Shown here piece after piece: positions 1 to 31,390 of a stretch of DNA of 31,390 nucleotides. The DNA is from an uncultured Melioribacter sp. Its GTDB lineage: Bacteria > Bacteroidota > Ignavibacteria > Ignavibacteriales > Melioribacteraceae. The stretch is from assembly GCA_964387835.1 (NCBI GenBank), contig CAYLYR010000001.1:1-31390 (forward strand), written 5' to 3'. The notes under the pieces are model-generated. The model saw only the letters and a program-made list of their open reading frames with translations, had not been told where the DNA came from and searched no databases. The position numbers were made by a program, and so were the translations under genes. How positions within the stretch are numbered: position 1 is the stretch's first letter; each line of letters begins with the position of its first letter.

Positions 1-1
1 T

Positions 2-589
2 AGACCTGATTTAAAATTGAAGCATAGAAAAGAAGCGCGTGAAATATTAGGACTCTCGGAAAAGAGTAAATATATTTTCGTTGTTGGCGGAAGCTTGGGA
101 GCAAAAACAATTAATCAAGCTATTGCAAAAAATTTACAGAAGTTTAGTTCTTCGGGAGTAAAAGTTCTGTGGCAAACAGGTAAAGGTTACTTTGATAATT
201 ATAAAAAATACCAAAGCGAAAACGTTAGGGTCCTTGATTTTATTGAGGATGTTGCGCTTTATTATTCTGCGGCGGATTTAATAATTGCACGCGCCGGCGC
301 AACAACGATTGCGGAACTCTCTTATCTCGGTTTGCCGGCGGTTTTAATTCCGTCGCCTAATGTTGCAGCCGATCATCAATTTAAAAATGCGGAAGCGCTT
401 CGGAAAGTTGAGGCGGCGGAACTAATAAAAGATGAGTATGCCGAAGAAAAGTTATTTGATGTGGTTAATGAGCTTTTGGATGATAATGAAAAATTAGAAA
501 AACTGAGTAAGAATATTAAAAAATTTGCGAAACATGACGCAGCTGAAGTGATTGCCCGAAAAGCAATTTCTTATGCGACGCATTTATAA
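2..589 (+). CDS. murG: Undecaprenyl-PP-MurNAc-pentapeptide GlcNAc transferase MurG, C-terminal part (5' end outside window)
   Basis: Frame is open back to base 2. GT28 C-terminal motifs GGSLGA, ARAGATT, LIPSP..AADHQFKNA. Lies directly upstream of murC. Confidence 0.95.
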   Translation, partial: RPDLKLKHRKEAREILGLSEKSKYIFVVGGSLGAKTINQAIAKNLQKFSSSGVKVLWQTGKGYFDNYKKYQSENVRVLDFIEDVALYYSAADLIIARAGATTIAELSYLGLPAVLIPSPNVAADHQFKNAEALRKVEAAELIKDEYAEEKLFDVVNELLDDNEKLEKLSKNIKKFAKHDAAEVIARKAISYATHL

Positions 590-601
590 GGAACGATTAT
601 T

Positions 602-1981
602 ATGATGCAGAAATTTATTAAAAAAATACATTTTGTGGGAATCGGCGGGATAGGAATGAGCGGTTTGGCTGAAATCGTTTTAAGTCAAGGATTTGAAGTT
701 TCAGGCTCCGATTTGAATGAATCTGAAATTACAAAGCGGTTGGAAAGTTTAGGCGTAAAAGTTACACTCGGGCATAGCGCCGATAACGTCCAAGATGCGG
801 ATGTTCTTGTTTACAGTTCAGCTGTTACGGAAGATAATCCCGAACTCGTTGAAGCATACGAGAAGAAAATTCCGGTTATCAAACGCGCCGAACTCCTTGC
901 CGAGACAATGAGAATGAAGTACGGAATCGGTATTGCGGGAACTCACGGCAAAACCACTACAACCTCTATGGTTGGGCTGGTGCTGACCGAAGGGGAAGTT
1001 GATCCTACAATTATAGTCGGAGGAAAATTGAGCGGACTCGGCGGGACGAATGCACGCCTCGGGAAAGGTGAATATATTGTAGTTGAAGCTGATGAGTTCG
1101 ACAGAACCTTTTTGAAACTTACTCCTACGATTGCGGCGATAACAACGCTTGAAAAAGAGCATCTTGATATTTACAAAGACTTGGACGATTTAAAATCCGC
1201 ATTCATTGAGTTTGCCAATAAAGTTCCGTTTTACGGATTCGTAACTCTATGCCTCGATGAACCTGCATTGCAGGAAATAATTCCCATGATAAATAAAAAA
1301 ATTATTACTTACGGATTAAGTCCGCAGGCGGATGTTCGCGCGGAAAATATGCTGCACAGCGAATTTTTCTCAACGTTCACCGTAAACTATTTTGGAAAAC
1401 AACTCGGAGAAATAACTTTAAGAATTCCCGGCGTTCACAATATTAAAAATGCGCTTGTTGCCGTGGTGGTTGGTACTCAACTCGGAATACCTTTCGATAA
1501 AATTAAAACTGCCCTTGAGAAATTCGCCGGTGTTTACAGACGCTTTGAGACTAAGTATTCCAACGGCATTCTTGTAATTGATGATTATGCGCATCATCCG
1601 ACTGAAATTAACGCATCGTTAAGTGCAGTTAGAAATGGTTGGAAAAGAAGAGTTGTAGCTGTTTTTCAGCCGCATCTCTATTCGCGAACGAGAGATTTTT
1701 ATAAGGAATTCGGACGTGTATTTCTGAACTCCGACGTACTTGTCTGCACGGATGTTTATCCCGCAAGAGAAAAACCTATTGAAGGAGTAAGCGGCGAGCT
1801 TGTAGCCGAAGCGGCGCGAAAGTTCGGGCACAAAAACGTCTATTACGAACCTGACAAAACCAAATTGCCTGAAATGTTGAACGAAATTGTAAATGAAGGC
1901 GATATTGTATTAACAATGGGCGCCGGCGACATTTGGAAACTGGGAGAACAATTTATAGAACTATATAAGAGTAAAAAATAG
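602..1981 (+). CDS. murC: UDP-N-acetylmuramate--L-alanine ligase
   Basis: HFVGIGGIGMSGLA, GTHGKTTT P-loop, EADEFD, DDYAHHPTE, FQPHLYSRT, TMGAGDI. Confidence 0.97.
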   Translation: MMQKFIKKIHFVGIGGIGMSGLAEIVLSQGFEVSGSDLNESEITKRLESLGVKVTLGHSADNVQDADVLVYSSAVTEDNPELVEAYEKKIPVIKRAELLAETMRMKYGIGIAGTHGKTTTTSMVGLVLTEGEVDPTIIVGGKLSGLGGTNARLGKGEYIVVEADEFDRTFLKLTPTIAAITTLEKEHLDIYKDLDDLKSAFIEFANKVPFYGFVTLCLDEPALQEIIPMINKKIITYGLSPQADVRAENMLHSEFFSTFTVNYFGKQLGEITLRIPGVHNIKNALVAVVVGTQLGIPFDKIKTALEKFAGVYRRFETKYSNGILVIDDYAHHPTEINASLSAVRNGWKRRVVAVFQPHLYSRTRDFYKEFGRVFLNSDVLVCTDVYPAREKPIEGVSGELVAEAARKFGHKNVYYEPDKTKLPEMLNEIVNEGDIVLTMGAGDIWKLGEQFIELYKSKK

Positions 1982-1982
1982 A

Positions 1983-2750
1983 GTGAACAAGATCGGAAAA
2001 ATATTCGGAGTATTTTTCTTACTTGTAATGGTGGGAATAATTTTCTACTTGGCGGTTGATGTCGGAGCGGAGAAGCCGTATAATATTACACTAATTGAAC
2101 TGAACGGCTGTAGCTATTTACCGACGGAATATTATTTTAAGTACGCCGAGCTTGATAAAAAGGAAATTTATCCCGAACTGACTTTACCTGTTCTTAAATC
2201 AAGATTTGAAAAACATCCTTATATAAAAAGTGTAGATGTAATTTATAACGGTAACGGCAAAGTTGAAGTTGATATCACGGAAAAGTCTTTTAAAGCGGAG
2301 CTGTTTACCAATAACAAAAAATATATCGTTACTGATAATTTTGAATTGCTGCCGATACTTAAATATACGCAGCATCTCGTTTTGCCGATTATCACTCTTG
2401 ACAGAAAAAGCGATTACACAATGTTTCAATACGTTAAAAAGGATAAAGCGTTAATCCCGGCTTTTAAAACACTTGACGCATTAAAAATAATTAATCCTCA
2501 ACTCTATGATAATTTATCTGAAATTGTTTTGAACAGCGGGAACACAATTGATATCTATTTGGCAATAACCGATTTTCCCGTTCATATAGAAAAGGGAAAA
2601 GAAGTTGAGGATGTTTATTATTATAACAAATTGTGGAGCTACTTGGAAGACTCCAGGCTTAATGAAAATATTAGATATATCGATTTACGCTATTCGGGAA
2701 AAATCTTTTTGGGATTGGATGAAAGTAAGTTTGAAGGTAATAAATCATGA
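1983..2750 (+). CDS. ftsQ: Cell division protein FtsQ/DivIB
   Basis: GTG start, single N-terminal TM, POTRA-like segment (L..HPYIKSVDV), C-terminal YIDLRY, position between murC and ftsA. Confidence 0.85.
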   Translation: MNKIGKIFGVFFLLVMVGIIFYLAVDVGAEKPYNITLIELNGCSYLPTEYYFKYAELDKKEIYPELTLPVLKSRFEKHPYIKSVDVIYNGNGKVEVDITEKSFKAELFTNNKKYIVTDNFELLPILKYTQHLVLPIITLDRKSDYTMFQYVKKDKALIPAFKTLDALKIINPQLYDNLSEIVLNSGNTIDIYLAITDFPVHIEKGKEVEDVYYYNKLWSYLEDSRLNENIRYIDLRYSGKIFLGLDESKFEGNKS

Positions 2751-3982
2751 AGAAAAATATAATAGCCGGACTTGACATAGGGACAACCAAAGTTTGTGCA
2801 GTTATTGCACGAGAAGAGGATGGCAAAAAGATTGTAATCGGCGCCGGCGTGGTTCAGTCGGATGGTATGAATAACGGATTAATTTCAAATATCAATAAAA
2901 TGTCGGCTGCGATTAAAGAAGCGATTACGAAAGCATCGGAGCAAGCGGGAGTTAAAATCTCAAGTGTTAATATCGGAATTGCAGGGGAGCACATTAGAAG
3001 TTTACGGCATCGGAATTACATAACAATTTCAAATCCGGATGGCGAAGTAACGCAGGAAGATTTGGATAGATTAAAAGAGGATGTTCGCAAACTAAAGTCT
3101 TCCTCCGAGCTGCAGATTCTGCATATAATTCCGGAGCAATACTTCCTTGATGAAAAGGAGGTTGAAAGTCCGCTCGATATGGTGGGAACAAAGTTGGAAG
3201 CCGTTCATCACGTAGTGCTGGCTTCTATTCCTGCTATTGCAAATATTGAGCGGGCTGTTCAGAAAGCGGGATTTACCGTTAAAGATAGAATTCTTCAACC
3301 GTTAGCTTCAAGTATTTCGGTTCTTGAAGAGAATGAAAAGGAACTCGGCGTTGCCCTGATTGATATTGGCGGCGGTACAACCGATGTTGCAGTGTTCAAG
3401 AAGAAGGTTATTAAATTTTCCGGCGTTGTCGGCACTGCAGGGAATGCCGTTACGAATGCAATTATGGAAACCTTAAGCATTGTTAGCGATGAAGCGGAAA
3501 AGATTAAGAAGGAGTACGGCTACGCACATTCACAAGCAATTGTTAAGCCTGAATTAATTATGCTGCCCGCTGTGGGAGCCAGAAAGAATAGGAAAGTTGA
3601 TACAACTGTTTTGTGCCAGATTATAAATCCGCAAATGAAAAATATTTTTAAGATGATAAATCATCAATTGGAACAATCAAAGATTAAAGAAAAACTTTTA
3701 GCGGGAATAGTAATTACCGGCGGAGGCTCGATGCTGCGGGGAATTACAGAACTTGCCGAGGAAGTATTTGGGATTCCGGCAAAGATAGGATTGCCGTTGA
3801 ATATTGAATCCGAGATAGAAGATGAAATTGCAAAACCTGAATACGCTACCGCGCTTGGTTTAATACAGATTGGGGGAAGCGTGCAGGGAGAGCCGAACAA
3901 GCGGATAAAATTAGGAAGAACAAAAGAAAGCGCAATTAAAAAATTAGTAAATAAATTAGTTGAAATTTTTAACGAACTATAA
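2747..3982 (+). CDS. ftsA: Cell division protein FtsA
   Basis: GLDIGTTKV, IDIGGGTTDVAVF, GIVITGGGSMLRG, PEYATALGL; ATGA overlap with ftsQ. Confidence 0.96.
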   Translation: MKKNIIAGLDIGTTKVCAVIAREEDGKKIVIGAGVVQSDGMNNGLISNINKMSAAIKEAITKASEQAGVKISSVNIGIAGEHIRSLRHRNYITISNPDGEVTQEDLDRLKEDVRKLKSSSELQILHIIPEQYFLDEKEVESPLDMVGTKLEAVHHVVLASIPAIANIERAVQKAGFTVKDRILQPLASSISVLEENEKELGVALIDIGGGTTDVAVFKKKVIKFSGVVGTAGNAVTNAIMETLSIVSDEAEKIKKEYGYAHSQAIVKPELIMLPAVGARKNRKVDTTVLCQIINPQMKNIFKMINHQLEQSKIKEKLLAGIVITGGGSMLRGITELAEEVFGIPAKIGLPLNIESEIEDEIAKPEYATALGLIQIGGSVQGEPNKRIKLGRTKESAIKKLVNKLVEIFNEL

Positions 3983-3993
3983 ATGCCACAGCG

Positions 3994-3999
3994 AGGAGG
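3994..3999 (+). promoter_or_regulatory. Shine-Dalgarno AGGAGG for ftsZ
   Basis: AGGAGG 5 nt before ATG at 4005. Confidence 0.8.
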
Positions 4000-4004
4000 T
4001 TATT

Positions 4005-5273
4005 ATGACTCAAACAAAAAAACGTTTTTTTAGTTTAGCTCCCGAAGAAAGGGAAAAGAAAAAGTTAAACGCAAATTTGAAAGTTGTCGGAGTAGGCGGC
4101 GGCGGATGTAACGCAATTGATTACATGATAAAAAAAGGACTTGCGGGAGTTGAGTATATTGCCGTAAATACGGATGCCCAAGTGTTGGAAGCAAGTTTGG
4201 CGGATACCAAATTGCAAATCGGAGTTAATATAACGCGAGGTTTGGGCGCCGGCGCTGATCCTAATGTAGGACGAAAAGCAATAGAAGAAAACAGAGAAGA
4301 CTTAAAACAAATTCTTGAAGGGAGCGATATGGTTTTTATCACTGCCGGAATGGGCGGTGGAACCGGTACGGGAGCTGCGCCCGTAATTGCTGAGGAAGCC
4401 AAAAGTTTAGGCGCATTGGTTGTCGGCGTTGTAACCGAGCCTTTCGCTTGGGAAGGAAAGCAGCGTATGAATAATGCAAAAGAAGGAATTGCAGAGTTAA
4501 ATAAACACGTTGACAGCTTGATTGTAATCCCGAATAACAGATTACTGAATACGCTCGAAAACTCAACATCGGCTTTTGATGCTTTCTCAAAGCCCAACGA
4601 AGTGCTTCTTGAAGCTACTCAGGGAATTGCCGATATTATTACAATCCGCGGGATAATAAACGTTGATTTTGCGGATGTCAGACGAGTGATGAGTTTATCG
4701 GGAAAAGCCTTGATGGGACGTGGAACGGCAAGCGGCGAAAACCGTGCAATGGAAGCGGCGGAAAAAGCAATTTCATCTCCTTTGCTTGAAGGAATGAGCA
4801 TTACCGGCGCAAAGAAAGTGCTGATTAATATTACCGGATCATCAAATTTAACAATGAACGAAATAGAAACCGGAAATAATGTTATCATGAAAGCCGTGGG
4901 TGAAGAAGCCGATATAATCTTCGGCTGGGTTGTAAAAGAAGATATGGGGGAATTTGTTTCCTACACTGTAATTGCAACCGGATTTGAAACTAAAACGGTT
5001 AAACCGCCAATTATAGAAAAAACTGTGTCCCAAAGTAACGAAAAGGAGAAAGAGAATATTTCACAAGGAACATTATTTGATGATACGGATGATATTCCTG
5101 ATACGATACCCGAAATTTTCGGAGGTTTTACGGAAGAGGATTCATCTCTTGATAAAACTCTAAATGTAGGTTATCATCAGCATTTTAATTCTTTTGAAGA
5201 AGAAACAAAAGCGGAGAAGAAAAAGAAAAATAAAGGAGATAGTTCTTCTTTTTTGAGAATGATAATGGATTAG
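4005..5273 (+). CDS. ftsZ: Cell division protein FtsZ (start placed at ATG 4005, not 3960)
   Basis: VGVGGGGCNA, GAGADP, tubulin signature GGGTGTG, INVDFADV, acidic linker, C-terminal SFLRMIMD peptide. Confidence 0.98.
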   Translation: MTQTKKRFFSLAPEEREKKKLNANLKVVGVGGGGCNAIDYMIKKGLAGVEYIAVNTDAQVLEASLADTKLQIGVNITRGLGAGADPNVGRKAIEENREDLKQILEGSDMVFITAGMGGGTGTGAAPVIAEEAKSLGALVVGVVTEPFAWEGKQRMNNAKEGIAELNKHVDSLIVIPNNRLLNTLENSTSAFDAFSKPNEVLLEATQGIADIITIRGIINVDFADVRRVMSLSGKALMGRGTASGENRAMEAAEKAISSPLLEGMSITGAKKVLINITGSSNLTMNEIETGNNVIMKAVGEEADIIFGWVVKEDMGEFVSYTVIATGFETKTVKPPIIEKTVSQSNEKEKENISQGTLFDDTDDIPDTIPEIFGGFTEEDSSLDKTLNVGYHQHFNSFEEETKAEKKKKNKGDSSSFLRMIMD

Positions 5274-5301
5274 ACTGAGCTTTTTGTTTGGTCATAGTTT
5301 T

Positions 5302-5351
5302 TAGCCGTACTTTCCTCGTTGTGGCAAATGGGAAAGGAGTACGGCTATTTT
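5302..5351 (+). terminator. Probable intrinsic terminator of the dcw operon
   Basis: TAGCCGTAC-TTTCC (5302-5315) pairs with GGAAA-[GGA bulge]-GTACGGCTA (5331-5347), followed by TTTT. Confidence 0.6.
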
Positions 5352-5436
5352 CTAATCCGTTTTTTATTATCCTTTTTGAATTTATTGAAATATTTTATAA
5401 ATTAATATTCAACATGAATTCACTAAGCAGATATCA

Positions 5437-7422
5437 TTGAAGTTAATAATTACTATAGCGGTTTTTCTTGCGATTGTTACTCCGCAAAGAGAATTTTCTT
5501 CCCAGGACGATTCTCTTCTATCATCAATAAAGAATAAGTCCGAAACCGAACAACTAAAAATCTTATTAAAAAATACCTGGGCGCTTCGCACAAAGAACCC
5601 GATGTTAGCAATGAAGTATGGCAAAGATGCAATTAAAATTGCCCGCAAGAACAAGTTGTATTCGAAATTAGCCGAAGCAAATAGTTACGTTGGTGTTATT
5701 TACCGTAATATTAATAAGTATGATTCTTCGATTGTGTTTTATGAAAAATCATTAAAGTATGCTCGGATTGCCAACGACTCCACTCAGCTTGCTTATGCTT
5801 ATAATAATATCGGCGGTTACAACGGATACAAACACAGGTATTTTTTAGCTTTGGAAAATGTTTTTCATGCTAAAAAGATTTTCAAAAAAATTAATAACCT
5901 GCGAGGGGCGGCTTTTTGCGACATACAGGCAGGGCTATGGTTTACTATTCTCGGTGTTTATGATAAAGCGGAAAATTATCTTGTCGAAGCAATCCAGATT
6001 CGCCAGCATTTGAATGATGCGTTCGGAATAACGGTAGCCCAGTCTCTGCTTGCCGATTTGTATTACAAGAAAGGTCTGTATGATAAAGCAAAGAGCTTCT
6101 ATTTACTGACATTGAGGAAATACAAAAAGTTCGGAGACTTAAAAGGAATCGGAGCATCTTACGGGGGGCTTGGCGGTGTTGCTTTTTATCAATTCAGATA
6201 TGGAGAGGCGCTCGCTTATCGACTTAAATCCGTTGCTATCTTTAAGCGTCTTGATTATAAAATCGGACTTGTTCTTAATTATAACGGATTAGCCTTAATA
6301 TACGATGCTATTAATAAACATTTCCAATCCTTGGAGTATGAAAAAGATGCTATTTCAATAGCAGAATCAATTGATTATAAAGAGGGATTATTGCATGCTT
6401 ATAAAAATCTTATTGTTATTTATAAAAATTACGACTTAAACAAAGTATATGAATATGCAATTAAATTTGCTGATTTGCAGAGAGAGATATCTATTATGGA
6501 TATGAAAATTAGAGCCGATGAACTTTATAAAATGATAGCGGCGGACGAAATATCCGCAAAGAATCTTTTGTTATCAGCCGAATTAAAAAGATCAAGAGAA
6601 ATTATTTTCATGGGAGTTACAGTAGGAATCGTTTTAGCTTTTCTTTTTATTTTGCTTTATTTCGAAACTAGGAAAAGGAAGCAGAAGGAAAAGGAACTTC
6701 AAATTGCTCTTGATGAAAAAAATAAATTATTTAGTATTGTCGCTCACGATTTAAAAAATCCGTTTACATCAATTTTAGGTTATACGGATTTAGTTTTGTC
6801 GGAGTTTGACAGCTTTGAAAAAGAAGACTTAAAGAGCGCTTTCGCGAATATGAGAAGCTCTACTCAAAAATTACTAAACATGGTAGAAAATATTTTAACA
6901 TGGGCGCGTTCGCAATCGGGTAAAATAAAAGTTAACAAAGAAAAATATGATTTAAATTCACTGCTGCTTAATGTTGCATCCTATTACACACAGTCGGCTC
7001 AAGCTAAAGATTTGGATATCAAAATGCAATTCGAAGGAAAACCTATTTGTTACTGCGATAAAGATTTGTTCTCGACTGCGGTAAGAAATTTGTTTAATAA
7101 TTGTATTAAGTTCACTAATCCCGGAGATAAAATCATTGTTTCCACTCGATTAGATAAAGAGAAAGGAATAGTTAAGATAATAATTGCTGATACCGGAATC
7201 GGAATGACCGATGAGCAATTAAGAAAGGTGTGGGATGTAAATAAAGAATCGGGAGTTGGAACAATGGGAGAAAAAGGAACAAGTCTCGGATTGGTTTTGG
7301 TTAAAGAAGCGGTAGAACTAAACGGGGGAACGATTACTGTTGAGAGCGAGAAAAATGTTGGAACTGAGTTCGTTTTTACTGTTCCGATAATAAACGGCGC
7401 AAACGAGGAAGATAAAAAATAG
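5437..7422 (+). CDS. TPR-repeat sensor histidine kinase (signal peptide, periplasmic TPRs, one TM, HisKA, HATPase_c)
   Basis: TTG start with signal-peptide-like N-terminus; TPR-like AYAYNNIG and SYGGLGGV; TM IIFMGVTVGIVLAFLFILLYF; H-box AHDLKNPF; N-box NLFNNCIKF; G1 DTGIGM; G2 GTSLGL. Confidence 0.9.
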   Translation: MKLIITIAVFLAIVTPQREFSSQDDSLLSSIKNKSETEQLKILLKNTWALRTKNPMLAMKYGKDAIKIARKNKLYSKLAEANSYVGVIYRNINKYDSSIVFYEKSLKYARIANDSTQLAYAYNNIGGYNGYKHRYFLALENVFHAKKIFKKINNLRGAAFCDIQAGLWFTILGVYDKAENYLVEAIQIRQHLNDAFGITVAQSLLADLYYKKGLYDKAKSFYLLTLRKYKKFGDLKGIGASYGGLGGVAFYQFRYGEALAYRLKSVAIFKRLDYKIGLVLNYNGLALIYDAINKHFQSLEYEKDAISIAESIDYKEGLLHAYKNLIVIYKNYDLNKVYEYAIKFADLQREISIMDMKIRADELYKMIAADEISAKNLLLSAELKRSREIIFMGVTVGIVLAFLFILLYFETRKRKQKEKELQIALDEKNKLFSIVAHDLKNPFTSILGYTDLVLSEFDSFEKEDLKSAFANMRSSTQKLLNMVENILTWARSQSGKIKVNKEKYDLNSLLLNVASYYTQSAQAKDLDIKMQFEGKPICYCDKDLFSTAVRNLFNNCIKFTNPGDKIIVSTRLDKEKGIVKIIIADTGIGMTDEQLRKVWDVNKESGVGTMGEKGTSLGLVLVKEAVELNGGTITVESEKNVGTEFVFTVPIINGANEEDKK

Positions 7423-7580
7423 TTTTTGTTATTTCCTTTCTTTCGACTAAATGTCTGAACAATATTTTGATCTGTAAAAAACACCAATTCTAATGACCAA
7501 TTGACTTATTTTTCAGCGTTCGGCTCTCTTCCGTTAACCAATGGATTTATCTATTGGGCAAAAGTAGAGAAGAAAAAGCC

Positions 7581-7613
7581 AAACCTCGGAGGTTTGTCAA
7601 ACCTCCGAGGTTT
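7581..7613. repeat. 33-bp nested palindrome (REP-like)
   Basis: AAACCTCGGAGGTTTG-T-CAAACCTCCGAGGTTT has perfect 16-bp arms; each arm also folds on itself (AAACCT-3 nt-AGGTTT). Confidence 0.85.
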
Positions 7614-7646
7614 AAAAGTGAGAAATCTATAAGTGCATAAAAAGGA

Positions 7647-7679
7647 AGATTTCTCCCTTCACTTCGTTTTGGTAGAAAT
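7647..7679. repeat. REP-like half element, family A copy 1
   Basis: AGATTTCTCCCTTCACTTCGTTTTGGTAGAAAT, 29/33 identical to 7821-7853; its inverted partner GAGAAATCT is at 7620-7628. Confidence 0.7.
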
Positions 7680-7689
7680 TAAAATAATT

Positions 7690-7802
7690 CGTCATTGCGA
7701 GGAATCCGGCAAAGCCGGATGACGAAGCAATCTCCAAGATATTCGGCATTGGTTTTCTGTATTGGAGATTGCTTCAGCCGACAAGTCGGCTTCGCAATGA
7801 CG
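7690..7802. repeat. Cruciform REP-like element, family B copy 1 (GTCATTGCGA...TCGCAATGAC)
   Basis: Outer arms CGTCATTGCGA/TCGCAATGACG; inner arms GAAGCAATCTCCAA/TTGGAGATTGCTTC; side hairpins ATCCGGC-AAA-GCCGGAT and AGCCGAC-AA-GTCGGCT. Confidence 0.85.
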
Positions 7803-7820
7803 GTGTTTTTATTGTTTTTA

Positions 7821-7853
7821 AGATTTCTCCCTTCCCTTCGTTTCAGTCGAAAT
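7821..7853. repeat. REP-like half element, family A copy 2
   Basis: AGATTTCTCCCTTCCCTTCGTTTCAGTCGAAAT, direct repeat of 7647-7679. Confidence 0.7.
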
Positions 7854-7876
7854 AACAGCAAATTTCAGTAATTTCA

Positions 7877-7972
7877 TTATTGCGAATGAAGTGAAGCAAT
7901 CTCCCGAATATTCGGCGTAGGTTTTTCATACCGGTGATTGCTTCGCCTCCGCAAGCGGAGTCTCGCAATGAC
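7877..7972. repeat. Cruciform REP-like element, family B copy 2
   Basis: TTATTGCGA...GAAGCAATC...GATTGCTTC...CTCCGC-AA-GCGGAG...CTCGCAATGAC; the central spacer shares ATATTCGGC..T.GGTTTT with copy 1. Confidence 0.8.
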
Positions 7973-8192
7973 AGGATTCTTTCAACTTTTATCTTTTTAT
8001 TTGTGTCTTTTTTCTTTGAACTTCCTAACCTTTTACCCCTAAGCCTTTGCATCTATAGACTTTTGAGTCTCTTACCCTTTTCAATTTGTGAAAAGATTAA
8101 AATATTATTTAGCCGTCAATCGGAAAGTCGTTGTTCGATATTACTGAAGTTTGTAGTTTTAAAATCTATTAAAATTTTTTTCAAGGAGTATT

Positions 8193-11100
8193 ATGAATTT
8201 CACGCAAATTGCAGAATCACTCTCGGCAGGAATATCTTCTTTTAATGATGCGGCATTAAAGGAACTTGTTGAGAATATTAACGATCATCTCGCTTTGGTT
8301 AGCGGAGAGAATTATTCCACAGTTAATTTTGAAGAACCGGAAAAACTATTTACACTTCTCGTCGGGAACGGATTTTCTGAAAAATTTGCAGAATTGATTG
8401 AGCCTGATGATTTTTTTAATTTCGGCAATTTTTTGATTAACTCAAAAAATGATACGCCAACTTTAAAGAACGTTATTCATCTTTATTTAGATATTTTCAG
8501 ACGTTCGGAATTATTAGTCCGAATCTACAATGAAAGAAGATGGGATAAACTTATTGAAGCGTTAATTCGTAAAAGCAATTACCGAGTTAGGGAATTGTTT
8601 TATCAGCGTAGTAATTTTTATAAGAACAAAACGTTATTTAATATTCTTGAAGGTGAGAAAGTAACTCCCTATTCGTGGAAAGAAACGGAGAAGAATGTTG
8701 AGCGCTATGCTTCGGCGCTAAAATCATTGCTTTCTGAATTTTATGAAGATGTAAAAGTAGCGTTTCTTCTCGAGAACAGTCTTAAAATGGCTTGGCTTGA
8801 TTTGGCTTGCTTAACTAACGGAATCGTTAATATTATGATTCCCGGAAATGCGGTAGCCGAGCATATTGAGTTTATTCTTAATCAAGCGGAAGCTAAAGTG
8901 ATTTTTGTTGCCAATGAAAATCAATTGGCTAAAGTAAAATCGGTTAAGCATAATCTCCCGAACTTAAAATGGGTGGTTTTCCTTTCAGGCAGTTCTATTG
9001 AAGAAGATGTAATAACCTTTGAGGAGTTTTTATCATACGCGGAAAAATACGATGCCGAAAAAGATTATTACAAAACAAAGGAATATAATACTGATTCCCT
9101 CGCAACAATAATGTACACGTCCGGCACTACCGGTGAGCCGAAAGGAATTGAGTTTTCATATATGAACATTGTGTTTAAGCGGTTTGCGCGCGCGATGGCG
9201 ATTCCTCAAATAAACGATAAAGACAGATATTTAAGTTATCTTCCACTGTTCCATACATTCGGACGTTACTTGGAACTGATGGGAAGTGTTTTTTGGGGAG
9301 CGGAATATTCTTTCATGGAAAATCCTTCCGTGGAGACGATGATTGAAAACATGAATCTCATCAAGCCGACAATTTTTATTAGTATCCCTAAAAAGTGGAT
9401 TCAACTCTTCGAGCGAATTAACGAACTTGTTGATATTGCAGTTGACGACGAAGAAGAAATCAGAACGGCAATCGGGAAAGTTACCGGCGGAGAACTGAAA
9501 TTCGGCCTTTCCGCTGCCGGCTATTTGCCTCCCGATATTTTTATGTTTTTCCAGCAATACGGAGTAAATCTTATGAGCGGTTTCGGCATGACCGAAGCAA
9601 CCGGCGGAATTACGATGACCCCGATTGGAGAATATTATGAAAATTCTCTCGGTAAAGCGCTTCCGGGAATCGAACTGAAATTAGCCGATGACGGTGAGTT
9701 GTTAATCCGCGGAGCTTACGTAACAATCGGTTATTATAAAAATAAAGAAAACACTTTTGATGCCGACGGCTGGCTGCCTACAGGCGATATTATGAAGATG
9801 GACGAAAACGGTTTTATTGAAATAATCGACCGAAAAAAAGAAATATATAAAAACATCAAAGGTGAAACAATAGCTCCGCAAAAAATCGAAAACCTTTTCC
9901 GCGACTTCGATTTTGTTAAGCAGGTTTTTCTTGTAGGGGACCACAAACTTTTTAACACTGTTCTGATTTATCCCAACTATGATTCGGAATCGTTACTGAA
10001 AAAAAACTATTCCCAAGAGGAAATGAGAGATATTTTTTCTTCGGTAGTAGTAACTGTTAATAAGTTTTTAGCTCCTTTCGAAAGGATAATTGATTTCCGA
10101 ATTATCGAACGTCCTTTCACCGCAGAAGAAGGAGAGCTTACTCCCAAAGGAACGTATAAGCGACGCGTGATTGAAAAGAATTTTGATTCCGTAATAAACG
10201 AGATGTACGTTAAGCAATATATCGAGTTAAAAAGTAAAACTGTGAATGTTAGAGTTCCGAATTGGTTTTTACGGGAGAAAGGGAAATTAAGCGACGACAT
10301 CTATTTTGTCGATGATAAAATTAAAATTGCCGATGAAGAAATCGAGCTTCTTGTGAAGAGAGTCGGGGAGAAACAATTTCAAATCGGTGATTTTATTTAT
10401 GATATTACTTCGCATCGAATCGATTTGCAGCCTTTTCTAACAAACCCGATTTACTGGATTGGAAATAAAGCATTATTCGATTTTTGCGGCGAATCCATTT
10501 TTCAGTGGTTTCGCAACAGAGAACCTGAAAAAAATATTGCATTTAACAGAGTTGCCGAAAGAATTGAGATTAACTCAGCTGACGTGGAAACAATAAAAAA
10601 ACTTCACCTCGGAGGCGAGAAATCGCTTTACGGATTGAACCTCGCAGCGTTTCTGATTCAATCCGAAGATGAAAAAGAATCTCTCGGAGCTGCGAATTAT
10701 CTTAAGTTTTTAAGCTCCGATTCCACGCTGCCGATTTATAAAATTGTTGCCGATTTAATCAAACGACCGCAGTTGACCAAGCATAAATCGGTAAGACGTG
10801 AAATGCTGAAAACCGCTATTCATATTTGTAAAAACAGTCGTTTGGATTGGCTGCTTGAAAAATACTTTATGATAGATTACGATATACTCGATTCGGAAAT
10901 TTCACGCGCATTAATTGAAAGGAAGGCAAAAGATATTCTCGGAATTATTGAAAGACTGCTTAATAACATTCTTCATGATTTCTCCGGAACCGAGCTTAGG
11001 TTTACTCCGATTCCGGATTTGTTTGCTTTTCTAAATCAGTATGTTGAGCTTCATCCGACGAGTTACAGGACAATCAGAAGAATTTTAGTTCAGTATAAAC

Positions 11101-12944
11101 TTCAATCGGAAAATCCCGCTGTTTCCGAAGCGGCAAGCGAAACGAGAAATAAAATCAGACTTGGCTTCAGAAAGTGGCTCGGCACAAATCAGAAAGTTGC
11201 CGTTGATGTTGAGACCGGAGACGAATATACTTGGGAGGAGGTAGTTGTTTACGAGGAAAACATTGAGCCTGCCGATTTACAAAGGATAAATAAAGCTCTT
11301 GTTGAAACTCCCCTTATTCGTGAGGCTATTTTCTTCTTCTCACAAGGAACGGTTCTTCGTCTTGATGATATTCTGCCTTCGGGAATTTGGATTAGTTTTT
11401 ACAAGAAGTTTTCCACTCATACAACTTATCGCGTCTCAGTGCAAACGCGCTTTCACGGTTCGTATAATTTTACAATAAATTTGAATGAAACTCTTTCTCC
11501 CGAAAAAGTTACTTTGGAAAGCGATTGGCTTATTATTGCATGCTCGGCTGTTTCCGGACAGAAGCTGACTAACAAGTTCGGCGGTTATTGGGAAAAATAT
11601 GAACTTTGGACGGAAGAATACAATCCTCAGGAAAACATCGGGCATTACTTGGAAAGGATGTACAAACATCCCGACGAAAAAAAGAACGAGTTGGTTTATC
11701 ATATTTGGAGGTTTTTTGTTTGGAATGCTGCAACGGCTTCGTTAAACTTTATTAAATTGTCAAAGTATAAATTGCAGTTGGCAAATTACTCTCCCGATAA
11801 TTTTATTATTCCCAAGCATGATTACCAAGTAGGCACGAGGTTGGTTTCGATTGAAAATAGAGTCCCGTACAACTCGGCGCTTCATTTTCTCAGTGAATTT
11901 TATAACGGGTTTGTCGCGGATTCCGTAAATAAATATCCTTTCCTTAAAAGAGATTCGATATGGAACCAAATTTTTTCGGGTATAATTTCCGCACTTGGTG
12001 AAGAAGAAGGAGTCGAATATTTAAGCAAATTTAAAAATCAGCTCGGCGGCAGTGCGGATTTCCCCGATAGAGAAAATGCGCTGCAAAGGCTGGATTCATT
12101 CCTTACCGACATCTCGGAGGGAGTTTTCATCTCCAAAAGATTATTCTTTGCAATAAATAGATTTAGGCGTTGGCTTAACTTAAATGAAGACGCATCGATA
12201 GAAGCCCAAGCTTCGATGCTTAATGAACTTTACTCGACGTACAGTCTTAACGAGTTGGAGCGGCAATTACCGGAAACAAGAATTAAATTTTATTTTGAAA
12301 CGTGTTATCAAAATAGTTCCGATAAAGTTAAGGGAGAATTTAAAAAGATAATCAAAGAGTTTCATAATCGTAAAATAAAGAGGAAAGAACTTCTCGTTAT
12401 GCTTTCGGAAATTAAAGCCAAGTTCAATTTGTCGGAAAGAGAGGAATATTTTCTGACAAGGATTAGTTATTCGCATTTGCGTCCCGAGGATTCGGCTCAA
12501 ATAATGAAAATCGGAGCCGGAGGACACGAGAAGGAAAATCTTATTGTGGAATTTTTTGATTCGGACGGCAACCCGTTTGTTATTAGGCGTCCCGTTACTC
12601 CCAAAGAAATATCGCGCTTACACCGTATGTTTCTTGATGCAAATCTAATGGTGAATTTTAATTCGGAACATCAATTCCTTGTTGCCGTTTCATCACGCGG
12701 TTTTATTATCGGCGGACTTTTTTATACAACCGTTGATGATAAAAGAGTTCACATGGATAAAATTGTTGTTGCCGATCCTTTCCGCCGAAAGGGAATAAGC
12801 GATATTCTGATGAAGGAGTTTTTTAACAGAATGAAAAACGAACACTATGAATATGTAACTACCGGGTTTTTCCGTCCGGAGTATTTTTATAAGTTCGGTT
12901 TTAAGGTTGAACGGAAGTATTCGGGATTGGCTAAAAAGTTGTAG
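8193..12944 (+). CDS. 1583-aa multidomain protein: AMP-binding (long-chain acyl-CoA synthetase-like) domain, helical region, putative degenerate kinase fold, C-terminal GNAT acyltransferase
   Basis: SD AGGAG at 8184-8188. Adenylation motifs MYTSGTTGEPKG (9111-9146), YLPLFH, GFGMTE, TGD, IIDRKKE. GNAT motif A IVVADPFRRKGISDILM and motif B YFYKFGF at the C-terminus. One continuous frame. Confidence 0.85.
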   Translation: MNFTQIAESLSAGISSFNDAALKELVENINDHLALVSGENYSTVNFEEPEKLFTLLVGNGFSEKFAELIEPDDFFNFGNFLINSKNDTPTLKNVIHLYLDIFRRSELLVRIYNERRWDKLIEALIRKSNYRVRELFYQRSNFYKNKTLFNILEGEKVTPYSWKETEKNVERYASALKSLLSEFYEDVKVAFLLENSLKMAWLDLACLTNGIVNIMIPGNAVAEHIEFILNQAEAKVIFVANENQLAKVKSVKHNLPNLKWVVFLSGSSIEEDVITFEEFLSYAEKYDAEKDYYKTKEYNTDSLATIMYTSGTTGEPKGIEFSYMNIVFKRFARAMAIPQINDKDRYLSYLPLFHTFGRYLELMGSVFWGAEYSFMENPSVETMIENMNLIKPTIFISIPKKWIQLFERINELVDIAVDDEEEIRTAIGKVTGGELKFGLSAAGYLPPDIFMFFQQYGVNLMSGFGMTEATGGITMTPIGEYYENSLGKALPGIELKLADDGELLIRGAYVTIGYYKNKENTFDADGWLPTGDIMKMDENGFIEIIDRKKEIYKNIKGETIAPQKIENLFRDFDFVKQVFLVGDHKLFNTVLIYPNYDSESLLKKNYSQEEMRDIFSSVVVTVNKFLAPFERIIDFRIIERPFTAEEGELTPKGTYKRRVIEKNFDSVINEMYVKQYIELKSKTVNVRVPNWFLREKGKLSDDIYFVDDKIKIADEEIELLVKRVGEKQFQIGDFIYDITSHRIDLQPFLTNPIYWIGNKALFDFCGESIFQWFRNREPEKNIAFNRVAERIEINSADVETIKKLHLGGEKSLYGLNLAAFLIQSEDEKESLGAANYLKFLSSDSTLPIYKIVADLIKRPQLTKHKSVRREMLKTAIHICKNSRLDWLLEKYFMIDYDILDSEISRALIERKAKDILGIIERLLNNILHDFSGTELRFTPIPDLFAFLNQYVELHPTSYRTIRRILVQYKLQSENPAVSEAASETRNKIRLGFRKWLGTNQKVAVDVETGDEYTWEEVVVYEENIEPADLQRINKALVETPLIREAIFFFSQGTVLRLDDILPSGIWISFYKKFSTHTTYRVSVQTRFHGSYNFTINLNETLSPEKVTLESDWLIIACSAVSGQKLTNKFGGYWEKYELWTEEYNPQENIGHYLERMYKHPDEKKNELVYHIWRFFVWNAATASLNFIKLSKYKLQLANYSPDNFIIPKHDYQVGTRLVSIENRVPYNSALHFLSEFYNGFVADSVNKYPFLKRDSIWNQIFSGIISALGEEEGVEYLSKFKNQLGGSADFPDRENALQRLDSFLTDISEGVFISKRLFFAINRFRRWLNLNEDASIEAQASMLNELYSTYSLNELERQLPETRIKFYFETCYQNSSDKVKGEFKKIIKEFHNRKIKRKELLVMLSEIKAKFNLSEREEYFLTRISYSHLRPEDSAQIMKIGAGGHEKENLIVEFFDSDGNPFVIRRPVTPKEISRLHRMFLDANLMVNFNSEHQFLVAVSSRGFIIGGLFYTTVDDKRVHMDKIVVADPFRRKGISDILMKEFFNRMKNEHYEYVTTGFFRPEYFYKFGFKVERKYSGLAKKL

Positions 12945-12990
12945 AATGATTTTTTTACTTTGTCTATGATTGGGGAACTGTCGTAAAATT

Positions 12991-13140
12991 AACTTCAACT
13001 ACTTCGTAGTTGGCGGTTGTGTTGCAAATTCATGGTCCCCGAATTTCATTCGAGGCTATTTACATTCGACTGCTTTCGCAGTCGAGTTAATCCGAAGTCG
13101 GACGGATTCACAGTAATGCATTCTGAACTGCGAAGCAGTT
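12991..13140 (+). repeat. 150-bp direct repeat (left), containing three REP hairpins
   Basis: First 94 nt match 13711-13804 with 2 mismatches; then a variable ~30-nt stretch; then shared ATTCTGAACTGCGAAGCAGTT. Confidence 0.95.
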
Positions 13141-13210
13141 CTCGCAGAGTTCTGTGAACAATTCTTTTATTAGAATTATTATTATTTTTGTAATAAAAGG
13201 GGGAAATAGT

Positions 13211-13657
13211 ATGTCAAGTTACACACAAATACTTTACCAAATTATATTCTCTACAAAAAATAGAGAAAAAACGCTTATCGAAAAAAACAGAAATGAACTT
13301 TTCAATTATATCTGGGGTGTAATAAAAAACAAGAAATCTCACCTTTACCGGATAAATGGAGTGGAGGATCATATTCACATATTGACACATTTGCATCCGA
13401 CGATAGCTTTATCTGATTTTATTAAAGATATAAAAGTTTCAAGTTCGGTTATGATAAAAGAAAAAAATCTTTTCCCGAGATTTCACGGATGGCAGATTGG
13501 TTACGGAGCATTTACATATTCAATAGATTCAAAGAAAAAGTTAATTAAATATATTATGAATCAACCGGAACATCATAAAAAGGAAACATTTATTGAGGAG
13601 TTTAAGAGAATATTGGATGAGTTTCATGTAAAATATGACGATAAATATTTGTTATAA
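13211..13657 (+). CDS. tnpA: IS200/IS605-family Y1 (HUH) transposase, REP-associated tyrosine transposase-like (start placed at ATG 13211)
   Basis: IIFSTKNR, HUH motif EDHIHIL, WQIGYGAFTYS, catalytic-Tyr motif YIMNQPEHH; purine-rich SD-like AAAGGGGGA before 13211; no tnpB. Confidence 0.9.
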   Translation: MSSYTQILYQIIFSTKNREKTLIEKNRNELFNYIWGVIKNKKSHLYRINGVEDHIHILTHLHPTIALSDFIKDIKVSSSVMIKEKNLFPRFHGWQIGYGAFTYSIDSKKKLIKYIMNQPEHHKKETFIEEFKRILDEFHVKYDDKYLL

Positions 13658-13710
13658 AAAAGATTAAATTGCAGTTGAATTATTTGCATTGCTATGAAAT
13701 TCTGCATGCA

Positions 13711-13859
13711 AACTTCAACTACTTCGTAGTTGGCGGTTGTACTGCAAATTCATGGTCCCCGAATTTCATTCGAGGCTATTTACATTCGACTGCTTTCGCA
13801 GTCGGGGAAATTCGCAACTGAGCAGATTGCAGTAGTACATTCTGAACTGCGAAGCAGTT
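13711..13859 (+). repeat. 149-bp direct repeat (right), followed by a further REP at 13914-13932
   Basis: Copy of 12991-13140; extra TGAACTAC-GAA-GTAGTTCA at 13914-13932 and CTGTGGAC-GAA-GTCCATAG at 13873-13891. Confidence 0.95.
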
Positions 13860-14078
13860 AAATTTATAATAGCTGTGGACGAAGTCCATAGACTGGAGAT
13901 TAAAAAAATTAGGTGAACTACGAAGTAGTTCAATATCTAACCTATTTTCAGCGAAATTCATTAATAAAGAAATGAAGTTATTACAATAAAATGTTGAGAA
14001 AAATAATAGACAAGTTGGATATTCTTGAGTAATTCGGATTTAAGATTGAAAGGACGTTGTAGAACGATTTCCTTACAT

Positions 14079-14882
14079 CTAAATAGTTGATGCGATTTTA
14101 ACAATCGCAAAAATCAGATAAAGTGTAAAAACGGTTTTAACGGCTTTAACGGAGATTTTATAACCGAGCTTTGTTCCTAACCGTGCGCCCAATATTGCGC
14201 CTACTGCCATTGGAATAGAAGCAGTAAGGTTTATTAAACCCATTGCGGAATTATTACTTACCGCCGAAGTGTCAATTATCCAATAGCTGATTGAAGAAAC
14301 AAGGAGCGTTATGAAAACAGTGAATGTTGAGGTCCCTATTGCTTTCTTAAAAGGTAATGCGTAAAAGAAGGATAGAATCGGAACAATAAAAACGCCGCCT
14401 CCGATTCCGGCTGAAGAAGCAATTGCTCCTACCAAAGCGCCGAAGAAAAAGAGATATATTTCATTTAACTTTAATCCGGATGGCTCCACATTGTTTCTGT
14501 CAAGAACAAGTTTAATTATTGTAACCAAGAGAGAGAAAATTAATATGATTTTAGGATAAATCGGATTCAAGTTTACGACAAATCGCGGAACTAAAAAGCA
14601 AGTGATTACGCTTCCCGAAGCGAGAATAACAGCGCTTTTAAAATCCACATTTTTTAATTTCAGATGATTGTAAAAAGAACTCCCCGATGAGAAGAGCGCG
14701 GTAAAAAGAGAAGTTGCAATTGCAGTAAAAACCAATTTGTCATCGGGAACGCCAATAGCGGGCAACAGTAAATAGAGGAAAGGAATATAAATAACCCCTC
14801 CGCCTATTCCGATAAGTCCCGAACCGATACCGGCAGTAACTCCAACCAAAAGAAATATTATTGGGAAAATAATTCCGTGCAT
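14079..14882 (-). CDS. TSUP family (TauE/SafE-like) membrane transporter
   Basis: Two homologous halves with GLIGIGGGVIYIP and SAGIGGGVFIVP, AIATS/AIGTS motifs, about 8 hydrophobic segments. Confidence 0.88.
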   Translation of the reverse strand: MHGIIFPIIFLLVGVTAGIGSGLIGIGGGVIYIPFLYLLLPAIGVPDDKLVFTAIATSLFTALFSSGSSFYNHLKLKNVDFKSAVILASGSVITCFLVPRFVVNLNPIYPKIILIFSLLVTIIKLVLDRNNVEPSGLKLNEIYLFFFGALVGAIASSAGIGGGVFIVPILSFFYALPFKKAIGTSTFTVFITLLVSSISYWIIDTSAVSNNSAMGLINLTASIPMAVGAILGARLGTKLGYKISVKAVKTVFTLYLIFAIVKIASTI

Positions 14883-15142
14883 TTGCAGTAACTCTAATGA
14901 ATATAAAACAACTGTCTCAAGTTAAAGAGTCGAGTGTTAAAAGGCAAAAGAAGAAAAAGGAATTTATCTTTTTGCGTCATTTATTTATGTGAAAATACGA
15001 GACTAATCACGCATTTTTTCCCCGATCGAGAAAAATATTAATTATTTTAAAAATAAATTGGCTTTTATTAGCCAAATTGTATATTTTAGAAGTCCCCAAA
15101 TACATATCTGCTTAGTAAGTAATGGTTTACATCTGTAAACTG

Positions 15143-16135
15143 TTACTTACTTAAATTTTCATTCGATAACAACTTTTTCATCTCCCGGGAGAAATCCGCA
15201 TGAGGATATTTTTCCACAAATTTGTTTATTTTATTTACCGTTGCGTCGATAAAGATTTTCGCTTCGTCCGATTTTCTATTTCTCAATTTGTGGTTTAGCG
15301 CTTTTTGTAAATTTTTAATTTCGGATAAATAATTCATTGTGCTTCCGGAGAAATATGTTTCGGAAAATTTCTCCCAAATGTAATCCACGGCAGCATCGTT
15401 AGGATGAACTAAATCCTTTTCGTAAAAACGATAGTCTCGTAAATCGTCCATTAAGATTTCGTAAGAAGGAAAGTAGAAAAGGCTTTCACACTCTGCAACT
15501 AATTTTTCCACTGCAAGAAGAAGAGTTGCTTTACTCCTTTGATTTTCCACCGCGCCGTCTTTCCAGTGTCTGACGGGACTTACGGTAAGCAAAACTTTAA
15601 TGCCGGGATTTATCATTCGCAGTAACTTAATTCCTCGTGCCGCCGCTGCTGCGGTTTCTCTAATATCGAGCTTTCGGCGTGTAAATTCCGACGCCGGTAT
15701 TTTATGACAATTGGAAACAACTTCCTTTGTTTTGTTGTATTCGTAAACCCAAGCTGTGCCGAAAGTAATAACAAGAAGGTTTGCTTCGGACAAAAAATTA
15801 TACGCGGAATTTGCAGCCGAATTGATTCTCCGAATTATTTCATCCGCATCTTGTGATGAAAAAGAACTATGGTGATAAAGACTATGATATTCCCCTTTGT
15901 AAAAAATTAAGTCTTTTTCCGAAAAACGTTTTTTGTCGATGATAATTTTTATGGCGTTGGCAATCGAAACCGGATTGTAAAGTACGCCGAATGGATTTTG
16001 AAGAATATTGAATTTGTATCCATCAAATTTTCGAGCGATGTTATCTGCAAAACAAGAGCCGAAAGTTGCAACTCTACTTTTCGGAGTTATTTGCAGCCCG
16101 CTCTTTTCGGGAAATATTTCCGTCCTGAATTTCAC
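15143..16135 (-). CDS. GSCFA-domain protein (SGNH-hydrolase-like)
   Basis: FGSCFA motif near the N-terminus, NPFGVLYNP, ITFGTAWVY, TVSPVRH, YFPSYEI..DDLRDYRFY..DLVHP; GTG start overlaps the upstream stop. Confidence 0.9.
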   Translation of the reverse strand: MKFRTEIFPEKSGLQITPKSRVATFGSCFADNIARKFDGYKFNILQNPFGVLYNPVSIANAIKIIIDKKRFSEKDLIFYKGEYHSLYHHSSFSSQDADEIIRRINSAANSAYNFLSEANLLVITFGTAWVYEYNKTKEVVSNCHKIPASEFTRRKLDIRETAAAAARGIKLLRMINPGIKVLLTVSPVRHWKDGAVENQRSKATLLLAVEKLVAECESLFYFPSYEILMDDLRDYRFYEKDLVHPNDAAVDYIWEKFSETYFSGSTMNYLSEIKNLQKALNHKLRNRKSDEAKIFIDATVNKINKFVEKYPHADFSREMKKLLSNENLSK

Positions 16136-16668
16136 TGAATTATTTCAATATTAAGAGGGTAATGCATTTCCTTTTGCAGAGTTTTTTTGATTAACTTTAA
16201 CGTACTTTCCTCCGCAAGTCCGCAACCTGAACAAGCCCCGAGGTATTTCAGCCGGAGCGTATCATCGGAATAGCCTACAATGTTTATCGAGCCGCCGTCG
16301 CTTGTTAGAAAAGGAAGAACTTTACTCTTTATAATCTCGTCGGCTTTCTTAATGTGCGGAGGGAAGTCGGTTATTTCGTTTTCAATTTTGTTTAACGATT
16401 CAACATCAAAGTTCTGCATAATCTCAACAAGAGACTTTTGGACGCTTCCCCAGGTGGTATGTTCTTCTTTTTCCAATGTTAAAAATCTTTCGGAATACCA
16501 AACGCTTTTGATTCCATTGATGCTGAAAAGCTCCTTTGCCAGCGGATCGTTTTCGGCATCGCCGGGGTTATCATAACTGCGGACATTATTTTTAATTATT
16601 TTTTTATTCAAAACAAATTTTAGAGCGTGAGGACTTTGTGTAGTGATAACATCAACAACAACTATCAA
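16132..16668 (-). CDS. NifU/Nfu-family Fe-S scaffold (Nfu_N plus NifU-C); start probably TTG 16668 (ORF open to 16692)
   Basis: TTQSPHALKF (Nfu_N TPNP-like), LTSDGGSI, LGACSGC CxxC; GAAGGAG SD upstream of TTG 16668. Confidence 0.8.
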   Translation of the reverse strand: MIVVVDVITTQSPHALKFVLNKKIIKNNVRSYDNPGDAENDPLAKELFSINGIKSVWYSERFLTLEKEEHTTWGSVQKSLVEIMQNFDVESLNKIENEITDFPPHIKKADEIIKSKVLPFLTSDGGSINIVGYSDDTLRLKYLGACSGCGLAEESTLKLIKKTLQKEMHYPLNIEIIQ

Positions 16669-16669
16669 T

Positions 16670-17365
16670 TTATATTCTCCTTCTGTTTTCAATCATTAAA
16701 ATAAAAGCGCCTTTCAGATTCTTCTCTTCGGCAAATTTAAGAATTTTTCCGATTTTTCCTCTAAAAAATTTTTCATCTTCCATTGTTAAATTATAAGCCA
16801 ATACTATCGATTGTTCCTTCCCGAATACGGAATTAACTTCGGCAAGGAGCTTCTTTAATCTGTAAGGAGTTTCCATCAAAACAATCAGTTCTTTAATTGT
16901 TTTTAACTTCCGAAGCTTCTCTTTTCGTAAATCTTTTTTCTGCGGAAGCCATCCGGCAAAATAGAAACTATTCAAGTTTAATCCCGAACCGATTAATGCC
17001 GTGATTACGGAATTAGCGCCCGGAAGCGGAACAACATTGATATTTCTCTCTAATGCCTGAGACACCAAGTAGTTTCCCGGATCGGAAAAAACCGGCGAAC
17101 CGGCATCAGAAATTAATACCGAATTTTTAACGCTTAAAATCCGGTTAATTATCTCGCCCGAATCTTCTTCTTCATTATGTTCATTTACCGATAAAAGTTC
17201 TTTAGGCTCGATGTTCAATTTTGCAAAGAGTCTCCGGGCTTCTTTGTACTCTTCACAAATAATAATATCGGCGTTTTGTAAAACGTCTAACGCGCGTAAT
17301 GTAATATCTTTATAGTTTCCCATTGGAACGGGAACTAAAAATAGTGTGGAATTCATTCTTCTCAT
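16670..17365 (-). CDS. rsmI: 16S rRNA (cytidine1402-2'-O)-methyltransferase
   Basis: LFLVPVPMGNYKDITLRAL, LISDAGSPVFSDPG, PGANS, FAGWLP, ETPYRL; start may be ATG 17356. Confidence 0.9.
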   Translation of the reverse strand: MRRMNSTLFLVPVPMGNYKDITLRALDVLQNADIIICEEYKEARRLFAKLNIEPKELLSVNEHNEEEDSGEIINRILSVKNSVLISDAGSPVFSDPGNYLVSQALERNINVVPLPGANSVITALIGSGLNLNSFYFAGWLPQKKDLRKEKLRKLKTIKELIVLMETPYRLKKLLAEVNSVFGKEQSIVLAYNLTMEDEKFFRGKIGKILKFAEEKNLKGAFILMIENRRRI

Positions 17366-17541
17366 TTTTTTATAAAACTCTCATTATTAATTTTTTATTC
17401 AACAACACTTCCCGATTTATCGGGGAAAAAATAATTATAAATTCAAATTGTCATTCCGGCTTTAATCAAAAAAAAACATCTTGAATAAATAAAGCGGATC
17501 AAAAATAAATTACCTCTTTTCGTCAATTACAGCTAAGTTTG

Positions 17542-18591
17542 TTAAAGATTATTTACGAGATAATCGGCAATTTCTTTTCCTGCATTTCCGCTGCCGAAAG
17601 CGTCTGATTGTTTTCCGAAGTCCGTTACTCGAATTTTTTCGAGTATTAAGTTTTTGTCCGCACCGACAATAAAGTTCCAGTTTCCTTCAAGTGTTTCAAT
17701 CCATTCCGTTTCGTCGCGCAAAGTGATGCACGGCTTTTTCAAAAAATATGCTTCCTTCTGCAGTCCGCCGCTATCGGTTAAAACTTTTACTGAGTTCTTC
17801 AATAGCAATATCATTTCGAGATAGCTTACAGGTTTAATAATTTTTACGTTTTCCGAAAATCTGATTTCGGAAATTAATTTTTTTGTTCGCGGGTGCAGCG
17901 GAATTACAATCGGCAGATCGAGTTCGGAGAAAGCTTCAAAGATTGATGTTAAGCGGGATTTATCATCCGTGTTTTCCGCGCGATGAATTGTTCCGAGGTA
18001 AAACTTTTCAAGAGCGATAATATTCGATAACTTTTTCTTTTGCTCGGCAAGTTTCTGATAGTGTAAAATCGAATCGAACATTACATCGCCGGTAAAAATT
18101 ACGTTCTCCTTAATTCCTTCTTTGGAGAGCAAGTCTATCGCATTCTTGGTCGGAGCAAAAAGAATAGTGGAAATTCTATCCGTTAAAATTCTGTTAATCT
18201 CTTCAGGCATCAGCATATTAAAACTTCTTAAGCCGGCTTCTACGTGAGCTATTTTAATATGAAGTTTTGCAGCTGCAAGCGAACCGGCGATAGTAGAATT
18301 TGTATCTCCGTAAACTAAAACCCAATCCGGTTTTTCCCGAATCAAAAGTTCCTCGATTTTTATCATCATCATTCCGGTTTGAAATGCATGTGAACCTGAG
18401 CCTACTTCAAGATTGTAATCCGGTTTTCTTATTTCGAGTTCATCGAAAAATACTTTCGACATATTATCATCGTAGTGTTGTCCTGTATGGACTAAAATTT
18501 CTTTTGTGTTTTCATATTTCTCGAGTGCTTTGGAAACCACCGCCGCCTTTATAAATTGCGGGCGCGCTCCTATTATTGAAACTATTTTCAT
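17542..18591 (-). CDS. wecB: UDP-N-acetylglucosamine 2-epimerase (non-hydrolysing)
   Basis: IIGARPQFIK, HTGQHYD, GDTNST, HVEAGLRS, MPEEINR, TDSGGLQKEA. Confidence 0.95.
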   Translation of the reverse strand: MKIVSIIGARPQFIKAAVVSKALEKYENTKEILVHTGQHYDDNMSKVFFDELEIRKPDYNLEVGSGSHAFQTGMMMIKIEELLIREKPDWVLVYGDTNSTIAGSLAAAKLHIKIAHVEAGLRSFNMLMPEEINRILTDRISTILFAPTKNAIDLLSKEGIKENVIFTGDVMFDSILHYQKLAEQKKKLSNIIALEKFYLGTIHRAENTDDKSRLTSIFEAFSELDLPIVIPLHPRTKKLISEIRFSENVKIIKPVSYLEMILLLKNSVKVLTDSGGLQKEAYFLKKPCITLRDETEWIETLEGNWNFIVGADKNLILEKIRVTDFGKQSDAFGSGNAGKEIADYLVNNL

Positions 18592-19871
18592 ATTAAGCTA
18601 TCCATTAATTTTGCTAATTCTTTTGTATTATTTTCACGAGAGAATTTACCAACGTTAAAAGAAAATCGTATATTCTCATTTTTCCAATCGTCGTAATATT
18701 TTTGCAGGAGTTCGTAAGCTTTATCGTTATCGCTATAGTTAACCATTTCGCCGCTGTTTGTTTCAGTAAGGATTTTGTCGGCATCTCCGTTTACCGGTCC
18801 GATTGCGAAAATGGGTTTTCGTGTTCCGAGATACTCAAAAATCTTTCCCGTTAAAAATCCTTTGTTGTTAGGAACATTATCAATTACAAGAAGCAAAACA
18901 TCAGCGGTTTGTAAAATTTTTGTCGATTCGTTATGAGGGACGAATGATTGAATATGAAAAAATTCCTCAATTTCCAACTCCTTCATCAAGGAATAAAACT
19001 CAGGTGCGAATCTTCCGGCAAAATTCAATCTTATATTTGTAACTCCATTTTCCTTAAACTTCTTCAGAGCATACATGAGAGGGAAAGGAATTCTATCTAC
19101 AGACATCGAGCCGGTATAAGCAATCGTTAAAGATTTATTTTTCTCGGTTGTGATTGCATGAAAATCACTTTCATCAAATCCGTTCGGAATTACAACTACA
19201 TCTTTCGAGGGAACTTTGGATTTTAGCAGTTGAGAAATATCTTCGCTTATCGTAACAATTTTATCGGCTTGTTTAAGTGTGCGTAACTCAAGTTTGGAAT
19301 CGATAAATTTTGTTAATCTGCTTCTCTTTAACTTTTGATTGTAAACAATTTCAAGCCAGGGATCGCGAAAATCGGCGACAAATTTTATTCCGGTTTTCTC
19401 AGCTAATTTCGCTCCTATCATTGCTGCAGTCGGAGGAGGAGCCGAAGAAAAAATTATATCGATTTTTTCATCCTTAATAATTTTTTCTCCTTGTCGAACG
19501 GCGTTTTTCAGCCATCCTATTTTTGCATCCGGAATAAAAAAATTAGCTCTTACAAATTTTGAGATTTTCTCTTTCAGAGATTGGTTTTTCTTTACCAAAA
19601 TATCTGAGGGAATTTTCTCGTCGGATTTTTTGCCGGTAAATTTTTTATAGAGTGCGAAAGGCTCAAAACCTTTTATTTTATATACTTTGCAAATTTCGGG
19701 AATATCTTTCTGCAAGGAAAAATCCTCAACAGGAGCGTCGGGATTCGGAACGGTAAGAACAATAGGCTGCCAGTTGAAACGAGGTAAATATTTTGTAAAT
19801 TTCAAAACTCGCTGAACGCCTGCGCCGCCTGCAGGCGGCCAATAATATGTAATTATTAAAACTCTTTTCAC
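18588..19871 (-). CDS. Glycosyltransferase family 4
   Basis: ITYYWPPAGGAGVQR, ADFRDPW, IPNGFD, GKIFEYL; 4-nt overlap with wecB. Confidence 0.88.
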   Translation of the reverse strand: MKRVLIITYYWPPAGGAGVQRVLKFTKYLPRFNWQPIVLTVPNPDAPVEDFSLQKDIPEICKVYKIKGFEPFALYKKFTGKKSDEKIPSDILVKKNQSLKEKISKFVRANFFIPDAKIGWLKNAVRQGEKIIKDEKIDIIFSSAPPPTAAMIGAKLAEKTGIKFVADFRDPWLEIVYNQKLKRSRLTKFIDSKLELRTLKQADKIVTISEDISQLLKSKVPSKDVVVIPNGFDESDFHAITTEKNKSLTIAYTGSMSVDRIPFPLMYALKKFKENGVTNIRLNFAGRFAPEFYSLMKELEIEEFFHIQSFVPHNESTKILQTADVLLLVIDNVPNNKGFLTGKIFEYLGTRKPIFAIGPVNGDADKILTETNSGEMVNYSDNDKAYELLQKYYDDWKNENIRFSFNVGKFSRENNTKELAKLMDSLI

Positions 19872-19885
19872 TCTACAGGTTTACG

Positions 19886-21022
19886 TTAGGAATTTTCATT
19901 TTCATTTTCATTTACAAAATTAATTAGTTCTTCGGTAAATCTTTTCCAAGAGAACATTCCCGCTTGTCTTTTAACATTTTCCTCGTAAAATTTTTCATCG
20001 TTGTTTTCAAAAAACTTTGTTATTGCCTCGGCGATTTTCGGCGGATTATTTTTCTCCACTACAAAACCGGATTTTCCTTCCTCTATTAATTCACTAAGTC
20101 CGCCTACGTTTGTAGCAATCACAGGTTTCAAAAAATTATTTGCAATTTGCAGAATTCCGCTTTGAGTTGCCTCTTTATATGGCAGCATGACGACATCCGC
20201 CGCCGAAAAAAAATATTTTACATCTTCGGCGGGAATAAAATCATTGAACATCAAAACTTTTTCTTTGAGATTAAATTTCTCAATCAGTTCAAAATATTTT
20301 TCCTTTCCCGAGTAAAATTCTCCGGCAATTACGGCTACAAGCTCCGGATCGTCAATTCTCGAAAGGGCTTCCAAGAGCGTGTCTAATCCTTTGTAATCTC
20401 GAATAAAACCGAAAAAGAGGAGAACTTTTTTTGCTTTTATTCCAAGTTTTGCGCGTGCGCCCTCTTTATTTACGGGTTTACCGAAATTAGAATAAACGGG
20501 ATGATAAAGTTGTTTTACTTTGGCTTCGGGAATTATTTTCTGTAAATCTTTTTTTACGGACTCTGAGAGAGTAATAAAATAATCGCCATACTTAAAAAAC
20601 ATTTCGGTCAGTTTCTCATCGAACGGTTTCGGTTCGTGCGGAATAACATTATGAGAAAGAACAACGATTTTCGTCTTACCGTTTTGTTTTACTCTTTTTG
20701 AAATTGCAGCAAAAGCGGGAGCAAAGAAAGAGAGCCAATATGCAAAAATTAATATATCGGGATTGTCCTCTGCAATTCTTTTTCCCGTTTTTTGCCAATT
20801 AAACGGGTTAACCGAATCGAGGAGAACCTTAGCGGGAATAGGCTCCGAACTTTTATTCGGTTCCAACTGCGATTTCCCGGGGAAAAGAATTTTCGGATAT
20901 TGTCTTTTAAAAGTAATTACGGTTACGTCGTTTTCTTCCGCGAGATGTTTATAAAGCAGTCCGGTAAAATTGGCAATTCCGCCTCGCAGCGGATATGCGG
21001 GTGAAACGATTGTAATTTTCAT
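19886..21022 (-). CDS. Glycosyltransferase family 4
   Basis: PAYPLRGGIA, FFGFIRDYKGL, PYKEATQSG, TNVGGLSE. Confidence 0.9.
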   Translation of the reverse strand: MKITIVSPAYPLRGGIANFTGLLYKHLAEENDVTVITFKRQYPKILFPGKSQLEPNKSSEPIPAKVLLDSVNPFNWQKTGKRIAEDNPDILIFAYWLSFFAPAFAAISKRVKQNGKTKIVVLSHNVIPHEPKPFDEKLTEMFFKYGDYFITLSESVKKDLQKIIPEAKVKQLYHPVYSNFGKPVNKEGARAKLGIKAKKVLLFFGFIRDYKGLDTLLEALSRIDDPELVAVIAGEFYSGKEKYFELIEKFNLKEKVLMFNDFIPAEDVKYFFSAADVVMLPYKEATQSGILQIANNFLKPVIATNVGGLSELIEEGKSGFVVEKNNPPKIAEAITKFFENNDEKFYEENVKRQAGMFSWKRFTEELINFVNENENENS

Positions 21023-21064
21023 TACAGCTCACTCTTTGGAAATGTTGCGAAAAGATTTTTCAAA

Positions 21065-22666
21065 TTATTTTGATTCTTTTATTGAAAAGTCCAAATCCGT
21101 TCTGAACTTATGCACAAAAAGTTCACCGAGTAACCCGATTGCAAACAATTGCACACCGACAATCATCATTAAAAGTCCGAGTAACAACAACGGGCGATTG
21201 CTTAACGATGTTTTGTGTAAGAGCCATTCCAAAGTTAAGTAGCCGTCGATAACAAAACCGCCGACAAACGAAATTGTTCCGATAAATCCGAAGAGATGAA
21301 GCGGACGCGTAGCGTAGCGCGTAATCATTAAAATTGTGAGCAAATCGACAAATCCTTTGAAGAATCTTGAAATGCCGAACTTTGTTTTTCCATATCGTCT
21401 CGGATGATGTTTAACCGGAATTTCGGTAATCTTAAAACCTTTTTGTCCGGCAAGTACCGGAATATAGCGGTGAAGTTCACCGTGGACATAAACAATTTTA
21501 ATAACTTCTTTTCTGTACGCTTTTAATCCGCAATTAAAATCATGAATTTTTACATCGGAAGAAAGGCGCGTCATGTAGTTGAAGAACTTGGATGAATGCC
21601 GCTTAATAAAAGGGTCGTGGCGGACTTTTTTCCAGCCGGAGACCAAATCGTAACCTTCCGAAAGTTTTCTCAGAAGATTGGGAATTTCAGCTGGGTCGTC
21701 CTGTAAATCGGCATCCATTGTAATAACGGCATCGCCTTTGGCGCGTTTAAATCCGACATTAAGCGCTGCGGATTTGCCGTAATTTTTTCTAAAACTGAAA
21801 TAGTGCACTTTGTTGTCGCGCCGGCTAAGGTCTCGAAGAATGTTCAATGAATTATCCGTGCTGCCATCGTCAATAAAAATTATTTCATAATCGAAAGAGT
21901 AAGGACTAATTGCTTTTTTTATATCATTATATAATATTCGCAGCGATTCCTCTTCATTCAGAAGGGGAATAACAATTGAGACGGATTTGATTCCGGGAAA
22001 CGAGCGGTTATCTCTTTTAGATAAAGGAACAGCTTTTTTTACAGGTTTTTTTACCGCCGGTTTATTTCTGTTGTTTTTCTTAGGCGGAATATGAGTAGGA
22101 GGCTTTTTCTGCGCAGCGGTTTTCTCTTTGCTCGATTTTTCTATAGGTTTGGGAGAAGGCACATTCTCTTTCTGCTTAACTTGGCGAGTATTTTTTTCAC
22201 TCCGGTTTTCAGTTTTCTGTTTTGGTTGTCTGTTTGCAGTTCTGCTTTTTGTTTCCCGTTCAGGTTTTTCCGCAGGCGGTTTAGCAGCAGATTTCTCTTC
22301 TATTAACTTGGGAGGTTTATTTTCAAGTTTATCTGAACTCTCTTTTATCTCGGGAGAATTATCTTCCTTTTTAAGGGAGATTTTATCTTGGGTTTCTTTC
22401 TCTGAAGATTGTTCGGATTGCTTTTTCTTATTTTTCCAATTTCTGTTCCTGTAATATCTTCCTCTGTTATTTCTTCTTTTAGGTTGAGCTTTCACCTCTT
22501 CGTTATCGGAAGATTTATCATTTGAAGATTCTTCATTTTTGATATTTGTATTGACATTATTTTCTTTTGTTAAATTCGATTCCGGTATTGGAGAATTTTT
22601 CTCGGGCACATTATTTTGATGTAACCGATTGTTATCTTTTTCGTTATTCTGTTCCATATTGCTCAT
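21065..22666 (-). CDS. GT2 polyprenyl-phosphate glycosyltransferase (ArnC/DPM1-like) with a ~225-aa low-complexity N-terminal extension
   Basis: GT2 domain from about aa 228 (SIVIPLLNEE, IDDGSTD, RKNYGKS, MDADLQDDP, HDFNCGLK, HRYIP); two C-terminal TMs. Confidence 0.9.
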   Translation of the reverse strand: MSNMEQNNEKDNNRLHQNNVPEKNSPIPESNLTKENNVNTNIKNEESSNDKSSDNEEVKAQPKRRNNRGRYYRNRNWKNKKKQSEQSSEKETQDKISLKKEDNSPEIKESSDKLENKPPKLIEEKSAAKPPAEKPERETKSRTANRQPKQKTENRSEKNTRQVKQKENVPSPKPIEKSSKEKTAAQKKPPTHIPPKKNNRNKPAVKKPVKKAVPLSKRDNRSFPGIKSVSIVIPLLNEEESLRILYNDIKKAISPYSFDYEIIFIDDGSTDNSLNILRDLSRRDNKVHYFSFRKNYGKSAALNVGFKRAKGDAVITMDADLQDDPAEIPNLLRKLSEGYDLVSGWKKVRHDPFIKRHSSKFFNYMTRLSSDVKIHDFNCGLKAYRKEVIKIVYVHGELHRYIPVLAGQKGFKITEIPVKHHPRRYGKTKFGISRFFKGFVDLLTILMITRYATRPLHLFGFIGTISFVGGFVIDGYLTLEWLLHKTSLSNRPLLLLGLLMMIVGVQLFAIGLLGELFVHKFRTDLDFSIKESK

Positions 22667-22769
22667 TAATGTTCGTAAAATATTTTAATAACAAAATTAC
22701 TTGAATAATCGGCTAAAAACAAGGGATAAGAATTAATAGAACCGTTTTGTTATTTGTTCGTCAAACGTA

Positions 22770-22777
22770 TAAGTTTG
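22770..22777 (+). promoter_or_regulatory. Possible Bacteroidota-type -7 promoter element (TAnnTTTG)
   Basis: TAAGTTTG about 40 nt upstream of the S41 protease ATG, in a divergent intergenic region. Confidence 0.35.
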
Positions 22778-22816
22778 ATTAAACGATATTTAAAAGTAAA
22801 TTGTTAAGGTGAAGAC

Positions 22817-25800
22817 ATGAAGAAAATTTCCATTCTATTTTTATTCCTTTTTTCCGCTTCTCTGAATTTTGGGCAAGTAAGCGCCAAATTGTTTCGCTAT
22901 CCCGATATTTCGGCATCTCAAATCACTTTTGTTTATGCCGGAGATATATGGGTTGCACCTAAGGAAGGCGGAACAGCGGTAAAGTTAAGTTCTCCGAAAG
23001 GAGAAGAATTTATGCCGAAATTTTCTCCTGACGGGAATTTTATAGCTTTTAGCGGTAATTACGAAGGCAATACCGATGTATATATTATTCCTACGATGGG
23101 AGGAACGCCAAAGCGTATTACAAATCATCCGATGGGCGAAAGAGTTTTGGATTGGACCCCGGACGGAAAGAATTTGCTTTTTGCATCTGCAAGAAAAAGC
23201 GGGAGACAGAGATTCGACCAAATTTATAAAATCAGTGTTGACGGCGGTTTGCCGATAAAGCTGCCTGTGCCGTATGGTGAATTCGGAGAAATTTCTCCCG
23301 ACGGGAAAACGTTGGCATATACTCCGAGGACGCGTCTTTTCAGAACGTGGAAAAGATACCGAGGAGGCATGGCGACTGATATTTGGCTCTTTAATTTGAA
23401 AGATTATTCATCGAAGAACATTACGAATGAGGCGGCTAACGATGAACTCCCTATGTGGCACGGAGATATAATTTATTTCCTTTCGGATAGAGGCGCTAAC
23501 GAGAGATTTAATATATGGAGTTATAACACAAAATCCGGTGAATTTAAACAACATACTTTTTTTAAAAATTATGATGTTCATTTTCCATCAATAGGACCGG
23601 ACGATATAATATTCGAAGCCGGAGATAATTTATATACGCTAAATCTGAACGCCGATAAATATAATAAAGTTGATATTAAAGTTGTTACCGATAATATTAC
23701 ACTCCTTCCGGTAAAGAAAAAAGTTAAATCATATTTGAAAAATGCCGCTATTTCTCCTCATGGTAACCGTGTTGTTACAGAGGCGCGCGGTGAGTTATTC
23801 TCGCTGCCTGCAAAGGAAGGCGCAGTTTACGATTTAACAAACTCGTCAGGTGTTGCAGAACGTTTTCCCGCTTATTCCCCCGACGGGAAAAAAATAGCAT
23901 TCTGGAGCGATAAAACAGGCGAATATGAACTTACGGTTGTTAATAGTGATAATCCTTCAAAGCAGAAAACCTTAACAAATACCGGCTCGAAATTTAAGTA
24001 TAACTTGTATTGGTCGCCCGATGCAAAAAAAATTGCGTGGGTCGATAATGCAATGCGAATCAGATATTACGATTTTGATTCGGGAAAAATTATTGATGTA
24101 GATAAAGGACTTTTTATGTTCGAAGGAGAATTGGAAGGTTTTAAAGTCAGTTGGTCTAATGACGGCAGATGGATGACCTATTCCCGCGGTTTGGATAACC
24201 AGCATCACGCTCTTTTTATTTATGATACCAAATCAAGCCATCTGCACCAAGTTACTTCCGGATTTTATTCCGATACCGAACCTGTTTTTGATCCGAACGG
24301 GAAGTATCTTTATTATTTGACTAAAAGAACTTTCAGGCCGGTTTACAGCAGCATGGACAACACTTTTATTTACCCGAATGCAGTCAATTTGGCGGTAGTT
24401 CCATTAACTAAAGATATTCCTTCTCCATATCTTCCCGAAAACGATACGGTAAAAACGGAATCGAGTAAAAATAAAAGTAAAGTCGATAAGGGAAAAAAGA
24501 AAGATAAAAAAGATAAGGTTAAAATAGATTTTAATGATTTTGAAAGACGAGCACAATTGATACAAGTAGCTCCGGGAAATTTGTCAAATCTTAATGCGGT
24601 TGACGGAAAACCTGTTTATGTTGTGTATCCGAAGGCAGGTATTTTAGACGGAAAAAGCGAAATTAAATATTACGATTTTAAGTCGAAAAAAGAGAAGACG
24701 ATTCTAAGCGGAGCAAGTCAGTATGAAATTTCCGCTGACGGGAAAAAAATGTTGGTAATGAAAGGTGTCGGGCTTTATGTTATTGATATTAAGCCGAAGC
24801 AAAAACTTAAGAAGAAACTCCCGACATCTCAGATGATAATGACTATTGTGCCTCGCGAGGAGTGGAACGAGATATTTACCGATGCTTGGAGAATGGAAAG
24901 AGACTTCTTTTATGACCCCAATATGCATGGCGTTAATTGGGAAGGAATTAGAAGACGTTACGGGAATTTTGTAAAATATGCGGTTACTCGCCGCGATGTT
25001 AATTTTCTGATTGGCGAGATGATTGGGGAAATCAGTTCTTCGCACACTTATAAAGGCGGCGGGGATTACGAATCCGCCAAACATGAAAAAACCGGATTAC
25101 TCGGAATTGACTGGGCTGTTGATAACGGACACTTCCGAATTAAAAAAATTATTACCGCCGCTCCGTGGGATATCAGCGCACGCTCTCCTTTAACTCTTTC
25201 CGGAATTAATGTTAAAGAGGGAGATTACATTCTCGCAGTTAACGGAGTTCCATTGGATGTTTCTCAAGAGCCGTATGCGGCATTTGAAGGCTTGGCTAAT
25301 AAAACCGTCGAACTGACTGTCAACGATAAGCCTACGTTTGAAGAAGCGAGGAAAGTTTACGTAAAAACAATCCCCGATGAAACAAAGTTAAGACATTCGG
25401 CGTGGGTTGAAGCAAACAGGGAATATGTTGCCAAGATGACGGATAACAAAATAGGTTATATTTATGTTCCCAATACCGGGACGGAAGGACAGAATGAATT
25501 ATTCCGACAGTTCTTCGGACAGATGGATAAAAAGGGTTTAATTATCGATGAGCGATTTAACAGCGGCGGACAAATTCCCGATAGGTTTGTTGAATTATTA
25601 AACAGAAAGCCCTTGGCATTTTGGGCTGTTCGAGATGGTAAAAATTGGCAGTGGCCCCCGTTTGCGAATTTCGGCCCGAAAGTAATGTTGATAAATGGTT
25701 GGAGCGGTTCCGGCGGAGACGCTTTCCCTGACTTTTTCCGCAAACTTAAAATCGGTAAATTAGTCGGATTAAGGACTTGGGGCGGATTAATCGGAATTAG

Positions 25801-26044
25801 CGGAACGCCGTCATTGATTGACAACGGATATTTGACCGTTCCGACATTTAGAATGTATAATCCGGACGGGACTTGGTTTAAGGAAGGACACGGAGTGGAT
25901 CCGGATATTAAGGTTGTGGATAATCCGACCGACTTGGCAAAGGGAATTGACCCTCAACTTAAGGCTGCGGTTAAAGAAGTGCTGCATGAGCTTAAAAATT
26001 ATCCTAATCCTTATCCAAAACAACCTCCGTACCAAAAGAGATAA
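22817..26044 (+). CDS. Tricorn protease-like S41 peptidase (PD40 propellers, PDZ, peptidase S41)
   Basis: Signal peptide; repeated FSPDG/WTPDG/ISPDG/YSPDG/WSPD; SSSHTY; DERFNSGG; catalytic SGSGGDAF; GLRTWGGLIG; GHGVDPDI. Confidence 0.95.
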   Translation: MKKISILFLFLFSASLNFGQVSAKLFRYPDISASQITFVYAGDIWVAPKEGGTAVKLSSPKGEEFMPKFSPDGNFIAFSGNYEGNTDVYIIPTMGGTPKRITNHPMGERVLDWTPDGKNLLFASARKSGRQRFDQIYKISVDGGLPIKLPVPYGEFGEISPDGKTLAYTPRTRLFRTWKRYRGGMATDIWLFNLKDYSSKNITNEAANDELPMWHGDIIYFLSDRGANERFNIWSYNTKSGEFKQHTFFKNYDVHFPSIGPDDIIFEAGDNLYTLNLNADKYNKVDIKVVTDNITLLPVKKKVKSYLKNAAISPHGNRVVTEARGELFSLPAKEGAVYDLTNSSGVAERFPAYSPDGKKIAFWSDKTGEYELTVVNSDNPSKQKTLTNTGSKFKYNLYWSPDAKKIAWVDNAMRIRYYDFDSGKIIDVDKGLFMFEGELEGFKVSWSNDGRWMTYSRGLDNQHHALFIYDTKSSHLHQVTSGFYSDTEPVFDPNGKYLYYLTKRTFRPVYSSMDNTFIYPNAVNLAVVPLTKDIPSPYLPENDTVKTESSKNKSKVDKGKKKDKKDKVKIDFNDFERRAQLIQVAPGNLSNLNAVDGKPVYVVYPKAGILDGKSEIKYYDFKSKKEKTILSGASQYEISADGKKMLVMKGVGLYVIDIKPKQKLKKKLPTSQMIMTIVPREEWNEIFTDAWRMERDFFYDPNMHGVNWEGIRRRYGNFVKYAVTRRDVNFLIGEMIGEISSSHTYKGGGDYESAKHEKTGLLGIDWAVDNGHFRIKKIITAAPWDISARSPLTLSGINVKEGDYILAVNGVPLDVSQEPYAAFEGLANKTVELTVNDKPTFEEARKVYVKTIPDETKLRHSAWVEANREYVAKMTDNKIGYIYVPNTGTEGQNELFRQFFGQMDKKGLIIDERFNSGGQIPDRFVELLNRKPLAFWAVRDGKNWQWPPFANFGPKVMLINGWSGSGGDAFPDFFRKLKIGKLVGLRTWGGLIGISGTPSLIDNGYLTVPTFRMYNPDGTWFKEGHGVDPDIKVVDNPTDLAKGIDPQLKAAVKEVLHELKNYPNPYPKQPPYQKR

Positions 26045-26069
26045 GTGAATTTTGGTATAGAATAAATTT

Positions 26070-26104
26070 TAAAGGCGGGTTTTCTAATCCGCCTTTAGTT
26101 TTTT
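26070..26104 (+). terminator. Intrinsic terminator after the S41 protease
   Basis: TAAAGGCGG (26070-26078) / CCGCCTTTA (26089-26097), followed by GTTTTTT. Confidence 0.8.
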
Positions 26105-26250
26105 ATCAAGCAGTTGGAGCGTAGTTATTATTGAAAATTCTCATTATTATTTTTCACAATAAGAAAAGTGATTAATTATTATTACTTTTCAATAGATAAA
26201 AAAATATAAATATTCAGACCTGTTTATTTAGTTATTTCGAGGATAGTTGC

Positions 26251-27099
26251 TTGAAGGCACAATTTTCATTAAAAAATATATTTTTCAAGGTTGGATTGGG
26301 GTTAAACCTACTTCTGATTATTACAGGAATTAATCTCGGGCAGAAGAAAACGGGAAGCGATAATATAGGTAAAACTTTCCTAACCGATTTTTCCTCTGCG
26401 GTAACTGTTGGTTTTAATACCGCGGAACGTCCGCTCCGGTTTTCTCAATCGGATTGGGTTAGAGTTGGAGCTGTAACGTTCGGAACCGCGGCATTATTCT
26501 TAGCCGATAAAAGTGTACGCTCTTTTGCTTTATCAAACCAAAATGATTTTAACAATAATTTATTCGGGTTTGATAAATTTTACGGCAGCGGCTATACAGC
26601 GTTATTTACAGCTGGCATTTACGGAGCGGGTTTGTTCTCGGGCAACGATGATGTCCGAAAACTTGGACTATATTCTTCGGAGGCATTTGTAATTTCCGGA
26701 ATAGGCGCTGCTATTTTAAAAGTGATTTTAGGGAGAAGAAGACCCTATAAAGGCGAGAGCAATTTATTCTTTAATCCGTTTACTTTAATCGATAACGATT
26801 TTCACTCACTCCCAAGCGGACATACGACGGTTGCATTTGCCGTATCCGAAGTAATGGCTGAGAGCATAGATAACATTTACTGGAAATCGTTATGGTACGG
26901 CGCGGCAGGTTTAACCGCCTTATCGCGAATTTATCACAACCAGCATTGGGCTTCGGATGTTTTTCTTGGAGCTGTAATCGGTTATTACGTGGGGCAATTT
27001 GTTACGGATGTTAATAAAAACAAACGTGTCAAAACTTCACATATCCGAATCTCTCCGTTAGTTTCATTTAACGGAATGGGAATTACAGTCTCTTTTTGA
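26251..27099 (+). CDS. PAP2 family membrane phosphatase
   Basis: All three PAP2 motifs: K-x6-RP (KVILGRRRP), PSGH, SR-x5-H-x3-D (SRIYHNQHWASD); TTG start is uncertain. Confidence 0.9.
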   Translation: MKAQFSLKNIFFKVGLGLNLLLIITGINLGQKKTGSDNIGKTFLTDFSSAVTVGFNTAERPLRFSQSDWVRVGAVTFGTAALFLADKSVRSFALSNQNDFNNNLFGFDKFYGSGYTALFTAGIYGAGLFSGNDDVRKLGLYSSEAFVISGIGAAILKVILGRRRPYKGESNLFFNPFTLIDNDFHSLPSGHTTVAFAVSEVMAESIDNIYWKSLWYGAAGLTALSRIYHNQHWASDVFLGAVIGYYVGQFVTDVNKNKRVKTSHIRISPLVSFNGMGITVSF

Positions 27100-27139
27100 G
27101 AATGCTAAGCGTTATTGAGCTTAACTCTTTGTTGCTTCT

Positions 27140-28969
27140 CTATCTCATTTCCAAATTATTTTTGTATAAGCTTAACTCTTCAAGTATTTTGTTAAAATAA
27201 TCTTGTAAGTTAGTTAAATCGTTTAAGGCGCTTTTATATGAATTCTTTAACGATTCTTTCTGCTCGCTGAACATTTTGCGGTAATATTCAATGCCGGAAG
27301 AAAGATTGTTTGTGAATGTATCGAAATATTTAAATTGTTTTTCAGTGAAAAGAGGAGATGCATCGTCGATTTTTTTCTTAAGGAAATCGAGATAAAGTTT
27401 CAACTCTTTAATGAACATATTAGGACGATTCTTTGTGTTTAAAATATTTATGCGTCCGTAAATATGATCTGCCATTTGTTTCAGCGTGAACTCACCTGAA
27501 TAATAAGCCATATTTGGTCCGGGACAAACCGAAACCGCCGGTCCCTCCATTTTGTAATCGAGATTGTTCAAAACCAAAACCGAGTTGGATAGACCATTGC
27601 AGAGACATTCTTTCGCTATTATTTTGTTATATTCACTTTTGTAATCCGCAGGCGGAAGATTTTTCTCTTTTAATTCGGTAAGTTTTAAGTTTATATATTG
27701 TGATGAAGCCGTGCAAATCGGAATTTCGGTAAACTCCGTATTAAAGGTTAAATATTTTTTCGGACAAGAGCTTCCCGGTTTACCTTCTTTTGCAAGTTCA
27801 ATGCGTTCAATATCTTTCGAACTTCCGCGGACATTATTAAATGGAACGCCGAGCGGTGAAGCATCCGAGAGATATAAATCATCTTCGGTTGCATCGCTTA
27901 AAAGTTTCATCGTCTCTTCATCAATACTTGTAGCTTCAGGAACAAGAAGGAAAGGAGTTCCCCAGCCAACAGAATCGATATTGTAATTATTAAGTAAAAA
28001 TCTATGTTCCTCTCCGGTGCCGACTCCTCCCTGAGCGGTAATTTTCAGCTCCGGCATCTCATTTGGAACTTGCTTCCCTTTTCTTTCTAATGCGGACTTA
28101 AAAATCTCGTAAGTGGTTTTGTGTAAAGTTTCCCTTTGTTTCTTAAACTCTTCAAGGATTGGTCCCAGCAAATAACCGTCGGAGGCAAAAGCATGCCCGC
28201 CGCAGTTCAGTCCCGATTCAATGCGATATTCCGAAACCCAAAGACCTTTCTTTGCGAAAAATTTTCCTTGAATTATTGCCGAGCGATAGTCGCTTACCTT
28301 AATGATAATTTTCTTTTTGATTCTTCCGAGTGCATCCGGATAGAAATCGGAAAAGTTCTCCATGTAAGTAAATAATCTTGGATTCATTCCCGCGGATAAA
28401 ACCACAGAGGATTCCAAATCGCTTTTGGCGTAGCCTCTGATGGCGGCGTGAGCATCATTTTGTTCAATCGGCAGTTGCTTTTTCCCTTTGTAATTAGGAC
28501 CGTCAACTTTCGTCATTATGTTTACATCAATACTTCCTATTGACAAATTATCCTGAAGCCATTTTTTTACTTCTTTTATATTGTCTGAATTTGTTTTAAC
28601 TATTCGCTCCCATTGTTTGCTAAGTTCGGAAGCGGTTGGAAGCAATTCGAAATATTTTTCGATTTCACTATAGCCATTGGAAACGGACTCAATTAACATA
28701 TCAAACTTTTCATGGACTATTTCATTTACCAAATTAAGGTAGGCGGTTATTCGTTCAGCCCTGAAGTCCTCTCTTTTGGGAGTAATCGGCTCGAAGTGTT
28801 TGTTAAATTTTTCCGCATAAAATTTTCTCATCTTCTCAACGAGATTATGTTCAAATATTGACATCACAGAAGCAATGCCGAGATGAGCAATTTTAATCGG
28901 GGAATCAATTGTGTAGCTCAATCCCATAACGGGAATATGAAATGTATGTTGTGATTTTTTGTTTGTCAT
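27140..28969 (-). CDS. 609-aa protein with a nitronate-monooxygenase/FabK/FabX-like FMN TIM-barrel signature and a C-terminal Cys cluster
   Basis: Colinear motifs IPVMG, DVNIM, VLSAGMNP, IKVSDYRSA, IESGLNCGGH, ITAQGGVG, SVGWGTPFL, SPLGVPF; then CPKK, ICTAS, CLCNGL, VCPG. Confidence 0.6.
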   Translation of the reverse strand: MTNKKSQHTFHIPVMGLSYTIDSPIKIAHLGIASVMSIFEHNLVEKMRKFYAEKFNKHFEPITPKREDFRAERITAYLNLVNEIVHEKFDMLIESVSNGYSEIEKYFELLPTASELSKQWERIVKTNSDNIKEVKKWLQDNLSIGSIDVNIMTKVDGPNYKGKKQLPIEQNDAHAAIRGYAKSDLESSVVLSAGMNPRLFTYMENFSDFYPDALGRIKKKIIIKVSDYRSAIIQGKFFAKKGLWVSEYRIESGLNCGGHAFASDGYLLGPILEEFKKQRETLHKTTYEIFKSALERKGKQVPNEMPELKITAQGGVGTGEEHRFLLNNYNIDSVGWGTPFLLVPEATSIDEETMKLLSDATEDDLYLSDASPLGVPFNNVRGSSKDIERIELAKEGKPGSSCPKKYLTFNTEFTEIPICTASSQYINLKLTELKEKNLPPADYKSEYNKIIAKECLCNGLSNSVLVLNNLDYKMEGPAVSVCPGPNMAYYSGEFTLKQMADHIYGRINILNTKNRPNMFIKELKLYLDFLKKKIDDASPLFTEKQFKYFDTFTNNLSSGIEYYRKMFSEQKESLKNSYKSALNDLTNLQDYFNKILEELSLYKNNLEMR

Positions 28970-29111
28970 ATTTTCCTTATGTGAATTTTATTAAAAGCAA
29001 AAATAAATCTAATAAATATTCAATAATTCAGAAAAGAAATCATAAAGAATTTCAATAAATAATTTTAGCCCGATTTTCTTTTTTTCATGAAAAATAAAAA
29101 ATCTGCTCTAA

Positions 29112-29127
29112 TGTCAAATCTGCGACA
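29112..29127. promoter_or_regulatory. Candidate Crp/Fnr-family operator
   Basis: TGTCA-AATCTG-CGACA: 16-bp TGT-N10-ACA geometry in a divergent intergenic region. Confidence 0.45.
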
Positions 29128-29148
29128 GTTTAAAAATTCGTTCCGTGT

Positions 29149-29156
29149 TAGTTTTG
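29149..29156 (+). promoter_or_regulatory. Possible -7 promoter element (TAnnTTTG)
   Basis: TAGTTTTG, 41 nt upstream of ATG 29197. Confidence 0.4.
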
Positions 29157-29196
29157 TATCAGAACTTAAAACTAAAAACAAAAAACGGAGTACAAA

Positions 29197-29655
29197 ATGA
29201 AAACAAGATTCTCTTTAACATCAGCATTAATCGCAGGATTTATCGGCACGATTGCCATGACAGCTTTTACTTATATGGCGCCTCTAATGGGATTTAAAAT
29301 GGATATTCCCGGGATGCTGGCACACACGATGCATGCCCCTATTATTGTCGGTTGGCTGGCGCATTTTATGGTAGGTGAAACTTTGGCGGTAGGTTACGCA
29401 TTATTTTATCTTAAAATATTAAAGCAAGATGCTAATGCGAAAACGGGAGCAATATACGGAATATTACCTTGGTTATTAGCTCAGTTGGTTGTAATGCCGA
29501 TGATGATGGTTATGAACGGAATGCCTTATTCCGCCGGGTTATTTTCAGGCTCATTTTTAATGGCGATGGCAAGTTTTGTTGGACATTTAATATACGGCGC
29601 ATTTGTAGGCGTGACTTTTAAACCTGAACTTGAAACGGCAGAAGCTATTTCTTAA
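29197..29655 (+). CDS. Small Met/His-rich four-TM membrane protein (DUF6789/DUF2938-like)
   Basis: Four hydrophobic segments; conserved-looking GWLAHFMVG and VGHLIYG; SD GGAG at 29187-29190. Confidence 0.7.
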   Translation: MKTRFSLTSALIAGFIGTIAMTAFTYMAPLMGFKMDIPGMLAHTMHAPIIVGWLAHFMVGETLAVGYALFYLKILKQDANAKTGAIYGILPWLLAQLVVMPMMMVMNGMPYSAGLFSGSFLMAMASFVGHLIYGAFVGVTFKPELETAEAIS

Positions 29656-29675
29656 TTGGAATTTTGGAGAAGAGA

Positions 29676-30230
29676 ATGAAAAGTATAATGAAAGTGAACA
29701 GAGAAAACGCATCGCCTAAGTTAAACTCTATTTTTGATAAGATTGAATCGGCTTACGGTAAAGTGCTCAACTTGTTTTCGATATTGGGAAATTCCGAAAA
29801 TGCCTTGGAGTCGTATCTGCAGTTCTCAAATGCTCAGGTTAAAAACTCCTTTTCTCCGATAGAACGCGAAGTGATTTATCTTGCGGCATCTGAAACTAAT
29901 GGTTGTATTTACTGCGTTTCGGCGCACACGTTAAAAGCAAAAATGTTAGGATTGAGCGATGAAGAAATAATCGAAGTAAGAGAAGGAATTTATCCCGACC
30001 CGAAATTTGAAACTTTGATTACGTTGACGAGTGAGATTATTAAAAACAGAGGAAATGTAGAGGAATCGGTTATTAGTGATTTTTACAATGCCGGATATGA
30101 TCCGGAAAACTTAGTTGATTTAATTGCTTTAATAACCGAAATGACCTTTTCAAATTATTTGGGAAGACTTTCTAAACCTTGTATAGATTTTCCACAAGCG
30201 CCTATTTTATCTGAAAAAGTAATTGTTTGA
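29676..30230 (+). CDS. Carboxymuconolactone decarboxylase/AhpD-like peroxidase-related protein (ATG 29676; ORF open to TTG 29664)
   Basis: EREVIYLAASETNGCIYCVSAH (E-x11-CxxC-x3-H, AhpD-type); GGAG SD before 29676. Confidence 0.88.
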   Translation: MKSIMKVNRENASPKLNSIFDKIESAYGKVLNLFSILGNSENALESYLQFSNAQVKNSFSPIEREVIYLAASETNGCIYCVSAHTLKAKMLGLSDEEIIEVREGIYPDPKFETLITLTSEIIKNRGNVEESVISDFYNAGYDPENLVDLIALITEMTFSNYLGRLSKPCIDFPQAPILSEKVIV

Positions 30231-30254
30231 TACTCCTCCTGCCAAACCCAAAGG

Positions 30255-30290
30255 AAGTGCGTTAGCAAGTTTGCTTTCGCACTTTTTTTT
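30255..30290 (+). terminator. Intrinsic terminator between the convergent CMD and Crp genes
   Basis: AAGTGCG/CGCACTT outer stem, AGCAA/TTGCT inner stem, followed by a T-run. Confidence 0.75.
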
Positions 30291-30978
30291 ATTCAATTAT
30301 TTCTCTTAGTCTCTTTTTGTCATTTATTATCAGCTTACTCCTGTCAAAGTCTATCAAACCTTTTTTCCTAAGGGAAGTTAAAATTGTATTTACGGTTTGA
30401 CGTGAACAAGCTGTAAGCTCGCCGATTGTTTGATGTTTTAGAAACGGTTTAACAAAGATTTGTTCCCCGACAGTTTTACCGTTCTTTTCAGCATATCTTA
30501 AAATGAATGAAGTAACGCGCTGATCGGCATCCTTGAAAATTAAATCCTCAATGCGTTCCGAAAACTTTTTCAGCTTAAGTCCGATCACTTTGGTCATCTT
30601 TAAATTCAGAGCGGGATTTTTTTCAATAAACTTAGCGAGATCGTTTTTATTGATTGCGCAAATTCTGCTCGGATCGACCGTTACAGCGTAATCGTGTCTT
30701 TCGCTTTCATCGAGAAAAGCCATTTCGCCGAAGACTTCCCCCGGATTAATTATTGCAATTATTTTCTCGCTTCCATCGGGTAAGTACTTCGTTATTTTCA
30801 CTCTCCCTTTTTTTAAGAAATAAATTGTTTGGGAAGGTTCGCTTTCAAAATAAACCGGTTCATTGGTCTTGGTTTCGGTATCTATAATTAGTTTATCTAA
30901 TTCCATCATACTTTTTGAATCAAGGTTTTCAAAAAGATTAAAATTTTCCAAATACCATAATTTTGATTTGTCAGACAT
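30289..30978 (-). CDS. Crp/Fnr-family transcriptional regulator
   Basis: cNMP-type beta-roll (IYFLKKGRVKI, GEVFGEMAFL) and C-terminal HTH (HQTIGELTACSRQTVNTIL); no FNR Cys cluster. Confidence 0.93.
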   Translation of the reverse strand: MSDKSKLWYLENFNLFENLDSKSMMELDKLIIDTETKTNEPVYFESEPSQTIYFLKKGRVKITKYLPDGSEKIIAIINPGEVFGEMAFLDESERHDYAVTVDPSRICAINKNDLAKFIEKNPALNLKMTKVIGLKLKKFSERIEDLIFKDADQRVTSFILRYAEKNGKTVGEQIFVKPFLKHQTIGELTACSRQTVNTILTSLRKKGLIDFDRSKLIINDKKRLREIIE

Positions 30979-31269
30979 AATAACTCGAATTGTTTTTACT
31001 TACAGTGTAAATGTCTTTATAAAAATCTACTAATTCAACTTATTTCTTTTAAGCATCTTATAAAGACTTTACCTATCTATCCCGATACTTTGTGCAGCTT
31101 GGGAAATATTGCCGTTTCTATTTCACAACGGCAGCACTCAATGGGGAGGTCGTAGAATTGATTTGAGCTTAGTAAATAAAATTTGTAATTTAAGTTCAAA
31201 TTCTCGAGGAGGTTAAAACTAAAATTTCATGGGCTGGCAATTTAAGCAAATCTTGAAGAATAAATAATT

Positions 31270-31390
31270 ATGATAGATAATTTTGTCAATCAGGAAAAGT
31301 GCAAAAAATGCAAATTGTGCATTGAAGTTTGCCCGGTAAATATTATCGGTATTGATAATAATGGTTTGGTAAATTTTATACCCGAAAGAG
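31270..31390 (+). CDS. 4Fe-4S ferredoxin-domain protein, 3' end outside window (possibly a Fer4-nitroreductase fusion)
   Basis: ATG 31270 gives MIDNFVNQEKCKKCKLCIEVCPVNII, a canonical CxxCxxCxxxCP motif; frame is open to the window end. Confidence 0.8.
   Translation, partial: MIDNFVNQEKCKKCKLCIEVCPVNIIGIDNNGLVNFIPER

Follow-up and report, generated by a model that had tools for sequence, protein, structure and literature searches.

A Predicted Protein-Kinase-like Fold Lacking the Canonical Catalytic Motifs, Located between an Acyl-CoA Synthetase and a GNAT Domain in a Bacterial Protein

1. Introduction

The bacterial GNAT lysine acetyltransferases include large multidomain proteins in which a C-terminal GNAT domain follows a metabolite-sensing domain; the five types described comprise NDP-forming synthetase, cAMP, ACT, NADP-Rossmann, GNAT-only, and tandem GNAT organisations, and in types I–III, a sensor domain lies beside the GNAT (PMC8556138). 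A GNAT domain also occurs in natural fusion with a kinase fold, as in AAC(6')-APH(2''), the kinase of which is APH(2''). The APH-type kinases are bacterial protein-kinase-like (PKL) folds whose ligands are small molecules carrying an amine or a hydroxyl group. Kinase folds with atypical activity are also known, as in Bud32, Rio, SelO, and SidJ-type proteins, of which Bud32/PRPK belongs to KEOPS and the Rio proteins are ribosome-biogenesis factors.

None of the five GNAT types has an AMP-forming synthetase or a kinase-like domain (PMC8556138), and literature searches returned no described synthetase–pseudokinase–GNAT fusion. The window analysed here (the whole stretch of 31,390 nucleotides from an uncultured Melioribacter sp., contig CAYLYR010000001.1) contains a gene for a protein that appears to combine all three. 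The initial annotation, made by eye from the sequence, had proposed that a kinase-like fold with dead catalytic motifs is hidden at 11379–11860, and the motif strings on which this proposal was based are indeed in frame there, inside an open reading frame (ORF) of 1583 aa.

2. Architecture of the Protein

The gene is a single ORF (8193–12944 on the forward strand, as are all of the features below) that begins with ATG and encodes, in succession, a synthetase, a middle module, and a GNAT. Pfam recognises an AMP-forming acyl-CoA synthetase, then around 770 aa without a Pfam family, and then the GNAT, and full-length homologs of around 1550–1625 aa have an identical architecture. Conservation was assessed in a family alignment of 93 sequences (the close members) and in 62 divergent representatives.

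The synthetase module (aa 130–680; 8580–10232) is of the long-chain/FadD11 type: Pfam finds AMP-binding at aa 155–515 (E 4e-58) and AMP-binding_C_3 at aa 555–674, while the NCBIfam matches are long-chain-fatty-acid-CoA ligase and FadD11, and the relatives in the PDB are the A-domains of carboxylic acid reductases and the luciferases. The adenylation motifs TSGTTGEPKG, GMTE, and PTGD can be recognised by eye, and with these motifs kept, the synthetase looks active. At the other end, the GNAT acyltransferase domain (aa 1434–1583; 12492–12941), which contains the acyl-CoA motif RRKGIS, is highly conserved and matches Acetyltransf_1, Acetyltransf_7, and Acetyltransf_10. The solved sequence nearest to it is that of Tetrahymena GCN5 (E 0.003); GCN5 is its closest likeness, and a specificity for protein lysines is putative. 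The synthetase and the GNAT are the two best-conserved parts of the protein.

The middle module starts with a small beta-rich domain plus linker (aa 681–794; 10233–10574) to which Pfam gave no match and whose strands, at residues 6–65 and 103–108 of an AF2 model of aa 680–1460, are predicted with a pLDDT of around 90. Next comes a region of alpha-helical repeats (aa 795–1000; 10575–11192), with some ten helices by DSSP at model residues 116–317, which is, after the N-terminal extension, the part of the protein with the lowest conservation (mean top-residue frequency 0.43, against 0.40 for the extension). The alignment and the models then reveal a conserved acidic beta-hairpin (aa 1001–1020; 11193–11252) with the consensus D-x-E-T-G-E-E-Y-x-W-x-D-V; it forms two short strands in both AF2 models, and its residues E1007, E1011, Y1012, and W1014 are invariant in the 93 sequences, but the hairpin is frequently absent from the aligned part of the divergent representatives. 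It is followed by the PKL domain proper (aa 1021–1305; 11253–12107), the limits of which come from the VIA-align ranges, and by a C-terminal helical bundle (aa 1306–1433; 12108–12491), with helices at residues 316–426 of the other AF2 model.

Within the middle module, the residues whose conservation reaches furthest sit outside the kinase-like core, in this helical bundle; they are R1323, W1327, Y1350, R1363, and R1423, and among the divergent representatives, W1327 is present in 62/62, Y1350 in 60/62, R1363 in 58/62, and R1323 in 54/62. Nearly all of the aligned ranges of the rigid VIA-align kinase matches leave the bundle out. On the basis of this conservation, the functional centre may be elsewhere than in the kinase-like core. 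The pTM of 0.84 over 781 aa takes in the PKL domain along with the helical repeats before it and the helical bundle after it, and the model predicts that they form one rigid module carrying the GNAT. A complex prediction for the PKL-plus-helical module (aa 1000–1433) and the GNAT (aa 1434–1583) gave a median score of 0.29, against a mark of 0.32, which speaks neither for nor against a contact between them.

3. The Kinase-like Fold

Two AF2 models were made from the 93-sequence family-only alignment with no templates; their pLDDT values were 90.4 and 90.0, their pTM values 0.84 and 0.85, and the order of the elements was identical in both. According to DSSP, the models have a bilobal PKL fold with its elements in the canonical order: a five-stranded N-lobe sheet accompanied by helix alphaC, then a hinge, then a helical C-lobe that includes a beta6–beta9 mini-sheet. 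The N-lobe (aa 1060–1148; 11370–11636) is made up of beta1 (aa 1060–1072) and beta2 (aa 1076–1085), which together read IWISFYKK..YRVSVQ, then beta3 (SYNFTINLN, aa 1090–1098; 11460–11486), alphaC (PEKVTLESDWL, aa 1103–1116), beta4 (KFGGY, aa 1129–1133), and beta5 (ELWTE, aa 1138–1142) before the hinge. In the C-lobe, alphaD (aa 1149–1158) and a long alphaE (aa 1162–1189) precede the short strands beta6 (LQL), beta7 (FI), and beta8 (RL). The strings had thus been assigned to the right elements by eye and in the right order, and the bilobal fold, whose absence was to have told against the proposal, is predicted by AF2 and recovered by Foldseek and VIA-align. The interval 11379–11860 (aa 1063–1222) corresponds to the N-lobe and the first half of the C-lobe, and the domain as a whole is wider.

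An exhaustive VIA-align search, which is independent of Foldseek, returned PKL folds for all 50 top chains, with a best Z of 11.4 (Bud32) and 96 chains with a Z of at least 8; the background stated for this method is a best Z of, typically, 7–8 when a model has no true match. In a second VIA-align comparison, Bud32 (4ww7_A) was aligned over 221/237 residues with Z 12.8 and rmsd 4.2, and APH, homoserine kinase, PsiK, choline kinase, and Rio had Z values of 10–12.6; the aligned ranges were 22–306 in one model and 344–616 in the second comparison. Foldseek against the PDB gave 353 matches with E<=0.001, the 50 matches listed all being kinases or pseudokinases, and against the AFDB and the Atlas, it likewise returned kinases. 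The global TM-scores of the Foldseek matches to kinases are modest (0.25–0.6). With Foldseek listing kinases and VIA-align giving PKL folds above its stated background, the resemblance exceeds chance, and aa 1021–1305 are confidently predicted to adopt a genuine protein-kinase-like fold of minimal Bud32/Rio/APH size without an activation segment.

4. Conservation and Loss of Kinase Motifs

The motif losses were counted per alignment column, the kinase elements having been assigned via DSSP and topology. The turn between beta1 and beta2 (aa 1073–1075) consists of three variable residues, and GxGxxG is absent in the 93 sequences. Strand beta3 lacks the ATP-anchoring Lys, as had been claimed: column 1096 is N in 57 and H in 23 of the 93 sequences, column 1094 is V, A, or T, and no column within the strand has a conserved Lys or Arg. 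Just past the strand, position 1099 is K or R in 61/93 sequences and Glu in the 1583-aa protein. Two arginines, R1080 in beta2 (92/93 close and 54/62 divergent) and R1086 (90/93), are conserved. The Glu recognised by eye as alphaC-like, E1109, is kept in 90/93 close members but not in the divergent ones, where E occurs in only 26 and T in 23 of the 62.

The segment that resembles the catalytic loop (LANYSPDN; 11778–11801) has the family consensus L-x-D-x-x-P-x-N in the alignment. Its position 1198, that of the HRD Asp, is Asn in the 1583-aa protein, which agrees with the reported loss of the catalytic Asp, but Asp is restored in 58/93 homologs (24 others have N and 7 have E); the position toggles between D and N even among the closest homologs, which are 69–84% identical, and it is D in 17/62 divergent representatives. 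Given these swaps among close relatives and the low count in divergent ones, the carboxylate at 1198 is free of catalytic constraint. The catalytic-loop Asn, N1203, for which we infer positional equivalence from topology, is kept in 77/93 and 49/62 sequences.

A family-specific loop that was not remarked on in the first reading of the sequence (HDYQVG here, consensus HDYQTG; 11817–11834) lies, according to DSSP, in an extended beta7–beta8 hairpin, with strands at 1204–1205 and 1216–1217 on either side. D1210 and Y1211 are present in 93/93 sequences, H1209 in 88/93, Q1212 in 85/93, and G1214 in 87/93; among the divergent representatives, D occurs in 55/62 and Y or F in 57/62. After beta8, the DFG position falls in VSI (11844–11852) if the four-strand DSSP pattern is read against canonical kinase topology, and the position of the Asp is then S1219 (S in 88 and T in 5 of the 93; S in 52/62). 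By this topology, DFG is lost, as had been claimed, but a low-confidence hhalign alignment (probability <1%) sets the invariant D1210 opposite the Asp of the APH motif IDF; if that alignment were right, the metal-binding Asp would be retained. There is a small chance that the invariant HDY(Q)TG loop leaves room for non-canonical chemistry.

In canonical topology, the cleft is lined by beta2, alphaC, the catalytic loop, and the DFG position, and it is there that the conserved polar residues lie. The conservation of the PKL domain is intermediate, below that of the enzymatic domains and above that of the helical linker, as is expected of a domain that is non-catalytic yet functional.

5. Sequence Searches and the Family

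The kinase resemblance is undetectable by sequence. A Pfam search of the 1583-aa protein at E<=1 found no Pkinase (PF00069), APH (PF01636), RIO1 (PF01163), ABC1 (PF03109), Kdo (PF06293), or DUF6206 (PF19709), and no PKL family is among the 25 Pfam families that had matches in the largest numbers of the 93 members. No kinase family was matched by the protein in NCBIfam, or by phmmer and a profile hmmsearch against PDB sequences. Detection through APH profiles, which had been suggested with the initial annotation, failed, with hhalign against three APH alignments (19 APH genes from related genomes) giving a probability of <1%. As sequence profiles detect nothing, the domain represents an orphan PKL family, undetectable by sequence statistics.

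An identity with DUF6206 was considered and rejected: the Atlas language-model score was 0.95, with 173–176 shared features, but hhalign, using one real DUF6206 gene and then 120 homologs, gave only 0.4% and 0.09%. PF19709 was not found in the protein's own genome, and the literature searches returned nothing relevant on DUF6206.

Nearly all of the 362 representative matches have the domain at the same position in proteins of around 1550 aa, so the family is confined to one setting, with an AMP-forming acyl-CoA synthetase ahead of the domain and a GCN5-like GNAT after it. Variant architectures lacking the synthetase were not supported: the nine shorter representatives examined with Pfam fit N-truncated fragments, five of which start inside the synthetase domain. 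Members of the family, which is of FCB type, occur in the Ignavibacteriales and in Calditrichota-like, Acidobacteriota, Fidelibacterota, and Marinimicrobia-type metagenomic lineages. The gene for the synthetase–PKL–GNAT protein often has a citrate synthase gene as its neighbour.

6. What Might the Domain Do?

The reading that we favour, with a probability of roughly 60%, is that the PKL domain is a pseudokinase, that is, a non-catalytic binding and regulatory module placed before the GNAT. The structural core of this reading agrees with the initial annotation, with the fold present and the canonical machinery missing. The Gly-rich loop and the beta3 Lys are absent family-wide, as is, by the topological assignment, the Asp of DFG; together with the lack of constraint on the HRD Asp, this makes standard ATP-dependent phosphotransfer very unlikely. 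A family-specific polar set (R1080, R1086, E1109, N1203, S1219, and R1223, plus the HDY hairpin) would occupy the interlobe cleft, a location deduced from canonical kinase topology. The putative ligand of the cleft could be phosphate-bearing (an adenine nucleotide or CoA/acyl-CoA) or could be an acyl acceptor, and its binding would couple the activity of the GNAT to the metabolic state or to the synthetase in cis. The earlier suggestion, that the domain may be an allosteric nucleotide sensor coupling the synthetase to the GNAT, draws on the domain order and on the likeness to the type III GNAT proteins.

Could the domain instead be an architectural spacer, a relic of the fold that fixes the geometry between synthetase and GNAT (or serves oligomerisation) and whose cleft has no ligand? 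The loss of every nucleotide-anchoring motif is consistent with this, as are the lower conservation of the PKL domain compared with both enzymatic domains, the prediction of the 781-aa middle region as one rigid body with a pTM of 0.84, and the replacement of the alphaC Glu in divergent members. Against a mere spacer, polar residues that do not belong to the core persist on the cleft-lining elements (R1080, N1203, S1219, D1210, and Y1211), more than such a role would call for; these might, however, be interdomain contacts, and we regard the spacer as an unlikely explanation rather than a negligible one. An active atypical enzyme is a still more doubtful proposition. Such an enzyme would use a nucleotide via the beta2 Arg, standing in for the beta3 Lys, with N1203 and D1210 as metal ligands, and would phosphorylate, AMPylate, or hydrolyse ATP. 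The beta2 Arg recalls the displaced Lys of WNK kinases, and R1080, the invariant HDY, and N1203 could support non-canonical catalysis. The nearest structural matches include the atypical ATPases/kinases Bud32 and Rio, D1210 is invariant and N1203 conserved, Asp occupies the HRD position in 62% of the close homologs, and the single hhalign alignment discussed above pairs D..N and xDY with D....N and IDF of APH.

Several observations argue against such an enzyme: the domain has neither Gly-rich loop nor beta3 Lys, D, N, and E are interchangeable at the HRD position, even among near-identical relatives, and DSSP sets HDY in the beta7–beta8 hairpin loop with a Ser at the DFG position; moreover, a spacing of seven residues from N to D is probably too short for a canonical beta7–beta8 hairpin. 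It is highly improbable that the kinase fold itself is an artefact of the modelling or that alpha/beta elements have come to resemble it by chance. The failure of the sequence-profile methods to find a kinase family and the modest global TM-scores would fit an artefact; they have to be set against two confident models built from family sequences alone, an exhaustive search in which the top 50 are only PKL folds with Z values up to 11.4 over a background of 7–8, and the almost complete coverage of Bud32, with all of the canonical elements in order.

Within the pseudokinase reading, a more detailed and decidedly tentative scheme, which we think unlikely to be right in full, is that the cleft takes up CoA/acyl-CoA or else an adenine nucleotide and thereby gates a GCN5-like protein acyltransferase that is fed by the synthetase in cis. 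The protein would then be a regulated bacterial protein acylase of a sixth type, one that supplies itself, tied functionally to citrate synthase and acetyl-CoA flux in the Ignavibacteria and related FCB lineages. Since proteins of around 1600 aa are conserved across these lineages and citrate synthase is often adjacent, the family may point to a control step in acyl-CoA metabolism that has yet to be characterised. A bacterial family undetectable by sequence would be added to the kinase-fold superfamily, and a pseudokinase between an adenylate-forming enzyme and an acetyltransferase would be an arrangement outside the current five-type classification of bacterial GNAT proteins; it would also offer a clean case of the repurposing of a kinase cleft following the loss of Lys, Asp, and DFG.

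7. Comparison with Known Systems

The best structural match is Bud32/PRPK of KEOPS (Z 11.4–12.8, rmsd ~4.2 Å, 218–221 of ~237 residues), and Rio1 and Rio2 follow with Z 10–11.3. The PKL domain has in common with these proteins its minimal size, the helices N-terminal of the N-lobe, and a very short link from the DFG position to the next helix, with no activation segment. However, there is no detectable sequence relationship, the PKL domain is missing the Gly-rich loop and beta3 Lys that Bud32/Rio possess and, by topology, also their DFG Asp, and it has in addition the invariant HDYQTG hairpin and the C-terminal helical bundle. Whereas Bud32 and Rio are KEOPS or ribosome-biogenesis factors, the PKL domain is part of a 1583-aa synthetase–GNAT protein; a Bud32/PRPK would be recognised by its intact ATPase site and by Kae1/KEOPS as its partner, in place of which the PKL domain is fused to a synthetase and a GNAT and lacks the catalytic residues.

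APH, choline kinase, homoserine kinase, MTR kinase, and PsiK (APH, PF01636) are tied with Bud32 (Z 10–12.6; Foldseek probability 1.0), but the APH pattern H-x-D-x-x-x-x-N plus I-D-F/E is not conserved in the PKL family. AAC(6')-APH(2'') is itself among the matches (4ork, Z 9.2); set against it, the order here is kinase-like domain and then GNAT, with a synthetase added. A likeness to PI3K/PI4K, in which a helical solenoid precedes the kinase fold in the same order as in the middle module, was also considered, the top Foldseek matches of the 781-aa model being Vps34 and p110 (E 2.7e-5, ~600–700 aligned columns). This reading was not adopted: the TM-scores are 0.15–0.3 with an rmsd of ~20 Å, these proteins are neither among the 50 best Z on re-alignment nor at the top of the exhaustive search, and the DRH and DFG motifs of PI3K are absent from the PKL domain.

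The pseudokinases PAN3, IRAK3, and RNase L have structures among the Foldseek matches. They have no sequence homology to the PKL family, which is bacterial, belongs to the FCB group, and has an adenylate-forming synthetase and a GNAT as partners. The principle may nevertheless be common to all of them, namely, a catalytically dead kinase fold that acts as a scaffold or as a ligand-binding regulator of a neighbouring catalytic domain. The module proposed here would also have its counterpart in the sensor domains found ahead of the GNAT in type I and type III bacterial acetyltransferases.

The Fold of the Middle Module

The region at 11379-11860 encodes residues 1063-1222 of a single ORF of 1583 amino acids (8193-12944, + strand). 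In this giant protein, Pfam and NCBIfam recognize an AMP-forming, long-chain/FadD11-type acyl-CoA synthetase (aa 155-675) and a GNAT domain (about aa 1468-1571), but no family in aa 680-1460. The synthetase keeps its adenylation motifs, as read directly from the sequence, and is apparently intact; the nearest solved sequence to the GNAT domain is Tetrahymena GCN5 (E 0.003).

The initial annotation had read, by eye, a catalytically dead kinase-like fold in this region. All of the peptide strings that it quoted are present as written in the translation and, in two AlphaFold2 models made without templates from a family alignment of 93 sequences, each lies on the kinase element to which it had been assigned. 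Model 1 covers aa 680-1460 (pLDDT 90.4, pTM 0.84) and model 2 aa 1000-1460 (pLDDT 90.0, pTM 0.85), and the order of elements over the region is identical in both: three long strands (aa 1060-1072, 1076-1085, and 1090-1098; beta1-3), a helix (1103-1116; alphaC), two strands (1129-1133 and 1138-1142; beta4-5) followed by a short linker (the hinge), a helix (1149-1158; alphaD), a 28-residue helix (1162-1189; alphaE), and four short strands (1194-1196, 1204-1205, 1216-1217, and 1223-1225; beta6-9), after which come further helices (alphaF onwards). As modelled, this is the canonical order of elements of protein kinases.

A Foldseek search of the PDB gave 353 matches at E<=0.001, the best 50 of which are all kinases or pseudokinases; the matches listed include JAK2, FGFR2, PRPK, PAN3, PsiK, LegK4, and choline kinase. 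Using VIA-align, which is independent of Foldseek, on 48,161 chains, only kinase-like folds were found in the top 50, and 96 chains reached Z>=8, among them Bud32 (4ww5_A; Z 11.4, rmsd 4.3, 218 residues aligned), homoserine kinase (Z 11.1), amicoumacin kinase and an APH (Z 10.8), and YihE, NahK, choline kinase, and Rio1/2 (Z 9-10.5). Since such scores exceed the tool's own stated background (best Z 7-8), the kinase-like match of the predicted structure is well above chance. When the Foldseek matches were re-aligned to the larger model, Bud32 scored Z 12.8 (221 of 237 residues aligned), PsiK 12.6, and choline kinase 11.9. Shape searches of AFDB Swiss-Prot, AFDB clusters, and the ESM Atlas were likewise kinase-like, and neither the lack of a bilobal kinase fold nor a different confident fold was found with AlphaFold2, Foldseek, or VIA-align. 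Judged by the aligned ranges, the domain spans aa 1021-1305 and exceeds 11379-11860. A likeness to PI3Ks, which the larger model first matched because of its helical-then-kinase order, was lost on Z-score ranking.

Upstream of the kinase-like domain, model 1 has a small beta-rich domain (aa 681-794) and about ten helices forming helical repeats (aa 795-1000). This stretch (aa 681-1000; 10233-11192) is modelled confidently (pLDDT about 90) without a family assignment; fold searches of the large model were dominated by the kinase domain and not by this part. Directly before the kinase-like domain is a strongly conserved acidic beta-hairpin (aa 1001-1020; 11193-11252) with the consensus D-x-E-T-G-E-E-Y-x-W-x-D-V, four residues of which are invariant; in many divergent representatives, the part that aligns does not include it. 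Downstream, a C-terminal helical bundle (aa 1306-1433; 12108-12491) runs straight into the GNAT domain. Because the pTM of model 1 holds across all 781 residues, the model indicates that the middle module is one rigid body.

A Sequence Orphan

No kinase family in Pfam matches the giant protein or appears among the 25 families that match the largest numbers of the 93 members, and searches of PDB sequences with phmmer and with a profile in hmmsearch found no kinase relationship. A profile match to APH, a check proposed in the initial annotation, failed: hhalign against APH-family alignments (from 19 genes of related genomes) gave a probability below 1%. The kinase-like domain is a sequence orphan in that no sequence method detects its relationship to kinases. 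A protein language model gave DUF6206 as a lead (score 0.95), which hhalign against an actual gene of that family, together with 120 of its homologs, did not support (probability 0.4% and 0.09%). A DUF6206 (PF19709) gene on a stretch from another genome (L039:1348-2259) resembles by eye an intact small kinase fold, with a G-x-G-x-x-S loop, a V-L-K strand, D-x-x-x-S-N, and I-D-T; the family is uncharacterised.

Loss of the Catalytic Motifs

Residues were counted in the 93-sequence alignment and in 62 rows re-aligned to its profile (the giant protein itself and 61 more divergent full-length representatives), with columns putatively mapped to kinase elements from DSSP and canonical topology. The Gly-rich loop (1073-1075) is three variable residues without a glycine motif in the 93 sequences. 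At the position of the beta3 Lys (1094-1096), these sequences have [V/A/T]-[L/I/V]-[N57/H23], and 1096 has no majority residue in the 62 rows (N16, V13, K3); at 1099, just past beta3, a basic residue occurs in 61/93, with Glu in the window's protein. The alphaC Glu (E1109) is kept in 90/93 (E26, T23 in the 62 rows) and the catalytic-loop Asn (N1203) in 77/93 and 49/62. The putative DFG position, directly after beta8, reads V-S-I (1218-1220), S1219 being Ser in 88 and Thr in five of the 93 and conserved in 52/62.

The HRD Asp is replaced by Asn1198 in the giant protein. Homologs do restore Asp at this ANYSP position, and most of the 93 have it (D58, N24, E7), though it is unconserved (17 of the 62 divergent rows). 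Since Asp and Asn alternate among close homologs (Asp in one that is 84% identical, Asn, then Asp in the next two, and so on), the carboxylate is under no catalytic constraint. From the DFG position to the next helix there are only about ten residues, and, like Bud32 and Rio, the domain lacks an activation segment. The claim of dead catalytic motifs was well founded as regards the beta3 Lys and the HRD Asp and, on the DSSP mapping, the DFG Asp (Ser1219), and the domain is predicted to be a pseudokinase by the usual three-motif criterion.

Residues Conserved Instead

The strongest motif of the domain is P-x-H-D-Y-Q-T-G (aa 1207-1214), in which D1210 and Y1211 are invariant in the 93 sequences and D1210 is kept in 55/62. 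DSSP places it in an unusually long beta7-beta8 loop, whereas one low-confidence hhalign alignment puts D1210 opposite the Asp of the APH 'IDF'. The DSSP mapping is favoured over this metal-binding position as the more probable of the two, because the seven residues from N1203 to D1210 leave too little room for a canonical beta7-beta8 hairpin. Also conserved are R1080 on beta2 (92/93; 54/62), R1086, R1223, and G1130. The residues kept most widely in the whole middle module belong to the helical bundle just past the kinase core and outside the rigid kinase matches: W1327 (62/62), Y1350 (60/62), R1363 (58/62), R1323 (54/62), and R1423. By domain, mean top-residue frequency is 0.59 in the N-lobe and 0.50 in the C-lobe, intermediate between the helical repeats (0.43) and the synthetase (0.67-0.73) or GNAT domain (0.71), as expected for a domain that is probably functional and non-catalytic.

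Distribution and Genomic Context

About 100 close homologs of the middle region were found (28-85% identity over it), almost all of 1550-1625 aa with the same three Pfam matches; the names of their sources include Ignavibacteria, Melioribacteraceae, Chlorobi-group, Caldithrix, Acidobacteria, and Neomarinimicrobiota. With the profile of aa 1000-1460, only 362 of 1.84 billion cluster representatives matched (E<=0.001), and in essentially every one the match takes up the same place within an unchanged architecture; nine shorter ones, checked with Pfam, are consistent with N-truncated fragments, five starting inside the synthetase domain. Of 151 genomes sampled evenly across the window's phylum, six have the domain, all of them from the window's order. 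The family is therefore narrow and its architecture fixed. In the ESM Atlas, two clusters of hypothetical proteins of 226-230 aa, without a Pfam family, are very close to the kinase-like core (TM by row 0.87 and 0.79, rmsd 2.6-3.1) and may represent either free-standing forms of the family or fragments of its genes.

In the window, the giant gene has no evident operon partner: upstream lie the end of the dcw cluster (murC, ftsQ, ftsA, ftsZ) and a TPR histidine kinase, and directly downstream an IS200-like Y1 transposase ORF (13154-13657; PF01797, E 2e-22). A 609-aa ORF (27140-28969, - strand) has no Pfam match at E<=1e-5. Of 12 other loci, nine have a citrate synthase gene (PF00285) <=6.5 kb from the giant gene (L029:6296-7609, L030:6577-7884, L033:4532-5842, L035:7296-8600, L044:2562-3869, L042:1502-2824, L037:5736-7031, L034:1071-2366, and L031:12677-13741, - strand), a count that overstates independence, many of these genomes being interrelated. 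In most of the nine, the citrate synthase gene directly precedes the giant gene, in the same orientation; one distant lineage has the two genes side by side and convergent. No citrate synthase gene is present in the window, a same-genus genome (L036), or two divergent loci (L038, L043); one further locus is cut by the contig end. This adjacency suggests a functional link of the giant gene to acetyl/acyl-CoA metabolism.

Possible Function

That the kinase likeness is an artefact is scarcely credible given two independent fold searches, despite the silence of the sequence methods. A purely architectural role, which the rigidity of the module would suit, is unlikely. A non-canonical active enzyme, to which the invariant HDY motif might point, is quite improbable with the canonical catalytic set lost.

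We favour a regulatory or binding pseudokinase, with a probability of about 0.6. Fixed directly before the GNAT domain and after the synthetase, the domain would no longer transfer phosphate and would serve the GNAT domain, and possibly also the synthetase's mobile C-terminal subdomain, as a platform for binding and regulation. The conserved Arg/Glu/Asn/Ser/HDY set is a candidate binding site for the acceptor or for a ligand that bears phosphate (nucleotide or CoA/acyl-CoA). A role as an allosteric nucleotide sensor, suggested in the initial annotation, is likewise putative.

The kinase fold and the pseudokinase concept are already known. We found no description in the literature of the synthetase-pseudokinase-GNAT architecture, and the novelty lies in a sequence-orphan kinase-fold family that occurs in this architecture alone. 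Neither an AMP-forming synthetase nor a kinase fold is part of any of the five described types of bacterial acetyltransferase (PMC8556138). The proposed platform role would parallel that of the sensor domains of the type I-III enzymes.

Follow-up and report, generated by a model that had tools for sequence, protein, structure and literature searches.

Profile and structure comparisons place a family of hypothetical proteins in the FabX clade, as a remote branch of larger proteins

Layout of the gene and its product

What kind of enzyme is encoded by a gene whose product no database model names? The question is raised by one open reading frame in a contig of an uncultured Melioribacter sp. (CAYLYR010000001.1). 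In the window, i.e. the whole stretch of 31,390 nucleotides that was analysed, the ORF list and its translation give a 609-aa protein, P0001, as a single ORF on the minus strand at 27140-28969, with its ATG at 28969 and its stop codon at 27140-27142. An initial annotation had read it as an unannotated FMN TIM-barrel oxidoreductase with a likely Fe–S site, related to nitronate monooxygenase (NMO), FabK and FabX, and had guessed at a role in fatty-acid desaturation or nitro/NO-related redox. The gene and the parts of its product are as follows.

27140..28969, minus strand: complete gene, P0001 and its stop codon (ORF list, translation; at least 8000 clusters with full-length homologues)
28859..28948, minus strand: residues 8-37, barrel strands 1 and 2, start motif HIPVMG (strands E10-12 and E33-37 in the model)
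28535..28858, minus strand: residues 38-145, helical insertion following strand 2, specific to the family (helices 41-54, 69-98, 101-107, 115-126 and 131-141)
27830..28534, minus strand: residues 146-380, predicted FMN TIM barrel core (Foldseek and VIA-align matches, hhalign pairing, invariant residues)
28244..28294, minus strand: residues 226-242, basic helix, predicted ACP dock (complex model interface; homologous to FabX helix alpha7)
28193..28219, minus strand: residues 251-259, putative active-site loop ESGLNCGGH (conservation of H259 and C256; pairs with 'EGPKAGGH' of the FabX orthologue)
27440..27829, minus strand: residues 381-510, Cys-rich subdomain, candidate [4Fe-4S] site (Cys conservation; structural alignment to FabX)
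27143..27439, minus strand: residues 511-609, poorly conserved helical tail (helices 518-536, 543-569 and 571-608)

The protein had been described as about 250 aa longer than FabX, with helical insertions and a tail, and the model locates this surplus in the helical insertion at ~38-145, a long helix at 268-296 and the helical tail at 518-608. The insertion stands as a gap opposite a FabX-like protein in the alignment, and is an expansion of a shorter insertion at the same place in FabX and in a FabX-like 'bridge' family of ~425 aa. The tail (511-609) has a mean conservation of 0.36, compared with 0.52 for the whole protein, and weakly matches apolipoprotein A-I repeats (E 0.007).

Database searches and conserved motifs

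Searches of Pfam, NCBIfam and the PDB, using phmmer and two family profiles, returned only chance-level or coiled-coil matches, e.g. eIF3h_C and apolipoprotein. P0001 did not match the Pfam NMO model even at E<=10, leaving the gathering threshold unreached, nor did it match NCBIfam FabK (TIGR03151); one of 51 homologues touched Pfam NMO, at E 1.4e-4. In the ESM Atlas and the AFDB clusters the relatives were all unnamed, apart from one automatic '2-nitropropane dioxygenase' label. The family is nevertheless very large: clustering at 90% identity leaves at least 8000 clusters, for which there is no Pfam model, and the source names shown for the members are all 'hypothetical protein'.

All of the motifs listed in the initial annotation are present and colinear. 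The N-terminal part carries IPVMG (12-16), DVNIM (148-152), VLSAGMNP (190-197) and IKVSDYRSA (223-231); these are followed by IESGLNCGGH (250-259), ITAQGGVG (310-317), SVGWGTPF (333-340) and SPLGVPF (371-377), and by CPKK (402-405), ICTAS (418-422), CLCNGL (455-460) and VCPG (481-484) in the Cys-rich part. Those from DVNIM to SPLGVPF, with SAGMNP, KVSDYRSA, ESGLNCGGH, AQGGVG and GWGTPF between them, all lie in the barrel core. The hhalign alignments pair the motifs with their NMO/FabK/FabX counterparts as had been proposed: HIPVMG with 'LPVIQGGMG' of a FabX-like protein and, among the FMN motifs, AQGGVG with AAGGI, GWGTPF with QMGTMF/QVGTRF, and NCGGH with AGGH.

Conservation was assessed over 51 homologues with identities to the query down to 29%. 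Residues N150, M152, S192, A193, K224, D227, S230, Q234, R249, E251, S252, G258, H259, G314, G335, S371, P372, C402, C419 and C457 are invariant, and three further cysteines nearly so (C256 and C455 in 50, C482 in 49 of the 51). Given this invariance, the motifs exceed chance at the level of sequence. The GGH histidine and the cysteines, whose conservation had been singled out for checking, are thus kept across the family. H259 pairs with the GGH histidine of a FabX orthologue (L017), equivalent to FabX H182, the catalytic histidine next to FMN (PMC8626469). C256, which lies in the same putative active-site loop, is a family-specific cysteine.

Predicted fold and placement in the FabX clade

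The AF2 model of P0001 (pLDDT 82, pTM 0.85) is a (beta/alpha)8 barrel. This check of the barrel had been set beforehand as a refutation test, and the best structural matches of the model are FabX, PfaD, FabK and NMO. With Foldseek, FabX is the top PDB match (E 3.6e-10), and none of the top 42 PDB matches falls outside FabX, PfaD, FabK, NMO and the enoyl reductases. VIA-align superposes the model on Helicobacter pylori FabX with Z 25.2 and an rmsd of 3.7 over 318 of 366 residues, spanning model residues 2-506 and FabX residues 4-363, so that the C-terminal subdomain is included. FabK, PfaD and the trans-AT enoyl reductases come next (Z 19-23), and the NMOs rank below them (Z 18-19). The next fold outside the superfamily is IMPDH at Z 14.8, compared with 18-25 for the NMO/FabK/FabX members. 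By its model, the fold of P0001 is most similar to the NMO/FabK/FabX superfamily (Pfam PF03060 clan).

Profile-profile comparison narrowed this kinship. The family profile aligns with the FabX orthologue L017 at an hhalign probability of 93.8% and with the bridge family at 95.2% (25% identity over 330 columns). L017 is itself identified as a FabX orthologue at E 4.8e-71, and the best PDB match of the bridge family is FabX (7e-28). The probability is 44% against NMO types other than FabX, and an insignificant 6.8% against FabK-only sequences. Kinship with the superfamily is detectable only by profile-profile comparison (94-95%) and by structure. On profile evidence, the family belongs with FabX, as a remote and enlarged branch of its clade, and not with FabK. 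The suggested NMO/FabK/FabX relationship accordingly stands in a more specific form, with the profiles leading to the FabX clade rather than FabK and two of the cysteines corresponding to FabX ligands.

A putative Fe–S site in the Cys-rich subdomain

FabX holds its [4Fe-4S] cluster with C300, C304, C308 and C320, in a C-terminal Cx3Cx3Cx11C motif (PMC8626469). Via L017, C402 of P0001 pairs with FabX C300 and C419 with C320. The canonical motif is therefore incomplete, with ligand positions 1 and 4 kept (2/4) and cysteine missing from positions 2 and 3. Five cysteines of the subdomain (C402, C419, C455, C457 and C482) are, however, invariant or nearly so in homologues down to 29% identity, and the three that lie downstream make a remodelled cluster site plausible. 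Judging from this conservation, C455, C457 and C482 probably replace the two absent FabX ligands; the model has low pLDDT exactly at 456-458 and 475-479. We infer that P0001 binds both FMN and an Fe–S cluster. Such a cluster is absent from all other characterised members of the NMO family, and the Cys subdomain of FabX occupies the place of the NAD(P)H site of FabK (PMC8626469). By analogy, the Cys-rich subdomain of P0001 would sit where FabK binds NAD(P)H.

Predicted docking of the acyl carrier protein

FabX uses its positively charged helix alpha7 for ACP binding, with residues K152 and R164 (PMC8626469). The homologous helix of P0001 is the basic helix 226-242, in which R229 roughly corresponds to K152. 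Modelling P0001 with the genome's own AcpP gave a score of 0.66 against 0.00 for the best control, although the predictor may in part be reproducing the solved FabX-ACP complexes 7e1r and 7e1s rather than real binding. The mark used is attained by 58 of 80 solved complexes and by 2 of 110 mismatched pairs; our run, with its own alignment and riding ligands, departs from the calibration of the tool. Contact agreement between runs was at least 91%, and the partner pLDDT at least 86. The predicted contacts join ACP D35-S36-L37 and the residues after them to enzyme residues 194-197 and 229-237, with 229-230, 233-234 and 236-237 forming the helix part of the interface. The predicted interface is conserved above the protein average, and the helix bears a net positive charge in all 51 homologues. 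The model suggests that the substrates are probably fatty acids on acyl carrier protein.

Distribution, fusions and gene neighbourhood

Of 401 genomes sampled from its phylum, about a third (145) carry the family. Further members come from Calditrichota, Latescibacterota, Planctomycetota and Kiritimatiellia, from sulfate reducers and from the strict anaerobe Desulfosarcina sp. BuS5; cultured carriers include Maribacter luteus, Arenibacter catalasegens and Carboxylicivirga linearis. The occurrence of the family is patchy even inside a genus, which argues against an essential housekeeping step. Among the 401 genomes, and across at least 7 lineages, it overlapped with FabX-clade paralogues in 0 of the 89 paralogue genomes; phylogeny and ecology confound this exclusivity, since a single bacterial family accounts for 81 of the 89. 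Within the phylum, its distribution is strictly complementary to that of the bridge proteins. In the window's genome (94.7% complete), we found no FabA above the cut-off, no fatty-acid desaturase and no FabX-type gene; a FabK-type gene is present. An NMO/FabK-type match at E<=1e-20 also occurs in 10 of the 15 carriers in a 41-genome sample. Complementarity with fatty-acid desaturases was ruled out, as an oxygen-dependent desaturase is also present in 11 of 15 carrier genomes.

Domain fusions recur in the family. A flavodoxin/FAD/NAD(P)H reductase module is fused at the C-terminus in 13 clusters, with one clade carrying an NADPH diflavin reductase, and a PlsC-type acyltransferase domain is fused in one representative. 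A Kiritimatiellia protein of the P0127 type is among the reductase fusions.

We found no conserved gene neighbourhood. Across 81 loci of named genomes no neighbour occurs in more than 15, the adjoining genes scatter over 118 different clusters, and a Pfam tally of 42 operon-like neighbours showed no enrichment. A family-stratified set of 68 loci yielded generic regulators and sigma factors only, and no fatty-acid gene emerged as a conserved neighbour in these surveys. The linkage to nadA-nadB, Rrf2 and PEPC is genuine in some Flavobacteriaceae, yet it did not recur in the 68 loci, where bioB was not found linked either; in Desulfosarcina sp. BuS5, thiC and radical-SAM genes are linked to the locus. 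A Crp-family regulator lies 1.3 kb from the gene in the window and is not conserved in the 68 loci. A scan for FNR/CRP boxes gave 32 matches against 36 expected, and scans for sigma-70 promoters and intrinsic terminators gave nothing above shuffles. We also observed a DbpA-type DEAD-box helicase next to the gene in two gene orders, once with a cold-shock protein, too few cases for a pattern. A literature search gave nothing usable on the family or on the fatty-acid profiles of Melioribacter relatives.

Proposed function and alternative readings

We consider it somewhat probable that P0001 is a cytoplasmic FMN TIM-barrel, flavo-Fe–S oxidoreductase of the FabX clade that acts on acyl-ACP. In this proposal acyl-ACP would dock on the conserved basic helix 226-242, so that the phosphopantetheine arm could bring the thioester into the barrel. 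There, the acyl chain would gain or lose its alpha,beta double bond through FMN and the invariant His259, with possible help from Cys256. Single electrons would move between FMN and a C-terminal [4Fe-4S] cluster, putatively held by C402, C419 and two of C455, C457 and C482, and would pass to or from an external partner, which could be ferredoxin, flavodoxin or, in one clade, the fused NADPH diflavin reductase.

As to the direction that we infer for the reaction, we favour the role of FabX/UfaA, in which an acyl-ACP dehydrogenase/isomerase leads to unsaturated fatty acids without oxygen, as a real possibility that falls short of an even chance. More tentatively, and with some doubt, the family may be what is missing from the picture of much of the Bacteroidota/Ignavibacteria group and of other anaerobe-rich phyla, an oxygen-independent way to unsaturated acyl chains, i.e. 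a FabX-type enzyme whose remodelled Fe–S domain and helical modules would couple it to a dedicated electron partner. The fatty-acid half of the function first guessed at is favoured by the ACP docking model and the exclusivity with FabX paralogues. Its nitro/NO half is unsupported, given the lack of an FNR/CRP box signal above chance, the unconserved Crp neighbour and the occurrence of the family in strict anaerobes.

The fused modules raise the opposite direction. NADPH diflavin reductase fusions normally deliver electrons into a catalytic domain, as in P450 BM3 and CysJ, and we estimate from textbook redox potentials that NADP+ is out of reach for electrons from acyl-thioester dehydrogenation. 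By this analogy, the diflavin fusion suits a reductase more than a dehydrogenase of the FabX type. P0001 could then be an enoyl-ACP (C=C) reductase that serves a special acyl chain and depends on ferredoxin, flavodoxin or an NADPH diflavin module, with electrons running from [4Fe-4S] to FMN to the double bond. The recurrence of the module in a P450 BM3- and CysJ-like layout and the position of FabK, PfaD and the trans-AT enoyl reductases as next-best structural matches agree with this, and the ACP docking model suits the reductive direction equally. We nevertheless regard it as unlikely, since the profile affinity is to FabX and not to FabK, the Cys subdomain takes the position of the FabK NAD(P)H site as it does in FabX (PMC8626469), a FabK-type gene is already present in the window's genome, and the exclusivity concerns FabX-type and not FabK-type genes, as the 10 of 15 carriers with an NMO/FabK-type match illustrate.

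A FabX-fold flavo-Fe–S enzyme need not act on ACP, and its substrate might be a CoA thioester, a membrane lipid, a quinone or a cofactor-pathway intermediate, with the insertion and tail providing a substrate or partner site. The ~250 extra residues without FabX counterpart, the lack of linkage to fatty-acid genes, the resemblance of the tail to amphipathic apolipoprotein helices and the scattered links to Fe–S cofactor genes (nadA-nadB with Rrf2; thiC with radical-SAM genes) would be consistent with this. We think it improbable, as the ACP docking model passes its controls via a homologous conserved basic helix, the nadAB link is absent from the 68 stratified loci, and the PlsC-type fusion points to acyl-chain chemistry. 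It is very improbable that P0001 is a true nitronate monooxygenase, nitroalkane oxidiser or oxygen-dependent detoxifier, perhaps in a Crp/Fnr-controlled nitrosative-stress module: such a role would fit the superfamily fold, the single Pfam NMO contact and the nearby Crp-family regulator, but NMOs rank structurally behind FabX, PfaD and FabK, the profile match to non-FabX NMO types is low, the family occurs in a strict anaerobe, FNR/CRP boxes do not exceed chance, the regulator is not conserved, and other characterised NMO-family members have no Fe–S cluster (PMC8626469).

Returning to the FabX-clade reading, a very large family that at the least merits a database model could pass from thousands of 'hypothetical proteins' to 'FabX-like FMN/Fe–S oxidoreductase', and this placement gives a concrete and cheap experimental entry to it. 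If the family acts on acyl-ACP, it would be a new enzyme for bacterial lipid synthesis in environmentally dominant groups, and could explain how membrane unsaturation is adjusted without FabA, desaturases or FabX. If it is indeed an unsaturation route, it would bear on the long-open question of the electron acceptor of FabX/UfaA under anoxia, with the fusions revealing the type of partner.

Comparison with known systems

The nitronate monooxygenases (PF03060) share the fold and motif order of P0001, but are oxygen-dependent and lack an Fe–S cluster, whereas the P0001 family occurs in strict anaerobes. The FMN TIM barrel and its GGH histidine are also common to P0001 and to FabK, PfaD and the trans-AT PKS enoyl reductases, which act on ACP-bound substrates; these enzymes differ in binding NAD(P)H directly and in having no Fe–S cluster.

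The bridge proteins come from one bacterial family of the phylum (e.g. L026:1165-2433:-) and may be the 'Bacteroidales FabX' of PMC11300592. They share C402, C419 and the CLC motif with the P0001 family, and both lack the canonical Cx3Cx3Cx11C. Unlike the P0001 family, they score above the Pfam NMO threshold and match FabX directly. Their length is ~180 aa less, since the insertion is smaller and the tail absent, and their CLC motif is followed by an additional CxxC, at the place of the single C482 of the P0001 family.

P0001 and FabX have in common the catalytic histidine, the basic helix after the 'SS' strand, the insertion after strand 2, and the first and fourth cluster ligands (C402/C419 versus C300/C320). 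FabX of H. pylori (HP0773; PDB 7e1q, 9lt5) is an FMN/[4Fe-4S] decanoyl-ACP dehydrogenase and trans-2 to cis-3 isomerase, which converts decanoyl-ACP to cis-3-decenoyl-ACP and is needed for unsaturated fatty acid synthesis. Identity between the two is about 15%, with no direct HMM match, and their lengths are 609 and 363 aa. P0001 lacks the middle ligands C304 and C308 and has its own C455xC457 (C455 in 50/51 homologues) and C482 (49/51) in an inserted segment. Its active-site loop reads NCGGH, with an extra cysteine, against LSGGH in FabX. Its additions are a ~108-aa helical insertion, the 268-296 helix and a ~95-aa tail. The diflavin reductase fused to some family members is not described for FabX, and offers a handle on the redox partner of FabX-type enzymes.

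P0001 and its family

The initial annotation had read P0001, a 609-aa protein, as a divergent relative of nitronate monooxygenase (NMO), FabK and FabX (the H. pylori FMN/[4Fe-4S] acyl-ACP dehydrogenase/isomerase) from a list of motifs, all of which were found, colinear, in the translated gene. This gene fits the annotated interval exactly, and its surroundings in the window are as follows.

22817–26044 (+): tricorn-type protease, 1075 aa, with PD40 beta-propeller repeats, Tricorn_C1, PDZ_Tricorn and Peptidase_S41
26251–27099 (+): PAP2-family phosphatase gene, convergent, its end 41 bp from the P0001 stop
27140–28969 (−): P0001 gene, one ORF of 609 aa with its ATG start codon at 28969 and its stop codon at 27140–27142
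29197–30978: gene pair for a DUF6789 membrane protein and a CMD (AhpD-like) protein, divergent from P0001, then a Crp/Fnr-family regulator

Sequence searches of Pfam, NCBIfam and the PDB left P0001 unrecognised, with sub-threshold noise only, and a Pfam NMO match was seen in one of 51 homologues of its family (E 1.4e-4). A word-indexed search scored at least 8000 relatives, the best of them full-length and 56–100% identical; among the relatives listed, 'hypothetical protein' is the sole source name and no family member has a Pfam domain. No paper describing the family was found in a literature search. Exhaustive HMMER scanning of 50%-identity representatives gave 1045 clusters. Named genomes carrying the gene come from Melioribacteraceae (the closest named relatives of the window's gene), other Ignavibacteria, Bacteroidales, many Flavobacteriaceae, Cytophagales, Chitinophagales, Calditrichaceae, Latescibacterota, Planctomycetota and Chlorobiota MAGs; Desulfosarcina sp. 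BuS5, Krumholzibacteriia and Kiritimatiellia supply more members, a spread that places both aerobes and strict anaerobes among the carriers. Within the phylum, the gene is present in 145 of 401 high-quality genomes and 81 of 179 genera, nearly always as a single copy and patchily even within genera.

Predicted fold

The AlphaFold2 model of P0001, computed from a 35-sequence alignment (pLDDT 82, pTM 0.85), contains eight strands in alternation with helices. Low confidence is limited to the loops 153–156, 255–261 (NCGGH), 372–376, 456–458 and 475–479, the last two of which lie at or beside conserved cysteines and may need a bound cofactor for order. Searched against the PDB with Foldseek, the model returned H. 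pylori FabX first (E 3.6e-10), followed by PfaD, trans-AT enoyl reductases, FabK and nitronate monooxygenases. VIA-align also put FabX on top (Z 25.2, rmsd 3.7 Å, 318/366 residues), pairing model residues 2–506 with FabX 4–363, so that the alignment extends into the C-terminal [4Fe-4S] subdomain of FabX. PfaD scored Z 22.7, FabK about Z 22 and NMOs Z 18–19, with IMPDH as the next fold after the NMO superfamily (Z 14.8). Both rankings agree with the proposed TIM-barrel fold and its kinship with FabX.

Profile link to the FabX clade

FabX-clade proteins were sought among the NMO-type genes of the phylum, and two kinds were found. One, locus L017, is a genuine orthologue of FabX, with a full-length match to FabX chains at 4.8e-71, and its C289, C293, C297 and C309 align with C300, C304, C308 and C320, the [4Fe-4S] ligands of FabX (PMC8626469). 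The other, here termed the bridge family, comprises FabX-like proteins of about 425 aa (L024–L031, e.g. L026:1165-2433:-), with FabX as best PDB match (7e-28 for L024–L027). It has six conserved cysteines, C-x12-C-x25-CxC-x7-CxxC, whereas FabX has Cx3Cx3Cx11C, and its cluster site is unlike that in the FabX crystal structure. It may be the Bacteroidales 'FabX' of PMC11300592.

By hhalign, the profile of the P0001 family matched the bridge family with 95.2% probability (25% identity, 330 columns) and L017 alone with 93.8% (304 columns), versus 44% for other NMO types and 6.8% for FabK-only sequences. The affinity is therefore specific to the FabX clade, in accord with the structural ranking. 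The nitro/NO (NMO, nitrosative-stress) role suggested in the initial annotation is unsupported.

Active site and candidate cluster site

Direct profile alignment of the family to L017 pairs HIPVMG with LPVIQGGMG, DVNIM with GVNIM, SAG with GAG, VSDYRSA with VSSSRAA, NCGGH with KAGGH, AQGG with AAGG, GWGTPF with QMGTMF and SPLGVPF with SPVGMPG. The pairing of NCGGH with KAGGH makes H259 the equivalent of FabX H182, the catalytic histidine. In the subdomain, GssC(402)P pairs with KTC(289)P and PiC(419)tas..YQ with PYC(309)ivq..YQ, so C402 and C419 correspond to the first and fourth [4Fe-4S] ligands of FabX; unlike in FabX, positions two and three are not cysteine. The (near-)invariant C455xC457 and C482, located in an insertion that FabX lacks, are obvious candidates for completing a putative cluster. 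C402, C419 and the CLC motif are shared with the bridge family, and C256, beside the catalytic histidine, is specific to the P0001 family.

Across 51 homologues (identity to the query down to 29%), N150, M152, S192, A193, K224, D227, S230, Q234, R249, E251, S252, G258, H259, G314, G335, S371, P372, C402, C419 and C457 are invariant, C256 and C455 occur in 50 and C482 in 49; conservation thus holds for the GGH histidine and the cysteines, as the initial annotation required. Conservation falls lowest in the helical insertion and in the tail at the C-terminus. The latter (residues 511–609; window 27143–27439, −), helical and poorly conserved, weakly matches the amphipathic repeats of apolipoprotein A-I in profile searches (E 0.007), which may be a composition effect only or a hint of membrane/lipid association.

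Predicted ACP docking

A single acpP is present in the window's genome, within a fabG-acpP-fabF cluster. When the complex of P0001 with this ACP was predicted, FMN and a [4Fe-4S] cluster being included, the score was 0.66 in three runs, against 0.00 for the best of three controls, with a partner pLDDT of at least 86 and at least 91% of contacts agreeing between runs. Of 80 solved complexes, 58 reach the docking mark, as do 2 of 110 mismatched pairs; these rates are only approximate here, since the alignment was custom-made and ligands were included. As solved FabX–ACP complexes exist, the pass may reflect likeness and not binding. Predicted contacts involve D35-S36-L37 (by its sequence, likely the phosphopantetheine-attachment motif), 39–41, 44 and 56 of ACP, and 194–197 (the SAG-MNP loop), 201 and 229–237 of the enzyme. 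FabX binds ACP via helix α7 (PMC8626469). Numbering the FabX residues of the printed alignment backwards from H182 recovers that paper's E175, G180, R164 and K152, and makes α7 the homologue of P0001 helix 226–242, with R229 roughly corresponding to K152. This helix is net positively charged in all 51 homologues, and the predicted interface is more conserved than the whole protein (0.66 versus 0.52).

Fusions, distribution and neighbourhood

In 13 90%-identity clusters, the whole family domain (down to 64% identical) carries a C-terminal Flavodoxin_1/FAD_binding_1/NAD_binding_1 module; at least one is named Kiritimatiellia. This diflavin fusion shows that the domain trades single electrons with a flavodoxin-like partner. 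In P450 BM3 and CysJ a fused diflavin module feeds electrons in, a precedent that would favour electron input here. A PlsC-type acyltransferase domain on one representative, seen in two samples, points to acyl-chain chemistry. Four clusters have an N-terminal TetR/AcrR domain, and one representative a GT1 domain.

The bridge family occurs in 85 of the 401 genomes: 81 of 86 from one bacterial family, all three from another, and one from a family in which 7 of 10 genomes carry the P0001 family. Canonical FabX is found in four, from four further bacterial families. None of these 89 genomes has the P0001 family, versus a background of 36%; with carriers of the FabX clade spanning at least seven separate lineages, the chance of zero overlap is about 0.64^7 = 0.04 if these are independent. 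This exclusivity is suggestive only, phylogeny and ecology being confounders. Complementarity with desaturases was rejected, 11 of 15 P0001-family carriers having one. In the window's genome (94.7% complete), no FabA above cut-off, desaturase, FabX-type gene or flavodoxin was found. It has a FabK-type gene (G000:C18:7902-8764, −; locus L001/L002), which the NMO model matches as two overlapping pieces, the N-terminal of them containing a TGA; this could be a frameshift or a draft-assembly error.

No conserved neighbours were found across the loci compared, and the PAP2, DUF6789/CMD and Crp-family genes recur beside no relatives compared. In a subset of Flavobacteriaceae, nadA-nadB (quinolinate synthase, L-aspartate oxidase) adjoin the gene (L064, L066, L071, L075, L078, L082, L083, L091, L092, L096, L098, L101, L105, L114, L115), in several gene orders, often with an Rrf2 regulator close by and PEP carboxylase and amt-glnK upstream; in a sample stratified by family, this link was not seen again. 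At L119 (Desulfosarcina sp. BuS5), thiC, cobT and a MiaB-like radical-SAM gene follow the homologue, and upstream, on the opposite strand, there are three radical-SAM genes, which could hint at a tie to Fe-S/radical-SAM cofactor genes in some lineages. In L006, L007, L036 and L120, the family gene directly adjoins one for a DbpA-type DEAD-box RNA helicase, in two gene orders. Loci of the Ignavibacteria type have the helicase gene upstream; in L120 it is downstream, and a cold-shock protein gene lies upstream. Cold-regulated expression would fit, though the cases are too few.

Comparison with known enzymes

We lean towards P0001 being a FabX-like FMN/[4Fe-4S] oxidoreductase whose substrate is an acyl chain bound to ACP, because fold, clade placement, the conserved histidine and the conserved basic helix predicted to dock ACP concur, and because two FabX cluster ligands are kept alongside three new conserved cysteines. 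Exclusivity with the FabX paralogues favours a role equivalent to that of FabX, putting in a double bond without oxygen; the diflavin fusion favours the reductive direction. Relative to the known kind of enzyme, the new features are a putatively remodelled cluster site, one more cysteine in the active site, some 250 additional residues and new partners in fusions.
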